64,000 bases of DNA, from the NCBI GenBank assembly GCA_001792345.1, contig MGGJ01000006.1, positions 22,656-86,655 of the forward strand, in the 5' to 3' direction. The DNA comes from Candidatus Woesebacteria bacterium RIFCSPHIGHO2_01_FULL_39_32. Lineage in GTDB: Bacteria; Patescibacteriota; Microgenomatia; UBA8517. Position numbers and translations under genes: made by a program. Below, piece after piece: positions 1 to 64,000 of the stretch. The notes below the pieces were generated by a model. That model was not told the origin of the DNA and searched no databases. It worked only from the letters and a program-made list of their open reading frames with translations. Position 1 is the stretch's first letter. The number at the start of each line of letters is the position of its first letter.

Positions 1-130
1 TACATGCTATGGAATTGAAATTGATATAGGGGGAAAAAAATGTGTTGGATTTGAAACTTTTTGTTCAGGTTTAACTCCAATAAATACGCCAAAATAATTT
101 AGAATTAGGAAAAATAAAGAAATCTATCAT

Positions 131-155
131 TTTCTTTCCCAAGAACTTTTGCTCC
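131..155 (-). repeat. Intergenic repeat, subtype B copy 1
   Basis: TTTCTTTCCCAAGAACTTTTGCTCC is nearly identical to 1241-1266 and similar to 4435-4457; it lies just downstream of the stop of 166..429. Confidence 0.75.
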
Positions 156-165
156 CCTACCTTAT

Positions 166-429
166 TTAAGAAGAAAAAACACCTTTTTTAATATATTGTT
201 TAATCAAAGATTGGTAAGGAACATTTATCTCGTTAGCTTTCTCTTTAACTCGGTTCAAAAGATACTCCGGAATTCGAATTGAAATAGAGCGAGTTGTGGG
301 CTTAAGGTTAGGAAAGCTTACTTTTTCAAAATCAGATGGCTCGTAATAATCTGCCAAATTAATTTTGGCCCAGAATTCTCGTTCCTCATCTTCATTTTTG
401 AATTTTGGTAAATTAAGCGGCTTTTTCAT
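166..429 (-). CDS. brnA: BrnA/CopG-like (RHH) antitoxin
   Basis: LPKFKNEDEEREFW N-terminus and ISIRIP...PYQSLIKQYI RHH C-terminus; overlaps the upstream BrnT-like gene. Confidence 0.85.
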   Translation of the reverse strand: MKKPLNLPKFKNEDEEREFWAKINLADYYEPSDFEKVSFPNLKPTTRSISIRIPEYLLNRVKEKANEINVPYQSLIKQYIKKGVFSS

Positions 430-706
430 ATAAGTGCACCTCCTTTTTATTGATATCTCTTACTGAAATAATTCTTATCCTACTTTTTCTCTTGGTAAAT
501 ACAACATAAAGCAATCTTCCCTTTCTAGTCTTCCCCAACAAAATAAAACGATCTTCCTTTATCGAATGTAACAAATCTCTCTGGACAACCTTATTTTCGT
601 CAAAAAATGGCTCCTCGGCTTCGTTATCTTCAACGCTGTGTTTTTTATTCTTTCCAATATTTCCTTTATCCCACTCAAACTCGACTACTTTCTTATCAAC
701 AACCAT
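413..706 (-). CDS. brnT: BrnT family toxin
   Basis: FEWDxGNxxKNxKH, EDRF.LLG, LYVVFT.R...IRIISVR motifs. Confidence 0.9.
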   Translation of the reverse strand: MVVDKKVVEFEWDKGNIGKNKKHSVEDNEAEEPFFDENKVVQRDLLHSIKEDRFILLGKTRKGRLLYVVFTKRKSRIRIISVRDINKKEVHLYEKAA

Positions 707-717
707 GTATATACTAT

Positions 718-745
718 ATTATACAAAACCAGAAATCTCTGTCAA
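718..745 (-). promoter_or_regulatory. Sigma70 promoter of brnTA
   Basis: TTGACA-16 bp-TATAAT on the minus strand just upstream of the brnT ATG. Confidence 0.6.
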
Positions 746-753
746 GACTTTAG

Positions 754-862
754 CGTCTTCTCCAGACTCGGATCACTAGTCCAAAAAGCGAGTCTCGTAG
801 AGGCGAAGTCCCGCACTGAATTTATTCTGGTGCGCTGGCAGTTGATTGTTGTGGGGAATAAT
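754..862 (-). repeat. Intergenic repeat, subtype A copy carrying an internal palindromic insert (about 790-836)
   Basis: Matches 1692-1750 at both ends (CTTCTCCAxACTCGG...TAGTCCAAAA and GGCAGTTGATTGTTG); the insert contains the CGCAC...GTGCG hairpin. Confidence 0.75.
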
Positions 863-864
863 AT

Positions 865-1215
865 CTAGTTTACAAGAAGCATCTTTATAGTTCCCCAATA
901 TCCTTGACAATTGTTGTATAGATTTCCGTAACACCTAAATTCACATATATCATATGCTTTAGAGTAAAATTTACAGCTTACCTCCTCTTTATTTCCTTGA
1001 CAGCCACTATTACATCCGCCAATCGGAGGAGTCATTATTATCTCATTTGAATTAGGATCAGGATCAAACCCGGACACGTAACCTGGCTTCAATCTGTATT
1101 CTGTATAAGTCGTTGGATTATTTGGATAATAAATATATTTGAAAAATAAACTTAGGGATAGCTTAAGTAGAATTAGAAATAATATAAAGACGAAGATTTT
1201 CTTAACTATTCTCAC
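865..1215 (-). CDS. Hypothetical membrane-anchored Cys-rich protein
   Basis: N-terminal hydrophobic helix and six Cys in the extracellular part. Confidence 0.6.
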   Translation of the reverse strand: MRIVKKIFVFILFLILLKLSLSLFFKYIYYPNNPTTYTEYRLKPGYVSGFDPDPNSNEIIMTPPIGGCNSGCQGNKEEVSCKFYSKAYDICEFRCYGNLYNNCQGYWGTIKMLLVN

Positions 1216-1240
1216 TAATTCAGTTTAGCACTCTTACTAA

Positions 1241-1280
1241 TTTCTTTCGCAAGAACTTTTTGCTCCTGCAACTTGGAGTT
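1241..1280 (-). repeat. Intergenic repeat, subtype B copy 2
   Basis: TTTCTTTCGCAAGAACTTTTTGCTCC followed by TGCAACTTGGAG. Confidence 0.75.
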
Positions 1281-1416
1281 TAACCTTTCTGTGTAATTTT
1301 AGATCGAGTAAAGGTAAGAAACTCCCTTAACACCGTTTCCAAATCAAAATCCTCTACTTTACGATGTCTGAAAATTCCGTTTCGGCAATTAGAGCAAATC
1401 TTGCAAACTTTTCCAT
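1280..1416 (-). pseudogene. Internally deleted toxin partner (DUF6516-like) of 1389..1670
   Basis: An ATG overlapping the upstream gene reads MEKFARFALIAETEFSDIVK*; the segment then continues in another frame as EDFDLETVLREFLTFTRSKI...*. These resemble the N- and C-termini of DUF6516 proteins, with the middle missing. Confidence 0.5.
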
Positions 1417-1670
1417 GCATAAGATTTTTTGACTGAAAGTTTTTTAAGTTCTTTCTCAAGTCTATCTTTTTCAGAAATCAAGTGATCTAGGCGAAACAAA
1501 TCTTCCCCCACTTTGTCTTCGGAGAGCTTGCCTTTTGTAATTAGATTATCGAGTTCGTCGACACTTTTAACCCCATGTCTGGAAGCAACACGAAATATTT
1601 CGCTTTCCACCAAGCGAAGGTTTTCTAAAGTAACAATAGCTTTTGCTTTGGCTTTGTCGGTCATAACCAA
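1389..1670 (-). CDS. Putative antitoxin-like small protein
   Basis: RHGVKSVDELDNLI..GKLSE...EDLFRLDHL pattern typical of small helical antitoxins paired with DUF6516. Confidence 0.55.
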   Translation of the reverse strand: MVMTDKAKAKAIVTLENLRLVESEIFRVASRHGVKSVDELDNLITKGKLSEDKVGEDLFRLDHLISEKDRLEKELKKLSVKKSYAWKSLQDLL

Positions 1671-1691
1671 AGTATATCATATAATTTCATT

Positions 1692-1750
1692 CGCCTTCTC
1701 CAAACTCGGCGCCTTAGTCCAAAAGGCAGTTGATTGTTGCAAGGAGTAAT
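1692..1750 (-). repeat. Intergenic repeat, subtype A copy (uninterrupted)
   Basis: Begins immediately after the stop of 1751..2488 and matches 754-862. Confidence 0.75.
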
Positions 1751-2488
1751 CTAATTTTTCAAAAATTCGTCAACTTGCTTTAAATTTTTTTCACCAAATA
1801 CATTAAAGTGCTCGCCTTCTGTTATGATTAATTTGCTGTTTACAAGATATTTATGTAATAATTCTCCTGCTTCTTGAGGCATTAGTAAATCGTGCTTTCC
1901 GTTGATAATCAAGGATTCATTCTTAAGAGTCTTTAAAATCTCTGTATTATCAACCCTTGAAACAAATCTCACAATGTCCCACTCTTTTTGATTCGGAATT
2001 CCTTTAATTAGACGAATATTTTTTATCATATCTTTTAAATACTCAATCCTTTCTTGTTCATCCCCTTGATAGGGGTTAAGTTTTTGGTAAATAAATTCGA
2101 TCAACCAATTTGGAAGATGAAGAACGAAACTCGCAATAGTAAAAAGCTTCTTCCTTTGCAAAAGGTCTATCGCAGACCTAAAAAGCACTACATTCGGACG
2201 AAAGTAGGATCCTGATGCAATAAAGACAAGTTTAGCTTGCGGATATCTACGAGCAACATGTGGCAATAAAAGACCTCCTATGGATATTCCAAAAATTGCG
2301 TCCAGATTTCTATTTTTCAAAAGAAAGCCGACTTTCCCAACAACATTTTCAGGAGTAAGCACAATTTCAGAATTAAACAAATCAATAACGAGTACTTCGT
2401 ATCCACTTTTTATTAGATGTAAATACAAAGGATGTTCACTAAGATCTGATTGCGGCCAACCGTGAAGAATTAGGGTAACTTTGGACAT
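1751..2488 (-). CDS. Alpha/beta hydrolase
   Basis: LILHGWP, GISIGG nucleophile elbow, GKHDLL Asp and GEHF His. Confidence 0.88.
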   Translation of the reverse strand: MSKVTLILHGWPQSDLSEHPLYLHLIKSGYEVLVIDLFNSEIVLTPENVVGKVGFLLKNRNLDAIFGISIGGLLLPHVARRYPQAKLVFIASGSYFRPNVVLFRSAIDLLQRKKLFTIASFVLHLPNWLIEFIYQKLNPYQGDEQERIEYLKDMIKNIRLIKGIPNQKEWDIVRFVSRVDNTEILKTLKNESLIINGKHDLLMPQEAGELLHKYLVNSKLIITEGEHFNVFGEKNLKQVDEFLKN

Positions 2489-2508
2489 TTGTATATATCT
2501 TGAAACAA

Positions 2509-2551
2509 TTTTCGCAAAAACTCAAAACTAATGATTGCTGCAGGGAGTAAC
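2509..2551 (-). repeat. Intergenic repeat, hybrid A/B copy
   Basis: TTTTCGCAAAAACT (B-like) joined to TGATTGCTGCAGGGAGTAA (A-like). Confidence 0.55.
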
Positions 2552-2607
2552 ATTACTACTTCAACTAAAGAAAAACATCGTTTAAAATAATTTGGGTTTG
2601 CCATTAA

Positions 2608-3138
2608 ATGGAATACTACACTATGAACTTAGAAGGAATCAGTCGGAAGTTACCGATTGTATCCATTGCCCCCAAAGTGAAGGTTGCTTCATTTAATCTT
2701 TTAGGGGATAAAGAGCTGGTTTGTATTCTTGCAAAAAAAATGATGAGAAAATTACAAAATGTAGATTTCGACTACCTTGTCGGTCCTGAGGTAAAAGTGG
2801 TTCCCCTACTCCATGAACTTTCCAAACTTTTGAAGAAGGACAGATATATTGTTTGCAGGAAAGAAATCCACGGGTATATGATTTTACCGATCAAATCACA
2901 CCAACCGCGGGGACTCGTGTTAAACGGGCTCGATGCGGCACTTATTAAAAACAAAAAGATAATAATTGTCGACGACGTTGTAAGCACCGGCGCAACAATT
3001 CATTCAGTTGAAGAATTGATGCAGTTAGCAAAAGCAAAGGTGGTCTCAAAAATAGCAGTTTTTAAACAAGGAGATAGACTTCATCCTCTTCAAAAAGACG
3101 TAATTTTTTTGGGAGATTTACCTGTTTTTACCTCTTGA
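2608..3138 (+). CDS. Type I phosphoribosyltransferase (adenine PRT-like)
   Basis: IIIVDDVVSTGAT PRPP-binding motif. Confidence 0.9.
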   Translation: MEYYTMNLEGISRKLPIVSIAPKVKVASFNLLGDKELVCILAKKMMRKLQNVDFDYLVGPEVKVVPLLHELSKLLKKDRYIVCRKEIHGYMILPIKSHQPRGLVLNGLDAALIKNKKIIIVDDVVSTGATIHSVEELMQLAKAKVVSKIAVFKQGDRLHPLQKDVIFLGDLPVFTS

Positions 3139-3226
3139 TCTTAGGATAGCTTTTATTATAAGTTGATAATAAAGACAGAATAATATCCTGTAAGCCGCAG
3201 GAAAATTCCAATAATAAAATGGCATT

Positions 3227-3262
3227 AAAAACACTCTAGAAGTTACTAATGGAGTGTTTTTT
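3227..3262. terminator. Bidirectional hairpin terminator
   Basis: AAAAACACTC...GAGTGTTTTT inverted repeat with A and T tails. Confidence 0.55.
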
Positions 3263-4409
3263 GGTTTCTTTTACGTTGGTAAAAAATATGTTAGGAAATG
3301 AATTTGATCTTCAAAGCGATGGATTTACCTTTACCTCTGGTTATGCTGAACTGATCCAAATCGCTGAGTATAGAAATAGTGACGGAGAATTAAATTCAAT
3401 TCGACAAGTTACCCCCGCAATTCACAGAATGGCAAGGCTTAGAGGGAGACCTCCAGGAACTTGTGATATTCCTGATATCTTATATGACCTTCATAGCTTT
3501 CAAGATATATATATGAATACTGGAGAATTAAGACAACCCCTTAGAAGTTTGGTCCTCTCTGAAAGTCTATACTACAAACTAGCTGAAAATTTGGCTGTTA
3601 AAAATGCAAAAGACTTTGGATTTCACGAAAGACTCCCGGATTTTATTGATATTGCAAAAGAATCTGTTACACGAATTGTCTGGATCAACTGGAAACCAGA
3701 AGATGGTGAGAACTTCATAGATCTTCACAAAAGAATTATAGGAACATTAAGAAGGCATTTAGTACATCAATGGGGAAAAGGTAATTTTGCAAAGCCCTAC
3801 TCTTATTTTGAACCCCATCAACTTGACAGTGCAACTCTCTATCAAAATCTTGAAGAATCTTCTCCTCCAAAAAGACCTATCTATAGGCTCCGAGAATCCG
3901 CTACTCACTTGCCCTTACCGGCCATAATCGCAACAATCGAAGAAGGAAGTTTCCTTGAAATTGTAGCAAGCTTAACAACCATGAAATATTATCCTAGTAA
4001 AAATGGTCTAGCCAGTGTAGCAAACGAAATTGGAGTAAAGAAAGAAACATTAAGCGAAGCACTAGACAGGACACTCGCAAGAATGACACGTATTGATAAG
4101 AATGTTACACCATCCAAATCAATAGCTAATATTGTAGAAGAAACTAAAAACGGTCATGTAATAAAATACGCTTCAGGGAAAAACGTTGAACATGATAATC
4201 CTAGGGTAGATTTAATAAAGCTTTCAGAGAAATCCCCCGAAAGTTGGTTACCAAATGGTCTATCTGAAAGAGATAAGGCTATTCTATCGCTTGCGGTAAT
4301 AATGAATAGCGGAACTCTAGCACATACCACAGAGGAAATTGCCCTCAAATCGGGATGCAGTGCTGTTGTAGTTTGTAGAGTAATAAAAAAAGCCACAAAG
4401 CAGAGGTAG
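3249..4409 (+). CDS. Hypothetical protein with sigma70 region-4-like HTH domain(s); true start probably the ATG at 3288
   Basis: C-terminal LSERDKAILSL...TTEEIALKSGCSAVVVCRVIKKA and a second HTH-like LASVANEIGVKKETLSEAL. Confidence 0.55.
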   Translation: MECFLVSFTLVKNMLGNEFDLQSDGFTFTSGYAELIQIAEYRNSDGELNSIRQVTPAIHRMARLRGRPPGTCDIPDILYDLHSFQDIYMNTGELRQPLRSLVLSESLYYKLAENLAVKNAKDFGFHERLPDFIDIAKESVTRIVWINWKPEDGENFIDLHKRIIGTLRRHLVHQWGKGNFAKPYSYFEPHQLDSATLYQNLEESSPPKRPIYRLRESATHLPLPAIIATIEEGSFLEIVASLTTMKYYPSKNGLASVANEIGVKKETLSEALDRTLARMTRIDKNVTPSKSIANIVEETKNGHVIKYASGKNVEHDNPRVDLIKLSEKSPESWLPNGLSERDKAILSLAVIMNSGTLAHTTEEIALKSGCSAVVVCRVIKKATKQR

Positions 4410-4434
4410 TTTTCTTTACTACCAAGTTAGCGGA

Positions 4435-4457
4435 TTTTTTGCAAGAACTTTTACTCC
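4435..4457 (-). repeat. Intergenic repeat, subtype B copy 3
   Basis: TTTTTTGCAAGAACTTTTACTCC. Confidence 0.55.
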
Positions 4458-4497
4458 GTTATAATTAATTTATTTCAACAGGTGTACAATAAACTTA

Positions 4498-5463
4498 GTG
4501 AAAGACAGACTATCAAAAAACCCAATTTTACTCTCCGTTCTTTTGCTTATATTTGTTTTTGCTTCAGCTATAGTTTCCCATAAAAGATCAAAAGTAGTTT
4601 CTGAAGAGCTGTCAAAGACATCGCAACCGGAAAGAAAGTGCAACACCGAAAAACTGTACGAACAACCATACTTTGACGAGAATGGTTTTAGACGATTTCA
4701 TATTCGAAACCTTGAATTTAGTTTACCCCCTGACTGGTGGTATCGGGAGGAGATGGCTGGAAATCGTAGAGAAATTCTCGACCAACATTTTATCAGATTC
4801 AATGACGTTGAACCTAATGGTACGGATTTGACAACTTTTCCGAAGTATGAAATTCATGTTGATTTAGTCAGGGAAAAAGAACCTGAAAAAATATTCGAAG
4901 ATTTGCAAAAAGGAATATATGATTATGTCCAATTTGTAAATTATCAAACGAAAAAAATAAAGGTTGACGGTATAGAAGGAATATTTTTTGAAGGAACGGC
5001 AAACCCTTATGAGCAAATATTTAATAAGCCCTTTTCCAGTAATGAAAGGGTTCAATTAGCTATATTTGACTACGGTAAAATTTATACATTCAGAGGAGTA
5101 GTAAATAACCAAGAAGATAAGGGTCTGTACGATAAAATTCTTAACACCTTTGATTTTACAACTTACTGGCCTCCCCCATTTACTGAAATCGACTTCCATC
5201 AATGCGAAGAGAAAACTGTTATTTATGAACTTCCTTGCGCAACGGCAAAAGTAACTTCTCATAAATCGGCAGATCAATGCGATATTAAATACACTCGCCA
5301 AACCTATGATCCTAATAACCCCGTCAGAGAAAGTTACGAATGTACCGGTAATGACTCGTGGGGTAAAATGGCATTCAAAAAGGAAGATTACGGGATAAAT
5401 TTTTACTCCCCAGGCTGGGGCAAAAGCCTACTGGAAACCTCTTTCTGCCAAAAGATTGATTGA
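4498..5463 (+). CDS. Secreted or membrane-anchored protein, PsbP-like domain
   Basis: N-terminal TM helix; FSLPPDW, KIKVDGIEG and YDKILNTFDF motifs. Confidence 0.6.
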   Translation: MKDRLSKNPILLSVLLLIFVFASAIVSHKRSKVVSEELSKTSQPERKCNTEKLYEQPYFDENGFRRFHIRNLEFSLPPDWWYREEMAGNRREILDQHFIRFNDVEPNGTDLTTFPKYEIHVDLVREKEPEKIFEDLQKGIYDYVQFVNYQTKKIKVDGIEGIFFEGTANPYEQIFNKPFSSNERVQLAIFDYGKIYTFRGVVNNQEDKGLYDKILNTFDFTTYWPPPFTEIDFHQCEEKTVIYELPCATAKVTSHKSADQCDIKYTRQTYDPNNPVRESYECTGNDSWGKMAFKKEDYGINFYSPGWGKSLLETSFCQKID

Positions 5464-5483
5464 TTATTTTTACAAAGAGACTT

Positions 5484-5708
5484 TTACTTTTTCCTTTTTC
5501 TTTTCTTGTGCTGCTCGTAGACTTCAGCCCCTGCATAAGTGACAACACTTGCCTGAATTAAAGTATTGGCAAGAGCAGGTGCTAATCCTCCAAAAACCAA
5601 TGCAGCAAATATTGTACCTACATCAATTAATTTAGAAATACGAGATAGTTTCTCACCGGTACTTTTCCTTTCGTGGTCGGAACCAAGTAATCTTTCCCTA
5701 AGACTCAT
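5484..5708 (-). CDS. Small membrane protein
   Basis: Hydrophobic core and basic tail. Confidence 0.5.
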   Translation of the reverse strand: MSLRERLLGSDHERKSTGEKLSRISKLIDVGTIFAALVFGGLAPALANTLIQASVVTYAGAEVYEQHKKRKRKK

Positions 5709-5746
5709 ATATATAATACTTCTTTGGAGTTAAGTGTGAATCTAAA

Positions 5747-6478
5747 TTATTCGATCGTGTAACCTTTGACTTGAGCTTCGATTAAACTTTTGAATTCCTC
5801 ATAGCTTCGTGGTCGAATTCGTACGCCGTTTAACAAAAAGGTGGGAGTAGAATTGACCCCAATGGCTGTTGCTTCACTTGAGTCGGAGTTAATTTTATTT
5901 TCAACTTCCTCCGAATCATAATCGGAAAGAAACTTTGTTTCATCAAGACCCAGTTCTCTCGCGTATTCTATAAATTTCTCTTTTGCATTTTCGTCTGATT
6001 CCCAATCTTTCTGTCTATCATAGAGAATATCATGCATCTCCCAAAATTTTCCCTGTCTTCCAGATGCTTCCGAGGCCTTCGCAGACGGAATCGCATTTTG
6101 ATGACCCGGGATCGGGAAATGTCTATAAATTATTTTCAGACCATCTGGAAATTCTTCACCTATTTGTTTCACCAAAGGATTATATGTTGCACAGGAAGGA
6201 CATTGATAATCTCCGTATTCCAGAAGTGTTGTTTGAGCCTGCCTGTTACCCCTAATCCAGTCGTCTTCTCTTACCTCAATGGCAATTCCGGCAACCTCGG
6301 GAGAAGGTGCACTGAGCCATCCCCATGCCCTAAAACCTACAAACAAGACCAATCCGGCCGCAAAAACCCATACTAGAAATTTTCGCATTTTGTGAACAAG
6401 TATTTCTTTTTGCCTTTCCTTTCTTTTTTGTTCCTTAGCGACCTCACGCCTTCGTCTTTTTGTTAATTTTTCTTCCAT
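5747..6478 (-). CDS. DsbA-family thiol:disulfide oxidoreductase
   Basis: EYGDYQCPSC, RHFP, GKFWEMHD, GVNSTPT. Confidence 0.93.
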   Translation of the reverse strand: MEEKLTKRRRREVAKEQKRKERQKEILVHKMRKFLVWVFAAGLVLFVGFRAWGWLSAPSPEVAGIAIEVREDDWIRGNRQAQTTLLEYGDYQCPSCATYNPLVKQIGEEFPDGLKIIYRHFPIPGHQNAIPSAKASEASGRQGKFWEMHDILYDRQKDWESDENAKEKFIEYARELGLDETKFLSDYDSEEVENKINSDSSEATAIGVNSTPTFLLNGVRIRPRSYEEFKSLIEAQVKGYTIE

Positions 6479-6480
6479 AA

Positions 6481-7281
6481 CTACTCCATTGTCTTTTCTG
6501 GCCCCTTATTATGAAATGCCTTAATGAAATTTTCAATCCTATCTTCATCAAAGCCTTCTAGTTTATCAATCCGCGTCCAAGCAGTCAGAGCAACTTGAGT
6601 TTCCAAGTTAGGTCGCGGGACTACAATCACTCTATCCCACTTTTGCACAAACTTACTCAAATTTGCAACTAAATTCTTACATCCCTCAGAATCAAACTCA
6701 TTAGGAAGATCGAGCTCGTCTTCAGGAGGATTCTCAGGTGTAAACCAACTCGTTTCTCCCGATGGTTGAAACTTCATGTGTTTCAAAAGCTCACCCGAGT
6801 CGGTTGATTCCTTAGTGGGTTCATCATGAGCAAGAATTTCACTGACTACTGACCACTGATTACCGACTACTGATTTGGTGCAATCATACGAAATTACAAC
6901 ATACCCGTGCTCAAGCGAGTGAATTAAATATCCATCTGATAACACTCCATCATAAACTCCTTTTTTCGCCCAAACAGGAAAGTGCGTTCCGGAAGTCGGT
7001 GGATTGGAGTTATAGTTAACCCCCGCAATATCAGTTATATGTTCTCTCCCCAAGTCAGCCACTTCCTGACCAGGTAGTGGCTTTGTAGACTGCCTCCATA
7101 ACCACCAGATTCCTGCTACCAGAAACCCAATTACCAAAATCCAAATCCCAAATTTCTTGATTCTAGAAAACACCTCCCCTTGCTCTCTTTCTTCCCGTTT
7201 TTGCTCTTTTGCAAGTAATCTTTTCTCCCTTTTGCTTAAAAACTGCGTTGTTTCTTCTTCCACAATAGGGGTAGTATACAA
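6481..7281 (-). CDS. DUF3105 domain membrane protein
   Basis: YNSNPPTSGTH, HSLEHG, VALTAW. Confidence 0.85.
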   Translation of the reverse strand: MYTTPIVEEETTQFLSKREKRLLAKEQKREEREQGEVFSRIKKFGIWILVIGFLVAGIWWLWRQSTKPLPGQEVADLGREHITDIAGVNYNSNPPTSGTHFPVWAKKGVYDGVLSDGYLIHSLEHGYVVISYDCTKSVVGNQWSVVSEILAHDEPTKESTDSGELLKHMKFQPSGETSWFTPENPPEDELDLPNEFDSEGCKNLVANLSKFVQKWDRVIVVPRPNLETQVALTAWTRIDKLEGFDEDRIENFIKAFHNKGPEKTME

Positions 7282-7306
7282 GATAGTTTGTTTTAAGGCC
7301 AGAAGC

Positions 7307-7840
7307 TCAAAAGAAAAATCCTAAAACAAGAAGAATTACACCATTGGCAAATACAAAATAGCGCTTTTGTTTGGCATCAAGGCTAAACGGAAACTTAGTA
7401 AACCAACTATCCAGACTGTTATTTTCCATTAAATCTATAATCTGATCAATTAAAAGGTGAAGCATAAATGCCAAAACTAATCCCATGCCCAAAAGCGACC
7501 CCGAAGAAGTGATAACAAATATTGAAAAGGTCAAAAAGATTATTTGAAAATAAGCAGTGTGAAAGATAAGTTCTTTTCTTTCCCCTCTTGTTTTAGCTAA
7601 GACATCCCAACTTTGAAACACCTTGCGCTCCGAGACAAGTCCCGCAACTTTCTGAGAAGTTGCTTCGGTTGGTTTTACGACGTAAACATAAATAAGGTGA
7701 TCAACATCGGGAAGCAGGGTTCCCAAAATCCCACCGAACCAAAAAGGCAAAAATTCGATTCGTATCCAGTCTTTATATAGAGAAATTAGCACAAAAAGTG
7801 CAACCATGAAGGAAAAGTGAGTCAATAAATCTTTTTTCAT
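7307..7840 (-). CDS. Membrane protein, metal-dependent hydrolase-like
   Basis: LLPDVDH, FH and HLLID motifs in TM context. Confidence 0.55.
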   Translation of the reverse strand: MKKDLLTHFSFMVALFVLISLYKDWIRIEFLPFWFGGILGTLLPDVDHLIYVYVVKPTEATSQKVAGLVSERKVFQSWDVLAKTRGERKELIFHTAYFQIIFLTFSIFVITSSGSLLGMGLVLAFMLHLLIDQIIDLMENNSLDSWFTKFPFSLDAKQKRYFVFANGVILLVLGFFF

Positions 7841-7849
7841 TCGACTCTC

Positions 7850-8284
7850 TTATTTTTGCACTTTTTTGGTCAATTTAGCAAGTCTCCCTTTTGGGAAATA
7901 TTTACTATATGGAATTTTTGTTGAAATCATTTCCAGATAGATTGAGTCCATTCCTAATTTCTCCAATGAATTTTGGTTGGGAACAAATCTGTATTTTTCA
8001 ATATCTAAGGTAAGATCGTCATTTACTTTTACTCCTTCTTCAATAAGCAATTTCCTTTGATCTTGGGCTGTATATTTTGACCCCTTGATACTAATTCTTC
8101 CCTGATTATTAATAACCCTCCACCAAGGTACATTCTCTACTCCTTCCATTCGATTAAGAGTCCAGCCGACCTGTCTTGCCGCCCTTGGAATACCAATATA
8201 AAGAGCAACTTGGCCATAGCTAACAACTTTTCCGTAAGGCACTTTAGATACTACCTTTATAACTCCATCTTTAAATTTGGACAT
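7850..8284 (-). CDS. MGMT-family alkyltransferase-like (Atl/YbaZ) protein
   Basis: VPYGKVVSYGQVA, ARQVG, PWWRV (Trp in place of the catalytic Cys). Confidence 0.9.
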   Translation of the reverse strand: MSKFKDGVIKVVSKVPYGKVVSYGQVALYIGIPRAARQVGWTLNRMEGVENVPWWRVINNQGRISIKGSKYTAQDQRKLLIEEGVKVNDDLTLDIEKYRFVPNQNSLEKLGMDSIYLEMISTKIPYSKYFPKGRLAKLTKKVQK

Positions 8285-8383
8285 ATTCTTCAGTCTACCC
8301 CCAAAAAATTAATTAACCAATAATGAGCACTCTACTCAATGTAATCGTTTGTTTATGCCGCAATTACATACACCACTCGTTAC

Positions 8384-8734
8384 CTATCTATAGGGTTCAA
8401 GGTCGAAGTAATAAGTAGTTCCATTTGGTCCCAACCAATGTTTTATATCTTTCAATCTCTCGGCATCCTCAGGATTTCTTTCCAATCTTTGTTTTAAAAG
8501 AGTGTGAACCCTCTGTAATTGTTCTCTATCTTCTTCCTTTCCATAAACATAAAGCTCATCAACATGTTCTTGTCCACGGAGACAATCTACCACCCTATAA
8601 AGGGTATGGTGCGCTGTATTAAAAGTCATTTGTTCCACCCTTTCTGCAATAGAAGCTTCATCTAATCGGGAAAGACTATTTACAAAATCTCGACTTAATT
8701 CCAGAGAACCTTTAATCTGACTTTCTAAAGTCAT
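8384..8734 (-). CDS. Hypothetical protein
   Basis: ORF co-oriented with its neighbours; no recognised motif. Confidence 0.5.
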   Translation of the reverse strand: MTLESQIKGSLELSRDFVNSLSRLDEASIAERVEQMTFNTAHHTLYRVVDCLRGQEHVDELYVYGKEEDREQLQRVHTLLKQRLERNPEDAERLKDIKHWLGPNGTTYYFDLEPYR

Positions 8735-8739
8735 AAATC

Positions 8740-8991
8740 CTACGGATCATCTGACAAAGCATCTCTAATAGCCGCGGTTTTTTCCAGATATCTTAATAAA
8801 ACCTCACCAGCACCAGCTTCTATGACAAGGTCAACAAATTTATCCCTATCCCCCTCTAACTCCAAACGCGCTATACCTTTCTCCTGCGCTAGATCTTGTA
8901 CTCGACTAAGCGCTCCTTTGTCTTCCTCAGACATTCCGACTCGCGATAAGAGTAGTCCTAATTTAAACGCTTTTTCTTGCTCCACCGACAT
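8740..8991 (-). CDS. Hypothetical protein
   Basis: ORF with an AGGGGGTG RBS upstream. Confidence 0.5.
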   Translation of the reverse strand: MSVEQEKAFKLGLLLSRVGMSEEDKGALSRVQDLAQEKGIARLELEGDRDKFVDLVIEAGAGEVLLRYLEKTAAIRDALSDDP

Positions 8992-9065
8992 CCACCCCCT
9001 TTTCTCAAAACCTAGCCATATTTTCCTCGTGTCTGATATAATATCTTGACTTAAACTATGACATT

Positions 9066-10136
9066 ATGACAAAACAGTCATTTCCTGAAACGAAGTTTAC
9101 TTATTCATCGCGGACTGAAGCTCTGCGACTACTCTTCACAGCCAAAAAGATTGCTACCTGGCAGTATCAATATCATGGATTTATTATTCTGCCGAACCTC
9201 GCTGTTAATTTTCCCAGCAATGCAATCTGTTTCCCGGATCTACCTTATAATCAAATCAATAACTTTTGGACAAGAGTAAAAAAGGTTGTGCAGACCACTC
9301 CGCCCGTTGCTGAAGAAAAGTTAATTAAAGAAACAGAATCCCTTTTAATAAGTTCAGATAAACCACTTATCGACAGAAAAAGACTGTCGGAATTAGAAGC
9401 GAAATGGAACGATATTTCAAAAGCAGTCTGGATAAAACTCAGTGACATTTTCCCGATGCAAACAAATCTACTGAAAAGGTTCACTGTCTGCCCTACATGT
9501 TTCGGTACGACCAAATCATTCAGCCTCATTACAAGCAAAGATAATCATCTGCGATTGTATTTAAGAATTGACGTTCCGTTTAATGAAAATGTTTTAGATG
9601 CTTTAATCTCCGGCCTTATAAGACACCGTCTACAGACGAAGCATTCATTTACATGGGAAGAAACGGAGGCTGCAAAAGATGCAATTATCTTAGAAACAAG
9701 CCTTAACCAGTTCTGTCCAAACTACAAGACTACACTCGCCGCAGCTCGAACCTATCAAAAATCAGATCTGATAAGTATTTCCCAGAGATATCTGAAACGA
9801 TTAGGCTTTGCCCACACAAACCAATGGGGCTATCGTAATGAAATTATATACTTTCAAGATAAAATGTTAGAAAAGCTGACAAGACAAGAGTATCAATTAC
9901 TTTCTAATCTTATTGAAAATCCCAGAAATATGTTAACGTTTGATGAAATCGCAGATATTCTCTGGCCCAATGGGGAAGATTATTCTTTATGGGCTATAAC
10001 CAAACTAATCGAACGCTTGAGGAAAAAATTGTCACAAAACGGTATCTCTCCTCACCTTATCCAAACAAAGCGAAAAAAAGGTTACTCTCTTTACGCTAGA
10101 CCTAAATCGATACAGATAGATGATAAGATATTTTAA
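9066..10136 (+). CDS. Protein with C-terminal OmpR-type winged-helix DNA-binding domain and no receiver domain
   Basis: LTRQEYQLL..L......LTFDEIADILW...SLWAITKLIERLRKKL...IQTKRKKGY. Confidence 0.75.
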   Translation: MTKQSFPETKFTYSSRTEALRLLFTAKKIATWQYQYHGFIILPNLAVNFPSNAICFPDLPYNQINNFWTRVKKVVQTTPPVAEEKLIKETESLLISSDKPLIDRKRLSELEAKWNDISKAVWIKLSDIFPMQTNLLKRFTVCPTCFGTTKSFSLITSKDNHLRLYLRIDVPFNENVLDALISGLIRHRLQTKHSFTWEETEAAKDAIILETSLNQFCPNYKTTLAAARTYQKSDLISISQRYLKRLGFAHTNQWGYRNEIIYFQDKMLEKLTRQEYQLLSNLIENPRNMLTFDEIADILWPNGEDYSLWAITKLIERLRKKLSQNGISPHLIQTKRKKGYSLYARPKSIQIDDKIF

Positions 10137-10197
10137 TATTTAACAATCAGCTATCTAACAATTTCATAAGTTCAATCCATAAACACGTGTACAAATC

Positions 10198-11208
10198 CTA
10201 GTCAGTAAACACCTGTACAAACATCTTGCCATAAATACCGTTGTCAATAACTCCAATTCCCATTCGATTAAACTCTGTTTCCAAAATATTTGCACGGTGA
10301 CCCTCGGATTGCATAAGCCCATTGTGGGAAGTTGCAACGGTCGGGGCTAAGGCCAAATTCTCCCCCACAACATTGAAGCTTACATTTTCTCTCTCCATTC
10401 GAACGACTACATCCTCTCCATCAGGTGAAACGTGCCCGAAATACTCCCTCTCCCACATATCCCTAGCGTGTGCTCTCGCAACCAGCACAACGTCGGGTCG
10501 AAAGGCTAGCTCAGGGACCCCTCGTTTTCTTCTTTCGTCATTAACCAGTCTAAACAATGCAAATTCCGATGCTTCATCAACAGCAAGTTCCTGTTTATCT
10601 ACCGTTATAGGTATCAGTTCAGTACTACCGGGGCGGACTGTAAGATAAGTAAGTGAATCTTCAACCAAACCTCCAAAAATTTCGTTTACCCTTGCCTCGA
10701 TTCCTGAGGTTTTTTGAACTAAAATCCCTCCAATTTTGGAATCAGTAACGTCTGATTTTAATTTTGGCGAAATCGGAAGTCCTATAACTAGAGTAAGAAC
10801 AAACGAAATAAGAATTAAGCCTTGACCTGCTGCTGGAATAGTTGCGGCAATATTATTCCACGGCTTTTTCCAAAATTTGTAAGGGATTTTTCGAATGAGA
10901 GAAGAAAATAAAAATCCTAAAATCGCTTCGGAAAATGCCGCCGTGATCAAAAAGCCTAAAGCATTTGAAACCGAACGAGCTAGAGAAAAATTAGTCTGTA
11001 AAATGTCGGACGTGAACGTATAACCTCTTAAGGCAATAAGAAGCGAAAGCAAGAAACCGAAAAAATCGGCTACAATTACCCAAAATCCCACTCTCCAAGC
11101 TTCACTGACGAAATAAGCAACAGTTAGAATAATCAAAAAATCAACCCAATTTGCTTGTAAAGAAAATGTAGACATTTTCAAATCTAAAATCCCAATTTCA
11201 AAATCCAA
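10198..11208 (-). CDS. CvpA-family membrane domain fused to CAP/SCP domain; true start probably near 11175
   Basis: NWVDFLII TM region; LVNDERRKRG, ARAHARDM, YFGH, GENLA, SEGHRANIL. Confidence 0.88.
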   Translation of the reverse strand: MDFEIGILDLKMSTFSLQANWVDFLIILTVAYFVSEAWRVGFWVIVADFFGFLLSLLIALRGYTFTSDILQTNFSLARSVSNALGFLITAAFSEAILGFLFSSLIRKIPYKFWKKPWNNIAATIPAAGQGLILISFVLTLVIGLPISPKLKSDVTDSKIGGILVQKTSGIEARVNEIFGGLVEDSLTYLTVRPGSTELIPITVDKQELAVDEASEFALFRLVNDERRKRGVPELAFRPDVVLVARAHARDMWEREYFGHVSPDGEDVVVRMERENVSFNVVGENLALAPTVATSHNGLMQSEGHRANILETEFNRMGIGVIDNGIYGKMFVQVFTD

Positions 11209-11224
11209 ATTATCATTTGGATTT
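11174..11224. repeat. Degenerate heptamer array and hairpin at the 3' flank of the four-helix-bundle gene
   Basis: AAATCTA AAATCCC AATTTCA AAATCCA AAT, and AAATCCAAAT-TATC-ATTTGGATTT. Confidence 0.7.
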
Positions 11225-11608
11225 ATTAATAATTGTTGAAAATATTCTTATTAGTTGTAGACACTCATCGCGAAGAGATTCACATTTATCAGGATTAGTT
11301 TTAGGATTTTTTACTAAAGAAACCTTTAACCAATAGCGAGTTTCTTTAGCCTCTTTTCTCATAATTTCCATCTTATATGAGAAGTCCTTCTTGGTATGTC
11401 CAGAATCTGCTTCCTCATAATTAGCACCTATCGAAGTTGACGAACGAGCACATTGCCCAATTATTACTCTATTAACAGGTGTCCTTGGCAATTTATCTAA
11501 ATAATCCAAAACATCAATAACAAACTTGAAAATTCTATCTTTCAAATCATATTTCTTTTTATTTTGATTTGGGATTTTGAGCTTGGGATTTAATTTGATA
11601 TTTGTCAT
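11213..11608 (-). CDS. Four helix bundle protein (23S IVP/Avd-like, TIGR02436-type)
   Basis: DLKDRIFKF, Q..RSSTSIGANYEEA, KDF..K..I.RKEAKETRYWL. Confidence 0.92.
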   Translation of the reverse strand: MTNIKLNPKLKIPNQNKKKYDLKDRIFKFVIDVLDYLDKLPRTPVNRVIIGQCARSSTSIGANYEEADSGHTKKDFSYKMEIMRKEAKETRYWLKVSLVKNPKTNPDKCESLRDECLQLIRIFSTIINKSK

Positions 11609-11625
11609 TTGGATTTGGGATTTTG
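11562..11625. repeat. Degenerate heptamer array at the 5' flank of the four-helix-bundle gene, inverted relative to 11174-11210
   Basis: Repeated TTTGGGA/TTTTGA/TTTGGA units with period about 7. Confidence 0.7.
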
Positions 11626-11898
11626 CTTCGCTTTGCGAAGCTCAGAAAGTTTCCACATGAACAGCCTTGGCTTAGATTTGACATTATATGCGTCTTTAAC
11701 AAAATTTCTTGCTGCCTCCAAGAGTCCTCGACGGGTTTCTTTGGCCAACTTAATATACAAAGATTTATTCTTCAGGTCTCCCAGTTCTTCTGCCAGATCA
11801 TATCCGTATTTCTGAAATTCTCTGGAAATATATTTGTCCTCATCGGATCTAAACTTTTTTAAAACATCTCCTACCTTTGTAAAATACCTTTTAGTCAT
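11605..11898 (-). CDS. Conserved hypothetical protein
   Basis: SREFQKYGYDLAEEL.D..NKSLYIKLAK; overlaps both neighbours (operonic). Confidence 0.7.
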   Translation of the reverse strand: MTKRYFTKVGDVLKKFRSDEDKYISREFQKYGYDLAEELGDLKNKSLYIKLAKETRRGLLEAARNFVKDAYNVKSKPRLFMWKLSELRKAKQNPKSK

Positions 11899-13091
11899 AT
11901 TCTTCTTTTGTAATATGCAATCAAAGGCATCAGGCTCATGACTGCTGCAATTATAATAAATGAGCTTAAATCAAACCCGATTGTTACAAAAAACATTACC
12001 AAGCTAATTGCAAAGAAAGAACCGAAAATAATATTTACTTCTCTAAAAAGTATTGCTTTTGCCGTACTTTTACCTTCGAGTGCCTTTTTGTAAGTTAAAG
12101 CATTCAGAGGATATACAACCATCCGTTCACCGAAATTCCAGAAACTGTCTGCAAATACAAAGGCCGAAAATGATCTGTTTAGTCCTTTTATTAACCAGGA
12201 AATAAAAACAAGAGGCGTTCCGATTCTAATTACGCTCCTTACTCCTTGCTTATCCACCCACTGTCCAACCGCCAGAGAAAAAAGAGAGGATACTAGTACG
12301 GAAAGCGAAACAATCTCGCCCATAGAAACCAATTGCCCAAAAATAAAATAAAGAAGTAAAGGCCAGAGAGTCACATATAACATGCCTTCACCACCCGAAC
12401 CGACATACGCCAAAGATATTGATTTAAGTCTTCTGATAAGTATCAGGACCCCACCAAAGGTTACATCGTGCCTTTGTCTTTCTTCATCACCCCTCCCAAC
12501 CAAGAAAAGAGCAATGACAACCAAGGCTCCTGTTAAAAAATAAAGCAGAGGAAAACCTAATAAGCTGACAATGACCGCGCCAAAAAATGGTGTTGCGACC
12601 GCGGCAAAAGTTTCAAGAAATCCGGCTTCGCTTATGGATAATCCGAAGTGTTCCGTGTCGCCTCTTTTTATAAAGTAGCCGTGATATCCCCACCAATAAA
12701 GACTCGACTGCATTCCATAAAAAATTGCCGCAAAGAAAAAGAGAAATGGATTACCCTTTGCCAGGATCATTGCAGGAATAAAAAGGAAAAAAGGAATACT
12801 TGACGCCCATATCGTTCCCTTGAAACCTATCTTCTGGCTAAGGTTCTCCGCAAAAATCAAGGCAACCAGTCTAGTTGCTTGTTCTATAACGAAGAAAGAA
12901 AGAACCAGAATTAGTGCTAACTGGCTGGTCAATCCTAAGCCTACAAAAGTTTCATAAACATAAATTGCAGAAAAAAGTCCCAAAAGAATTATCGCCATTC
13001 TCCTGACTACGCCGCCCCAAAAAAGGTGCATCAAATCTTTCTTTGGAAGGTACAAGGTGTTTAGGTTGTGGGGAAGGTGCGCTACCTGCAT
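11895..13091 (-). CDS. MFS transporter
   Basis: About 12 TM helices; SQKIGFK and GQWVDKQG loop motifs. Confidence 0.82.
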   Translation of the reverse strand: MQVAHLPHNLNTLYLPKKDLMHLFWGGVVRRMAIILLGLFSAIYVYETFVGLGLTSQLALILVLSFFVIEQATRLVALIFAENLSQKIGFKGTIWASSIPFFLFIPAMILAKGNPFLFFFAAIFYGMQSSLYWWGYHGYFIKRGDTEHFGLSISEAGFLETFAAVATPFFGAVIVSLLGFPLLYFLTGALVVIALFLVGRGDEERQRHDVTFGGVLILIRRLKSISLAYVGSGGEGMLYVTLWPLLLYFIFGQLVSMGEIVSLSVLVSSLFSLAVGQWVDKQGVRSVIRIGTPLVFISWLIKGLNRSFSAFVFADSFWNFGERMVVYPLNALTYKKALEGKSTAKAILFREVNIIFGSFFAISLVMFFVTIGFDLSSFIIIAAVMSLMPLIAYYKRRI

Positions 13092-13115
13092 GAATAAAGT
13101 TTATCAGTAAATCAG

Positions 13116-13652
13116 TTAATCAGTGAATCTACGAATCAGATCTTTGACTACATTACCGACAACAACATCAATCGTGGATTTTTCTTCATCAGTAAAATTT
13201 TGTAAAACGTATTCTTCTCCTCTTGTTCTTTGTTCTTTGTTGTTTGTTCTATTGTCAACCCCAATTCTTACGTGCCAAAAGTTTTTTGTTTCAAGTTTTT
13301 CGTAAATTGATAATAATCCCCCATGTTCTCTGGGCCCCTTCCCTTTTTGAATTTTATAGCTTCCTAATACTAAATCTAGGTCATCATGAATAACCCACAT
13401 GTTCGGTAATTTTATTTTGAAATGAACAAGTAGTTTCTTCACGGAAACACCTGAAGAATTCATGAAAGTTTGAGGTCTTGCAAAGACAGTTTGACTCGCG
13501 TGATGGTAAAAAATTAAAGAATCCAACTTTTTTTCGATATGCGGAGAAACTGTAAGAGTTTTAATGATTGCGTCAATAACCATAAATCCAACATTATGCC
13601 ATGTGTCTTTGTACTTTTCTCCTGGATTGCCAAGGCCTACAACAAGCTTCAT
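13116..13652 (-). CDS. pth: Peptidyl-tRNA hydrolase
   Basis: LVVGLGNPG, HNVGF, PQTFMNSSG, HDDLDL, HGGL. Confidence 0.97.
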   Translation of the reverse strand: MKLVVGLGNPGEKYKDTWHNVGFMVIDAIIKTLTVSPHIEKKLDSLIFYHHASQTVFARPQTFMNSSGVSVKKLLVHFKIKLPNMWVIHDDLDLVLGSYKIQKGKGPREHGGLLSIYEKLETKNFWHVRIGVDNRTNNKEQRTRGEEYVLQNFTDEEKSTIDVVVGNVVKDLIRRFTD

Positions 13653-13668
13653 TGTGTAATTGTACTAC

Positions 13669-14301
13669 TTAATCCTTTTCCTCGACAAAGGGGACGAAGT
13701 GGAAGATACCAAATTTTTCTCTAATAATTTCCCCATTTTTGTTCTTTTCGAATCTAGTCATAGTCTTATCATGACCGCGACCCAAAGGCGCCACTAATAC
13801 CCCACCTTTTTTTAGCTGATCGAAAAGTTCTTCTGGCACCTTATCTCCCAATCCCGCCGTCACAATAATTGCATCATATGGAGCGTTCTTTCTCCATCCA
13901 TACTCTCCACTACCCTTCCTTACATAGACGTTTCTGAAACCTAATTTTTTTAGAGTTTTTTTCGCTCCGTCCGCAAGCTGCCGGATTATCTCGACTGTGT
14001 AGACCCCTTTTGCCAGTCTCGAAAGTACGGCTGCTTGATAACCTGAACCCGTACCAATCTCCAACACCTTTTCTTTTCCAGTTAGCTCTAAAAGGTCTGT
14101 CATATAAGCTACGGTGTAGGGTTGAGACATTGTTTGACCGTATCCAATCGAGACCGGGCCGTCGTGGTATACCATATCCCGATATCTTTTTGGTACAAAC
14201 TTTTCCCGAGGAATTTGAAGCATAACAGAAAGGACATCAGAGGAACCTAGACCATATTTACTTTTTATGGTATAAACCATCTGCTCCCGTTCGTCTTTCA
14301 T
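13669..14301 (-). CDS. pcm: Protein-L-isoaspartate O-methyltransferase
   Basis: IGYGQTMSQP, VLEIGTGSGYQAA, APYDAIIVTA, FVPF. Confidence 0.96.
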   Translation of the reverse strand: MKDEREQMVYTIKSKYGLGSSDVLSVMLQIPREKFVPKRYRDMVYHDGPVSIGYGQTMSQPYTVAYMTDLLELTGKEKVLEIGTGSGYQAAVLSRLAKGVYTVEIIRQLADGAKKTLKKLGFRNVYVRKGSGEYGWRKNAPYDAIIVTAGLGDKVPEELFDQLKKGGVLVAPLGRGHDKTMTRFEKNKNGEIIREKFGIFHFVPFVEEKD

Positions 14302-14310
14302 GCTTTTGGG

Positions 14311-14348
14311 GCTTCCAGCCCATAGGGCTTTAGCCCGGTGGGGCAGAT
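14311..14348. repeat. IS200/IS605-end-like or REP-like palindrome
   Basis: GCCCATAGGGCTTTAGCCCGGTGGGGC hairpin in an intergenic space. Confidence 0.5.
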
Positions 14349-14355
14349 TTTTACC

Positions 14356-14697
14356 TCATGCTTTTTTCATGAACTTTCTCGCATATTTACCAACTACTGG
14401 AACTTCCCACTCTTGTCCTTGCCATGCCTTATATATAAGTAATAACCAAAGAGCAAAACCTAATACAGAAAGAAGTGGTACCAACGGCAATAATACAAGC
14501 GTCAGTCCAAAAACCCACTGAAGAACAAAAAGTAAAGTAAAAACAACAATTGATTGCATTGCGTGAAATCGCACAAAGGGATCCTTCTCTAAAACATAAA
14601 AAAGTACTCCTGTTATTGGACCCAGTACATATGACAAAGCTGCCGCCGTGTTTTTTGGTAAGCCTGTTCCTTTTACATCTCCCGCCATAACCATCAC
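14356..14697 (-). CDS. DUF4870 family membrane protein
   Basis: NTAAALSY.LGPITG, EKDPFVRFHAMQS. Confidence 0.85.
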   Translation of the reverse strand: MMVMAGDVKGTGLPKNTAAALSYVLGPITGVLFYVLEKDPFVRFHAMQSIVVFTLLFVLQWVFGLTLVLLPLVPLLSVLGFALWLLLIYKAWQGQEWEVPVVGKYARKFMKKA

Positions 14698-14778
14698 CCC
14701 CTCCTCTTTCCTAATCTTTTCAGAAAATAAAACCTAGGTCAAGTATAGGTTTGTATAAAGTATAGAAGAAATTTAATA

Positions 14779-14928
14779 TTACGGTGTTATTTGGCTGTCA
14801 TCAATCAATTTGCCAAAAACATAAAATGGAACTGCTAATACCAAGAAATAAATCTTTATAAAGTTTGTTCCAATTTCTAATATTATATTTTTTGTCATAG
14901 TCAAAATAAGTGGCTTAGTGTTGTACAT
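14779..14928 (-). CDS. Possible 49-aa small membrane protein (absent from the ORF track)
   Basis: MYNTKPLILTMTKNIILEIGTNFIKIYFLVLAVPFYVFGKLIDDSQITP*; GAGG upstream. Confidence 0.35.
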   Translation of the reverse strand: MYNTKPLILTMTKNIILEIGTNFIKIYFLVLAVPFYVFGKLIDDSQITP

Positions 14929-14960
14929 CCTCTAAATATGCCCGGCAGTATAATCTTTTA

Positions 14961-15128
14961 AGGGGCAGGCTCGTCTCCCATCAGGCAGGGACTTTTCAGA
15001 AAGACTTAAGGGGAGAATATTCCTTTGATTTATGAGCTAACCGCTCTAAAGTTTCCTCCCTCTTAAGTCCCTCCTCTCTTATTTCTGACAAAAGCATAAT
15101 ACATATAAAATAGCTTAGCTTGAGCCCT
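14961..15128. ncRNA. Candidate structured ncRNA (long interrupted hairpin, possibly 6S-like)
   Basis: Nested stems TCAGAAA/TTTCTGA, GACTTAAG/CTTAAGTC, GGGAG/CTCCC, CTTT/AAAG, GAGC/GCTC; TATAAT at 14949. Confidence 0.35.
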
Positions 15129-15185
15129 ATCTAAGATATTCCTAGCAGTTTAGCCTCACAAAATCTGAGTTTTCTGAGTTAAAAA

Positions 15186-15839
15186 TTGAACCTAAATATC
15201 TTTGGTAGTAAAATACTCGTAATTTCCATGACAAGGACAGAAGTTGTAACAGAAAGAAGAATAAATCAAGGTATAGTTTTAGATCCTGCATCCGGGACTC
15301 TCGCTGCAAACCTGTGGGGGTTAGCGCATCCAAACGAACAACCTACGACCGGCAACGAAGAGTCGATACTTTTTGTAGATAAAATTTCCGTTGATGGATG
15401 GAGTGGAAACTCTAACATCATTGGAACAGTCGTAGTGAAAGCGGGTGGGTCTTTGGAACAACAAACTGCAAGACTAGGAATTTTTTTTAGAAGAAAACCA
15501 GACGGGCTTGATCTAAAAAATTTTGATGTGTGGTTAGGAAAAGTAGGAACACAAGATGAAAAACCCGCAACGGTAACTGTAACTCAGTATGCCAATTCTG
15601 GCTTTAGACAATCATGGCCAGCAAGCATGGCTGCTTTTTTCCCAGATAGTTCTCCTATTAGCCGTGTAGCTCAAATTAAAATGCCAAGCCTAATACTTCA
15701 ACAAACTCTGAATGGCTGGATAACAGAGCTTCAACAAGACATACCAGCAGAAGGAGTTCCAATATGTCTAAATGAGGCAATTCAAACACTCACTAGTACA
15801 CAGATTGATGTTGCTTCCAATCTTCCCCTAGCTGCTTAA
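15186..15839 (+). CDS. Hypothetical protein; true start probably the ATG at 15228
   Basis: Long ORF; no recognised motif. Confidence 0.55.
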   Translation: MNLNIFGSKILVISMTRTEVVTERRINQGIVLDPASGTLAANLWGLAHPNEQPTTGNEESILFVDKISVDGWSGNSNIIGTVVVKAGGSLEQQTARLGIFFRRKPDGLDLKNFDVWLGKVGTQDEKPATVTVTQYANSGFRQSWPASMAAFFPDSSPISRVAQIKMPSLILQQTLNGWITELQQDIPAEGVPICLNEAIQTLTSTQIDVASNLPLAA

Positions 15840-17839
15840 ACCTTTGTTCTGCTATACAATTCCCTTATTGTAGGAATATCTCGGGGATGGACTAGTGTAG
15901 CCAAGACTTCATCAGATAACTTATCTATGTGTTCGCGTATATATGAACTATGAACCTCAGGTAAGTGTACAAGCATTACAATAACCTTACCGTCAAATTT
16001 TTCACCATCTTTTTTATGTTCACCAAAAGCAGCTCTAATCCTCCTGCACAAATCATAAGGATCAATTAAATCATCCTGTTGTAATGAAAATATATGTGCA
16101 GTATCGTTTAATCTTTTCGAACCCCCAGGCTCTTCGATTTCGGTGTAAGTAAAACCCGGTCCGTTTGGTTTATTGAAACCTGCAAGTCGCGCCTGAACAT
16201 CAATATGAGCTCCACTGTCTTCATATTCAGCTCTATAGCCATCCATTCTCTGTGCTGTGGGAAGCGAAGTTTTGTTGCCTGTGTGTATAAAAACGTTTCC
16301 TATATATGCTAAACCTTCCTCAACAATCCTGTTCCTAATAGCTGCGTCTGTGCTCTGTTTCCCTTTATTACCAGTATTTACACTCACACCAACCAGTAAT
16401 CTACCCTCAGAATTTTTCAACATAAACCCTGCTCTAGCCAACTCTTCTATGTCTATATCCTCTGCTGCTTCCCAGATAAATTGTATGTGCCCCTCATGCA
16501 GTGGATCCAACTCTCCGGAAAATTCAATCACAGAATCTCCACTTTGCACTATTTCTCTGCCTGGAATGGTTTTTTTTCTTTCTTCTTCTATTCTTGCTTG
16601 GTGATTTCCCCATAATTCTTCACTCAAACCTAAAGTCCTATAGTCATCTTTAGTCCAGTCAAAAGTATTGTAACCCCTAAGTCTCATCTGAAATATAAAT
16701 TCAGGAATTATCCAGTTTTGAATCTTATCAATCGTCTCTTTATTCCCTCCTGACCAATCGTTTACTATTTCTAAGCCAAAGCCAGCGTACCCACCTTCTA
16801 AAGGTAAATATTGTCCAATAACTTTTCCGGAGTCTCTAAAAGCAGAACAAAAACCCAATATTCCTTCTTTGTTAATACTCACTCTTCTCCTCCGAAAAAC
16901 TCTAACCAGGCTTCTCGCAATTGATTCTACTATTTGAGAATCCTCTGTATCAGATTGTGAGTTTGATAATCTCTCAGCAAGAGCAACTCCAACAGGAACT
17001 AAAATATTCTCTGGTGGTGTGGGCCGTAGCAAATCCATTTCTTTATAGTTTCCTTCCCAAGAGTATTTCAAAAATTCCTCTAAATCTCTTGCACTTATCG
17101 CAATCTTTTGTAGCTGTTCAGCTAATCGCGGATAACTTGTCATTATTTCATTAGCTCGTTTTTCTAAAAGTTCAGCACATCCTCCAGCGAATGTCCTAAG
17201 ATTATCAAACGCCCACGTCCCTCGTACTTCCTCTTGAAATAAAGGTCTACCGTCTCTCTTCTCTTTTCCATTGGACTCTTCCCAACCTGCTAGGGGTAAA
17301 ATCCGATATACTCCCGCGGAAGAAAAATATTTTCTCACTACTGCAGGATCACTACACGCAAGACCTCCGATACTATCAAACCATACACTAACTGCTTCTG
17401 TTCTTATCGGAGGCGCTACTTCACCTTTTAACCACCCCTCGATCGACCTTACGAAAATGTGTGGGTCAGATTCTAATAGGTGACGATTACCCTCCCTGTC
17501 AGTGCCCCATGCTTCTTTAGGTTTAAAACTTCCGACTTGTGGCCAAAAATGTCTAATACTCGTAATGAGTGCTTCAAAGGAGGCAATATCTTCTTCGTTT
17601 GAAAATCTTAATGACTGCGAAATTACTTTGAATTTTTTGGGAGTTTGTTCTGTCAAGCCTCGACACTCTGCTTCACCCATCTCAACTTTTCTTCTAGATT
17701 CTTCAGCTAAACTTGCAAATATTCCAACACTCCACACCCATGAAGGTATCATCCCCCACGGAGCCTCTTTGCTTATTCCAAGTCGGTAATAACCATCCTC
17801 CGCAACTTGTCTAAGAGATATTTGTGTTTCTGCTGTCAT
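15836..17839 (-). CDS. Large protein with C-terminal HxGH nucleotidyltransferase (CoaD/NadD-like) domain
   Basis: FSGELDPLHEGHI, VGVSVN..K, R..IV, and VHSSYIRE (ISST.IR-like). Confidence 0.65.
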   Translation of the reverse strand: MTAETQISLRQVAEDGYYRLGISKEAPWGMIPSWVWSVGIFASLAEESRRKVEMGEAECRGLTEQTPKKFKVISQSLRFSNEEDIASFEALITSIRHFWPQVGSFKPKEAWGTDREGNRHLLESDPHIFVRSIEGWLKGEVAPPIRTEAVSVWFDSIGGLACSDPAVVRKYFSSAGVYRILPLAGWEESNGKEKRDGRPLFQEEVRGTWAFDNLRTFAGGCAELLEKRANEIMTSYPRLAEQLQKIAISARDLEEFLKYSWEGNYKEMDLLRPTPPENILVPVGVALAERLSNSQSDTEDSQIVESIARSLVRVFRRRRVSINKEGILGFCSAFRDSGKVIGQYLPLEGGYAGFGLEIVNDWSGGNKETIDKIQNWIIPEFIFQMRLRGYNTFDWTKDDYRTLGLSEELWGNHQARIEEERKKTIPGREIVQSGDSVIEFSGELDPLHEGHIQFIWEAAEDIDIEELARAGFMLKNSEGRLLVGVSVNTGNKGKQSTDAAIRNRIVEEGLAYIGNVFIHTGNKTSLPTAQRMDGYRAEYEDSGAHIDVQARLAGFNKPNGPGFTYTEIEEPGGSKRLNDTAHIFSLQQDDLIDPYDLCRRIRAAFGEHKKDGEKFDGKVIVMLVHLPEVHSSYIREHIDKLSDEVLATLVHPRDIPTIRELYSRTKV

Positions 17840-17850
17840 AAGCCATCTTT

Positions 17851-17878
17851 AAAAAAAGTCTTACCTTTTGGGTAAGAC
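17851..17878 (-). terminator. Rho-independent terminator
   Basis: GTCTTACC-CAAAA-GGTAAGAC followed by T7 on the minus strand, downstream of 17907..19286. Confidence 0.75.
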
Positions 17879-17906
17879 CGGAAGTTTTTTGGGGCAGATT
17901 AGAAAC

Positions 17907-19286
17907 TTAGGCTTTTATATATTTATAGCCTTTACCTCTTACAGTACTTAATTTATCCTTAACACCCAACTCATTTAGTTTTTTTCTAAGTTTACTTATC
18001 AACTGATCTATCGCCCAATCGGAATATTTCTCATAGGATTCCTTTCCCCATAAAACAGCACCTGCATCGTCTCTAGTAAGAAGCTTGCCTTCATTTTGTA
18101 AAAACGCGGTCAAAATAGAATATTCCTGTCTAGTAAATCGTTCTTCGACTGTTTTTCCTTTAAAAAGAATTGCACCTGTATTTTCATCTAAATTTAAGTC
18201 GCCATTTGTCTCTGTGCTCGAGTGGGATTCTTTAGGCTCTTCTGTTCCTAAAACGGCGTCCTCAAAAAGTTTTCCAAAAAGATGGTATTGTCCTTTATCG
18301 TCTTTTTTAACAAGACCCAGCTTCTCAAAAAATTTTATATATTCTTTGTGATCTTCAACGTTAAATTCGCTGCCTTTAGCAATTGTTAGGAGTAACTTTC
18401 TCTCTTTATCGCTCCTCACATCTAATATTCCTCTTGAAACAGAACGTAATTCATAATAGTCGAGAAGAAAGTCTTCGAGCTCGTCTCCTGACAAATTATC
18501 ATCTTTGTGTTTGTTTATAACCCTTACGGCTACCTTCAACATATAAGGATGTCCACCACATAATTTTTTTAACACTTGCTTTTGTTTTTCATTAATTTTA
18601 AAAGAGTAGTGCGAAGAAAAATTATCTATCCAATAATCAACGTCTTTATCTTGAGCTAGAGGTACATAAACAATATTTTGTAGTATTGCTTCATTTAATT
18701 CTCCCCATAAAGAAATATTTTCCTTTCTAGTAACTCTCTCCCTCATCAAGAAAATATAGTGGAGTCTGGGGTAAAGCTGACTCCAAAGGCTTTTCAAGTT
18801 ATTGTAGAAAATGGTATTTGCGAAAGTAAGCTCGTCAAACTCCCCTACAAAAAACACTATCTCCAAACCGGAATCTGTTGTCTCTTTGAGGAGGTGTTTT
18901 AAATTTGTAAGTAGTAATGAATAGGTTGCTTTATCATCATCAAATATTTCTGTGTATTTTTGAATCTTATCATTTTTAACATTTTCGTTGTTTGTTGCGA
19001 CCTCAATGAAACTTTTTGCCATTAGTCTTATGTAGCCTGCAAGACTTTCCTCGGTCAGATCAAGAGGTTCTATATAGACTAGAAGGTATTTGTCGTAATG
19101 AGGAAGTTCTTTTTCAAAAAGATAAATATTCTCATTTATAAACTTATTCCACATTCGCCTTCCTGCCATTGGGACCCAAACCGTGGTTACACATTCTCCC
19201 CTTCTCACGGGTGCAAAGATATCCTCTGCATATTTATGCAACGTTTCCGGAGTAACTGGATATAGATACTTATCTTGTGCCGACAT
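17907..19286 (-). CDS. Degenerate STAND/AAA-like domain plus C-terminal OmpR-type wHTH
   Basis: VWVPMAGRR (degenerate Walker A), FFVGEFDE (Walker B-like), LCGGHPY; C-terminal TRQEYSIL...SDWAIDQLISKLRKKL...TVRGKGY. Confidence 0.75.
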   Translation of the reverse strand: MSAQDKYLYPVTPETLHKYAEDIFAPVRRGECVTTVWVPMAGRRMWNKFINENIYLFEKELPHYDKYLLVYIEPLDLTEESLAGYIRLMAKSFIEVATNNENVKNDKIQKYTEIFDDDKATYSLLLTNLKHLLKETTDSGLEIVFFVGEFDELTFANTIFYNNLKSLWSQLYPRLHYIFLMRERVTRKENISLWGELNEAILQNIVYVPLAQDKDVDYWIDNFSSHYSFKINEKQKQVLKKLCGGHPYMLKVAVRVINKHKDDNLSGDELEDFLLDYYELRSVSRGILDVRSDKERKLLLTIAKGSEFNVEDHKEYIKFFEKLGLVKKDDKGQYHLFGKLFEDAVLGTEEPKESHSSTETNGDLNLDENTGAILFKGKTVEERFTRQEYSILTAFLQNEGKLLTRDDAGAVLWGKESYEKYSDWAIDQLISKLRKKLNELGVKDKLSTVRGKGYKYIKA

Positions 19287-19372
19287 ATTAGTTCTGGTAG
19301 AAAATTGAAAGTCAGCTTAGTCAGTTTGCTCAGATTTTACTCAGAAAAGCGTGTTTGGTCAAGAAGATATTC

Positions 19373-20701
19373 TTAAAATAACGAGGTTTGATCAACTTGG
19401 GTTTCTTTTATGAGATCTTCACCTTCTCGCCAGATTTTAACGGTGCCGAAGACTCCGTCAAACCCGGGTTCGATAACAATATCACCACTCCTTACTTTTT
19501 GGACGGTTTCTGAGACGCGCTGTCCCCCAAATCTCTTAATATCGTCGAAAGGAGTTTTAAGAAGAACTGAAAATTCATTTCCGAACTGATTTATTAAAAG
19601 CTCATAAAGTTCCATTACCTTTTGACTTCCTACTCCCAAGTTGAGGGTTTCTGCGATAATCTCTAAAAGGGGTACAAGCATTACATATGGGGATCGAATA
19701 CCCTTTGAATCTTTAACCCACCTTACTCCAAATTTGTCTGTCTCTGCTGTAGTTTCGGAATCGACAGATGCCAGGGTTTCGACTCTGCTCATTACTCCAA
19801 TAGTTAAAGGTCTTCCACAAACAGGGCACGTCAAACCCAATCTGCGAGCGTCATTTGGGGAATAGACAATATTGCACTTACGGTGTCCAGTATAGTGATA
19901 TTTTCCCTCTTCGGGATAAAATTCTATTGTGTAGGCAATTTCCTCCGGTCCCTTTCCCCACAGGGCACGTCCAATTGCATCATAGGATAACTCCTCCAAT
20001 TCAAAAACAGTAGCTTCGCGTCCCAGTTTTTGCGGTGAATGTGCATCTCCAAAAGAAACAATACGCTTATTTGTCAATTCCGCAATTCTCCAATTCATCG
20101 CAGGGTCGCTTGATAATCCGGTCTCCATTGCAGGAATCTTTTTTTCCAAATCTCCAAAACCTTCAGTTAACGTATCGTATCCACTCATTGATCCATAAAA
20201 TCCAAACCACGGCGTCCAAACGTGCGCCGGAATAATTAAAGCCTTTTCGGTTACTTCTAACGCTATTTCTGCAACTTGGGTAAGTGTCAGACCCATAATC
20301 GGTCTTCCATCGGAAAAAAGATTAGCTCCAAAGCTTGTCAGCCCCTGATTGAACTTTTTTACAGAATCAAAACTCGGCAAGAATATCATCATATGCACTC
20401 GTCTTCCTCTCCCCTCATGGGTATACATGCAAGAAACCTCGCTAGTTAACAAAAACCTTACATCATTATATTTGGATTTTGAAATTGGGATTTGGGATTT
20501 GCGGAGTTGAAAAACACCGCTTTCCGCCTCTTCCAAATTCGCCTCAAGTTCCCGAAGCCACATGGGGTGGGTGAAATCCCCGGTTCCAACCAAGCCTATA
20601 CCCTTTTTTTCTGACCATTCTGCAATTATGGGAATCGTCATAGAAGAAGAAACAGCCCGTGCATATTTGGAATGAACCTCAAGATCCGCTACAACTTTCA
20701 T
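19373..20701 (-). CDS. PHP-domain endonuclease Q family protein
   Basis: ADLEVHSKY, GTGDFTHP, PAHVWTPW, ETGLSSD, DAHS, GKYHYTGHRKC, CPVCG, PGFDGVFG. Confidence 0.9.
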   Translation of the reverse strand: MKVVADLEVHSKYARAVSSSMTIPIIAEWSEKKGIGLVGTGDFTHPMWLRELEANLEEAESGVFQLRKSQIPISKSKYNDVRFLLTSEVSCMYTHEGRGRRVHMMIFLPSFDSVKKFNQGLTSFGANLFSDGRPIMGLTLTQVAEIALEVTEKALIIPAHVWTPWFGFYGSMSGYDTLTEGFGDLEKKIPAMETGLSSDPAMNWRIAELTNKRIVSFGDAHSPQKLGREATVFELEELSYDAIGRALWGKGPEEIAYTIEFYPEEGKYHYTGHRKCNIVYSPNDARRLGLTCPVCGRPLTIGVMSRVETLASVDSETTAETDKFGVRWVKDSKGIRSPYVMLVPLLEIIAETLNLGVGSQKVMELYELLINQFGNEFSVLLKTPFDDIKRFGGQRVSETVQKVRSGDIVIEPGFDGVFGTVKIWREGEDLIKETQVDQTSLF

Positions 20702-21676
20702 TTAAACGAATTCTACTATTACGAAGATTAAATACAAGACGAGAAGCAATCCCGCCTCCCACCTGTCGAGCCTACCTTTACTTTTAATAAAAAACCAAAA
20801 AGTCAAAAATATCAAAATGAAAGACATCGCCGCTTCGGTATACTCCTCCAAGGCAACAATTCGAATCGGTGTTATCACTGTAGCGACACCTAAAACAAGC
20901 GTAGAGTTTGCGATAATGGATCCGAGTAAATTGCCAAAAAACATCGTGGGCTCATGATCTTCGATTGCCCGGAAAGAAAAGGCCACCTCCGGTAAAGTAG
21001 TCCCGATTGATATGACTATCAAGCCGACCAAAAGTACCGGAATGTTAGCCAGAAGCGCGAGTTGCTGCGCAACCCGAACTATTGCATCCGCAGAACCCAA
21101 AAGGAGCGCCACACCGATAAACAGCCTGCCGATTTCCTTGCTCTTTGCAGAATCTATGTGATTGAAACGCCTAGTCAGTCTATATATGAAACTGGTTTCC
21201 TCCTGTTGTTCCTTGGCAATTTGCATAAATCTCTTCCGAAAAAGACTCGACGAATATGCCCCGTAAACAGACAAAAGTATCATACCGTCAACTCTGGAAA
21301 GTGTTTTATCTAATACCAAAAAGAGCGGCAGCACACCTGCGATAAGTGCGATAATCACATCTTTCTTTAAAAAGCCACCTTGTACATAAACCTTACCGGC
21401 GAAAAATGCCGATAAACCCGCAACCAGGGATATATTTGCAATATTTGCCCCTAACACATTACCGAAAGACAGGGTAGGAGAACCCTCCAGAGCCGATGTA
21501 ATGGCCACAAAAAGTTCGGGCAGCGAAGTCCCGAGTGCAAGTAGGACTGCAGAAAGTGCAAACACTCCAGTATGCGTAACTTTGCTTATCCGTCGAAGTG
21601 AAACAACAACCATATCCGCTGCTTTAATAAGTACAAACGAAAGAATTAAAATGATAATAATAAGTCCGGGTATCAT
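20702..21676 (-). CDS. Ca2+/Na+ antiporter (YrbG family)
   Basis: GTSLPEL/GNVLGANIAN and GTTLPE/GNLLGS alpha repeats. Confidence 0.93.
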   Translation of the reverse strand: MIPGLIIIILILSFVLIKAADMVVVSLRRISKVTHTGVFALSAVLLALGTSLPELFVAITSALEGSPTLSFGNVLGANIANISLVAGLSAFFAGKVYVQGGFLKKDVIIALIAGVLPLFLVLDKTLSRVDGMILLSVYGAYSSSLFRKRFMQIAKEQQEETSFIYRLTRRFNHIDSAKSKEIGRLFIGVALLLGSADAIVRVAQQLALLANIPVLLVGLIVISIGTTLPEVAFSFRAIEDHEPTMFFGNLLGSIIANSTLVLGVATVITPIRIVALEEYTEAAMSFILIFLTFWFFIKSKGRLDRWEAGLLLVLYLIFVIVEFV

Positions 21677-24150
21677 TTTCTTTTAGTGTGGTCTAATTGT
21701 TCTCTAAAAATATATTTCATAAACTCTATCATTATAAACACAAAGACTCCGGCTGCAAAAATTACTATCCAACTCCCAACCCTGAGGGGATAAAGTCCCA
21801 GAAATTCGCGGGTTGTAGGGAAAACAAAAGGAAATATCTGCATTAGAATTCCTCCCAATACCGCAATATTTAACCACTTATTTTCAAACGGATTCTGCTT
21901 CCAAACAGGTTGTCTTAAGGTGCGTACAGAAAATACAAAAATCAATGAATTTATCCCTAAAGTCGCAAAGGCAACTGATTGGGCCAAAATAATATTTCCG
22001 GTTGTTCTATAAAAGTAAATAAATAATACCAACCCGGTTGTTCCGCCCCAAAGAGAAACAATTAATATTAACTTTTTCATCCAAGAGGCTACCAAAGGTT
22101 CTTGAGAGTTTCTGGGGGAAGCTTGCATAATTTCAGAGCTTCTTGGGTCAATGGTCAATGCTAAATGAGGGAAACCGTCCGATACCAAATTTATCCAAAG
22201 AATTTGTGCAGCCGTAACAGGCAACGGAAGCCCCAACAAAATGCCGCCGATAACTGCAACAATCTCCTCAAAAGCATCGCTCATTAAGTAAAGGACAATT
22301 TTCCTTATATTCTCAAAAATGCCGCGGCCTTCTTCTATGGCAGAAACAATTGTTGCAAAGGAGGAATCGAGAAGTACCAAATCAGCCGATTCCTTTGCAA
22401 CGTCGCTTGCATCCCCTACAACAATTCCGATATCCGCATGTTTCAGAGCAGGTGCGTCATTTACCCCATCCCCCATCATTGCAATCACCTCTTTATTTTC
22501 TTTAAGAGCTCTGACAATTTTGAGTTTTTGGGAAGGTGTGGTTCGTGCAAACAACAATGCATCCGTTGTTTGTAATTTTCTGCGCAAGGTACTAATAGGT
22601 ATTGTTTCAAGTTCACTTCCTAAAATAACATTGTCTTCATCAATATGAATATTGAGATTTTTTAAAACCGAAACCGCAGTCTGTGCATAATCCCCTGTTA
22701 TCACAATTAGTTTTACTCTTGCACTTTTTACTTTCTCGAGCGCATCTTTTACACCTAACCTAATAGGATCCGTAAATGCAACTAACCCAACCCATTCCAA
22801 GTCTCTTTTTACTGCATCGGGAGTTATACCATCCCTCTTTTTACTAACCACTCTTTTTGCCATGCCGACAAGCCGCTTACCTTCTCCGGTTAACCTATCT
22901 ATTTCAACTCTAATTTTTTGCCTCTTTATCTCGGATAACTTAGTCCATTCCAATAAAAACTCCGGCGCTCCGTTCACAAACAAAACTTTCCTGCCGGGTG
23001 AAACGATATTTAGACTCGCAAAAAATCTCTCTTTTGAAGTAAAGGGGATTGAATCAACTCGCTCGTGTTTATCCAAGTATTCGTCAACACCGACACCTTT
23101 CATATCCTTAGTGGTTAAATGTTTATTGGCCCATTCCCACAAAGCAATGACTAGAGGATCGTCCAAGTCGTTGGCTATAAGTGCTTGTTTCGCAATTTCA
23201 ACCTTATCGCCTAATACTTCGACTACCCGCATCTTTCCCTCGGTCAAAGTACCTGTTTTATCAATACAGATAGTGGTTACTCCCCCCAAGGTTTCTGCAG
23301 AAACGAGATTACGAACAAGCCCCTTTTGTTTTAATATTTTTTGCATACCGATCGCCAAAACGACGGTAAGTCCAACCAATAATCCTTCGGGGATAGAAGA
23401 AACGGCTAGAGCAACGCTGGTTGTAAATATTTCTAAAAGCTCACGACCCGAAACCAAACCTACGATAAAAACAAATGCGGTTAAACTAAATACGAGTATT
23501 GTCAATTGGCGACTAAAGTTAACAAGTTGGCGCTTAAGTGGGGTGTCTTCATAGGGTTCTTGAACCTGCAATGCTATTTTTCCTATCTCTGTTTCTTCAC
23601 CTGTAGTTTCAACCAGCAAGATACCGTTTCCTGCAGTTACCACTGTTCCCATAAACGCCTTATCATTCTTCTCCTTCCCCACCGGAACAGATTCGCCTGT
23701 CAATATCGCCTCGGAGATAAACAGATGATTTGCAGACAGTATCTTTCCATCTGCCGGTATTTTATCCCCGGTATTTAATATACATACATCATCGGGAACA
23801 ATACTTTCAACTTCGATTTTCATACGCTCTCCATCCCTTACAACCACTGCTATGGGGTGAATAAGCGCTTTTAATGCAAGAAGTGCCTTACTTGCTCGTC
23901 GCTCTTGGAAAAAACCCAGTACTGTGTTAATTACAACAGCAAAGGAAATAACGGTAGCATCCGTATAATCTCTCAGCATTAATGTAACAATTCCTGCAAA
24001 AAGAAGAATGTAAATAAGGGGGCTTTTAAATTGAGATATAAGGATTGAAAGATCAGATGGAGGAGCAACTTCAGGTAACTTATTGAGTCCAAACTTTTTT
24101 AGACGTAGTTTAGCTTCACTTTCACTTAAACCCGAACTCTTAAGTCGCAT
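21673..24150 (-). CDS. P-type cation-transporting ATPase (Ca2+-type)
   Basis: TGES, IPEGL, DKTGTLT, TGD, GDGVNDAPAL. Confidence 0.96.
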   Translation of the reverse strand: MRLKSSGLSESEAKLRLKKFGLNKLPEVAPPSDLSILISQFKSPLIYILLFAGIVTLMLRDYTDATVISFAVVINTVLGFFQERRASKALLALKALIHPIAVVVRDGERMKIEVESIVPDDVCILNTGDKIPADGKILSANHLFISEAILTGESVPVGKEKNDKAFMGTVVTAGNGILLVETTGEETEIGKIALQVQEPYEDTPLKRQLVNFSRQLTILVFSLTAFVFIVGLVSGRELLEIFTTSVALAVSSIPEGLLVGLTVVLAIGMQKILKQKGLVRNLVSAETLGGVTTICIDKTGTLTEGKMRVVEVLGDKVEIAKQALIANDLDDPLVIALWEWANKHLTTKDMKGVGVDEYLDKHERVDSIPFTSKERFFASLNIVSPGRKVLFVNGAPEFLLEWTKLSEIKRQKIRVEIDRLTGEGKRLVGMAKRVVSKKRDGITPDAVKRDLEWVGLVAFTDPIRLGVKDALEKVKSARVKLIVITGDYAQTAVSVLKNLNIHIDEDNVILGSELETIPISTLRRKLQTTDALLFARTTPSQKLKIVRALKENKEVIAMMGDGVNDAPALKHADIGIVVGDASDVAKESADLVLLDSSFATIVSAIEEGRGIFENIRKIVLYLMSDAFEEIVAVIGGILLGLPLPVTAAQILWINLVSDGFPHLALTIDPRSSEIMQASPRNSQEPLVASWMKKLILIVSLWGGTTGLVLFIYFYRTTGNIILAQSVAFATLGINSLIFVFSVRTLRQPVWKQNPFENKWLNIAVLGGILMQIFPFVFPTTREFLGLYPLRVGSWIVIFAAGVFVFIMIEFMKYIFREQLDHTKRK

Positions 24151-24159
24151 ACTACCATC

Positions 24160-24702
24160 CTACCATAGCTTCTCACGTCTGATACCTTGACCCCTCATTT
24201 TATATTCATCCGCTAAGATACCCCTTCCTCCCGTTTGGATATAACCCACCAAATCGTCCAGTGTTTCCTTGTATCTATCTAGTCCGGCCCATAAACCCAT
24301 GGGGGACCCTAAATAATAAACCCGGGTCATCTTCAATATAATACGTCCCTTATGCTCGTTTCTGAGTAAGTTATTTTCTTTAAAGTCTAAAGCATTCCAT
24401 TTTCCCAATAACTCTTTTAGTTCTTCATTCCTCTCACTTGAAGTTAAGCTTGCTGCTACTTCCTCAGGAATTCCTAAACCTCTTTCTATAAGCCGAAGAG
24501 CGAGCAAATGCCCAAAGGTAACACGTTTTACTTTTCTTTCTGAGGGTACTTTCGTCTCTAGGAACGCTAAAAAACAATCTTTCTCGGGTTTTGACTTCGG
24601 ACCAGATTCCAACCATTCTGTTAATGAAGGAGAAATTTCAATATAGCGTTCCATATCTATCAATCCATTAATAAAATTTATTTGAGTGGAGTTAATATAC
24701 AC
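24160..24702 (-). CDS. Hypothetical protein; start probably at 24654
   Basis: ORF without recognised motifs. Confidence 0.5.
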   Translation of the reverse strand: MYINSTQINFINGLIDMERYIEISPSLTEWLESGPKSKPEKDCFLAFLETKVPSERKVKRVTFGHLLALRLIERGLGIPEEVAASLTSSERNEELKELLGKWNALDFKENNLLRNEHKGRIILKMTRVYYLGSPMGLWAGLDRYKETLDDLVGYIQTGGRGILADEYKMRGQGIRREKLW

Positions 24703-24758
24703 GAATTTAATGCGAAGTACAACTTAATTTACAGTCTCCCAAGACTTAATCAGATTTT

Positions 24759-26489
24759 TTACATTTCGTAGAGTTTTTTGACTTCGGCAACTGTTGTCGC
24801 TTGATCAGGAGACTTGTCATCACGGAAGCGAACTAGACGAGGAAATCGAAGCGCCAGGCCTGCTGAGTGGTTAGGTGACTTAGTAATTTCATCGGCCGCA
24901 ATTTCGACAACCAAGGAAGGCTCAACCCAAAAATCAGGTTGTAGTAGTTTACTCACATCTGCATATTCTTTTGGTTTATCCTTAACTTCCAACCCTGAAA
25001 GGCGTTTTTTAAGTTCTCTAAATTGCTCGTCCGTTAATCCCGTTCCTACCTTTGTAACCGTTTTTATCATTCCACCAGCTGGCGGATCGAGAACCCCAAC
25101 CAAAAACTGACCCAGGCCAAAGCTAACCCTTTTCCCCCTACCGGCCGAGTATCCCATGACTACACAATCTATGGTATCTGCCAGTTTTCCGGAAGCTGCT
25201 TCTTCTTCCTTCATCTTTACCCAACGCCAGCCAGTTCTTCCAGGAATATAGGCTGTATCGTATTTTTTGACTATAACTCCTTCCAAACCAGCTTTAATTT
25301 TTTCTCGATATTCGCGATTTATTATCTCGGGATTATCCGTTACGACTGCGTCATCAACTATTAGAAGCTTGTCATCAAGAATCGTCTTTTTAAGAATCTC
25401 TCTTCGTTCAAAATAAGGCCTATCCATAAAACTCTTACCATCCCTGAAAATAATATCAAACACCTGAAATTTTAAAGGAATACTTTTTGCTTTTTCTTCG
25501 ATATCGTATTTTCTGCGCCTTTGCATTGTCGTTTGGAAATTAGCCATCTTTACCATCTCCGGATCCATTCCCACGGCTTCGGTATCAAGAATCAGTTCCT
25601 TGGCGTTTACATGTTTACCGATTCCCTTGAGCTCGGAAAACATTTCAACTACGTTATTTAAGTTTCTTGTAAAAGCGCTGATTTCTTCCCTTGCACCAAC
25701 CTTTTTGTAGTGGATCAAAACCCTTAAGCCATCAAATTTGGGTTCTACAAAAACTTTTCCCATTTTTTTAATCATTTCAGTTGGACTTTTAATCCTTTGT
25801 GCAAGCATGGGAAGAACAGGAACCCCAACTACAGGTTTAATATTCTCAGAAGCTTTATCAATTCCAAACTGCTTAACTTTTTTTGCTAAAAACCCTACAT
25901 CAGGTACAACTTGGTATGCTTTTTCCAGCTTTGCTTTTTTGCTTTTGTCCCCTACCTCCATCCAACTCAAAGCATCAAGAATTGTTTTATCGCTAAACCC
26001 AAGTCTCAAGCGACCTACTGGAATCCTCGCAACAAAACGTGAAGATTGCGAATCAAGCTCCGACAAAAGCTTTGCCATTCCTTCAATTTTTCTTTCAACA
26101 CTCTTCTCGCCCTCATCTTTAGCTATCTCTGAAAGTCTTTCAAAAACATCAGTAACCGAAAGTTTTGACCTTTGCACTTTGCCCTTTTCCCTTTGTGCGA
26201 GCACACTCGCAGTATTACCAAGATCTCCTTCTCTCTTATAAACCTGTTGTACTTTTTTCTGCTCAAGTCCATAAGCCTTAGCGAGTACTCCAATCATCAT
26301 TCGCTCGGCTAAATTAAAAACAATTCCTTTATAGGCTGGTGCTAAGCTTCCCAAAAGAAGATAAGTAATCTTGTCTACTTCAGTATTTGAGGCCTTTTTA
26401 TAAAGTTCAGCTAAAATCTTTGTTATCTCGATTCGTGAAGAAGTTCTCTCTAATTTTTCAAGGAATGAAGATAGCTCAGCAAATGTCAT
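24759..26489 (-). CDS. lig: ATP-dependent DNA ligase
   Basis: EPKFDG adenylation motif, EGVIVK, WVKMK, KVGTG, LRFPR. Confidence 0.96.
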   Translation of the reverse strand: MTFAELSSFLEKLERTSSRIEITKILAELYKKASNTEVDKITYLLLGSLAPAYKGIVFNLAERMMIGVLAKAYGLEQKKVQQVYKREGDLGNTASVLAQREKGKVQRSKLSVTDVFERLSEIAKDEGEKSVERKIEGMAKLLSELDSQSSRFVARIPVGRLRLGFSDKTILDALSWMEVGDKSKKAKLEKAYQVVPDVGFLAKKVKQFGIDKASENIKPVVGVPVLPMLAQRIKSPTEMIKKMGKVFVEPKFDGLRVLIHYKKVGAREEISAFTRNLNNVVEMFSELKGIGKHVNAKELILDTEAVGMDPEMVKMANFQTTMQRRRKYDIEEKAKSIPLKFQVFDIIFRDGKSFMDRPYFERREILKKTILDDKLLIVDDAVVTDNPEIINREYREKIKAGLEGVIVKKYDTAYIPGRTGWRWVKMKEEEAASGKLADTIDCVVMGYSAGRGKRVSFGLGQFLVGVLDPPAGGMIKTVTKVGTGLTDEQFRELKKRLSGLEVKDKPKEYADVSKLLQPDFWVEPSLVVEIAADEITKSPNHSAGLALRFPRLVRFRDDKSPDQATTVAEVKKLYEM

Positions 26490-26501
26490 AGCAGTTTCAA
26501 G

Positions 26502-26597
26502 GATACCACGGATTTTAACTCGTGGAGGAATTGAACCTGATATATCATCCTCGCTCAGGCGTGAAACCGTAGATTTCTGATCTGCGGAGGATGTTAT
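26502..26597. mobile_element. IS200/IS605-derived miniature palindromic element remnant
   Basis: CCACGGATTTTAACTCGTGG hairpin plus ATCCTC...CCGTAGAT..ATCTGCGGAGGAT hairpin; non-coding. Confidence 0.45.
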
Positions 26598-26626
26598 TTG
26601 GGTTAATTATACACCTGAAATATGAC

Positions 26627-26836
26627 TCAAACTGGTACTTGTTGGGTTAGATAATTTGAGAAGAAAATATAGGCAAAAATAACTACAGCGATAAAAATAA
26701 TTCCAAATACAATACTTATAATTCCTCCCGATTCCTCGTGCATGATTTTATTGAGTCCGTCGCCAACAAGAGTAAGTCCAAATAAACTTGGAAGTACTAA
26801 AATCATATATAAAAATTGTGGATCTGTTGGCGTCAT
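26627..26836 (-). CDS. Small two-TM membrane protein
   Basis: Two hydrophobic helices; directly downstream of the Fic gene. Confidence 0.6.
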   Translation of the reverse strand: MTPTDPQFLYMILVLPSLFGLTLVGDGLNKIMHEESGGIISIVFGIIFIAVVIFAYIFFSNYLTQQVPV

Positions 26837-26843
26837 TATAATG

Positions 26844-27911
26844 CTACCTACTTGCGATTATATACCTAGATGCTTTTGTTTTTCCCTCCTTTTTTATTAT
26901 ACCTTTATCCATTAAGTCAGAAAGATCTCGTAAAACCGTATCTTCAGAGACCATAGGAAAGATAGATCTCAAGTCTTGCATTATTCCCGAACCAACCTCG
27001 GATAGATATTCTATTAGTTTCATTTGACGTTGAGTTAATGCAACTTGTTCTCCGATTTTTAACTTTAAACGGGAATCAATCGAAAGTTTTCTGACTAATT
27101 CTTTGATTTTATTAAGTTCAACTGCGACAACTTGTGTGAAGTAAGTTAACCAAGCTGTTATATCTCTTGCTGCGATATTTTTCGATTGTTTATCTACTTC
27201 GGCTAAGGCTTCATAATAACTTCCCGGATCGGAATCAAAATGCTCCTCTAAAGAAAAAAAGCGCTTAATGTTATATCCTTCTCTCATCAAAATAAGGCTG
27301 GCAAAAGCTCGAATCGTACGGCCGTTTCCCTCAACAAAAGGGTGAATTGAAACTAAGATATAGTGGGATATCCCCGCCCGAATTATCGGGTGAACATCTT
27401 TTGCTTCTTCGGAATTTAGCCATTCAAAAAAATCTTCCAGCAGATATGGTACTTCGATGGCTGGCGGAGGTTGAAGAATTACCGTTCCTGTTGATTCCTC
27501 TCTGATTATGACCTGAGTTTTTCTTAGAGTACCAACTTTTTCTTGGGAGACAATTTTGTTGACTGTTTCTTTATGAATGTCCAGTAAGCTTTCAACATCA
27601 TAACCTCCTCTCTTTACAGCAAGCTCATCCAACAAGCTCATAACATTTCTGTAATTAATTACTTCCTGAATATCTCTGTCATGAGCAACAACCTCCTCCC
27701 CCTCCAAAACCTTCTTTACCTCGTCCAAGTTCGACAAACCAACGCCCTCAATATGGGTTCCATGGTGGACAGTTCTGGCTAAAGCCTCGCTTCTAAATTG
27801 TTTTTCGTAATAAGGGACAAGGGGTGCATTCTCGATAACTTCCTTCGCAGCTTCGATTGCACCGATATTTTTGAGGATTTTATTAGTAATTTCGAACTTT
27901 GGAGTGTACAT
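26844..27911 (-). CDS. Fic family protein with C-terminal wHTH
   Basis: HPFVEGNGRT Fic motif; THIEG inhibitory-helix-like motif. Confidence 0.93.
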   Translation of the reverse strand: MYTPKFEITNKILKNIGAIEAAKEVIENAPLVPYYEKQFRSEALARTVHHGTHIEGVGLSNLDEVKKVLEGEEVVAHDRDIQEVINYRNVMSLLDELAVKRGGYDVESLLDIHKETVNKIVSQEKVGTLRKTQVIIREESTGTVILQPPPAIEVPYLLEDFFEWLNSEEAKDVHPIIRAGISHYILVSIHPFVEGNGRTIRAFASLILMREGYNIKRFFSLEEHFDSDPGSYYEALAEVDKQSKNIAARDITAWLTYFTQVVAVELNKIKELVRKLSIDSRLKLKIGEQVALTQRQMKLIEYLSEVGSGIMQDLRSIFPMVSEDTVLRDLSDLMDKGIIKKEGKTKASRYIIASR

Positions 27912-27960
27912 TAAGATAATATTACCGCAACTCCTGCGGAAAAAACAACCCCTCTATGAA

Positions 27961-27991
27961 GTCTACACTGAGTTGATCGAAGTGCTCAGGG
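27961..27991. repeat. REP-like palindrome (CTGAG..CGAAG family)
   Basis: ACACTGAGTTGATCGAAGTGCTCAGG; related copies at 45744, 45815 and 48543. Confidence 0.55.
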
Positions 27992-28001
27992 CAAGTTTTT
28001 C

Positions 28002-28907
28002 TTATTTTAATAACTTATGAAGAGTTTCGGGGATTTTGTCTGCTAAATCATCAGCGTTATAATTTGTACCGACTCTTTCATAAAGTTCATCTGCTGCTTT
28101 TTTGACTAAATAGGAAGCACTCACTGCTGCTAAAAAGGGATCGTTTTTTGCCAAAAGTGCGACAGTCAATCCTGCTAAAGTATCCCCCGTTCCCCCCTTC
28201 GTCATTCCAGGATTACCACCCTTAACTAAAACACACTCTTCTGGGCTACAAACAATTGTTTCAGGTCCTTTTAAAACAATGGTACATTTGTATTTAGAGG
28301 TTAGGTATTGGAGGTTAGAGGTTAGTTTTTCATTTTTAAAATCTAAGCTCTGAACTTTAAGCTCTAACTCCTTTCCAAAAAGTAGTTCAAATTCCTTTCT
28401 GTTGGGGGTAAGAACTGCTTTTTCCGGTATCCACTCAGCATCCATAGTTTGTAAACTTCCTGCGTCAATAACCCACTTTTTATCGGGAAATTTATCCAAT
28501 AAACTTTCAGTAATCTCCCGTGTAACTTTGCCTTCAATATGATTCTCATGGCCTCTTTCTCCTTCGGGAGTTTTCTCGCTCCCAAATCTCATAAAACCGG
28601 GTCCAATAAGGACTGCATCGGACTTTTTAATATAGCTTTCTAAATCTTCCCAAGGAACCCAAATGAAAGACATTAAATTTTCTTTTATACGATTAGCAAG
28701 GTCGCCTACGCTAGGCTCCGTCGAACTGAAAAAAACCATATCGACAATACGCGATGCTACTTTTAATGATAAAAGTGGTGCGCCATGGAAAAGTTTTGAA
28801 CCCCCAATAATTGTTATTTGGCCGTTGTCTTCGCCGGATGAATCGAGGTGAGGTTTGTAAAGTTTTTTTAATTCGGCTGGGTTAAACACTTTCATAATTC
28901 GTATCAA
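28002..28907 (-). CDS. nnrD: ADP-dependent NAD(P)H-hydrate dehydratase
   Basis: IIGGS..FHGA, IGPG, VIDAG, LTPN..EF, LKG, MTKGGTGDTLAG. Confidence 0.92.
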   Translation of the reverse strand: MIRIMKVFNPAELKKLYKPHLDSSGEDNGQITIIGGSKLFHGAPLLSLKVASRIVDMVFFSSTEPSVGDLANRIKENLMSFIWVPWEDLESYIKKSDAVLIGPGFMRFGSEKTPEGERGHENHIEGKVTREITESLLDKFPDKKWVIDAGSLQTMDAEWIPEKAVLTPNRKEFELLFGKELELKVQSLDFKNEKLTSNLQYLTSKYKCTIVLKGPETIVCSPEECVLVKGGNPGMTKGGTGDTLAGLTVALLAKNDPFLAAVSASYLVKKAADELYERVGTNYNADDLADKIPETLHKLLK

Positions 28908-28968
28908 TTCGTTACATTCGCATACATTCGTAGATTAGCATCATAATTTCATTGTATACTATATACTC

Positions 28969-29304
28969 ATGGCGGCAAAAAATAAGGTCGAAAAGGAAAC
29001 TTCCCACGAAAAAGAAGTCAACAAGCAAAAAGGTATAGAAAAGTCGTTAATCAGTGAGGCTAAAGAATTTAAGAAGGAATTCGCAGATAAGTTACTTAAA
29101 CTTGTAACAAGCGGCTTTGGACTCGTGGCAGCTCTTGCTTGGAATGAGTTAATCAAAGAAGTAATCGCACTTTATATTGAACCGATTTTCGGAAAAGACT
29201 CGGGACTTATTTCTCTTCTAATCTACGCAATGGTAGTAACATTTCTCGCAGTAGTAGTCACCTACCAACTCAGCAAAATTGCGGGAAAAGAAAAGGAAGA
29301 TTAG
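28969..29304 (+). CDS. DUF5654-like membrane protein
   Basis: LVTSGFGLVAALAWNELIK. Confidence 0.75.
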   Translation: MAAKNKVEKETSHEKEVNKQKGIEKSLISEAKEFKKEFADKLLKLVTSGFGLVAALAWNELIKEVIALYIEPIFGKDSGLISLLIYAMVVTFLAVVVTYQLSKIAGKEKED

Positions 29305-29326
29305 AGATATTAAAAAGTATTAACCC

Positions 29327-29548
29327 TCAGTCATCAGGCGCATCTACATCCGCTGTGTAATTTCCTCTCCCCACAGGACTAGTTGCATCTATACGAAGTT
29401 CCTCAAAGTTCGGGGGAGGTTCAGGAGCAGGACTAGAAACCACAGGCCTTCCCCCACCAGAACCAGATGCTTCCCGTCCAGAACCCCCACTTATCGCTGG
29501 AGGATCTGAAAAGACATCAAATTCAGCTAAAAGGCTTTTTTCCTTCAT
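29327..29548 (-). CDS. Low-complexity hypothetical protein
   Basis: Gly/Pro/Ser-rich short ORF downstream of recF. Confidence 0.4.
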   Translation of the reverse strand: MKEKSLLAEFDVFSDPPAISGGSGREASGSGGGRPVVSSPAPEPPPNFEELRIDATSPVGRGNYTADVDAPDD

Positions 29549-29556
29549 GGTAGGAA

Positions 29557-30663
29557 TTATAAACTATTTAATGTTATTTTTTCAATCTTTTCAAATCCTT
29601 CTACATAATGTGGATCTGCGGTTGTAATAATTGTCTGTTGGCCTTTGGAGGCCCCAAAGACAATATCCCTATGCTCATGATCAAGTTCGGAAAAAATATC
29701 GTCCAATAAAAGTGTTGGTTTTTCCCCTGTCACTGATTCAATAAATGAAAGTTCCGCCAATTTTAACCACAAAACTCCCATCCGTTGTTCCCCTCTCGAT
29801 CCATATGGAGCGAGTTCCCTAAATTCTTTTACCCTTTTACTCTCACGCTCTTTTACTCTAAAGACAAAGTCATCTCTATGTGGTCCGACCAAGGTACTTG
29901 CTGCAACTATTTCTTCCTCTGCATATTGTTGAAGTCTAGTTTCGGAAATCGCACTTTTATCATAAATTAGCTCAAATTTATGCCCGTCAAACGGTGGTTG
30001 AGAATTCACAAATTCAATGAATTCTTCCCGCTTTTTGGAAATATAGTCCCCGTTTTTGATAAGAAGTTTGTCCCAGAAAAGAAGTAGACTCCTTGATAAA
30101 TTTTCCTCTCGGATTCCCAAAAGAAGTTTATTTCTTTGTCTTAAACCTTTTTCGTAAGATAAAGAGGCGCGCCTATATTCACGATCAACCTGTGATAAAA
30201 CTATATCTAAAAATTTCCGACGGATGCTTGGAGATTCGGTAACCAAACCTAAATCCTGCGGTCCGAATAAAACCGTTTTAAATGTACCCGCAAAATCAAC
30301 CAGTCTTTTTCCAACTCCATTGATAAGTAAACGTTTGCGAGCTATCTTTTCGACTTTTTCGGGTGATTCTCCAATTGTGATTGTTCCCCGAGTTATAACT
30401 ACCTCAAGATTAGTTCCTACTTTTTCTCCGTCCGTTTCGATAATTGCTCCTTTTACTCGGGCGATTTCTTCGTCGTAGGCAACCATTTCTTCCTCAATCC
30501 GTGCGTGGAAAGACTTTCCGGTTGATAATAAAAATATACTTTCCATAACATTTGTTTTTCCACTCGCGTTCGGCCCAACAATCACTGTTATATCTTTTGA
30601 GAAAGAAAGTGCCGTATCTTTGAAACTCCTGTAATTTGTAAGCCGGATCCTTGTAATATACAT
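29557..30663 (-). CDS. recF: DNA replication and repair protein RecF
   Basis: GPNASGKTN, P..RRKFLD, GPHRDD, SRGEQR, LLLDDIFSELD. Confidence 0.96.
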   Translation of the reverse strand: MYITRIRLTNYRSFKDTALSFSKDITVIVGPNASGKTNVMESIFLLSTGKSFHARIEEEMVAYDEEIARVKGAIIETDGEKVGTNLEVVITRGTITIGESPEKVEKIARKRLLINGVGKRLVDFAGTFKTVLFGPQDLGLVTESPSIRRKFLDIVLSQVDREYRRASLSYEKGLRQRNKLLLGIREENLSRSLLLFWDKLLIKNGDYISKKREEFIEFVNSQPPFDGHKFELIYDKSAISETRLQQYAEEEIVAASTLVGPHRDDFVFRVKERESKRVKEFRELAPYGSRGEQRMGVLWLKLAELSFIESVTGEKPTLLLDDIFSELDHEHRDIVFGASKGQQTIITTADPHYVEGFEKIEKITLNSL

Positions 30664-30731
30664 TTAATGATTTTCTTCCGAATTATACCTTATTAAACGA
30701 AACCCGGTTTAATCAGTGCTACAATTGGGCA

Positions 30732-32093
30732 ATGAAAATTCTTATAACCTCTCTATATAGACCCGGAAATGAAACGGGTACAGCTCGTATATCCGAAGAA
30801 CTATCTGAAACCCTTTCTAAAAAGCATGATGTGACATATCTATGTCTGGGTGAAAAATACCAGATTAAAAAAAGAAACAGAAATCTTTTTTATTTCACTA
30901 TTCCTTCGTTACCCATTAAACAAGCCTACGTTCCAAAACTTACTCCTGATGTTGTAAGGCAGATGTTTAAAGATCTAGACAAAATTTCACCAGACGTCAT
31001 CCACGCACAAAATATTGCTTTTACTACATTAATATGTCTTATCTGGGCAATAAGAAATAATTCCGCCTTCGTAGTTACTTTTCATTCTCTCCCGTCGGAA
31101 GGGATAAATTATGTATTTCCCAAGCTTTCAAATAAAAAGATTCTAAGCCAAATTAACTATTCTTTAAGTAAAAGTTACAATAAAAAACTTCTTGAAAATG
31201 TGAATTTGATTATTGCTTTAAATAAATATGTCCAAAGATCAATCCACGCTATTACCCGCAAAACCAAAACAATAGTCATCAATAACGGCTTGGATTTAAA
31301 ACCCTTCAGAGAACTTGAAATTAAAACTTCAGAAAAAGACAAGGTTTTTACCTTTGTAGGTTCTTTTGTGGGAAGAAAAAACCAAGAATTTCTTGTTAAA
31401 GCCTTCGCACATCTTCCTAAGTCATATCATCTTAAACTTTACGGAAACATCAAATCAGGAGACGACTATGTTAAAAAAATTAAAAAAATAATAGTTAACA
31501 AAAGAATTAATAATGTAGAAATTCACGATTTTATCGATAGAAAAAAACTTCTTCAGGTTTTGGCGAAAAGCGATTATTTTGTATCTGCATCTATGAAAGA
31601 AGTTCAAAGCCTGGTAATAATCGAATCGCTGGCTTCGGCAACACCTATAATCGGACTTAAAAATGAAACAATCAATGAGTTAATTGACGGAAAAAACGGA
31701 ATTTCATTTCCGAAAAATATTACACCCCGCGCATTTGCCAAAAATATTTTTAAATACGTTAAGACAAATGAAAAGGATTATTACGAAACCTCTCGATATG
31801 CAAGAGAAGGTATACAAAAATTTGACATCGGATACGTATCGGAAAAAATTCTGAACGCCTACGAGATTGCAAAAAAAATTAAGTCGAAAAAAAATAGCAA
31901 GGTAGTTGAGGAGTTAATAAGTATCTTGCCAAAATCACTTCAAGAGTTACTCAGAGGGTATTACGACAGACTTAAAAGAAGAAAAACAACAAGAATTTGG
32001 GTATTCGTCGGGATCTCAATGCTTTTAACAATTCTCACTTACCCAATACTAAATTTTGTAAACTATTTAAAGAATAAGCGTGTATTTGGCTAA
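30732..32093 (+). CDS. GT4 glycosyltransferase with C-terminal membrane helix
   Basis: PDVIHAQ, NNGLD, FVGS...RKNQ, EVQSLVIIESLA. Confidence 0.9.
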   Translation: MKILITSLYRPGNETGTARISEELSETLSKKHDVTYLCLGEKYQIKKRNRNLFYFTIPSLPIKQAYVPKLTPDVVRQMFKDLDKISPDVIHAQNIAFTTLICLIWAIRNNSAFVVTFHSLPSEGINYVFPKLSNKKILSQINYSLSKSYNKKLLENVNLIIALNKYVQRSIHAITRKTKTIVINNGLDLKPFRELEIKTSEKDKVFTFVGSFVGRKNQEFLVKAFAHLPKSYHLKLYGNIKSGDDYVKKIKKIIVNKRINNVEIHDFIDRKKLLQVLAKSDYFVSASMKEVQSLVIIESLASATPIIGLKNETINELIDGKNGISFPKNITPRAFAKNIFKYVKTNEKDYYETSRYAREGIQKFDIGYVSEKILNAYEIAKKIKSKKNSKVVEELISILPKSLQELLRGYYDRLKRRKTTRIWVFVGISMLLTILTYPILNFVNYLKNKRVFG

Positions 32094-32100
32094 AGTGTTG

Positions 32101-32949
32101 TTATTCCTGGCAAAAGGGACAAACGTAAGTTCCGCGGCCGGAGAGAAAATACTTGGTAAATTTGGCTTTGTGACAACGACTACAGGGTTCTCCCTGATGT
32201 CCATAAGCCAAAGTGTGTTTTTGATATTCTCCTTCTTTGCCATCTGGGGTTACAAAAGCTAATTCACTTGCTCCACCATACTTCATCCCCGCTTTCAATA
32301 CCTCATGTATTGCCTCATATAACTCTGTAACTTCGTCGCTTTGTAACTCATTAGCGGGCCTTTTTGGATCAATCTTTGCTAACCAAAGGGCATCGTTGGC
32401 ATAGATATTTCCTACCCCTCCAATTTTTGTTTGGTCCATTAAAACAACTTTTATTGCACGCTTTGTTTTTGAAAGCACTCTCTTGAAATGCTCAAGTGTC
32501 AAATCGCGAAATGGCTCAGGCCCTAGTTTTCCTATGAAACCTGTTACTTGTAACTTGTCGCTCTTAACTATTTTTATCCAGCCAAAACGTCGAACGTCGT
32601 TATAGTAAAGAAATCCTCCCTTGTCCAATTCAAAAACCACATGAGTGTGCTTCCCTGGTATACCACCCACGACCTTATTCGACAACCTTGGGGGTTGTTT
32701 TAGATTTGCACCTCGGTAAATAAGTTGTCCTGTTAATTTAATATGAATTACGATTGAAAAACCATTCGAAAGATCAATTGATAAAACTTTTGCAAATCTT
32801 CTCACTCCCTTAACCTTTGCATCAACTAAATCCTTAGGGTTTCCACTAAAAATCTTTGGGGCGTTAATTTGAACATTTTCAATTTTATGTCCTTTCAAAT
32901 ATTTCTCGAGCTGCAACTTAACTGTCTCAACCTCTGGAAGTTCCGGCAC
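32101..32949 (-). CDS. mutM: Formamidopyrimidine-DNA glycosylase
   Basis: PELPEVE, DVRRFG, LGPEP, GVGNIYA, C-terminal zinc finger. Confidence 0.97.
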   Translation of the reverse strand: MPELPEVETVKLQLEKYLKGHKIENVQINAPKIFSGNPKDLVDAKVKGVRRFAKVLSIDLSNGFSIVIHIKLTGQLIYRGANLKQPPRLSNKVVGGIPGKHTHVVFELDKGGFLYYNDVRRFGWIKIVKSDKLQVTGFIGKLGPEPFRDLTLEHFKRVLSKTKRAIKVVLMDQTKIGGVGNIYANDALWLAKIDPKRPANELQSDEVTELYEAIHEVLKAGMKYGGASELAFVTPDGKEGEYQKHTLAYGHQGEPCSRCHKAKFTKYFLSGRGTYVCPFCQE

Positions 32950-32984
32950 AAACTATATTTTAGCTAGAAACTTTCTACTTGACG

Positions 32985-33018
32985 ATGGTGACAAATTTGT
33001 ATACAATTTTGTCACCAT
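32985..33018 (+). promoter_or_regulatory. Palindromic operator of the TA operon overlapping its promoter
   Basis: ATGGTGACAAATTTGTATACAATTTTGTCACCAT is a near-perfect 34-bp palindrome; TTGACG at 32979 and TACAAT at 33002. Confidence 0.7.
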
Positions 33019-33289
33019 GATAACCAGCCAAAACCTTAAAACCATAACTGATATGCGCAAAAATGCTGATGAGCTCTTAACTCTTGCCGCACGCAAAAAG
33101 GAGCCCATAGGAATTCTTAAAAACAATAAACTAAAGGCATATCTAATTGATGCTGAAACCCTCGAAGCACTTGAACGTTTTGTAGAAGATTATTTAGATA
33201 GTAAAATGGTCGAGGAAAGATTAATAAAAGCAAAAAAAAGCGACTTCATTAAATCAGATGAGTTTCTGAAAAACCTAGATGTAAAGTGA
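33017..33289 (+). CDS. Phd/YefM family antitoxin
   Basis: TITDMRKNADELL...EPIGILKNNKLKAYLI. Confidence 0.85.
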   Translation: MITSQNLKTITDMRKNADELLTLAARKKEPIGILKNNKLKAYLIDAETLEALERFVEDYLDSKMVEERLIKAKKSDFIKSDEFLKNLDVK

Positions 33290-33570
33290 ATTACGAAATT
33301 GTTTACCATAAAAATTTCTTCAAAGATATTAGGAAATTAAGTACAATTAAACAGGGAAAGATAAAAGAAATTTTAAGAGAAATACTCAATATACCGACAG
33401 TTCTTCCTCCAAATTCTCAGGCCCTAAAAGGTTATGATCGAACATTCAGAACAAGAGTCGGAAAATTAAGACTAATCTATCATATAAATCACGATAAGAA
33501 AGAAGTTTATGTGTTAGGTCTTGATACCCGAGGCGAAGTTTACAAAATCATCCGAAGGTTGTTGGACTAA
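33286..33570 (+). CDS. relE: RelE/ParE family toxin
   Basis: KDIRKL, LKG...FRTRVGKLRLIY, V..L..RGEVY. Confidence 0.88.
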   Translation: MNYEIVYHKNFFKDIRKLSTIKQGKIKEILREILNIPTVLPPNSQALKGYDRTFRTRVGKLRLIYHINHDKKEVYVLGLDTRGEVYKIIRRLLD

Positions 33571-33578
33571 TTTTTGTC

Positions 33579-34367
33579 TTACATCGAAAAGGTGTAGGAT
33601 TTGGCAGAAGTTAGCTTCAACTTATAAGTAACGCTTTGGTTGTAGGCAGATCTTACTAATTTTTCAATTTCTTTGTAGGTAAAAATACGATTCTTTTGTA
33701 ATTTTTCATTAAATTTATTCAAAAGCGCAGACATCATTAAAGTACCCGTAACATAATCCCCCGCTCCTTTCTCCTCAGCATTCTTGGAAAACCCCCCCTT
33801 AAGGTGAGATTTGTAAACTTGCACGAGGTTTAAACTCATCCAGTTGTGGTCTGTATGTGATACAACAATCCAACTCCCGTCGTTATTTTCAAAAAGACGA
33901 ATGTGCAGTCTGTCTTTACCCGGAGATAATTTCAGTAAAAGTAACTTCTCAGCTGACGGTAAAATTCTAGCAACTATTCTCGCAAGCTTAATCCAACTCG
34001 GAATCGCCGTACCTCCGATATTCATTGCAGCCAAGATGTCCGCATGATACTTTTCCGAAATAATTACGTCAACATTGAATCCCATGTCATTTAATATCTC
34101 TTTTACTTGATTTGTAGTCAACCTTCCTAAAGACTTTTTTTTATTATCCAATACTATTACCCGTTCAACTGGTTCTTTCCCAGATATCTCGTGAGCAAGC
34201 ACTCTCTTTTCTGTAGGAAGTACAGTTTTCTTTGTTCTGAAATGGTCTACATCTACAAGCTTAATATCTAAGTCACAACCCCAATAGCTTTTATTCTTAG
34301 GTTTTACTAAATCGTGTCTCGACCTTATAATTGTATTAGCTATCCCCATGATTATATAAGTATGCAA
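33579..34367 (-). CDS. Hypothetical protein
   Basis: Long ORF with an RLHIRLF...HTDH motif of unknown role. Confidence 0.55.
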   Translation of the reverse strand: MHTYIIMGIANTIIRSRHDLVKPKNKSYWGCDLDIKLVDVDHFRTKKTVLPTEKRVLAHEISGKEPVERVIVLDNKKKSLGRLTTNQVKEILNDMGFNVDVIISEKYHADILAAMNIGGTAIPSWIKLARIVARILPSAEKLLLLKLSPGKDRLHIRLFENNDGSWIVVSHTDHNWMSLNLVQVYKSHLKGGFSKNAEEKGAGDYVTGTLMMSALLNKFNEKLQKNRIFTYKEIEKLVRSAYNQSVTYKLKLTSAKSYTFSM

Positions 34368-34370
34368 TAA

Positions 34371-34913
34371 CTATTCTGTCCACCCCCTCTTAAGTCCAAG
34401 AATGGTTTCTCTAATTGATAATTTTCTAACATGTAGAAAATATTCTTGGGAAAATTTAAATAATATAATAATCGTTAAAGATAAGTAGAAATTATTGTCA
34501 CGTATTAATAATTTTAATGATGAAAAGGTATAAGAGAAAAATAATAAGAAAAATAGATATTCAAATATATTGGGAAAATATATTAGAACGCTTCGCTTTA
34601 CACCGATTACAATTAAAATGTGACCGATAAATCTGTATACAAAAAGTCCAATAAATAAAAGAGAGTAAGCTGGATAGTTGACAACAACATAGGTTAATAT
34701 CCAAAAATACCACCATAAATCCATCATTTTATCCATTCTCTGATACCATTCCTTACTAAGAACATGGTTAGATGCAAACTCGGCATCCACGATATCAAAT
34801 AAAACAATAGCAATTACCAGATAGGGAGAGTGGTATTGAAAGAATAACATTGGAAAATAAATACGCATAAAAACGATTATTAAGTAAAGTAAGTGGCGTG
34901 TGAACTTCGTCAT
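34371..34913 (-). CDS. Membrane protein, CDP-alcohol phosphatidyltransferase-like
   Basis: FDIVDA...RMDKMMD acidic motif within TM helices; AT-rich. Confidence 0.45.
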   Translation of the reverse strand: MTKFTRHLLYLIIVFMRIYFPMLFFQYHSPYLVIAIVLFDIVDAEFASNHVLSKEWYQRMDKMMDLWWYFWILTYVVVNYPAYSLLFIGLFVYRFIGHILIVIGVKRSVLIYFPNIFEYLFFLLFFSYTFSSLKLLIRDNNFYLSLTIIILFKFSQEYFLHVRKLSIRETILGLKRGWTE

Positions 34914-35017
34914 CTTACTTTTAGTATAAATCAGTCATCTGATTAGTGAAAGTTACGTCATATTAAACAGGGAAAGTTTCTCAATCGTCATCTCTGTAAG
35001 ATATTTCGAAGGTGTAG

Positions 35018-35050
35018 TTATATAGTTTCAACCCAGGGTAACTCAGGCAT
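35018..35050 (-). pseudogene. Orphan 5' fragment of mutM
   Basis: ATGCCTGAGTTACCCTGGGTTGAAACTATATAA = MPELPWVETI*, compared with MPELPEVETV in the intact mutM. Confidence 0.7.
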
Positions 35051-35171
35051 AATAATTATTTGTTAACTATCAACAGACGAAATTGTTCTGCAATCAAATC
35101 CTGCTCTTCCTTCAACATTCTTAAATCATCCAGTATAGACATATCAGATTGGTTTTTTACTAATCCATGAA

Positions 35172-36533
35172 TTAATCTTCTAAGATCATTATTTCTTCTA
35201 TACAATACAATTCCTCGATATTAGGATTATTATATTCTGACGTAGAAAATGTCTTTTTAGCAATGTCTTCACTCTTCCCCCAAATATTCTCATATAAATC
35301 CGCCTCGTCCAAAAAGCCGCAATCTTTTACCATCTTCCCCCATTTTTCCATCGGAACCTGTGCCAAAACCCATCTAAAAAGCTCTTTTCTTTTATCCCAA
35401 GATCGGTCCTGATAAAAATCGTACAACTCCACGACAGATTCTGTTTGGGTAGCGAGTTGAACTTGATAATCCTGCCACAACAATTGGTTTAGCGGACTAT
35501 CTTTAGGAATTCCTAATCTTTCAAAGTAATTATATAATCCGCCTTGATTAGTAAGGTTCTTTAAATGCCACACCACATTACCTCTCTCAGGCTTCATTTC
35601 GGCTAATATTTCATCTTTTGCTTTAGACGTTGCCCAAAGCATAACTCTATGCCAATCTTTACCTTCTTTAATCTTAGCTAAAATATCCGCCTTTCTAACT
35701 TCGTCTTCTATCGATCCTGCCTCTTCAAATGCTCTTTCAATATTTTCTAATGACCTGGTGGGCTTTCGATCAGTAAACCAACCCCATACTTCTCTGTCTC
35801 TATCCATAGTTTCTTCTTTCCTTCCCTCTACTTTTCTTCGATACCACAAAGAACTCATAAACACACTCATTTCAGCATGCCCTTCTTCATGACCAATACT
35901 CCTTTCTTTGCCTAAACCTCTAACAACAATAAGAGGAAAGTAATGCAAAACATCTGAAGAAAGGTGATAGCTTCTTGATTCTTCGAAAAACCCGCCTCGA
36001 TTTTTCCTGATATCTATTAGCTTGAAATCGTCTTCCGTTTCCACCTCTAATGAGATAGCTAGGGGGTAACGATTAGGAGTAAATCTCACTTGCCCTTTAA
36101 GAGATGGTTCGGAACCAGTTGTAGAACCATTTGAAGTCCCTGCTGCTACTAAATCTTTATAAAATTCGGAAGCTATAGTTTTGCTATCATTAGGGAATTC
36201 TTCTTTAATTAGTTTAATTGTTTTAGCTACTCCCTCTTTGGTGGTTACAAGGTTTTCAATGAATCTCTCCACATCACCAGGATGGGAAACTACAAAATTT
36301 TCTTGTATATATTGAGCTAACTCTTTCTTATCCATTGACGGATCTTCACCTAGAGCTTGCACTGTTCCCCAAAGAAGTTTGGCGTTATCCAAGAGATAAT
36401 TCATGCGCAATTCTTGAGCTGCTTCATGCTTCATACGTCTCTCCTCCGGACTTTCTTGCGGCATTCTTCTTACATTCCCCAGGTTTTCAAGATATTCAGG
36501 GGATCTTTGAAGTAGATCTGTATCTTCCGACAT
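35172..36533 (-). CDS. Hypothetical protein with HExxH motif; C-terminus probably frameshifted (original stop near 35056)
   Basis: IGHEEGH; tandem TACAA duplication at 35201-35210. Confidence 0.6.
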   Translation of the reverse strand: MSEDTDLLQRSPEYLENLGNVRRMPQESPEERRMKHEAAQELRMNYLLDNAKLLWGTVQALGEDPSMDKKELAQYIQENFVVSHPGDVERFIENLVTTKEGVAKTIKLIKEEFPNDSKTIASEFYKDLVAAGTSNGSTTGSEPSLKGQVRFTPNRYPLAISLEVETEDDFKLIDIRKNRGGFFEESRSYHLSSDVLHYFPLIVVRGLGKERSIGHEEGHAEMSVFMSSLWYRRKVEGRKEETMDRDREVWGWFTDRKPTRSLENIERAFEEAGSIEDEVRKADILAKIKEGKDWHRVMLWATSKAKDEILAEMKPERGNVVWHLKNLTNQGGLYNYFERLGIPKDSPLNQLLWQDYQVQLATQTESVVELYDFYQDRSWDKRKELFRWVLAQVPMEKWGKMVKDCGFLDEADLYENIWGKSEDIAKKTFSTSEYNNPNIEELYCIEEIMILED

Positions 36534-37729
36534 TATTTAATTTTACTACTAATTACTTCTTTTAATTCCATTTCAAACCTTTCCTTAGAAAATCTTTTTG
36601 CGTTTTCCTGAAGCTTTTTCCTGTCCCATTTTATTTTATTAAACCTCTCAATAGCATTCTCTAAAGTCGTTTCATCCGTATCGTTAATTAAAACTCCTGT
36701 AATACCATCAACAACTGATTCTTTAAATCCTCCGCCATTGAATGCAATCACAGGAGTTCCCGCGGCCATTGCCTCCACAACAGTCATTCCAAAATCTTCA
36801 TCGCGAGCTAATGCAATAAATCCCTTAGCGTTTGCATAAAGAGTGTAAAGTTCTTCCACTGAAACGCGGCCAATTAATTCGACATTTTCTCCTGATAACC
36901 TTTTTAATCTCTTTTCAACGTCCGAAAATCCATGAGCCTCTCCCACAATCTTTAATTTATATTTTGAATTTTTGAAAGCCTTAGCTGCTTCCTCCAATCC
37001 CTTCGCACCAACCAACCTCGAAACCATTAAAAAATAATCTTCCTTTGTCCATCGAAGCCGTGGCGAAGGTGGATTGCCGGTTGATTTGATAATATTTTTA
37101 ACATCCACCGGCGGATAAATAACTGTTGAATCTCTTCTATAAAATTTCTTAATCCTGTCGGCAACATTCTTTGAATTAGCAATAAAATAATTCACCCCTC
37201 CTCGAATTTTCCTGTTCTTTGTTCTTTGTTCTTTGTTCTTTGTAGGCACTTGTGCCGTTTTAAAGTCATACATTCTCATAAAATGGCCAACGATTACGGA
37301 GTAAACTTTTACCGGCCAGTACTTTGTAAAGCCCACCGAAGTTTCATATCCATAAAGCCAGCGAGGTGGTGTATGGCAGTATGCCATAACCTTTGTTTTT
37401 GGACCAACTTCAAATCCTCGGGTTATATACCAACTACAGGAAGTTATAACTAAATCATATTCTGAGAGGTCAAAACTTCTCCAAACAAGTGGTGTCAAAA
37501 ATCTTAGTGGGCTATAAAGATTATCTATTTTAAGAAGGGGCGCTAACCAACTTTCGTAAATTTCCTTATCTTTAAATTCCTTTTCAGCAGTACTTCCTTT
37601 AACCGAAAACGCGGTGTATATTGGCGCGTTTGGGTATATTTCAGCTAATGTTTTCAATACCCTCTCCGCCCCACCATATTCCTTTAAATAATCATGTACC
37701 AAAGCAATTTTCATTCTCCTAAAAACCAT
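36533..37729 (-). CDS. GT4 glycosyltransferase (WbaZ-like mannosyltransferase type)
   Basis: ALVHDYL..YGGAERV, YCHTPPR, VIYPPV, EDFGMTVVEAMAAG. Confidence 0.93.
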   Translation of the reverse strand: MVFRRMKIALVHDYLKEYGGAERVLKTLAEIYPNAPIYTAFSVKGSTAEKEFKDKEIYESWLAPLLKIDNLYSPLRFLTPLVWRSFDLSEYDLVITSCSWYITRGFEVGPKTKVMAYCHTPPRWLYGYETSVGFTKYWPVKVYSVIVGHFMRMYDFKTAQVPTKNKEQRTKNRKIRGGVNYFIANSKNVADRIKKFYRRDSTVIYPPVDVKNIIKSTGNPPSPRLRWTKEDYFLMVSRLVGAKGLEEAAKAFKNSKYKLKIVGEAHGFSDVEKRLKRLSGENVELIGRVSVEELYTLYANAKGFIALARDEDFGMTVVEAMAAGTPVIAFNGGGFKESVVDGITGVLINDTDETTLENAIERFNKIKWDRKKLQENAKRFSKERFEMELKEVISSKIK

Positions 37730-38656
37730 TTACTGGAAAAGGTTTCCTTGATTTTCATCGACAACACTTTTTCCAACATCTTTTACTCTTTGCGTAAGAG
37801 TCTTAAATCCGTAGGAGGAAAAAAGGGCAATTAGTTGAGGGCTATCGACTTGCCATCTCTTTGTTTTTTCCAAGTCGCTATCTAATTCCACATTTGTTAC
37901 AATTTGTGCGAGTTTCAAGGATAGATATGCGCTCTCTTTTCCATCTTCTAGTTTTTTAAGAGCAGATTCATTGATTTCATTTAAATGTTCATAAATTCCC
38001 TGCAAGGTTCCGAACCTTGTTAATAAATCAATTGCTGTTTTTGGCCCGATTCCGGCAACTCCGGGGTAATTATCAGACGGATCCCCGACTAAAGCTTTAT
38101 AGTCAGGAATCTGAACAGGCTTGACTCCAAGTTTTTCAACAACATCGTCTGATTTCATTAATTTCGCGTCAGACAAGCCTCTTACCGGCAGATAAACTCT
38201 CACTTTCCTTTTATCGTCCACTAGCTGCAATATATCTCTATCGCCCGTAACAATGACGACCTCGTCGATACTTTGCGCTTTGTCCTTTGCGCTTTGTCCT
38301 TGATCGGCAATACTGCCGAGCAAGTCGTCCGCTTCAAACCCGGCCATTTCAAAAAACGGAATATTCATAGCGGAAAGTACATCCTTTGCTTTTTCGAATT
38401 GGCCCGACAATTCCTTATCCATTGCAGGTCTTTGAGCCTGGTATTTTGGAAATTCTTTATGCCTAAAAGTCGGTTCTTTCCGATCGAAGCAAACCGCAAT
38501 ATGAGTAGGTTTCAAATCCTGAATTACTCTTAATAGCATTGACGTAAGTCCATATACAGCATTTATTGGTTCTCCCCTTTTGGTAGTCAAAGGCGGAAGT
38601 GCATGATATGCGCGGTGAAGAATCGCATTACCGTCAATTAGAACGAGCTTTGACAT
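37730..38656 (-). CDS. Stand-alone 5'-3' exonuclease (PolA N-terminal domain)
   Basis: LIDGNAILHRAYHA, FEADD, TGDRD, GDPSDNYPGVAGIGPKTA; no polymerase domain. Confidence 0.93.
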   Translation of the reverse strand: MSKLVLIDGNAILHRAYHALPPLTTKRGEPINAVYGLTSMLLRVIQDLKPTHIAVCFDRKEPTFRHKEFPKYQAQRPAMDKELSGQFEKAKDVLSAMNIPFFEMAGFEADDLLGSIADQGQSAKDKAQSIDEVVIVTGDRDILQLVDDKRKVRVYLPVRGLSDAKLMKSDDVVEKLGVKPVQIPDYKALVGDPSDNYPGVAGIGPKTAIDLLTRFGTLQGIYEHLNEINESALKKLEDGKESAYLSLKLAQIVTNVELDSDLEKTKRWQVDSPQLIALFSSYGFKTLTQRVKDVGKSVVDENQGNLFQ

Positions 38657-38671
38657 TATGAAGATGTTTTA

Positions 38672-40558
38672 CTACTTACCACCATTCTTCTTCCCCACAA
38701 TTTTCTCAAAATCATCTCTATCAAGAGTTTCTTTTACTAGAAGTCCGTCTACCACCTTGTCCAAAATCTTTCTTTGACCTTTGACAATCTCCACTGCTTC
38801 TTTATACGCAACATCAATAATCTTTCCAATTTCCTTATCAATTTTTTCCTGCATAGCTTGGGAAACCTGAGCGGGTTCGTACCACTGAGCTTTCCCCATT
38901 TCGTCGATATCGTACTGGGGTCCTAAGTTAACCGGACCCAAATCACTCATTCCGAAATCCACAACCATCGCGCGTGCAAGCCTAGTTGCCTGCTCAATAT
39001 CATTAGAAGCTCCGGATGTCATCTCGTCAAAAACTAATTTTTCTGCTGCACGACCCCCAAGCATTGCCGTTATTTGCTGAAGTATTCTGGTTTTTGTTTC
39101 GTGTGTTCTATCAGCGGCAGGTGGTATTAACGTATGCCCAAGACTCATTCCTCTAGCAACAATTGAGATTCTGTGTACCGGATCCATTTTGGGTAAATTG
39201 TGAGTTACTATCGCGTGCCCCGCTTCATGATAAGCTGTAATTTTTTTATCTTCCTCGCTTTGTAATTTTCTTTTCGCAGGACCCAGTTTTACCTTGGTCG
39301 CCGCTTCTTCAATATCACTCATGTTCATTTCTTTTTTATCCTGACGTGCAGCATAAATGGCGGCTTCGTTTAGCATATTTTCAAGATCAGCCCCGGAAAA
39401 ACCGACGGTCCTATCCGCAACTCTTCCCCAGTTGATATCTTTTGCAAGTTTCTTGCCCCTGGCGTGGATTTTAAGAATTGCTTCTCTCCCTTCTTTGTCA
39501 GGCATGTCAAGAAGCACTCGCCTGTCAAATCTACCGGGACGCAAAAGTGCCGGATCCAGTAGATCACCACGGTTTGTTGCAGCAACAACAACAACGTTAT
39601 CATTAGGAGTAAAACCATCCATCTCAACTAAAATTTGATTCAGAGTTTGTTCCCTCTCATCATGTCCGCCAACGAATCCTCGTCCGCGCTGTCGCCCTAT
39701 CGCGTCAATTTCGTCTATAAAAATAATTGAGGGGGCGCTAGTCTTTGCGGTTGCAAAAAGATCACGAACGCGGCTTGCTCCAACTCCGACTAACATTTCC
39801 ATGAATTCAGAGCCTGCCATAGAGAAGAATGGTACACCAGATTCGCCCGCCACCGCACGGGCAAGAAGCGTTTTTCCAACTCCAGCTGGTCCAAAAAGAA
39901 TTACTCCCTTTGGAGTTCGAGCACCAATTTTTCTGTATTTTGCTGGGTTTTTCAAAAAATCAACTATCTCTTCCAACTCTTTTTTGGCATCCTCTACTCC
40001 AGCTACGTCTTTAAAAGTTACTGATTGCTTACCCTTAGCAAAAAGTCTTGCCCGGGATCGTCCGAATGAAAAAATATCCTGTGCACCCTTTGTCTGAGCC
40101 CGAATTATAAAAAAGAAAAAAACTGCCATGAGACCCAAAGGTAAAACTATGCTTAGAACTTCACCAACCGCCTTTGTGAGTGACTGATCGGCTACAGTGT
40201 ATTTTACGTCTATCGGATTGACCTCAAACTTTTCTATAAGCTCAGCGAAACTTTCAGTGGACTCTTTCGTTGCACTTTTAATTGACCCGTCCTCATAAGT
40301 CAAAATTAGCTTGTCATTCTGAACAACAATTTCTTTTACTTTACCATCCTTAATGTCGCTTAGAGCCTGTGAAGTCTCAACATTTCCTTCTGTTTTTCCA
40401 AATTGAGCTACAGAAAGAATGAAAGGAAGGAAAAAAAGAATAAGAAAGAAGGCAACTAGTGCTTTCCAGAGATTAATTCTCAGTTTAAACTCGAACTTTT
40501 TTTTGTTGTTTGTATCTTTTTTAAATTTTGATTTTCGGATTGCGTGTAATGGATCCAT
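38672..40558 (-). CDS. ftsH: ATP-dependent zinc metalloprotease FtsH
   Basis: [31 protein letters not shown]. Confidence 0.98.
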
Positions 40559-40633
40559 ATTTAGTGAGTGTCCAAAGTGATTAGTAATATTACGAGGGTA
40601 ATATTAGCAGAAAAGGTGCTAGGTTGCTAGTTT

Positions 40634-41008
40634 TCAAATAATTTTTGTGCCTGGAATAACTTCGCGATCAACGACTAAGAGCACGGCTTCTTTATCTCCG
40701 TCTTTATTTTCCGGGGCAGCAGCAACAAGCATTCCTTGAGATTCTTCACTTTCACCCACCGAAGTATTGACGAAGGAGGGCATCTTCTTTGGCTCAATAT
40801 TCACGAGGTACGGTAACAGTTTCCCTACCAAATCTTCCGGTTTATACCACTTTTTGATCCCAGAAAAAATGATCCTTTGACCCAGTTTGGGACCAAAATC
40901 CACTACACAGCGAATGAGCTTATCACTCCCCTCGATCTCGGTTGCCTCAACAACCTTTCCGATTCTTATATCCAGTTTCTGAAAGTCTTCAATTGTTATC
41001 GTTTCCAT
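40634..41008 (-). CDS. tRNA-binding OB-fold protein (MetRS C-terminal/CsaA/Trbp111-like)
   Basis: EDFQKLDIRIGKV, SDKL, R.IFSGI, ESQGML. Confidence 0.9.
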   Translation of the reverse strand: METITIEDFQKLDIRIGKVVEATEIEGSDKLIRCVVDFGPKLGQRIIFSGIKKWYKPEDLVGKLLPYLVNIEPKKMPSFVNTSVGESEESQGMLVAAAPENKDGDKEAVLLVVDREVIPGTKII

Positions 41009-41009
41009 A

Positions 41010-41585
41010 TTAATAATTATCGGGATTAGAAAGACGCTTGTCTATATTAATAAGTTTTCTAATATATTCTGACATATTAATTCCCTCCTTTTTTGCTGCT
41101 TTTTTAAGATAATCAACTTGATGAGGATATAAAAACATATTAAACCTTTTGGTAAGAGTAAGCTGCCTAACCTTTGCCAGAAAATCCTGAATAATTGGCC
41201 TAATAGTTGTTTTCGTGTATTTTGCACCAAAAAAATAATCATTAAAAATTCTTTTACTCAAATCTTCATTTATAGAAAGAACTAAAACGGGCTTTTTTTC
41301 GCTTATTGCAAACATTGCCTCATGTCCAACTTGGAAATCTTCATTAGATACTTCAACAACAATCGCATCTGCTTGGTGTATCCCTTGTCTAATTGCCTCG
41401 TAATGCAAAAGCTTAGGATTATCTGAAAGTTTCAGACGAACTCTATCGCTTAAAAGATCCTTATAATTGCCAATCTCCGTGCCAATCAACGTAATATCGA
41501 ACCCCTTGAGGGTACTAAGAACCAAATCATAATATTTTTGGTACTTTTTCTTCCCAAAAAATGATGCTGTATAAAAAATTATCAT
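41010..41585 (-). CDS. Nucleoside 2-deoxyribosyltransferase-like domain fused to a ribbon-helix-helix domain (putative regulator)
   Basis: ADAIVVEVS....VGHE..FAI..KKPVLVL; C-terminal KRFNMFL.....YLKKAAKKEGINMSEYIRKLI. Confidence 0.75.
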   Translation of the reverse strand: MIIFYTASFFGKKKYQKYYDLVLSTLKGFDITLIGTEIGNYKDLLSDRVRLKLSDNPKLLHYEAIRQGIHQADAIVVEVSNEDFQVGHEAMFAISEKKPVLVLSINEDLSKRIFNDYFFGAKYTKTTIRPIIQDFLAKVRQLTLTKRFNMFLYPHQVDYLKKAAKKEGINMSEYIRKLINIDKRLSNPDNY

Positions 41586-41590
41586 ACATA

Positions 41591-41720
41591 TCCACGGCTA
41601 AAGCCGTGATTCTCTTACTACATTTGCTTTCGGCAAATGAATTTCATGAGTTCAATCCATCCACGCATAAGCAAAGCTTGGCCACGCTCAGCGTGGTAAA
41701 TACGTGGTCTTCTTGAACCT
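41591..41720. mobile_element. IS200/IS605-derived miniature palindromic element
   Basis: CCACGGCTAAAGCCGTG hairpin, CATTTGC-TTTCG-GCAAATG and nested CCACG...CGTGG hairpins. Confidence 0.5.
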
Positions 41721-41804
41721 AGTGCAAAAATTCCTTACATATATACATATCAAAATCCTTGATTATTAAACCTATAGGTTATATTATAGCACACAAACAT
41801 ACAT

Positions 41805-42659
41805 ATGAAACAAGTACGTCTCGCTGACACAATTAAAGTTATCTCGGCGTTTGCACTATGGAGCATGCTGGCCATATTTTTTAATAAAGTCACTCTTCCT
41901 GTAAGTGTGTACGTTGTGTTTGGTTCCTTGATTGCTCTTACTCTCCTTTATTTGTATTTTTATTTTGTTAACCATAGATTGCCACACTTTAAATACTCGC
42001 CTGCACTGTTGGGAATTTTTACAGTTGCTGCAGTCAAGGGTATTATTTGGTATCGAGCCCTCCAAATCTATCCTGTTGCTCAAGCAATGCTAATACATAA
42101 CCTTGCTCCTGTTGTAGCACTATTATTTGCTCCAATCTTAATCAAAGAGAAACCCCACTTTAACCATTTTATTGCAGTAATCACCGGATTTTTAGGTTTA
42201 AGTTTACTTTTACAATTTAATGGAGATAAAAATGCACTTATAAATTTGGGGGCAATATTTGCTCTTGGTGCTGCATTTGCATCGGGTCTTCAAGATATTT
42301 TTCATCGAAAACTTTCGCCTTCGGTTACTGGTCTAGAACAAGCATTTATTTTTGTTCTCGGACAAGCACTGGGTAGTGTAATTTTTCTACTTCCAAATCT
42401 TCCATCCACAATAACTTGGGTTGACCTATCTCATATAGCCATATTTGGTATCTTTGGAACTGCTATTCCAATTATTCTTCTTGCCAGCGCTTTCAAAAAA
42501 CTCAGGTCTTTTGAAGTTGCAACCTTAGGCTATACGGAACCTGCGCTGGGGGCTCTTTGGGGATCTTTGTTCTTGAAACAACCAATTCTTCCTTCAACGG
42601 CAATCGGAGGCCTACTTATATTCCTTTCCGGTCTTACTGCTATTCGTGAAGATAAATAA
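41805..42659 (+). CDS. EamA/DMT family transporter
   Basis: 10 TM helices; NLAPVVALLFAPILIKEK and GYTEP..G.LWG.LFLKQ repeats. Confidence 0.92.
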   Translation: MKQVRLADTIKVISAFALWSMLAIFFNKVTLPVSVYVVFGSLIALTLLYLYFYFVNHRLPHFKYSPALLGIFTVAAVKGIIWYRALQIYPVAQAMLIHNLAPVVALLFAPILIKEKPHFNHFIAVITGFLGLSLLLQFNGDKNALINLGAIFALGAAFASGLQDIFHRKLSPSVTGLEQAFIFVLGQALGSVIFLLPNLPSTITWVDLSHIAIFGIFGTAIPIILLASAFKKLRSFEVATLGYTEPALGALWGSLFLKQPILPSTAIGGLLIFLSGLTAIREDK

Positions 42660-42727
42660 CTTAAGTCAGCCCCATTTTCTCCTTCACTTCTTTAACAGTT
42701 TCATGACAATTTTCTACTGCACATTTA

Positions 42728-44206
42728 TTACCTACTTAACTTGTTAGTAATCCCAACCACCCGATACACTTCTCTCATTGTTTCTTTTGCAACCTTTCTT
42801 GCTTTTTCAGCTCCTTTTTCTAAAATTTCTTTCGCCAGCTCAATATCATTCTCGAGATCTCTCCTCTTCCTTCTTGCTTCACTGAATTTACGCTTATGAG
42901 CCTCAAAGAGTTTCTCTTTCACCTCAACATCGCCGACTTTTCCTTCTCGATATCTTCTTTTCAAATTTTCCACTTCATCTTTATCATCATTTACAATGTC
43001 ATGATAAATAAATATGGGATTGCCTTCTACGTTCCCCGGGTCGGTAGCATGTTTTCTATTTGGGTCAGTATAGCTTCCCACTATTTGACGCCTGATTACC
43101 TCTTCATCGTCAAAAATATTAATTATATTTCCCAGACTTTTACTCATTTTCCGCTCTCCGTCTGTCCCAACCACTTTACTTGCATTACCCTCCTGAATTA
43201 AAGGTTCTGGAATGGGAAAAGTTTCGCCATGAGCTATATTAAAAAATCTTGCTGTCTCACGGGCAAATTCGACGTGCTGCCTTTGATCCTCACCTACTGG
43301 TACCCCGCTCGGTTTATAAAGTAATATATCTGCAGCCATTAATATCGGATAGTTGAAAAGTCCCATATTTATACTTTCCTTGGAAACACCTTTGGCAAGT
43401 TTATCTTTAAAAGCATGCATTCTATTGGTTAAGCCAAACGGAATATAGTTTGCCAACACAATTGCGAGCATGCTATGTTCAGCTACATCTGACTGACGAA
43501 AGTAAATTCCTTTCTGGGGATCAAGTCCCAAAGCAATGTAGTCAAATACATTACTAATTATGCATCTTTCTAGCTTTTCTCTGTTTTGAATTGTAGTAAG
43601 CGCGTGCAGATCTGCAACGAAATAATATGATTCGACTCCTTTTTCCAACAAATCAAATTGCGGCTTTACTGCTCCTGCATAATTACCCAAGTGGAGAGTA
43701 CTCCCACTTGGAGTAATTCCTGACAAAACTCGTTCTATTGTGTGGTGTTCTTCTTTTGCAGTAAAATCACCAATCTTTGCGCTATTCACCTTCAATAAAT
43801 CTTCTGTTTTCATTTTTAAACCAAACAGCTTATGTCCAGTTCCATCATAGAAATAATCTACGTCCAGTAGTTTTTTATCCAAGTAAAGCGGAATTGAATG
43901 TCCCAGTGGTGGAACCAATCCCGGAGTCAAACCTAAACTTGCCAAATCTTCCTCCGTTGCAAAACTAAGCCTTTTAATTCCTAATGATTCTCTCAATTTT
44001 TTACTATTAACCTTGCTATCGCCTCTTCGGGATACTGCAATAAAACCATTTTCGGTTTTATAAATCATTGTGGCAAGTGCATGTTCCATGGTATCTCCGT
44101 AGAATTTCATATGAGACGGAACGTCCATAGCTAAATCTTCCGGTAAAGGAATAAATTCAAATTCTACATTCGCGTCTATTAATATTTTCTCAATTTTTTC
44201 TTTCAT
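42728..44206 (-). CDS. trpS: Tryptophanyl-tRNA synthetase with N-terminal YbaK/ProXp-like domain (the track start of 44227 is probably too long)
   Basis: SGITPSG.LHLGNY, ADLHALT, YPILMAADIL, VPVGEDQRQH, KMSKS; first ~150 aa carry KLR..LG...LSFAT and GLTPGLVPPLG of the YbaK fold. Confidence 0.95.
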   Translation of the reverse strand: MKEKIEKILIDANVEFEFIPLPEDLAMDVPSHMKFYGDTMEHALATMIYKTENGFIAVSRRGDSKVNSKKLRESLGIKRLSFATEEDLASLGLTPGLVPPLGHSIPLYLDKKLLDVDYFYDGTGHKLFGLKMKTEDLLKVNSAKIGDFTAKEEHHTIERVLSGITPSGSTLHLGNYAGAVKPQFDLLEKGVESYYFVADLHALTTIQNREKLERCIISNVFDYIALGLDPQKGIYFRQSDVAEHSMLAIVLANYIPFGLTNRMHAFKDKLAKGVSKESINMGLFNYPILMAADILLYKPSGVPVGEDQRQHVEFARETARFFNIAHGETFPIPEPLIQEGNASKVVGTDGERKMSKSLGNIINIFDDEEVIRRQIVGSYTDPNRKHATDPGNVEGNPIFIYHDIVNDDKDEVENLKRRYREGKVGDVEVKEKLFEAHKRKFSEARRKRRDLENDIELAKEILEKGAEKARKVAKETMREVYRVVGITNKLSR

Positions 44207-44214
44207 AATTATTA

Positions 44215-45318
44215 TTATACAGACCACTGTTTTACATGTTTGGTACCTTTTAGAAAATAAAAGGGGGCATCCTCGATGTCATCCTTAACATAGACGGCAG
44301 TGTACTGATCCGACTTCGAAAGTATATAGCCCAAAAATTCAATATCTGTTTTATCCGAACCCAAAACAGGAACTCCGTGGTGCGGATACAATCTAGTCCT
44401 ACGATGGATTGGATGGAATGAATAGATCCCCTGCCTTGAAATTGTTGACACGTATATAGATTCAGGAAAAGTACTTTTAACCATATTTAGATTTTTCTTA
44501 ACACTCTGAATTGCAAGGTATTTTATTGTTACTTCCAAGGCTTCATTAGATAAATACTGAAGAGTACTCAGCTGAAAACCAGTGAGGTCATTTAAGGTTC
44601 TGTTACCAAATCCAAAGACAACAAGAAGATCCTTGATCGGGATTTCCTCCATAATTGCCAAGCTTCTCATCATAACCGGAGAAAGCGACTCGATCATCTC
44701 CGATATTTCCTTAGAACTTCTGCTCGAACGCAGTTTATTTTCTTCCATGCGAATAAGTTCCCTAAAACCCGATTGGTCCGGCACTATATCCATAAAATCC
44801 ACAAAGTTAATTACGCCATTTAACTCCAACTTTTGACAAAATAAATCGCATTTTTCATCAAATACCATTACTTCTTCGGAGCTTGCACCGAACAGGTCTT
44901 GATAAGTCTTACCTTCAGTCAGAACTGTAAATTTAACACCAGGAGAATAAACCTGTTTGATAGTTGCATCAATATCACCAAGCCTAAGTAAAAACGAAAG
45001 TTCTCCTAAATCGGGAGTCCTCCGCAAAGTCTCAACAGGGTTATGGCATTTGAAAGGAAATGCCTGAAAAACAAATTCTATAGGCTTATTTCCGTTAACA
45101 AACCTAAGAATATCTAATTCCAATTCGGAAGTTACGGAATAATCAACCAAATTCCCTCTGCGAATTTTATTATCTGCAAGCATTCTGACAATTTCAGGAG
45201 TTATCTCATCACTAGGAATCGTTCTTACTAGAGGACGTGGATCCCTGACCAGGTGATCTATTCCGTCAACATATTCTTTATCAATATCGTTTCCCTCTAT
45301 AATTTCGTTAAAATTCAT
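44215..45318 (-). CDS. L-Tyr/L-Trp isocyanide (isonitrile) synthase family protein (PvcA/IsnA/Dit1)
   Basis: AFPFKCHNP, PDLGE..FL.RL, I..VYSPGVKFTVLTEG..YQDLFG and PHHGVPV follow the family motif order. Confidence 0.82.
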   Translation of the reverse strand: MNFNEIIEGNDIDKEYVDGIDHLVRDPRPLVRTIPSDEITPEIVRMLADNKIRRGNLVDYSVTSELELDILRFVNGNKPIEFVFQAFPFKCHNPVETLRRTPDLGELSFLLRLGDIDATIKQVYSPGVKFTVLTEGKTYQDLFGASSEEVMVFDEKCDLFCQKLELNGVINFVDFMDIVPDQSGFRELIRMEENKLRSSRSSKEISEMIESLSPVMMRSLAIMEEIPIKDLLVVFGFGNRTLNDLTGFQLSTLQYLSNEALEVTIKYLAIQSVKKNLNMVKSTFPESIYVSTISRQGIYSFHPIHRRTRLYPHHGVPVLGSDKTDIEFLGYILSKSDQYTAVYVKDDIEDAPFYFLKGTKHVKQWSV

Positions 45319-45391
45319 ACCAAACTAACCCCTGTCCGTTTTCAGGACTAGGGGCTCCTTTCCCTATAAATTGTTCATTATCTATTGCCAT
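45308..45391 (-). CDS. Putative 27-aa leader uORF MAIDNEQFIGKGAPSPENGQGLVWYEF
   Basis: ATG at 45391 to TAA at 45308; overlaps the synthase ATG and spans the CCCCTAGTCC/GGACAGGGG hairpin. Confidence 0.4.
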   Translation of the reverse strand: MAIDNEQFIGKGAPSPENGQGLVWYEF

Positions 45392-45536
45392 ATTGTTGTG
45401 TATTGATACACCCTCCTTACTGCAAAGCAGCAAGCTCTGCTTATCTCCGCACTCGGCTTTTCAATTCTATTTGAATACGCCTCGTGCCGATATTTATCGG
45501 AGGGTTGTGTACCATTTTTATAAATCAAAGGTACAC

Positions 45537-45582
45537 AAAAAAACCCTTGCAAAACCACCAAAAATTGATGATCTTACAAGGG
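45537..45582 (-). terminator. T-box terminator
   Basis: 17-bp stem CCCTTGTAAGATCATCA/TGGTGGTTTTGCAAGGG (with G-U pairs) plus T7; overlaps the 3' arm of the antiterminator. Confidence 0.85.
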
Positions 45583-45885
45583 CCTTCTTAGTATTCAAGT
45601 ACTGTATTTACTTACTACCTACTACTAACTACTTACTACTAATTTCGGCTGTGCCACCCTGTTTTACCGGCTCATTAAAAAATCCCCTCGCGGGGATGAA
45701 TATTTCTAATGAGTAAGTCTCATTCTTGACATTCTCCGCGTGTTTACACTGAGTGTAATCGAACGTGCGACAAATGTTGCAGACTTATTACGGTTTCGCC
45801 TCCGTGCTCGACATCCCTTTGACTTGGCTCAGGGTAGCCTTGCCAGCTATTCAAGGATCCCAATCAATCCTCTCAAAGCGTTTAT
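45537..45885 (-). promoter_or_regulatory. T-box riboswitch, Trp specifier, ultrashort stem I
   Basis: Stem I at 45846-45879 with GA motifs and TGG in the loop; CCGTAA stem IIA/B-like motif; stem III CTCATTA/TAATGAG; T-box CAGGG-TGGCACA-GCC pairing with GGC-CCTTG; competing terminator. Confidence 0.82.
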
Positions 45886-45893
45886 TGAAAAGT

Positions 45894-45922
45894 ATATTAA
45901 CAAAGATAAATTTAAAATGCAA
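45894..45922 (-). promoter_or_regulatory. Promoter of the T-box leader
   Basis: TTGCAT-17 bp-TAATAT with an extended -10 TG. Confidence 0.55.
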
Positions 45923-45925
45923 ATT

Positions 45926-46000
45926 TGGTGCCAGCGACTGGGATCGAACCAGTGACTTTTCGCTTATGAAACGAACGCTCTACCACTGAGCTACGCTGGC
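45926..46000 (-). tRNA. tRNA-Met (CAT), probably elongator; CCA encoded
   Basis: GCCAGCG acceptor, TTCGT-TTCATAA-GCGAA anticodon arm, GGTTCGATCC T arm, ACCA end. Confidence 0.92.
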
Positions 46001-46085
46001 TTACAATGCGAAGCAGTGCCGAGCTTTGCTTACAAGCGAAATTCTATCAAATTCTGTGGTATAATACTACTTGTTTTGAAATACA

Positions 46086-46155
46086 TGCGGGGTAGTGTAC
46101 GGCTGCACGGAAGGCTCATAATCTTCCAGGCTGGGTTCGACCCCCAGCCCCGCAA
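46086..46155 (+). tRNA. tRNA-Met (CAT), initiator-like
   Basis: TGCGGGG/CCCCGCA acceptor, GAAGG-CTCATAA-TCTTC anticodon arm, GGTTCGACCC. Confidence 0.85.
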
Positions 46156-46242
46156 CAAAATTATAATAATAATTTATCTGTATTTTTCCCCTTTAATCCT
46201 ATAATTACTCGGCCCCTACAAAATTAAAGTATAATACACTCC

Positions 46243-47151
46243 ATGATTAAAGATCGTTTAAAACCAATTACCACCCTTAGAGATGTATACCTCTCGTTTA
46301 AAGAACCATCACGATTGTTGCACTATATACCTAATATAGACAACTTTCCGGAAGATAAGGATCTAATTGTAAGACTTTGTTCTAGAAATGGGGACATTTC
46401 GGGCACATCCTTAGGGTTACTCACAATGTCCGGTCGGCAAACTACTTTAGATGAAAGGGTGGGGTTAGTTTATTTTGTGGCTTTGGTTGAAGAAGCGGAT
46501 ACAATCTTAGACGATCCTTCAACACCTAAATTTCAGGAACCGAAACAATTAAGCGAATTCCTCATGCCAAAAAATATTGTTTTGGACTCTAGTGAAATCA
46601 GCATTACTAAACTTCTCGAATTAAGTTTATCTAAATATAGTGAAGAAAAGAAGCAAACAATTCAGAATTTTATTTCCCAGATGCTCGAATTACATGTTGT
46701 TGATAAACCATATCCTTACTCCTACCACCAAGCACTTGAATATAAAGTGGCAACCGCTGTCTCATATGGAAGAGTTGCTTTAACTTTGATTAACAGCAAA
46801 TTTATAGAGTCGCCAGCATTCGACAATATTGCCACTTCCATACAAATTTTAGACGATGCTCATGATTGGCAAAAAGATTTTGAAGAAGGAAGCATGAATT
46901 TACTTCTTGGTACAGCCTATGATCAGTGGCAAACCAATGGAAATATCCCAAACCAAGATTGGAGCTTTCTTATCAATTTAGCTGGAAAGTCACAGGAATA
47001 TATCACTCCCAGAAAGCTTTTTAAACATCCCGAACTCCGGCATACAAAGACTGCTTTCGGACAGCATTTTATGGAAAATGCTTCAACGAGCGAAAGATTC
47101 CCATTCGATAAAGCGTTTTTTGCCTTATCGCGTCTAAAAATGGGAATTTAA
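46243..47151 (+). CDS. Class I isoprenoid synthase-fold protein
   Basis: EEADTILDD and QILDDAHDWQKDFEEG..N Asp-rich motifs. Confidence 0.6.
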   Translation: MIKDRLKPITTLRDVYLSFKEPSRLLHYIPNIDNFPEDKDLIVRLCSRNGDISGTSLGLLTMSGRQTTLDERVGLVYFVALVEEADTILDDPSTPKFQEPKQLSEFLMPKNIVLDSSEISITKLLELSLSKYSEEKKQTIQNFISQMLELHVVDKPYPYSYHQALEYKVATAVSYGRVALTLINSKFIESPAFDNIATSIQILDDAHDWQKDFEEGSMNLLLGTAYDQWQTNGNIPNQDWSFLINLAGKSQEYITPRKLFKHPELRHTKTAFGQHFMENASTSERFPFDKAFFALSRLKMGI

Positions 47152-47552
47152 CTCGTGAACCCAAAAAGTTTTATCCACTTTTTCCAATTTGGATCAGGCA
47201 AGACTTCTTCCTCCCTTTCGAATTTTGGTGCGAAGCTACGAACTATTTTATCCTCAGGCAAAATGATTACTATTTCCCCCTCTTTGCTCAAACCAAGATT
47301 ATCCCTTAGTTGTTTTTCAATAAACTCCTCAGATTGTACCTTTTCAAGTTTTTCTTGTAAGTTTTTCTGTTCCTCACGCAACGCACTTACCTTTCTTTCT
47401 TCTTCTTCAAGTAATAAACCAGCTTGTTTAATGTGAGCCAGGTTACGGATTACCGACAAAATAAGGGCTCCGAGAAAGATTAAAAGAAAAAAATGTACCG
47501 ATTTTTCCCCTATCCTTTTTATCTTTTCTTTGAGAATTCCAAGCATAGGCAA
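47148..47552 (-). CDS. Septum formation initiator (FtsB/DivIC) family
   Basis: TM helix, coiled coil, FIEKQLRDNLGLSKEGE. Confidence 0.85.
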   Translation of the reverse strand: MPMLGILKEKIKRIGEKSVHFFLLIFLGALILSVIRNLAHIKQAGLLLEEEERKVSALREEQKNLQEKLEKVQSEEFIEKQLRDNLGLSKEGEIVIILPEDKIVRSFAPKFEREEEVLPDPNWKKWIKLFGFTS

Positions 47553-47562
47553 AGTACTCTAG

Positions 47563-47633
47563 TTGACCTTTTTTTTAAAACTATGTTATCATACTATTCA
47601 TACCCTAACGGGAGGGGCTAAAAGCCCCTTTTT
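47563..47633 (+). promoter_or_regulatory. Promoter plus terminator-like hairpin in the recombinase leader
   Basis: TTGACC-18 bp-(TG)TATCAT, then AGGGGCT-AAA-AGCCCCT-TTTT about 30 nt before the ATG. Confidence 0.45.
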
Positions 47634-47664
47634 ATATAAAAAGGGTCATCATTAAGATAACAGT

Positions 47665-48528
47665 ATGGCACAGATTAGCTTTCAAAGTCTTCTCCCCACC
47701 TTTATCCAGGATTTAGAGAAGAAGGGTCGTTCGCCCTCAACAATTTTAGCCTATAGAGCTGACCTTGAACAGCTCTTAGAATATTTGGCTAATAAGGCTA
47801 AGGCAGCACCTGACCAAGTAGTCCAAGCTGATATAGAGACCTTTCGAGACACGCTTCTTACCCAAAAATACACTCCCAAATCCGTATCAAGGAAATTAAA
47901 TGCGGTAAAAACTTTCTTTAGATGGCTAATTAGCGAGAAACATTCGATTTCAAATCCTACTGAAAACGTTGCCCATCCTAAGATCGAACCCGCCTTGCCT
48001 AAGTTTTTATCTCCCATTGAATATAGGGCTTTGAGAGACGTTGTAAGAGATGACCCCAGAATTGGAGCAATAGTTGAGCTCATTCTCCAAACAGGAATGA
48101 GAATTTCCGAAGTTGCGAATATGAAACTCGTGAATTTACGAGATAGTGAGGTCGTAGTTGAAGCTTATGCAACCCAACCCCAAAGAACGGTCCCCCTCAA
48201 CAAACCCGCAAAAGAATCCCTCGACGAATACCTTAAAGAAAGACCCAAATCCGATTCCCCTTATGTATTTGTAAGTAAAAACGGAAAACCCTTAGCAGTC
48301 AGAAATATTCGTGCCGCAATTGATCGGTACATGCAAAAGGCTGAAATACCTCAGTATTCAGTTAACGATCTTAGGACAACGTTCGTTGTTGAAAATTTAA
48401 AAGAAGGGGTCGATTTGGTGCTTCTCTCACAGGTTGTTGGACATAAACGCCTATCCACAACCGAGAGGTACCTCGATCTGGCTGGAGTCAAAGAGCCCGG
48501 CAAAAAACAAACTTTGGCGGAATTGTAG
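47665..48528 (+). CDS. Tyrosine recombinase, XerC/XerD-like
   Basis: SAM-like N-domain (STILAYRADL, SRKLNAVKTFFRWL), TGMRISE, NDLRT, VGH..LSTTERY. Confidence 0.9.
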   Translation: MAQISFQSLLPTFIQDLEKKGRSPSTILAYRADLEQLLEYLANKAKAAPDQVVQADIETFRDTLLTQKYTPKSVSRKLNAVKTFFRWLISEKHSISNPTENVAHPKIEPALPKFLSPIEYRALRDVVRDDPRIGAIVELILQTGMRISEVANMKLVNLRDSEVVVEAYATQPQRTVPLNKPAKESLDEYLKERPKSDSPYVFVSKNGKPLAVRNIRAAIDRYMQKAEIPQYSVNDLRTTFVVENLKEGVDLVLLSQVVGHKRLSTTERYLDLAGVKEPGKKQTLAEL

Positions 48529-48542
48529 TTTACCAAAGTGCA

Positions 48543-48564
48543 GTCCTGAGCATGGCCGAAGGAC
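48543..48564. repeat. REP-like palindrome
   Basis: GTCCTGAGCATGGCCGAAGGAC between convergent genes. Confidence 0.55.
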
Positions 48565-48580
48565 AATCCCTCACCGAGCT

Positions 48581-49282
48581 TTAATTATTCCCTCTAAGCT
48601 CCTTTTGCAAATAATCTATGACATCTTTAGACTGGTTGCTTCGAACCTTTATTCTTCCCTTTTCTGCTACTTTCAAAGATTCTTTTGCGTACTCGAGCGC
48701 CTCTTTAACCTTTTTCTCAGAATTAAGAATTAAAGATTTGACCAAAAGTGCATGAGATAACCATACGGAAAAGTATTTTTTCTTAGCAGAATTTTCCTTT
48801 ATATCTTCTATCGCCTCGTCTACTAACTTATTAGCTCCATTTACACGTCCTGTTCTGAAATAGCAATAAGAAATATGAGCCTTTGTATCCCCAATCTGAG
48901 CTGAATTTCCTTCATAAAGTGGTAATAATTGCCTGAGATATTCCTCAGCCTTTTCAAATGCTCCAAGATTCAAGAGGGTGTTAGATACAGCCCTGATACT
49001 TAAAGGATTATTAAGTTTGTTCTCTCTATCATATTTCAACAAATCTTCGCCCAGCTTGAGTGCTTTTCTATACAAAGCTCCCCCCTCAAGACGATGTTGT
49101 ATAACATACTCTCCCATCGCAGTCGCGTAGATATTTTTAAGTTCTTTTGAAGAATCTTTTTGAAGTAATTTATTTATATCTTTGATTATAGATTCAAAAA
49201 GAAGTCTCGATTTTTCTAAATTTCCCTTTTCCCTGATATTAATCGCCTCGTCTATCCTATTTTCTAAACGCTTTATATTCAT
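48581..49282 (-). CDS. TPR-like helical repeat protein
   Basis: LG.FEKAEEYLRQLL, CYFRTG..A..LVDEAI, EALEYAKESL repeats. Confidence 0.7.
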   Translation of the reverse strand: MNIKRLENRIDEAINIREKGNLEKSRLLFESIIKDINKLLQKDSSKELKNIYATAMGEYVIQHRLEGGALYRKALKLGEDLLKYDRENKLNNPLSIRAVSNTLLNLGAFEKAEEYLRQLLPLYEGNSAQIGDTKAHISYCYFRTGRVNGANKLVDEAIEDIKENSAKKKYFSVWLSHALLVKSLILNSEKKVKEALEYAKESLKVAEKGRIKVRSNQSKDVIDYLQKELRGNN

Positions 49283-49305
49283 AACTGAAGTATATCAAAA
49301 GAAGA

Positions 49306-49327
49306 TGGGCATGTATGGATTCGACCA
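49306..49327 (-). other. Orphan tRNA 3'-end-like fragment
   Basis: Minus strand TGGTCGAATCCATACATGCCCA = T-loop, T-stem 3' strand, 7-nt acceptor strand and discriminator. Confidence 0.4.
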
Positions 49328-49354
49328 AGTCTGACTTGGACCATTCTCCACCGT

Positions 49355-50083
49355 CTATACTTTAGTAGATGGTTGTACAACATCGGTCTGCTCAGGTTGC
49401 GGCGGTCCAATTCCTTCTACTTCATCAAGTAAATCGCTAATCTGGTTGTATGCCAATCTTGCTTCTAGCGTATCCCCTCCTAGAAATGGACCATTGAGAA
49501 TTCTTCCGATTGGGACGCCATTTAATCTATCTAATTTTCCTCTATTTCCCTCCTGCAAGAGCCTAGTTCTTACGTCATTAAATCTTTTAGATAGAGCGTT
49601 GTAGGTTTTGCCATCAATTGGTTTTTGTGCATCAAACTGTGGTTTTACCACAGTGGGTGATGCGGGTTTTTCTGTAATCGGGATACCTCTGGCTCTTAAT
49701 ACTGCTTCGATACGGCCACGAGGAACACCATTTTCAATGCTGTAATCTACATAATTCTGGAGTGCAGATGGTTGACTTTGGCCTGCGAGTACTAATTCTG
49801 CCAATTTATTTAAATAATCCAAACGTTCATCTACTGCAGCTTTAGTTTCATCAGTCGGTCCTTTATCTTTATCCGCCTCAATTTTTATACCGTTGACTGG
49901 ACTTTTGGAATCATCAACCTCAACAGTAGCAGGAGTTATGACTTCTAACGGTTCTTGAAAAGGGGGTTCAGGAATTTCTCCGGTGGTTGAAAGTTGAGGA
50001 TCTTTTGGAAGATCGACTGGCTTAGAAACCTGTGTATCTGGTTTAGGTATCCCTTGTTCAACTGATTCGGATGAATCGCTCAT
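49355..50083 (-). CDS. Hypothetical acidic Pro-rich protein (start MSDSSE; the track start overlaps the tRNA)
   Basis: Disordered N-terminus; ATG at 50083. Confidence 0.55.
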   Translation of the reverse strand: MSDSSESVEQGIPKPDTQVSKPVDLPKDPQLSTTGEIPEPPFQEPLEVITPATVEVDDSKSPVNGIKIEADKDKGPTDETKAAVDERLDYLNKLAELVLAGQSQPSALQNYVDYSIENGVPRGRIEAVLRARGIPITEKPASPTVVKPQFDAQKPIDGKTYNALSKRFNDVRTRLLQEGNRGKLDRLNGVPIGRILNGPFLGGDTLEARLAYNQISDLLDEVEGIGPPQPEQTDVVQPSTKV

Positions 50084-50111
50084 AGTTTTATTCTGACAAT
50101 TTAAAATTATG

Positions 50112-50183
50112 TGCACCCGCTTGGATTCGAACCAAGGACCCACGACTTATAAGATCGTTGCTCTACCGCTGAGCTACGGGTGC
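50112..50183 (-). tRNA. tRNA-Ile (anticodon TAT)
   Basis: GCACCCG acceptor, ACGAT-CTTATAA-GTCGT anticodon arm, GGTTCGAATCC. Confidence 0.9.
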
Positions 50184-50220
50184 TAAGCGAGGATATTATA
50201 TCAAAGCTGGGCTTGAAGTA

Positions 50221-50439
50221 TCAAAGGAATTTAATAATATCTTTTACCGAAAAATCTCTTTCTTCATTCTTATCCAAGTCCAGTGCTTTTAGAAGCCAAC
50301 CTTCTTTTGGATGCCATTGAGTCTTACCAAACCAGATTTTAATTGGCCGAACAGTTCTAATTGCAATCTTATTTTCCCAGTTTTTGTATTTGAATTTTAA
50401 AGCTTTTTGCATTTTTACTAACTCCTCACTACCAACCAC
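50221..50439 (-). CDS. Stand-alone WYL domain protein
   Basis: F.Y.N......RTVRP......WLL.ALDLDKNEERDF...I. Confidence 0.8.
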   Translation of the reverse strand: MVGSEELVKMQKALKFKYKNWENKIAIRTVRPIKIWFGKTQWHPKEGWLLKALDLDKNEERDFSVKDIIKFL

Positions 50440-50451
50440 TAACTACTTGTA

Positions 50452-52788
50452 TTATAGTTTCGCTCTTCTTGCAACTTCGGATTCAACTAGTTTTACATCG
50501 CGGCCATAGCGAAGTCTACTCATTTCTTTAATAATTTCGGCTACCTTTGGATTCATCAATTCTTTTTGCTTGGCCATATCCTTATAAAGTCCCATTGAAA
50601 ACGGAGGAACAGGTTCGTTATTTACAGTCGTTTTGATATAGACGTTATATTTTTCAATATTAAGAAGGTCCTCCTCAGAAAAGGTAGGGGTAAACTCGCG
50701 TTGCAGATAATTTGCATCGGTTACTCCAATGCGAAAACTTGCTATGGTACCCACGTTTCCGAATATGGCATTTTTAACTTCCTCGTCAACCTGTCCGATG
50801 AATTGATTTGCGACACATAAAGCCAATCGATATTTTCTGGCTTCGGAGAGTATTACGGCAAAATCTGGAGTCGCAAAGTTTTGGAACTCGTCAACATAAA
50901 GGAAAAAGTCTCGTCTTTGTTCTTTGGGTACATCAGAACGGCTCATTGCAGCCATAAGGATTCGAGGAACTAAAATTAATCCTAAGAAGCTTGAATTTTC
51001 CTCGCCGAGGTTACCTTTTGAGAGATTTACAAAAAGAATTTTTCCTTGATCCATCACTTCCCTTAAGGAAAAGGAGCTCTTTGACTGTCCGATTATATTC
51101 CTGATCATCTTATTGGTAACGAAACGCCCAAACTTAGAAGTAATGTAGTCGAGCACCTCCGATTTATGAAAGTCAGAAGTTTGAGCTATTTGATCGGTCC
51201 AATAGCGCCTTACGATTGGATCTTGAACTTTGGGAAGTATTTCCTGAACGTATCTTGAATCGGTTAAGACACGCATAACCTCAATAAAAGTACTTCCTTC
51301 TTCACTCATGACGGTAAGCATTGCATTTCTTACTGCATGCTCAAAACGGGGTCCTACTATACCGGTTTTGTAAGGATCGAAAAGTTTATACATCATATTT
51401 ATGACAGCAGTTGCTGCAAAATGCTTTTGGTCTTCAGTATTTGCTTCAAGTAAGTTTAATCCCATCGGACGCTCTGTATCTGCAGGATTAAAGTAAATCA
51501 CGTCTTCTGCTCGCTCAGGAGGAATCATCTGCAAAAGATCCTCAACCGTATCACCGTGCGGATCCATAAAACAAACACCTTTTCCGGCTTTAATGTCCTG
51601 CATGATCATATCTAAAAGAAGCTCAGATTTTCCGGTACCAGTTTTCCCTATTATGTAAATATGTCGCAGACGATCTTCGTTCCCTATATAAACCGGCCGT
51701 TTAATACCTCTATAAGAACTCTCGCCCAGATATAACCCCTCTTGAGGAATTTGTGCGGGAGCAGGAGCTTTCTTTGAATATATCCAGTAAATGTGAGGGG
51801 TAGTAATTAGTTTATTGGGAAAATGAAAAACGCTTGCCAACTCTTCCGAATTTAAGATGCTAACTCTATTACCTGCATAGTTAAAAAGAGGTTGATAACG
51901 GTATAGGAAGTCCTCAATAAATGCCCCCTTTCTCCAGATTTTTCTGCTTGAAAAATTATTCATTTCCCCAGAAAACTGTTCAAATGCACTCATTATGTTG
52001 GTCAGATGTGCATTAGCTGAAGCCTCGTTTTGGGAAACGCATACAATCCTTATACTCACTTCGAATCCAGGTTTTGAAATTTTATTTTCAACCGCTTCAA
52101 GGGTCTTTGTCGAAACCGCAAATTTTGCTTTTTCAGGGTCTGACTCTTGTTTTTTCGTCTGACCAATAAAGGAGGCTCCTGCTTTTTGCCAAGAAGAATC
52201 CGCCGGTGAAATTAATACCTGAATCGCAGCTGCTTCATCGGTACCCATTTTCGCTAGAGCAGATGTGAGAGATGCTAAAGGATCAGTAGGAAGATCTTTA
52301 AATACCTTTAGTGGGTAAAAATTTGGTTTTTTGAGCTGAATCGATTTATAAGCTACTTTGGCTTTTTCCAGAAAAATATTATATTCAGGTACCTCTATTA
52401 TTTCCGCATCAGAATAGGCTCCATGAATCTGTTTTTCTATTAGGTCCTGGAAAGTTTTCGGCGTCCATATATAAAAGCGTATATCTTCCTGTTTAGCAAC
52501 AATTTCAAATGAGATTGTAGGTTGTGACTTATACTTTTGCTTCCAACCACCTTTTTTGATGGAATATAGAGAAGAAAACATCTGTTCCATGGCGTCGATC
52601 TTAACTTCGTTATTCTTAGGAACTGCGACTTGAAGAAGTACTGAATCAATTGAATGTTCTTCTCTCCCCTTGCCTTTGAATAAAGCAAGTCCAAAAACTG
52701 CTGCGCCAACTAGAACAAATATAAAAAGTCCTGATAGAAATATTGTTATGAAAAAATATGTTAGATCAAATGGTGTTGTTGGTAACAT
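50452..52788 (-). CDS. VirD4/TraD/HerA-like membrane-anchored ATPase
   Basis: DRLRHIYIIGKTGTGKS, DPHGD, LYVDEFQNF, LSEARKY, NQF..Q. Confidence 0.9.
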   Translation of the reverse strand: MLPTTPFDLTYFFITIFLSGLFIFVLVGAAVFGLALFKGKGREEHSIDSVLLQVAVPKNNEVKIDAMEQMFSSLYSIKKGGWKQKYKSQPTISFEIVAKQEDIRFYIWTPKTFQDLIEKQIHGAYSDAEIIEVPEYNIFLEKAKVAYKSIQLKKPNFYPLKVFKDLPTDPLASLTSALAKMGTDEAAAIQVLISPADSSWQKAGASFIGQTKKQESDPEKAKFAVSTKTLEAVENKISKPGFEVSIRIVCVSQNEASANAHLTNIMSAFEQFSGEMNNFSSRKIWRKGAFIEDFLYRYQPLFNYAGNRVSILNSEELASVFHFPNKLITTPHIYWIYSKKAPAPAQIPQEGLYLGESSYRGIKRPVYIGNEDRLRHIYIIGKTGTGKSELLLDMIMQDIKAGKGVCFMDPHGDTVEDLLQMIPPERAEDVIYFNPADTERPMGLNLLEANTEDQKHFAATAVINMMYKLFDPYKTGIVGPRFEHAVRNAMLTVMSEEGSTFIEVMRVLTDSRYVQEILPKVQDPIVRRYWTDQIAQTSDFHKSEVLDYITSKFGRFVTNKMIRNIIGQSKSSFSLREVMDQGKILFVNLSKGNLGEENSSFLGLILVPRILMAAMSRSDVPKEQRRDFFLYVDEFQNFATPDFAVILSEARKYRLALCVANQFIGQVDEEVKNAIFGNVGTIASFRIGVTDANYLQREFTPTFSEEDLLNIEKYNVYIKTTVNNEPVPPFSMGLYKDMAKQKELMNPKVAEIIKEMSRLRYGRDVKLVESEVARRAKL

Positions 52789-53137
52789 TTGGATTGACTC
52801 CTTTCATTACAATCCTCCAACCAAAATGAATGGCCTTTTTAATTAGTCTAAGCCAAAAGAAAGCAAGCCACGTTAACGATTCGGCGGGGGAACCTTTCGA
52901 CCAATCGTCAAGTTGTTGCGCACTTGCGGGAATTGTTATTGTAACAACTTGTGTTGACGGGGTCTGAATCAGCTGAGCTCCTGTATCGTCAACTATCTGA
53001 GCAGTAACTTGACTAGGAACTTTTTGCACCCCCATTTCTTGCAACTCAGGAGTTGGTTCAGGCATTTCTTCTTCCTGCTCCCGAACCCCTTCAGGAATTT
53101 GCGGCTGTGGTTCTTGGTCTTTTCTTTCAGGCTCCAT
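52766..53137 (-). CDS. Hypothetical protein, co-transcribed with the ATPase
   Basis: Overlaps the ATPase start; SLTWLA..W.R.IK C-terminal motif. Confidence 0.6.
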   Translation of the reverse strand: MEPERKDQEPQPQIPEGVREQEEEMPEPTPELQEMGVQKVPSQVTAQIVDDTGAQLIQTPSTQVVTITIPASAQQLDDWSKGSPAESLTWLAFFWLRLIKKAIHFGWRIVMKGVNPNVTNNTI

Positions 53138-53159
53138 ACTCTAACAATTGTAACACTAA

Positions 53160-53705
53160 TTACTTCTTCTTCCCTCTCCAAATCTCATCCTTAATTCCAG
53201 CTTTAGTATTAACTTCCCTTGCAAGCATAAATAATGTGTCCGACAGCCTATTTAAATACTCTAAAATCTGTGGTTTTATCCCTTCGACTTTGCTCAGGGT
53301 TACCATCCGACGCTCAACTCGACGGGCAAGTGCGCGGGAATATTGAAGTTGAGCAGAAACTAGATTTCCTCCGGGAACAATAAAATTTTTTAAAACCGGC
53401 AATTTTCCTTCCAATTCATCGATCAACCTCTCAAGTTTCTTTGTTTGAACGGAGGAAAAACGCAACTTCGACCCCGCGGTAATTGAGCCTATTGTTAAAA
53501 GATTTCTTTGTATTTCTCCAGCTACTTTTTGAGGCTTTTTGCCTTCTAGTGAAGTTTTAACTATCCCTAAAAAACTATTTAGCTCATCGATTGATCCCAG
53601 CGCTTCGACTCTTAATGAATCCTTCGAAACTCTAGCTCTCTGACTTGCCTCCTTGTCAAACATACTCGTTTCCCCTTTATCACCTCGCTTTGTGTATATA
53701 GCCAT
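53160..53705 (-). CDS. pduO: ATP:cob(I)alamin adenosyltransferase (PduO type)
   Basis: IYTKRGDKGET, GSIDELNS, FIVPGG, RRVER, YLNRLSD.LF. Confidence 0.95.
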   Translation of the reverse strand: MAIYTKRGDKGETSMFDKEASQRARVSKDSLRVEALGSIDELNSFLGIVKTSLEGKKPQKVAGEIQRNLLTIGSITAGSKLRFSSVQTKKLERLIDELEGKLPVLKNFIVPGGNLVSAQLQYSRALARRVERRMVTLSKVEGIKPQILEYLNRLSDTLFMLAREVNTKAGIKDEIWRGKKK

Positions 53706-53794
53706 AATTTTAAATATTATGTGATTAGGATATTAAGATATTAGGAGAATAGGTACAATAATAAAAAACAATCTTTAGAAGAGATCTATTTGCT

Positions 53795-55993
53795 TCATAA
53801 TTCACACGTAGAAAATCCACACCTAGCACATTTGTAGCATTTTTTGTCTTTCTTTAAAGGTAAATCACAAGTTGGGCACATTTTGACTACTTCCTGCATA
53901 TCTTTATTCCCCCCAAATTCGAAGACCTGACCCTTTTTGGTTCTGTCTCGATAAACCGTCAAACCTTTACACCCAAGCTTCCATGCCAAGATATATGCTT
54001 CTTCAATATCACCCGGCGTTGCACTTGCCGGCATATTTATGGTTTTTGTTATAGCGTTATCTGTCCATTTTTGAAATGCCGCCTGCATTTTTATATGGTC
54101 TCGCCAATCAATATCATGAGCAACTTTAAAAACTCGTCGCAGATCCACTGGAATTTCCTTCATTTCTTGAATACTTCCGTGGTTTTCAATTATCTTTTGT
54201 ATCAATTCATCTGAATATAATCCTCTTTCTTTAAGTTTCTCGACAAAATTAGGTATTACGGTCCGAAGTCGCATGCCATCCATTACGTTTTGTTCGTATG
54301 CGAGTGCAAAATAGGGCTCAATCCCAAAAGAGGTCTCACAAATAACCGCATTTCCGCTTGACGGTGGGAAGGTCATCAAAGCAACATTTCTTGGTTTTTT
54401 CTTCTTACTAGCCCAAATAGAATCCTTTACCAGTGGAAAGGATCCTTTTTCCTCCGCAATCTCGCAAGAAGAGTCAAACGCTGACTCGTACATGGTTCTT
54501 GCAACTTTTTCCGCCAGGGTAAATGCTTCATCGCTGTCGTAAGGAATATTAAGCATGGCCAAGGCTTCTGCCCAACCAACCGCTCCAATTCCAATTCTTC
54601 TATGGTTTGAGACAGCATCCGCCACTTCCTTTACGGGAAATCTTGAAGCGTCGATAACGTCATCCATAAGCCTCACTGCAACCTTCATAACCTCTCCGAG
54701 CTTCTTAAAGTTGAATCCGCCAGTTGGCAGATCATTTTCAATAAACTTAACAAAATTTACATAACCCAGATTGCAGGATTCGAAAGGATATAGCGGTTCT
54801 TCTCCGCATGGATTTGTAGCCATAATTGGACCACGCTTAGCTAAAAGTGGGTTTGCAAGTGCGGTTCCTTGGTTTATTGCAGACAAATTAATTATCCCAG
54901 GATCTCCAGTCTGCCAAGCCATTGTAGCCACCAGCTCAAGAATTGACTTTGCTTTGACGGTATTTACCACTTCACCTGTTCTTGGATTTACTAAATTCCA
55001 GTCCTTTCCCTTCAAAGCAGCTTTCATAAATTCATCTTTAATTCCTACCGAAATGTTCGTCTTAGGAAGGTACCCATCAGCCTGTTTGGCTGTAACAAAA
55101 TTAAAAATATCTGAGTGATCGGCATTAAGAATAGCCATATTACCGGATTCGTATCTTCCCTCTTGTCTAAAAAGAGATGTCATTAAATCAAACATCTCAA
55201 TCATTTTAACCGGTCCTGCAGCCAAATCCGGAATACCACCAACAATGTCTCCTTCGGGTCGAATTTTTGAAAAGTTATAACCACACCCGCCTCCGTTTTT
55301 CTTTATCAGTGTGGACTTATGAAGAATATCAAAAATTCCGTCTATGTCGTCTTCCATAGGCCAGACAAAACAATTCGCAAGCTGAGGAGAAGCCTTCCCA
55401 GCATTGGCCAAGGTCCTCGTTCCAGGCAAGAATTCAAAATTAACCATAATCTTATAGAACTCCTCGTACCATGTCTCTTGAAGTTTTTTAGTCCTTTCTT
55501 CTTTTGCTAAAAAATTAGCAACCCTTTCTATCATTTGCCTTGGAGTTTCAATAATTTCTCCTTTAACGTTCCGTTGCAAATAACGTTGCTTTAGGATATA
55601 GAGAGTGTTATAGGTAAGTCCGATGTCGTCCTTTATACCAAGGCTCTCTTTATCCTGTCGGGCATGTTTTTTATTTTCGCGATAGCGAATAAACTCTTTC
55701 GCAGTTTTTGCGTGCCCTTTTTCGATTAAAACTTTTTCAACCAGTTCACCTATCTCCAATGTTTGTATGACTTCCCCATTCGGAAATCTTTCTTGTAAAG
55801 TAGCCAAAACCTCGCTTCCCAGCTCGTAAGCTAGTTTTCTATCATTATCCCCCACTTTTTGTGTAGCTTTCCAAATACTATCGGAAATTTTTTGTGGAGC
55901 AAATTCTTCAGTGTTACCACTTAACTTTAATACCTTTTTTGCTGGTGAAAGATGAGTTGTCTTCAACATTCTGAGTACCCACAGGAGAAACAT
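53795..55993 (-). CDS. nrdJ: Class II ribonucleotide reductase paralog with ATP cone and divergent substrate-site motifs
   Basis: ATP cone; ANCFV, TNPCGE, SCNLG, RRIGIG, KTIN, KGLTVYRD; C-terminal Cys cluster. Confidence 0.9.
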   Translation of the reverse strand: MFLLWVLRMLKTTHLSPAKKVLKLSGNTEEFAPQKISDSIWKATQKVGDNDRKLAYELGSEVLATLQERFPNGEVIQTLEIGELVEKVLIEKGHAKTAKEFIRYRENKKHARQDKESLGIKDDIGLTYNTLYILKQRYLQRNVKGEIIETPRQMIERVANFLAKEERTKKLQETWYEEFYKIMVNFEFLPGTRTLANAGKASPQLANCFVWPMEDDIDGIFDILHKSTLIKKNGGGCGYNFSKIRPEGDIVGGIPDLAAGPVKMIEMFDLMTSLFRQEGRYESGNMAILNADHSDIFNFVTAKQADGYLPKTNISVGIKDEFMKAALKGKDWNLVNPRTGEVVNTVKAKSILELVATMAWQTGDPGIINLSAINQGTALANPLLAKRGPIMATNPCGEEPLYPFESCNLGYVNFVKFIENDLPTGGFNFKKLGEVMKVAVRLMDDVIDASRFPVKEVADAVSNHRRIGIGAVGWAEALAMLNIPYDSDEAFTLAEKVARTMYESAFDSSCEIAEEKGSFPLVKDSIWASKKKKPRNVALMTFPPSSGNAVICETSFGIEPYFALAYEQNVMDGMRLRTVIPNFVEKLKERGLYSDELIQKIIENHGSIQEMKEIPVDLRRVFKVAHDIDWRDHIKMQAAFQKWTDNAITKTINMPASATPGDIEEAYILAWKLGCKGLTVYRDRTKKGQVFEFGGNKDMQEVVKMCPTCDLPLKKDKKCYKCARCGFSTCEL

Positions 55994-58605
55994 TTAGCAC
56001 AGCCTTCTTCATAAACAAAAGAACTAGCTCCGCAGCTAGGACAGATGTCTCCGGCAATTCTTGGTATTTGAGTAGACGAAAGTGTTAGCTGATCTCCAAC
56101 TTTGACTGAGGTCAAGTTGGACTCAGCCAAAGCCGTTGTGTGGTCGTCACCCGAGCTGAACTCGGTTCCTGATTGCGCAGGATACTGCGCCGACATAACA
56201 GCTCCGGCTAAGTCCGACTGGACCCCAGATCCATTAGACATAGCGTGTGCACTTGCACTATTTCCATTTTGAAAGACTTCAGCAACCTTTCCATTCAAGG
56301 GAGATGTTAAAAATCCATTGACTCTCAATCCAAGATTTGTAGCCAGAGCCATTGCTATTGCATCTGGAAGCGAAAGAATTTTATTCGGCCCAAATCCTAC
56401 AGAGCGTCTTCCCCCAATCCCTTTCAGTTGATCAATAATTACTTCGGCTTTTTCTCTTGACGTCAAACTACTATGGAATTTGAGTGATTTGGAAATAACT
56501 CTACCCAAAGCCTCAGCCATTGCTTGAACATCACTCCCTGCTTTCCCGACATTAATAAAAACCTCTATCGGGCCACCTTTTGCATCATGATTGACTGTAA
56601 TAAAAGCAGTTCCAACAGGAGTTTTAATTTTATAAGTTGAACCCGAAACAACCATCGGCCTCTCCCAAACCTCCTCAAAAGTAACTTCTTTTCCCTGCTT
56701 TTTACCGTTTACTCCGAGGTTTAATACTTGTGCATCTTTACAGCCATCTCTAAAAACGGTAATACCTTTACAATCAGTCTTCCAAGCTAAAAGATATGCA
56801 TTTTTAATGTCATCCACCGTAACATTATTAGTCATATTAATGGTCTTACTTACAGCATTTTCTGTATATTTCTGAAATACGGCTTGATGTTTTATATGCC
56901 AATCATGGTGAATCTCATGTGCTGTACCGAAAATCTGCCTAACATCCTCCGGAATTTCATAAATATCTCTAACCACTCCATGTTCAGCAACCTTTTTCTT
57001 GATCTCTTCAGTTAAAAACCCGCGAGATTTTGCAATCTCTTCAAATTTGGGATTAAAGAAAGTTAGGGTTCTATCCAAATGTCTATCTTTAACAATGTGC
57101 TGAAATGCTATTGCAAAAATAGGCTCTACTCCAGAGCTTGCTCCGGCTATAATGGAAATTGAACCCGTAGGAGCAATCGTAGTAACTGTCGAATTCCGCC
57201 TGGGTTTTTCATCTTTGTAAATAGAGACCGGGAACATCGGGAAAGCCCCACGCTGCCTTGCCAGTTTCCTAGTTTCGATGATCGCTTCTTCCTGGATTAC
57301 CTTCATAATCTCCTCTCCGAGTGCGAGTGCTTCGTCAGAGTCAAAAGGAATCCCAAGGTAAATAAGCATATCCGCCCAACCACCTACCCCAAGTCCAATT
57401 CTCCTTATCGCCAAAGAGATTTTTCGTATCGCTCCCAATGGGTAAGGATTCATCTCAATCACGTTATCCAAAAATCTGACGCTTAATCTGGTTACCTTTC
57501 TTAACTTTTCCCAATCAACCTGCCTGACGGCAGGCAGGCCTCTATCATCCTGACCTTCTTTTACAAAATAAGTTAAGAATATGCTCCCTAAGTTACATGA
57601 ATCATACGGGTAAAGTGGCTGCTCCCCACAAGGATTAGTAGATTCAATTGGGCCAAGGGGTGGAACGGGATTTGCAGTTGATTTATTAATCCTATCGATA
57701 AACACAAGTCCCGGATCCCCCGTTCTCCAAGCGCCTTCCGCTATTTCATCAAAAACGCGCCGTGCATTAAGTTTTCCCACTGCCTTGCCATCACGAGGAT
57801 CAATTAGATCATAATCCGTGTCTTTTTCATAAGCCTCCATGAAGGCATCCGTAATGGTAACTGAAATATTGAAGTTTGTTATGCCGCCTTCTTCTTTACA
57901 ATGGATAAACTCCAATATGTCCGGATGGTCTACCCTCAAAATTCCCATGTTTGCCCCACGCCTTTTGCCTCCCTGTTTAATTTCGTTGGTTGCCGCATCA
58001 AATATTCGCATGAATGATACCGGTCCTGACGCAGTACCTTTACTGGATTTGACAACTGCTCCATGCGGTCTTAGTCGACTGAAGGCAAACCCCGTACCTC
58101 CACCCGTTTGATGAATTAGAGCCTGATGTTTTATGGCATCAAAAATTCCAACCAAAGAGTCTTCGACTGGGAGAACGAAGCATGCCGAGTATTGAAGGCC
58201 GTTCCCGGTTCCAGCATTCATTAAGGTTGGAGAGTTTGGTAAAAATTCATGGGTAATCAAAAGATTATAAAACTCCTTCGCACTTCTTAGTACGTCACGC
58301 TTTTTAGCTCCCCAACGGATTTCTGCTGAAGCTACGTCCCATGCTACACGCCAGCACATTTCTTCAGGAGTTTCGATAAGCTCCCCATCATCGTTTTTAC
58401 GCAAGTATCGCTCAGCTAGGACTTTTAGTGACTGCTCAGTCCAATCCCCCTTTGGTAGTCCTTTGGGAAGATGGGGTCTCTTGCCCAATTTTTTCCGAAT
58501 TTCATTTGTTACCTCCTCGTATGATGGAAAAAACAAACTATCAAGAGCTAGTTTTTCGTTATCGACGCTCTTTGAAGTTTTTCGATTTTTTAGTTTACTA
58601 GTCAT
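55963..58605 (-). CDS. nrdJ: Class II (AdoCbl) ribonucleotide reductase with C-terminal TSCPD-like domain and Zn ribbon
   Basis: PNSPTLMNAG, SACFV, QGGKRRGANM, TNPCGE, SCNLGS, IAPTG, SLPDAIA, CPSCG...C..CGYSEC. Confidence 0.95.
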   Translation of the reverse strand: MTSKLKNRKTSKSVDNEKLALDSLFFPSYEEVTNEIRKKLGKRPHLPKGLPKGDWTEQSLKVLAERYLRKNDDGELIETPEEMCWRVAWDVASAEIRWGAKKRDVLRSAKEFYNLLITHEFLPNSPTLMNAGTGNGLQYSACFVLPVEDSLVGIFDAIKHQALIHQTGGGTGFAFSRLRPHGAVVKSSKGTASGPVSFMRIFDAATNEIKQGGKRRGANMGILRVDHPDILEFIHCKEEGGITNFNISVTITDAFMEAYEKDTDYDLIDPRDGKAVGKLNARRVFDEIAEGAWRTGDPGLVFIDRINKSTANPVPPLGPIESTNPCGEQPLYPYDSCNLGSIFLTYFVKEGQDDRGLPAVRQVDWEKLRKVTRLSVRFLDNVIEMNPYPLGAIRKISLAIRRIGLGVGGWADMLIYLGIPFDSDEALALGEEIMKVIQEEAIIETRKLARQRGAFPMFPVSIYKDEKPRRNSTVTTIAPTGSISIIAGASSGVEPIFAIAFQHIVKDRHLDRTLTFFNPKFEEIAKSRGFLTEEIKKKVAEHGVVRDIYEIPEDVRQIFGTAHEIHHDWHIKHQAVFQKYTENAVSKTINMTNNVTVDDIKNAYLLAWKTDCKGITVFRDGCKDAQVLNLGVNGKKQGKEVTFEEVWERPMVVSGSTYKIKTPVGTAFITVNHDAKGGPIEVFINVGKAGSDVQAMAEALGRVISKSLKFHSSLTSREKAEVIIDQLKGIGGRRSVGFGPNKILSLPDAIAMALATNLGLRVNGFLTSPLNGKVAEVFQNGNSASAHAMSNGSGVQSDLAGAVMSAQYPAQSGTEFSSGDDHTTALAESNLTSVKVGDQLTLSSTQIPRIAGDICPSCGASSFVYEEGCAKCFSCGYSEC

Positions 58606-59042
58606 GTTTTGATTGCTCTCGCAAAATCCTCAAGATCCGCGAATTCAAGATATACGCTTGCAAACCGGAGCCATGCAACCTTATCTATTTTTTTGAGCCT
58701 TTTTAAAACCGCACGTCCGACCGCTTTTGAGCTTACCTCTTCTTTTTGTTCCCGAAGCATCTCCCGTTCAACTCCCTCAACGATATCATCTACCAAATCC
58801 ATTGAAATGGGCCGCTTTTCAACCGCTCTAAGAATCCCTCTTTTTACTTTCTCTCTGTCAAAAGCTTCGCGTCTGCCATCCTTTTTGATCACCCACAATG
58901 CGTTTCCTCGAACTTTTTCAAATGTTGTAAAGCGCTTGCCACACTTATTGCACTTTCTTCTTCTTCGAATCTGCTCACCATTCTCGACAGTCCTGGATTC
59001 CAGCACCTGGGTATCTAAATTTCCACAAAAAGGACAACGCAT
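58602..59042 (-). CDS. nrdR: Transcriptional repressor NrdR
   Basis: MRCPFCG, IRRRRKC..C..RFTTFE, ATP cone, RFASVY. Confidence 0.97.
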   Translation of the reverse strand: MRCPFCGNLDTQVLESRTVENGEQIRRRRKCNKCGKRFTTFEKVRGNALWVIKKDGRREAFDREKVKRGILRAVEKRPISMDLVDDIVEGVEREMLREQKEEVSSKAVGRAVLKRLKKIDKVAWLRFASVYLEFADLEDFARAIKT

Positions 59043-59064
59043 ATTTCACAAGTGTAAAAGAAAT

Positions 59065-59112
59065 TCACTATCCGTAGTGACAGTACACATATTTAAACAC
59101 TAGATATACAAA
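59065..59112. promoter_or_regulatory. Tandem NrdR boxes
   Basis: TCACTATCCGTAGTGA (59065) and ACACTAGATATACAAA (59097) lie 32 bp apart upstream of nrdR-nrdJ; the second box is weak. Confidence 0.7.
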
Positions 59113-59232
59113 GTCAACTGGAAATATGTAGGTCAAAATATATCATCCCAGGCTTGGGACGAAGCTAGTTATTTTTACTCTTCCTTATAGCGTATAAGTA
59201 GTCAGAAGTTTTTGATAAATTGCTTGGAGTAT

Positions 59233-59288
59233 TTTTGTATACCTTTATGTCGTACAAAAATAGTAATTCCCACAAAAGGTATACAAAA
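59233..59288. repeat. 14-bp perfect inverted repeat
   Basis: TTTTGTATACCTTT...AAAGGTATACAAAA just downstream of 59299..59928. Confidence 0.6.
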
Positions 59289-59298
59289 GGGTCTATTT

Positions 59299-59928
59299 TT
59301 ACCAAGCAAACGGATTTTCCGGCGCTGGTCTTCTCTTTTCCAAAAGTGCATTTCGGGATTCTTCATAGGCCCGTTTCGCATAATCCTGAGTTTGCCTGAT
59401 TGAAGGCCTTACTTCATCCGGCAAAGATGGAATTAAGTTTTCCATTACCTCGTAGTGTTTGAGGGAGGCCTTGGCTAATTGCTCCAAAAAGGCCGATGTG
59501 TCTATCCCATTCTCTCTATTTTGCTTTTCTTGCCACACTGCTTCCTCAAGATACTTTTCTGCCTTTGTTAAGGTGGAAAAACCTTTTTCTATCTCTCCTT
59601 TTTCAAATAAAATTTGTGCCATCCCTAATCGTTTATCAGCAAAAAGCAGTTTTAACTCAGCCTCCCTAGTAGAATTCGTAGTTATAAAAAGCCAAACCCT
59701 ATCACGAATTGCCTTCAATGGCCATAAAGGACTATCCGGAAGCACTCGTCCGGGATAAGGCAACGTATAATTTATACTCACCCCATTTTCCCCCGACACA
59801 TGTATATCGGCAACGCTAGCTGAATTATCAAATTCATACTTTACGGAAGCGACCCTAAAAAGCGATACAAAGAGGATCCCAATCGCAAAGCTTAGCCCGA
59901 TAATGGCTAAAAATAATTTAGGCCACAT
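59299..59928 (-). CDS. DUF5667-like protein
   Basis: LPYPG.VLPDSPLWPLK..RD, ADKRL. Confidence 0.75.
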   Translation of the reverse strand: MWPKLFLAIIGLSFAIGILFVSLFRVASVKYEFDNSASVADIHVSGENGVSINYTLPYPGRVLPDSPLWPLKAIRDRVWLFITTNSTREAELKLLFADKRLGMAQILFEKGEIEKGFSTLTKAEKYLEEAVWQEKQNRENGIDTSAFLEQLAKASLKHYEVMENLIPSLPDEVRPSIRQTQDYAKRAYEESRNALLEKRRPAPENPFAW

Positions 59929-59973
59929 TGAAGTATTTAATAGTAAATCTGCCCAAGATCAAAGTCAAGAAAT

Positions 59974-60621
59974 TCATCTAAACAATACAATCGGCCAACT
60001 CCAAAGCACATGAAGAAGGACAGACGAAGCGACATTTTTTGTCTTTGCAAATACAAATGCGCTGCCTATACCGAAAATAACTGTTAAGAAAAGATAAATT
60101 ATAATTCCGCTAAGGTTCAACTCCCACCAAAAAATCGCAACAGGCACGTGTGTTAGTGCCCAGAAAAGACTGGTAATAATGTTTGCCTTCCACTCGTTGT
60201 CTAACACATGCCATATCCGATTAAATAAATATCCCCTAAAGGTAATCTCCTCTGAAATAGCCGTCACAAAAGAAAGCCCTAAAGCAAAAATGAATGAATT
60301 CTGTCCCAGATTTGCGGAAAAGTTGGCTTCATCGTATCTAATAAAATTAATAAGTGCTCCTTCGATGGCAAAGATGATTCCCAAAGCCAATGCAAAGTAG
60401 AGAGCTGGAAATAAGTTTTTCAAAGTAATTCCGAGGGAAGCGAGGGACCCTCTTTCTTTCCGAACAAAGTATGCCACAGGTACTAACCACAAAACCGGCT
60501 TAATTAGAAGTTCCTCCACCTCTTCAGGAAGTTTAAAAAGCATTCGATAGAATCCCCAAACGACCAAAAGATATGCAACTAGAATCGTCGAGTTTTTGAT
60601 TGCAGTTTCTTTATTAGGCAT
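59974..60621 (-). CDS. CPBP (Abi/CAAX) intramembrane metalloprotease
   Basis: EEITFRG, W.L.H, H..W motifs. Confidence 0.92.
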   Translation of the reverse strand: MPNKETAIKNSTILVAYLLVVWGFYRMLFKLPEEVEELLIKPVLWLVPVAYFVRKERGSLASLGITLKNLFPALYFALALGIIFAIEGALINFIRYDEANFSANLGQNSFIFALGLSFVTAISEEITFRGYLFNRIWHVLDNEWKANIITSLFWALTHVPVAIFWWELNLSGIIIYLFLTVIFGIGSAFVFAKTKNVASSVLLHVLWSWPIVLFR

Positions 60622-61117
60622 CTGTTCTTTCTATTTTACACTCCTTGAATGCCAAATCCATAGTATCAAGAATTATATTTATACGCACTCGTGCTTCTTC
60701 AAAATTTATAGCATTTCTCTCATTCGGAAACCAATGAAAAAGAAGGTTTCTGGCTTTCTTCCAAGTTTCCCATAAAGTATCGGCAAGTTCACTCCCTTGA
60801 CAAAAAGAGACTAGTTTATCATATACTCCTTCTTTTTCTCTTAGATGGTTTTCTAGACTTGGATTAAGAGCTTTCCCTATCCTAAAGCGCTTACCGTTAA
60901 AATCTTCATCGCTTATGAATCCAAGATCGTGAAATAAAGTCTTTAAAAAACCCTCGTATGATTTCGCGGCTGGGAAAACAATAAAAGCATAATCATGGAA
61001 TTCTTGTTTTTCTTTTCTTTCAAAAATTTCTACCAGTAAGTAGGACTCCTGAAGAAGTTCCCTCAAGTCTTCATGAATATAAGTCCACCAAACGTGTTTT
61101 TCTAAATCTTTACTCAT
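60614..61117 (-). CDS. HEPN-like protein (resembles the RnlA C-terminal domain)
   Basis: DYAFIVFPAAKSYEGFLK and the RNLLFH (RxxxxH) motif. Confidence 0.6.
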   Translation of the reverse strand: MSKDLEKHVWWTYIHEDLRELLQESYLLVEIFERKEKQEFHDYAFIVFPAAKSYEGFLKTLFHDLGFISDEDFNGKRFRIGKALNPSLENHLREKEGVYDKLVSFCQGSELADTLWETWKKARNLLFHWFPNERNAINFEEARVRINIILDTMDLAFKECKIERTDA

Positions 61118-61199
61118 GTACTCCCATAGTAACAGAAATTGTAGTTTTTCCGCTACCCATTTTGGAATTACAAATACCGCAGCAGTATAATATCAAGAT

Positions 61200-63533
61200 A
61201 TGGCCAAGAAAACTAAAGAAATAAAGAAATTAAAAACCAGAAAATCAAAACCGATAAACTCCAAAACACAGATTCCGACAAAGATTAAACCCAATAAACG
61301 TTTTAGTTTAAAAGGATTATTTAGAAACGTAAGACTTCGGAAAAAAATAATTTTTTTTGGGACGCTTCTATCTGTTGCCTTATGGATTTTCTGGGGAATA
61401 CCCTTCCCTACGAAATTAGGTAGCCAGCAGGTTCCTGTTTCAACAAAACTTTTTGATAGAAAGGGTGTTCTTATTTATGAAATTTATGCTGACAAGCGCT
61501 CCACCCCCGTTGAACTTACGGATTTGCCAAACTATGTTTGGCAGTCAACAATTGCAATCGAAGACAAGGATTTCTATCGACACTACGGAGTTTCATTTAC
61601 AGGTGTCATGCGAGCCATCTATAAAACGGCAGTTGAACGCAAGCTTCAAGGAGGATCGACTTTAACCCAGCAACTTATTAAAAATACACTTCTGACGCCG
61701 GAAAGAACCCTTCGGAGAAAAATAAGAGAATTTGCCTTAACTCTTGTTGCTGAAACGATTTATTCCAAAAACCAAATTCTGGAGATGTATTTAAACCAAA
61801 TCCCCTACGGAGGTACTGCCTACGGAATCGGGGCCGCATCTGAACTTTATTTTGGAAAGAATGCAAAAGATTTAAGCTTGGCGGAAGCGTCCTTACTTTC
61901 TGGTTTACCCGTATCACCCTCCCGATACTCACCCTTCGGTTCAAGACCTGAACTTGCAAAAGAGCGGCAAAAATTAGTTTTACAGGCAATGATTGCAGAA
62001 GGATATATTAGTCAAGAAGAGGGGGATACCGCACTCCAAGAGGAATTGAAATTTGCCCCAGCCACGGATTTCAAAGCTCCACATTTTGCACTCTGGGTAA
62101 AAGAGGTATTGGCTGAAAAGTACGGGGAGGCCGTAGTCGAAAAAGGTGGTCTTCGAGTAACTACAACTCTCGATTTGGAACTTCAGGAGTTTAGTGAAAC
62201 GGCAGTTGCGACTGAGGTGGCAAAACTCAAAAAACTTGATGTAGGAAACGGAGCCGCAATAGTTACACGTCCGGCAACAGGTGAAATTCTTGCAATGGTC
62301 GGCTCAAAAGATTATTTTGCCGAAGACGAAGATGGAAAAGTTAACGTTATCTTAGCCGAGCGTCAACCCGGTTCTTCTATAAAACCTCTAAATTATGCAC
62401 TAGCAATCCGAGATAAAAAAATTACTGCATCTTCCGTCCTTGCAGATGTGCCGACGTGTTTTACCGTAGCAGGAACCTCCCTCTATTGTCCGAAAAACTA
62501 CGATGGAGGTTTCCATGGCGGTGTTCAGGCTCGGTTTGCGTTAGGTAATTCCTATAATATCCCAGCGGTCCGTGTTTTAGCATTAAACGGTATTGAAAAC
62601 TTTATCGACTTTGCTAAAGAAATGGGCATAACTACATGGAACGATCCATCAAAATACGGTCTATCTTTGACCTTAGGGGGTGGTGAAGTAAGACCTTATG
62701 ACATGGCAGAAGCCTTCGGAGTATTTGCAAATGGCGGTATTAGACAACCTTTAATTGCAATCCTTAAGGTTCAAGATTGGAAAGGAGAAGTTTTAGAGGA
62801 AGTCGATTTGGATAAAATCGAGCTTTCCGGAAAGAGAGTTTTGGAACCAGAAACAACATTTCTTATCTCTCACATCCTTCAGGACAACAATGCGCGCTCC
62901 GCTGCTTTTGGGGCAACAAGCTTCCTAAATGTCAAAAATCACCCGGAAGTTTCTGTAAAAACAGGAACAACAAACGAAAGAAAAGATAACTGGACAATAG
63001 GCTTTACACCTTACGCAGTTGTAGCTACTTGGGTCGGCAACAATGACAACTCCAAAATGTCCGGTGCAGTATCCGGAATATCCGGAGCTTCTCCTATTTG
63101 GAACACAATTATGCAGGAAATCTTAAACAAAGCGGAAGACGGTTTCTACAACGAAGACGAAGACGATCATGCATGGCCGGTGCAACCGAAGGGAATAGTT
63201 GGAGCAAGTGTTTGTGCAACAACAGGAGTTACTCCTAAAGAAGGTGACGGATGTCCAACACGCTTTGAGTATTTCCTGAAAGATACAGTTGCATCGGAAA
63301 TAAAGGGTGGATTCCAGGACGTTCACTATGACAAAAGAACAGGATTATTTATCAACGAAGAAACCCCACCCGAAGAAATTGAAGTTAGAGGACAAAATGT
63401 AATTTATGATCCATTGGGAACATTTCTTTGCCTCGACTGCCCAGTTGCTGCTTCCTCTCAGTCCGCAACTATAAAGTATCCGGTAATCATTGACAAAGAA
63501 TCCGACGGTGCGCAACAATCAGATAGTGAATAA
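61200..63533 (+). CDS. Class A penicillin-binding protein (PBP1A family)
   Basis: EDKDFYRH, GGSTLTQQL, RKIRE, YLNQI; SSIK, SYN and KTG transpeptidase motifs. Confidence 0.96.
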   Translation: MAKKTKEIKKLKTRKSKPINSKTQIPTKIKPNKRFSLKGLFRNVRLRKKIIFFGTLLSVALWIFWGIPFPTKLGSQQVPVSTKLFDRKGVLIYEIYADKRSTPVELTDLPNYVWQSTIAIEDKDFYRHYGVSFTGVMRAIYKTAVERKLQGGSTLTQQLIKNTLLTPERTLRRKIREFALTLVAETIYSKNQILEMYLNQIPYGGTAYGIGAASELYFGKNAKDLSLAEASLLSGLPVSPSRYSPFGSRPELAKERQKLVLQAMIAEGYISQEEGDTALQEELKFAPATDFKAPHFALWVKEVLAEKYGEAVVEKGGLRVTTTLDLELQEFSETAVATEVAKLKKLDVGNGAAIVTRPATGEILAMVGSKDYFAEDEDGKVNVILAERQPGSSIKPLNYALAIRDKKITASSVLADVPTCFTVAGTSLYCPKNYDGGFHGGVQARFALGNSYNIPAVRVLALNGIENFIDFAKEMGITTWNDPSKYGLSLTLGGGEVRPYDMAEAFGVFANGGIRQPLIAILKVQDWKGEVLEEVDLDKIELSGKRVLEPETTFLISHILQDNNARSAAFGATSFLNVKNHPEVSVKTGTTNERKDNWTIGFTPYAVVATWVGNNDNSKMSGAVSGISGASPIWNTIMQEILNKAEDGFYNEDEDDHAWPVQPKGIVGASVCATTGVTPKEGDGCPTRFEYFLKDTVASEIKGGFQDVHYDKRTGLFINEETPPEEIEVRGQNVIYDPLGTFLCLDCPVAASSQSATIKYPVIIDKESDGAQQSDSE

Positions 63534-64000
63534 AAACCAAAAGGGTTTTGCTCATCTTTTTCTAGTTGTTGTAATTGTAATTATTGGATTAGGGTTCCTA
63601 ATTTATTACTCCTTGCAAAAGGGATTGATAAAAACTATACCATCTAACAAATTTTCCCTAACTCCAACTACGAGCATAGATGAAACTGCAGATTGGAAAA
63701 CTTATAGAAGTGAAAAATATGGGTTTGAGTTTAAATATCCGACTGACTGGCTAATAATACTACAGACTGATTTTTCTTTTGTTGTTTCAAATATGGATTT
63801 TGACCCCGCCCTCGAAGGAGCAACACCCCTACCAGGTCAGGTCTTTTTAAAATTTTATCTAACTCACGCCTCATTAGAAAATTACTCCTCGGTTAAAAAA
63901 AGCTACATTTCAACTGAAGGCGTGGAAGTCATCAAGCAAGGCAGATATATAGATCCAAGCGAATCAATTGGCATAATTTCCCTTTACCGCGCTGACGATC
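63526..64000 (+). CDS. Partial protein with prepilin-like signal and PsbP-like domain (runs off the window)
   Basis: GTG start NKNQKG|FAHLFLVVVIV; WKTYRSEKYGFEFKYPTDW. Confidence 0.7.
   Translation, partial: MNKNQKGFAHLFLVVVIVIIGLGFLIYYSLQKGLIKTIPSNKFSLTPTTSIDETADWKTYRSEKYGFEFKYPTDWLIILQTDFSFVVSNMDFDPALEGATPLPGQVFLKFYLTHASLENYSSVKKSYISTEGVEVIKQGRYIDPSESIGIISLYRADD

Follow-up and report, generated by a model that had tools for sequence, protein, structure and literature searches.

A genome of the ultrasmall Candidatus Woesebacteria carries, ahead of a gene for an enzyme of the PvcA/IsnA/Dit1 fold, a tryptophan T-box and a short upstream open reading frame (uORF) whose end is laid out like a +1 frameshift site; acting in series, the T-box and the uORF signal probably switch the enzyme on when tryptophanyl-tRNA is scarce. 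We tentatively extend this to a portable switch, in which hungry-Trp +1 frameshifting behind a minimal T-box may turn on divergent PvcA/TyrRS-fold enzymes for Trp recovery or for work on Trp-tRNA in auxotrophic CPR bacteria. The basis of the proposed mechanism is at the sequence level: which parts are present, how they are spaced, how far they are conserved and how their frames relate.

All of these parts lie on the minus strand of the window (the whole 64,000-nt stretch analysed). Candidate sigma70-like promoter hexamers (45894..45922; -35 at 45922-45917 and -10 at 45899-45894, with a 17-nt spacer) are followed by a transcriptional Trp T-box with an ultrashort Stem I (45537..45885), a structured spacer between terminator and uORF (45392..45536) that is common to loci L023 and G413 and in part to G427, the uORF itself (45308..45391; 27 codons, with codon 24 as its sole Trp codon) and the PvcA-fold gene (44215..45318; 367 aa from its ATG). 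A gap of 8 nt separates this gene from one for a YbaK-fused tryptophanyl-tRNA synthetase (TrpRS; 42728..44206; tRNA_edit E 2.2e-18 plus tRNA-synt_1b). A -10-like TATAAT, 7 nt 5' of the trpS ATG (44207..44219), likely forms a separate leaderless promoter for trpS, and by eye such boxes also precede trpS in relatives without the module. If trpS does have its own promoter, the module would mainly serve the cargo gene. The original prediction had placed the promoter, T-box, uORF, PvcA-family gene, gap and synthetase at these same positions; while it recorded the uORF correctly, it overlooked the frameshift signal at its end, the main feature that it missed.

An Rfam search of the window gave no T-box match even at E<=10; weak RF00230 matches in 3 of 9 related loci (35-38 bits, against a gathering threshold of 93) do lend the T-box some support. 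The predicted Trp T-box control is supported by the UGG specifier (45862-45860) in the loop of the Stem I hairpin (45872-45853) and by an antiterminator that contains the T-box motif and is in competition with an intrinsic terminator (motif at 45661-45647, antiterminator/terminator at 45587-45537). Further support comes from Stem I covariation among 11 leaders, with two-sided changes in all five pairs and a covariation score reached in none of 500 shuffles, and from sister T-boxes in the same genome, whose specifiers, read by eye, are CGC in the leader of the argS operon and AAC in that of an archaeal-type aspS. Among 22 cassette loci (see below) the T-box motif is present in 21, the remaining locus being cut off, and the Stem I loop carries UGG plus a purine in 20, the specifier matching the regulated amino acid; in control loci, a T-box lies directly 5' of trpS in 2 of 29 cases. 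An extra tRNA-Trp gene occupies the spacer position between terminator and uORF in five loci (L008, L018, G329, G442 and G477).

The leader resembles T-box riboswitches in its T-box motif, its antiterminator and a specifier that fits the amino acid of the operon, and tRNA-Trp presumably binds both the mini Stem I and the antiterminator. Passages of a T-box review state that transcriptional T-boxes generally need a long Stem I (PMC7583486), whereas Stem I here spans about 20 nt and lacks the long form with an elbow-binding motif. The combination of an ultrashort Stem I with an intrinsic terminator sets these leaders apart both from transcriptional T-boxes, with their long Stem I, and from the actinobacterial translational ileS T-boxes, whose Stem I is ultrashort. 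The leaders are examples of terminator-type T-boxes whose Stem I is only 20 nt long, a form that standard annotation misses.

A search of 125 genomes for the cassette pattern gave 34 matches, spread over 31 genomes; we inspected 20 loci together with three further regions and left out 10 matches with similar strings. Matches to CTT/TTT-TGG-ATG inside ndk-like and uvrB-like coding sequence were dropped as chance, L011 was a false match, and two copies were excluded, one degenerate with its uORF out of frame and no T-box (G456) and one whose +1 frame is not open (G407). Loci in which the upstream region or the 5' part of the gene is missing (L019, L022 and L024-L028) were not counted, and the duplicates L015 and L017 were counted once. 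Of the 22 intact cassettes, 12 represent separate loci of the PvcA clade and the other 10 head different cargo; trpS lies downstream of nearly all of them. The copies are related to one another, so the counts overstate their independence.

In the window, the candidate frameshift cassette (45316..45361) consists of an SD-like AAAGGAG (45361-45355), a hairpin (45354-45329) whose 3' arm, AGGGG, is likewise SD-like, an E-site codon, a slippery GUU-U (45325-45322), the Trp codon UGG (45322-45320) and the ATG of the PvcA-fold gene in the +1 frame (45318). This arrangement, hairpin/AGGGG-NNN-GUU-UGG-Y at the end of the uORF, is the geometry of a prfB frameshift site, except that a Trp codon stands where prfB has UGA. 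The prfB motif appears in excerpts of a published account as AGGGGG-3nt-CUUU-UGA-C, and the cassettes share its SD-like AGGGG ending 3 nt before XUU-U, its slow A-site codon and the mostly pyrimidine base that follows (PMC12421855). They would also share its fusion of a short 0-frame ORF to a functional +1 frame. They differ in having a sense codon, UGG, in the A site of all 22 copies rather than UGA or UAA, which would make Trp-tRNA the sensor instead of RF2. In addition, the P codon is mostly GUU rather than CUU, the SD-like arm also forms one side of an mRNA hairpin, the product is not RF2, and the cassette lies behind a T-box and heads exchangeable genes. In this genome prfB itself is uninterrupted. 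The cassette is a predicted functional counterpart of prfB without being prfB.

Conservation among the copies follows this geometry. UGG is in frame with an ATG 20-34 codons upstream in 22 of 22 cassettes, and indels between that ATG and UGG preserve the frame (+2/-11, -6, +12). The P-site codon is GUU in 20 copies and CUU in two, never GUA, GUC or GUG, while GTT makes up only 46% of Val codons in the window's genome. GGG(G/U) is separated from the P codon by 3 nt without exception, the upstream AAAGGAG is conserved and the anti-SD is intact; SDs are not enriched at starts (GGAG 23 versus 20 of 721), and the context of the cargo ATG is atypical and G-rich. The hairpin core (CCCC/GGGG) showed almost no covariation over 20 copies, and 4 of 9 pairs covaried in a 12-copy set.

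In the mechanism that we propose, uncharged tRNA-Trp would let transcription read through the terminator. With plentiful Trp, ribosomes on the resulting message would decode UGG and stop four codons on, releasing a 27-aa peptide. At a hungry UGG, the paused ribosome would instead slip +1 as peptidyl-tRNA-Val lets go of GUU and pairs anew with UUU under the push of a duplex abutting the E site, either SD:anti-SD pairing, the refolding hairpin or both. Translation would then continue through Gly-Met into the enzyme frame, giving a predicted 391-aa fusion with the uORF, which would encode the true N-terminus of the enzyme (23 aa); the retained ATG may permit some extra re-initiation. The GUU to UUU re-pairing involves a first-position mismatch and is weaker than CUU to UUU. 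Parts of a study in a 70S system report that an upstream hairpin located at the E site promoted +1 shifting where a sense codon was hungry (PMC6321510).

The ten cassettes with other cargo and the in-frame cargo homologues bear directly on where translation of the cargo begins. In two of the ten there is no start codon near the site, and homology or the open frame begins at the shift. Overall, four copies have a codon other than a start after UGG-N (GCG, GTA, GTC and GAA), but only two of them are clean, because G441 and G444 have a +1-frame ATG 6-8 codons upstream, within the hairpin. In the clean pair, G413 and G427, a +1-frame stop directly precedes the shift codon and no ATG, GTG or TTG follows for 28 and 7 codons, respectively, G427 having a TTG 7 codons in. 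The alignment of the G413 and G441 cargo starts at residue 1 (42% over 243 aa). A hidden Markov model of 21 uORF peptides, searched against 266 proteins, matched the N-termini of in-frame cargo homologues (P0219, E 3.7e-6; P0223, 0.0025; P0216, 0.011), and the sequences of P0225 and P0253 read like the predicted frameshift junction; for the clade to which the window's enzyme belongs, the same search found no member fused in frame. G419 and G452 each have an in-frame cargo homologue immediately behind a Trp T-box, with no uORF gate in between. A second cargo family had no Pfam match and no PDB sequence match, and profile comparison with the PvcA-like alignment was weak (probability 2.7%). ESM Atlas features plus structure pointed to DIT1_PvcA-like clusters, at low recognition or below the naming bar, and single-sequence structure prediction of a 470-aa cargo reached a pLDDT of 32.

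The scant covariation of the hairpin core, the first-position mismatch in the re-pairing and the lack of a fused member in the window's own clade count against the frameshift reading. So does the codon after UGG-N, which is start-like (ATG, GTG or TTG) in 18 of 22 copies and invariably ATG in the 12 copies of the PvcA clade; a pure frameshift has no need of a start-like codon there. RF2 is known to act near-cognately at UGG. An improbable alternative that would also act on starvation makes use of the start-like codon, in that the stalled ribosome would lose its peptidyl-tRNA, by drop-off or by RF2 misreading UGG, remain tethered by the SD-like sequence and restart at the NUG one base past UGG. 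While the conserved AAAGGAG and the intact anti-SD would suit such tethering, the four copies without a start at that position do not, and both the invariant XUU-U and the uORF-like N-termini of in-frame homologues would be left unexplained.

The sign of the response can also be reversed, with a consumer of Trp or Trp-tRNA translated from its own AUG, either coupled to termination at the uORF stop or initiated at a split SD-hairpin-AUG site, and being shut off when a ribosome stalled at UGG covers that AUG, as the T-box raises trpS and tRNA-Trp. The original prediction had pointed out that switching on a Trp consumer during Trp starvation is paradoxical; the paradox is real and is sharpened by the second sensor, and a starvation-off gate would resolve it. 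We nevertheless regard this gate as very doubtful. The invariant ATG of the PvcA clade, the extra tRNA-Trp genes in five loci and a uORF stop four codons past the Trp codon in 9 of 12 distinct loci would agree with it, but in many copies the distance to the stop is 5 to 15 codons, and the fixed stop position that coupling favours did not hold across copies. Start-less cargo exists, trpS appears to have its own -10 box and in most relatives no T-box precedes it, and the Trp T-boxes of G419 and G452 stand before in-frame cargo homologues without any such gate. The starvation-on frameshift is further favoured by the result of a search for trpB, in which none was found, and by a paralogue in the window's genome that follows a starvation-on Lys leader-peptide attenuator.

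The reaction of the enzyme is the weakest step of the explanation. Its assignment to the PvcA family and fold, which the original prediction had made, held in both profile and structural comparisons (Pfam DIT1_PvcA, E 6.8e-24; 3e59, Z 17.8 and Foldseek E 5e-10), the next-best folds being TyrRS and cyclodipeptide synthases (CDPS) at Z 7-9. Several motifs align with those of PvcA/IsnA/PIsnA and yeast Dit1 (PF05141), with the Lys, Asn, Pro-Asp, Glu and His-Gly motifs retained. However, identity to these enzymes is about 17-19%, four motif positions are changed (Ser is replaced by Cys, Asp by Glu, His by Thr and Trp by His), the gene is probably under starvation-type control and adjoins trpS, and the NCBIfam PvcA equivalog NF045653 scored 40.3 bits against a cut-off of 600. 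An Fe/2OG oxygenase partner is absent from the loci, as predicted, and so is any other tailoring enzyme; the TauD family (PF02668) was not found in the window's genome, which is 95% complete, in a search whose control matched in only 1 of 14 genomes.

Two ideas already present in the original prediction, action on Trp-tRNA and salvage, are now the leading ones. We favour, with low confidence, amino-group chemistry that would help to restore the Trp supply, for example by freeing Trp that is linked to a sugar or N-blocked in another way. It is somewhat unlikely, though compatible with frameshifting, that the cargo acts on Trp-tRNA or tRNA-Trp in the manner of CDPS, which share the TyrRS-like Rossmann fold (Z 7.0-7.7, far weaker than the match to PvcA) and use aminoacyl-tRNA. 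The extra tRNA-Trp genes within the operon (with a second copy in G447), those beside in-frame homologues with a second trpS, the extra tRNA-Lys that the Lys-controlled paralogue follows and an invariant Cys (C91) just past the first Rossmann strand would all be in keeping with this. Against it, tRNA genes are insertion hot spots, which makes their adjacency weak evidence, spending Trp-tRNA during starvation would be costly, and characterised isonitrile synthases, in the portions of two reports cited here, act on free amino acids (PMC11350588, PMC7949033). Canonical isonitrile synthesis is unlikely, and capping of competing Trp analogues still more so.

The larger pathway that the original prediction had considered, a minimal Trp-isonitrile route with export by the EamA transporter (41805..42659, plus strand; Pfam) and a self-protective editing TrpRS, we consider highly improbable. 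While the PvcA fold, the presence of RpiB for ribulose-5-phosphate supply and the adjacent EamA gene in this genome would allow it, neither EamA nor the NDT-like/RHH gene (41010..41585, minus strand; both Pfam matches under cut-off) recurs in any of 30 related loci, 16 of which reach the downstream tRNA-binding gene, and both are incidental neighbours. Linkage of the synthase-like gene to trpS, by comparison, is conserved in 18 of 20 related loci. The downstream TrpRS belongs to several deep trpS clades and may be plain, YbaK-fused or B3/4-fused; by tblastn, YbaK occurs in only 2 of 20 clade loci, and we rejected it as a defining partner. A search for a second trpS in this genome found none (TIGR00233 gave one match, and two other PF00579 matches were TyrRS-like by inspection), so the YbaK-TrpRS, the only one found, is the housekeeping enzyme. 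Export and self-protection are unsupported given the missing neighbours and the minority status of the fusion, and the equivalog score and the lack of a TauD-family match likewise speak against the isonitrile pathway.

Tandem Trp-tRNA sensing at the transcriptional and translational levels has a precedent in the Bacillus subtilis at operon (rtpA-ycbK), where a Trp T-box is combined with a Trp leader peptide whose tandem Trp codons control exposure of the ribosome-binding site. Here, by contrast, there is just one Trp codon, which overlaps the start of the cargo and lies in a slippage context, and, unlike in leader-peptide attenuators of the trpL and rtpLP type, each uORF has one Trp codon and comes after the terminator. 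Work on frameshifting at hungry codons has long treated it as an error or as a tool for the laboratory. In the literature searched, which covered few subscription journals, we found no description of the element, of CPR T-boxes or of the enzyme clade, and the cassette is likely a natural amino-acid-sensing frameshift not described there. The sections cited here of a 2016 recoding review state that no hungry-codon frameshifting was known to make starvation-specific trans-frame proteins (PMC5009743), and the cassette is a compact candidate for exactly this. Several CPR genes would then be annotated with wrong starts. The association of an unexplained branch of the PvcA/Dit1 superfamily with amino-acid starvation in host-dependent bacteria also points to a new reaction for this fold. 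If the proposal is true, these bacteria would provide both natural starvation-specific trans-frame proteins and a new reaction for the isonitrile-synthase fold.

The T-box/cassette/enzyme locus is real. Every part named by the original prediction is present in the window, where, on the minus strand, a Trp T-box and a 27-codon uORF precede a gene for a PvcA/IsnA/Dit1-fold enzyme (44215-45318) and a YbaK-fused TrpRS gene, and sequence comparison suggests that a +1 frameshift at the Trp codon of the uORF probably leads to the enzyme. Clade loci with enough upstream DNA number 14 (12 of them distinct, the window counted), and in all 14 the uORF closes with hairpin-GGG(G/U)-NNN-GTT-TGG-Y-ATG, the enzyme being encoded in the +1 frame; indels in the uORF preserve its frame. 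The prfB motif (PMC12421855) has an equal layout, but in our cassette UGG replaces UGA. The cassette would work like prfB, yet it is not prfB, a gene that is uninterrupted in the window's own genome (G000). The 16S rRNA of G000 has an intact, canonical anti-SD despite the lack of SD enrichment at gene starts in this genome. The 16S gene (C8:3143-6310) is also interrupted towards its 3' end by at least 3 intron-like inserts, which come with endonuclease-like ORFs; RF1 beside rpmE (C13:84720-85470, L039), at ~250 aa, apparently lacks its N-terminal domain, and both RF1 and RF2 have a variant context around GGQ.

A covariance model of the cassette matched 12 of 125 genomes, 4 of which were training members. 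Together with a pattern search and inspection, it yielded 10 further intact copies, all upstream of trpS with other cargo (the gene in the +1 frame), and 1 degenerate copy. Over 22 copies, the codon before TGG is GTT in 20 and CTT in 2, TGG itself is invariant, and the base that follows is a pyrimidine in 21. The +1 codon after TGG-N is ATG in 14 copies, GTG in 2, TTG in 2, and GCG, GTA, GTC or GAA in 1 each.

In two genomes, G413 and G427, a +1-frame stop immediately precedes the shift codon, and no +1-frame start is available until 28 and 7 codons downstream, respectively. Alignment of the cargo proteins of G413 and G441 begins at the first shifted residue, and the aligned N-terminal region is found in most full-length homologues. 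An HMM of the uORF peptides, run against 266 proteins, matches the N-termini of in-frame homologues of this cargo family, and five other database proteins open with a +1-frame translation of the cassette, after which come residues other than Met. Counting against a frameshift, start-like codons after UGG-N are over-represented (18 of 22 copies), GUU re-pairs more poorly than CUU, the hairpin core shows hardly any covariation, and clean start-less copies number only two; it is because of these points that we call the frameshift probable and go no further. Release at UGG followed by re-initiation appears an unlikely explanation of the same arrangement, and a gate that starvation turns off, in place of a frameshift, is about as improbable. 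In E. coli, an RF2 site carrying UGG shifts in dependence on Trp-tRNA. In a 70S system, an E-site upstream hairpin promoted +1 shifting when the sense codon there was starved (PMC6321510).

An Rfam search of the window did not detect the T-box upstream of the putative frameshift site, and scores in relatives were weak (3 of 9). An alignment of 11 leaders reveals a Stem I of 5 bp with two-sided changes at each pair, an invariant UGG-purine in its loop, two more covarying helices, a T-box motif and a terminator. A long Stem I is generally needed by transcriptional T-boxes, according to a review (PMC7583486). A T-box lies directly upstream of trpS in 2 of 29 control loci; 3 others carry the frameshift-cassette module and 24 show neither, the last being judged on available DNA (<600 nt in 4). 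Very small T-boxes lie immediately upstream of trpS in L065 (G339) and L060 (G230); in the former, Stem I almost directly joins the antiterminator. In L026-L028, a PvcA-clade gene reduced to its 3' third, likely by internal deletion, immediately follows a partial T-box. A structured spacer between terminator and uORF is conserved in 4 loci (window 45392-45536, minus strand; L023, L171, L071), with no covariation seen among them, and occupies the position that a tRNA-Trp gene holds in 5 cassette loci; in G447 this tRNA-Trp is a second copy. Three further T-boxes of G000 also score under the Rfam cut-off, and their specifiers look like those for Arg, Asn and Tyr (C12:76263-76487, C9:10961-11107, C13:20193-20483). 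By eye, a CGC leader precedes an operon ending in argS, an AAC leader an archaeal-type aspS, and a UAC leader with a long Stem I an operon ending in tyrS; two of the three precede unusual-enzyme operons with the synthetase as last gene.

The proposed co-occurrence of synthase, YbaK-TrpRS and EamA held for trpS itself, which directly follows the synthase-like gene in 18 of 20 fetched loci (several being duplicates; in L014 a 95-aa ORF comes next, and L020 ends early). The YbaK fusion is variable, and EamA and the NDT/RHH gene occur in 0 of 30 related loci. The downstream TrpRS is plain, YbaK-fused or B3/4-fused and falls into several well-supported clades; a check for a second trpS found a single TrpRS gene in G000. 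Editing-type domains occur on several synthetases in this lineage (G000 C9:9097-10920 and C1:26348-28654; L009), with a YbaK-like domain on AspRS and a B3/4-like one on LysRS by inspection, and Pfam places B3/4 on the TrpRS of L009; a YbaK-TrpRS fusion is therefore nothing exceptional here. L009 (CAZBTH010000011.1) is a Woesebacteria-type locus in a record titled Gammaproteobacteria, a contig that is probably mislabelled or mis-binned. A -10-like box ~7 nt before the trpS ATG, usually kept in related loci (by eye), fits a genome without SD enrichment. The window and related loci also carry a tRNA-Ile with a UAU anticodon (50111-50183, minus strand).

The identification of the enzyme as a PvcA relative was borne out by both the DIT1_PvcA profile (367-aa ORF, E 6.8e-24) and structure comparison. 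Its AlphaFold model (pLDDT 82.9) best matches PvcA and PIsnA (Foldseek E 5e-10; Z 17.8), followed by TyrRS and cyclodipeptide synthases (Z 7-9), and several PvcA motifs are kept while some are altered. The enzyme has its fold in common with isonitrile synthases but differs from them in the equivalog and partner tests: it reaches 40 bits, below the PvcA equivalog cut-off of 600, and searches of G000 (1.17 Mb, 95% complete) found no TauD-family genes. RpiB was found in this genome, and trpB was searched for there and not found. Close homologues are labelled Woesebacteria or Microgenomates; the tight clade comprises 48 proteins (40-57% identity) within a wider family of 106 representatives at E<=1e-30, and the clade is rare (4 of 125 family genomes).

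In B. subtilis, the at operon is under tandem control, which the cassette leader parallels, although its second step differs. According to a 2016 review (PMC5009743), hungry-codon shifting was not known to yield starvation-specific trans-frame proteins in nature, and our literature search, whose coverage stopped short of subscription papers and supplements, found nothing on a T-box/frameshift element.

Cassette cargo comprises the PvcA clade and two other families, of 260-340 aa and 440-470 aa, as well as a GNAT-like gene and a small zinc-ribbon protein, with partner genes including histidine phosphatases, AstE/AspA deacylases and NIF3. The 260-340-aa and 440-470-aa families resemble DIT1_PvcA clusters (ESM Atlas); profile and database tests of both were weak or empty. 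In G419 and G452 (L178, L179), a UGG T-box heads a unit of in-frame cargo member, phosphatase and tRNA-Trp, from which a second trpS diverges. Together with L180 (G437), where the Stem I loop reads UGA and not UGG, these form T-box/PvcA-like cargo/phosphatase/tRNA-Trp islands with membrane-protein genes and the second trpS divergent. In G000, Lys-Lys leader-peptide attenuators lie at C1:20031-22436 (L007) and C1:25208-25320. One precedes an additional tRNA-Lys(UUU) in divergent orientation, a second DIT1/PvcA-family gene (a paralogue of the window enzyme) and an M20 hydrolase; the other precedes a radical-SAM-like gene and class I lysS. Modelled folding of both fits a starvation-on logic. ARAGORN listed no tRNA-Lys(CUU) in G000, although both leaders contain AAG codons. 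Distant CPR homologues adjoin ROK kinases and HAD phosphatases, or sit directly after tRNA genes, which may reflect insertion sites. A more distant family (L088, L089, L091, L092, L093, L109, L111, L112; ~320-350 aa, mostly without a Pfam match) has a weak PvcA-like profile match and, across diverse CPR genomes, often has its start ~10 nt or less from the 3' end of a tRNA.

Given amine-ketose-phosphate chemistry and the kinase, phosphatase and deacylase neighbours, our first guess at the enzyme's reaction is salvage of N-substituted Trp, with Trp-tRNA chemistry close behind. The Trp and Lys leaders, T-box islands and tRNA neighbours indicate that the PvcA-type fold is wired again and again to charged-tRNA shortage.
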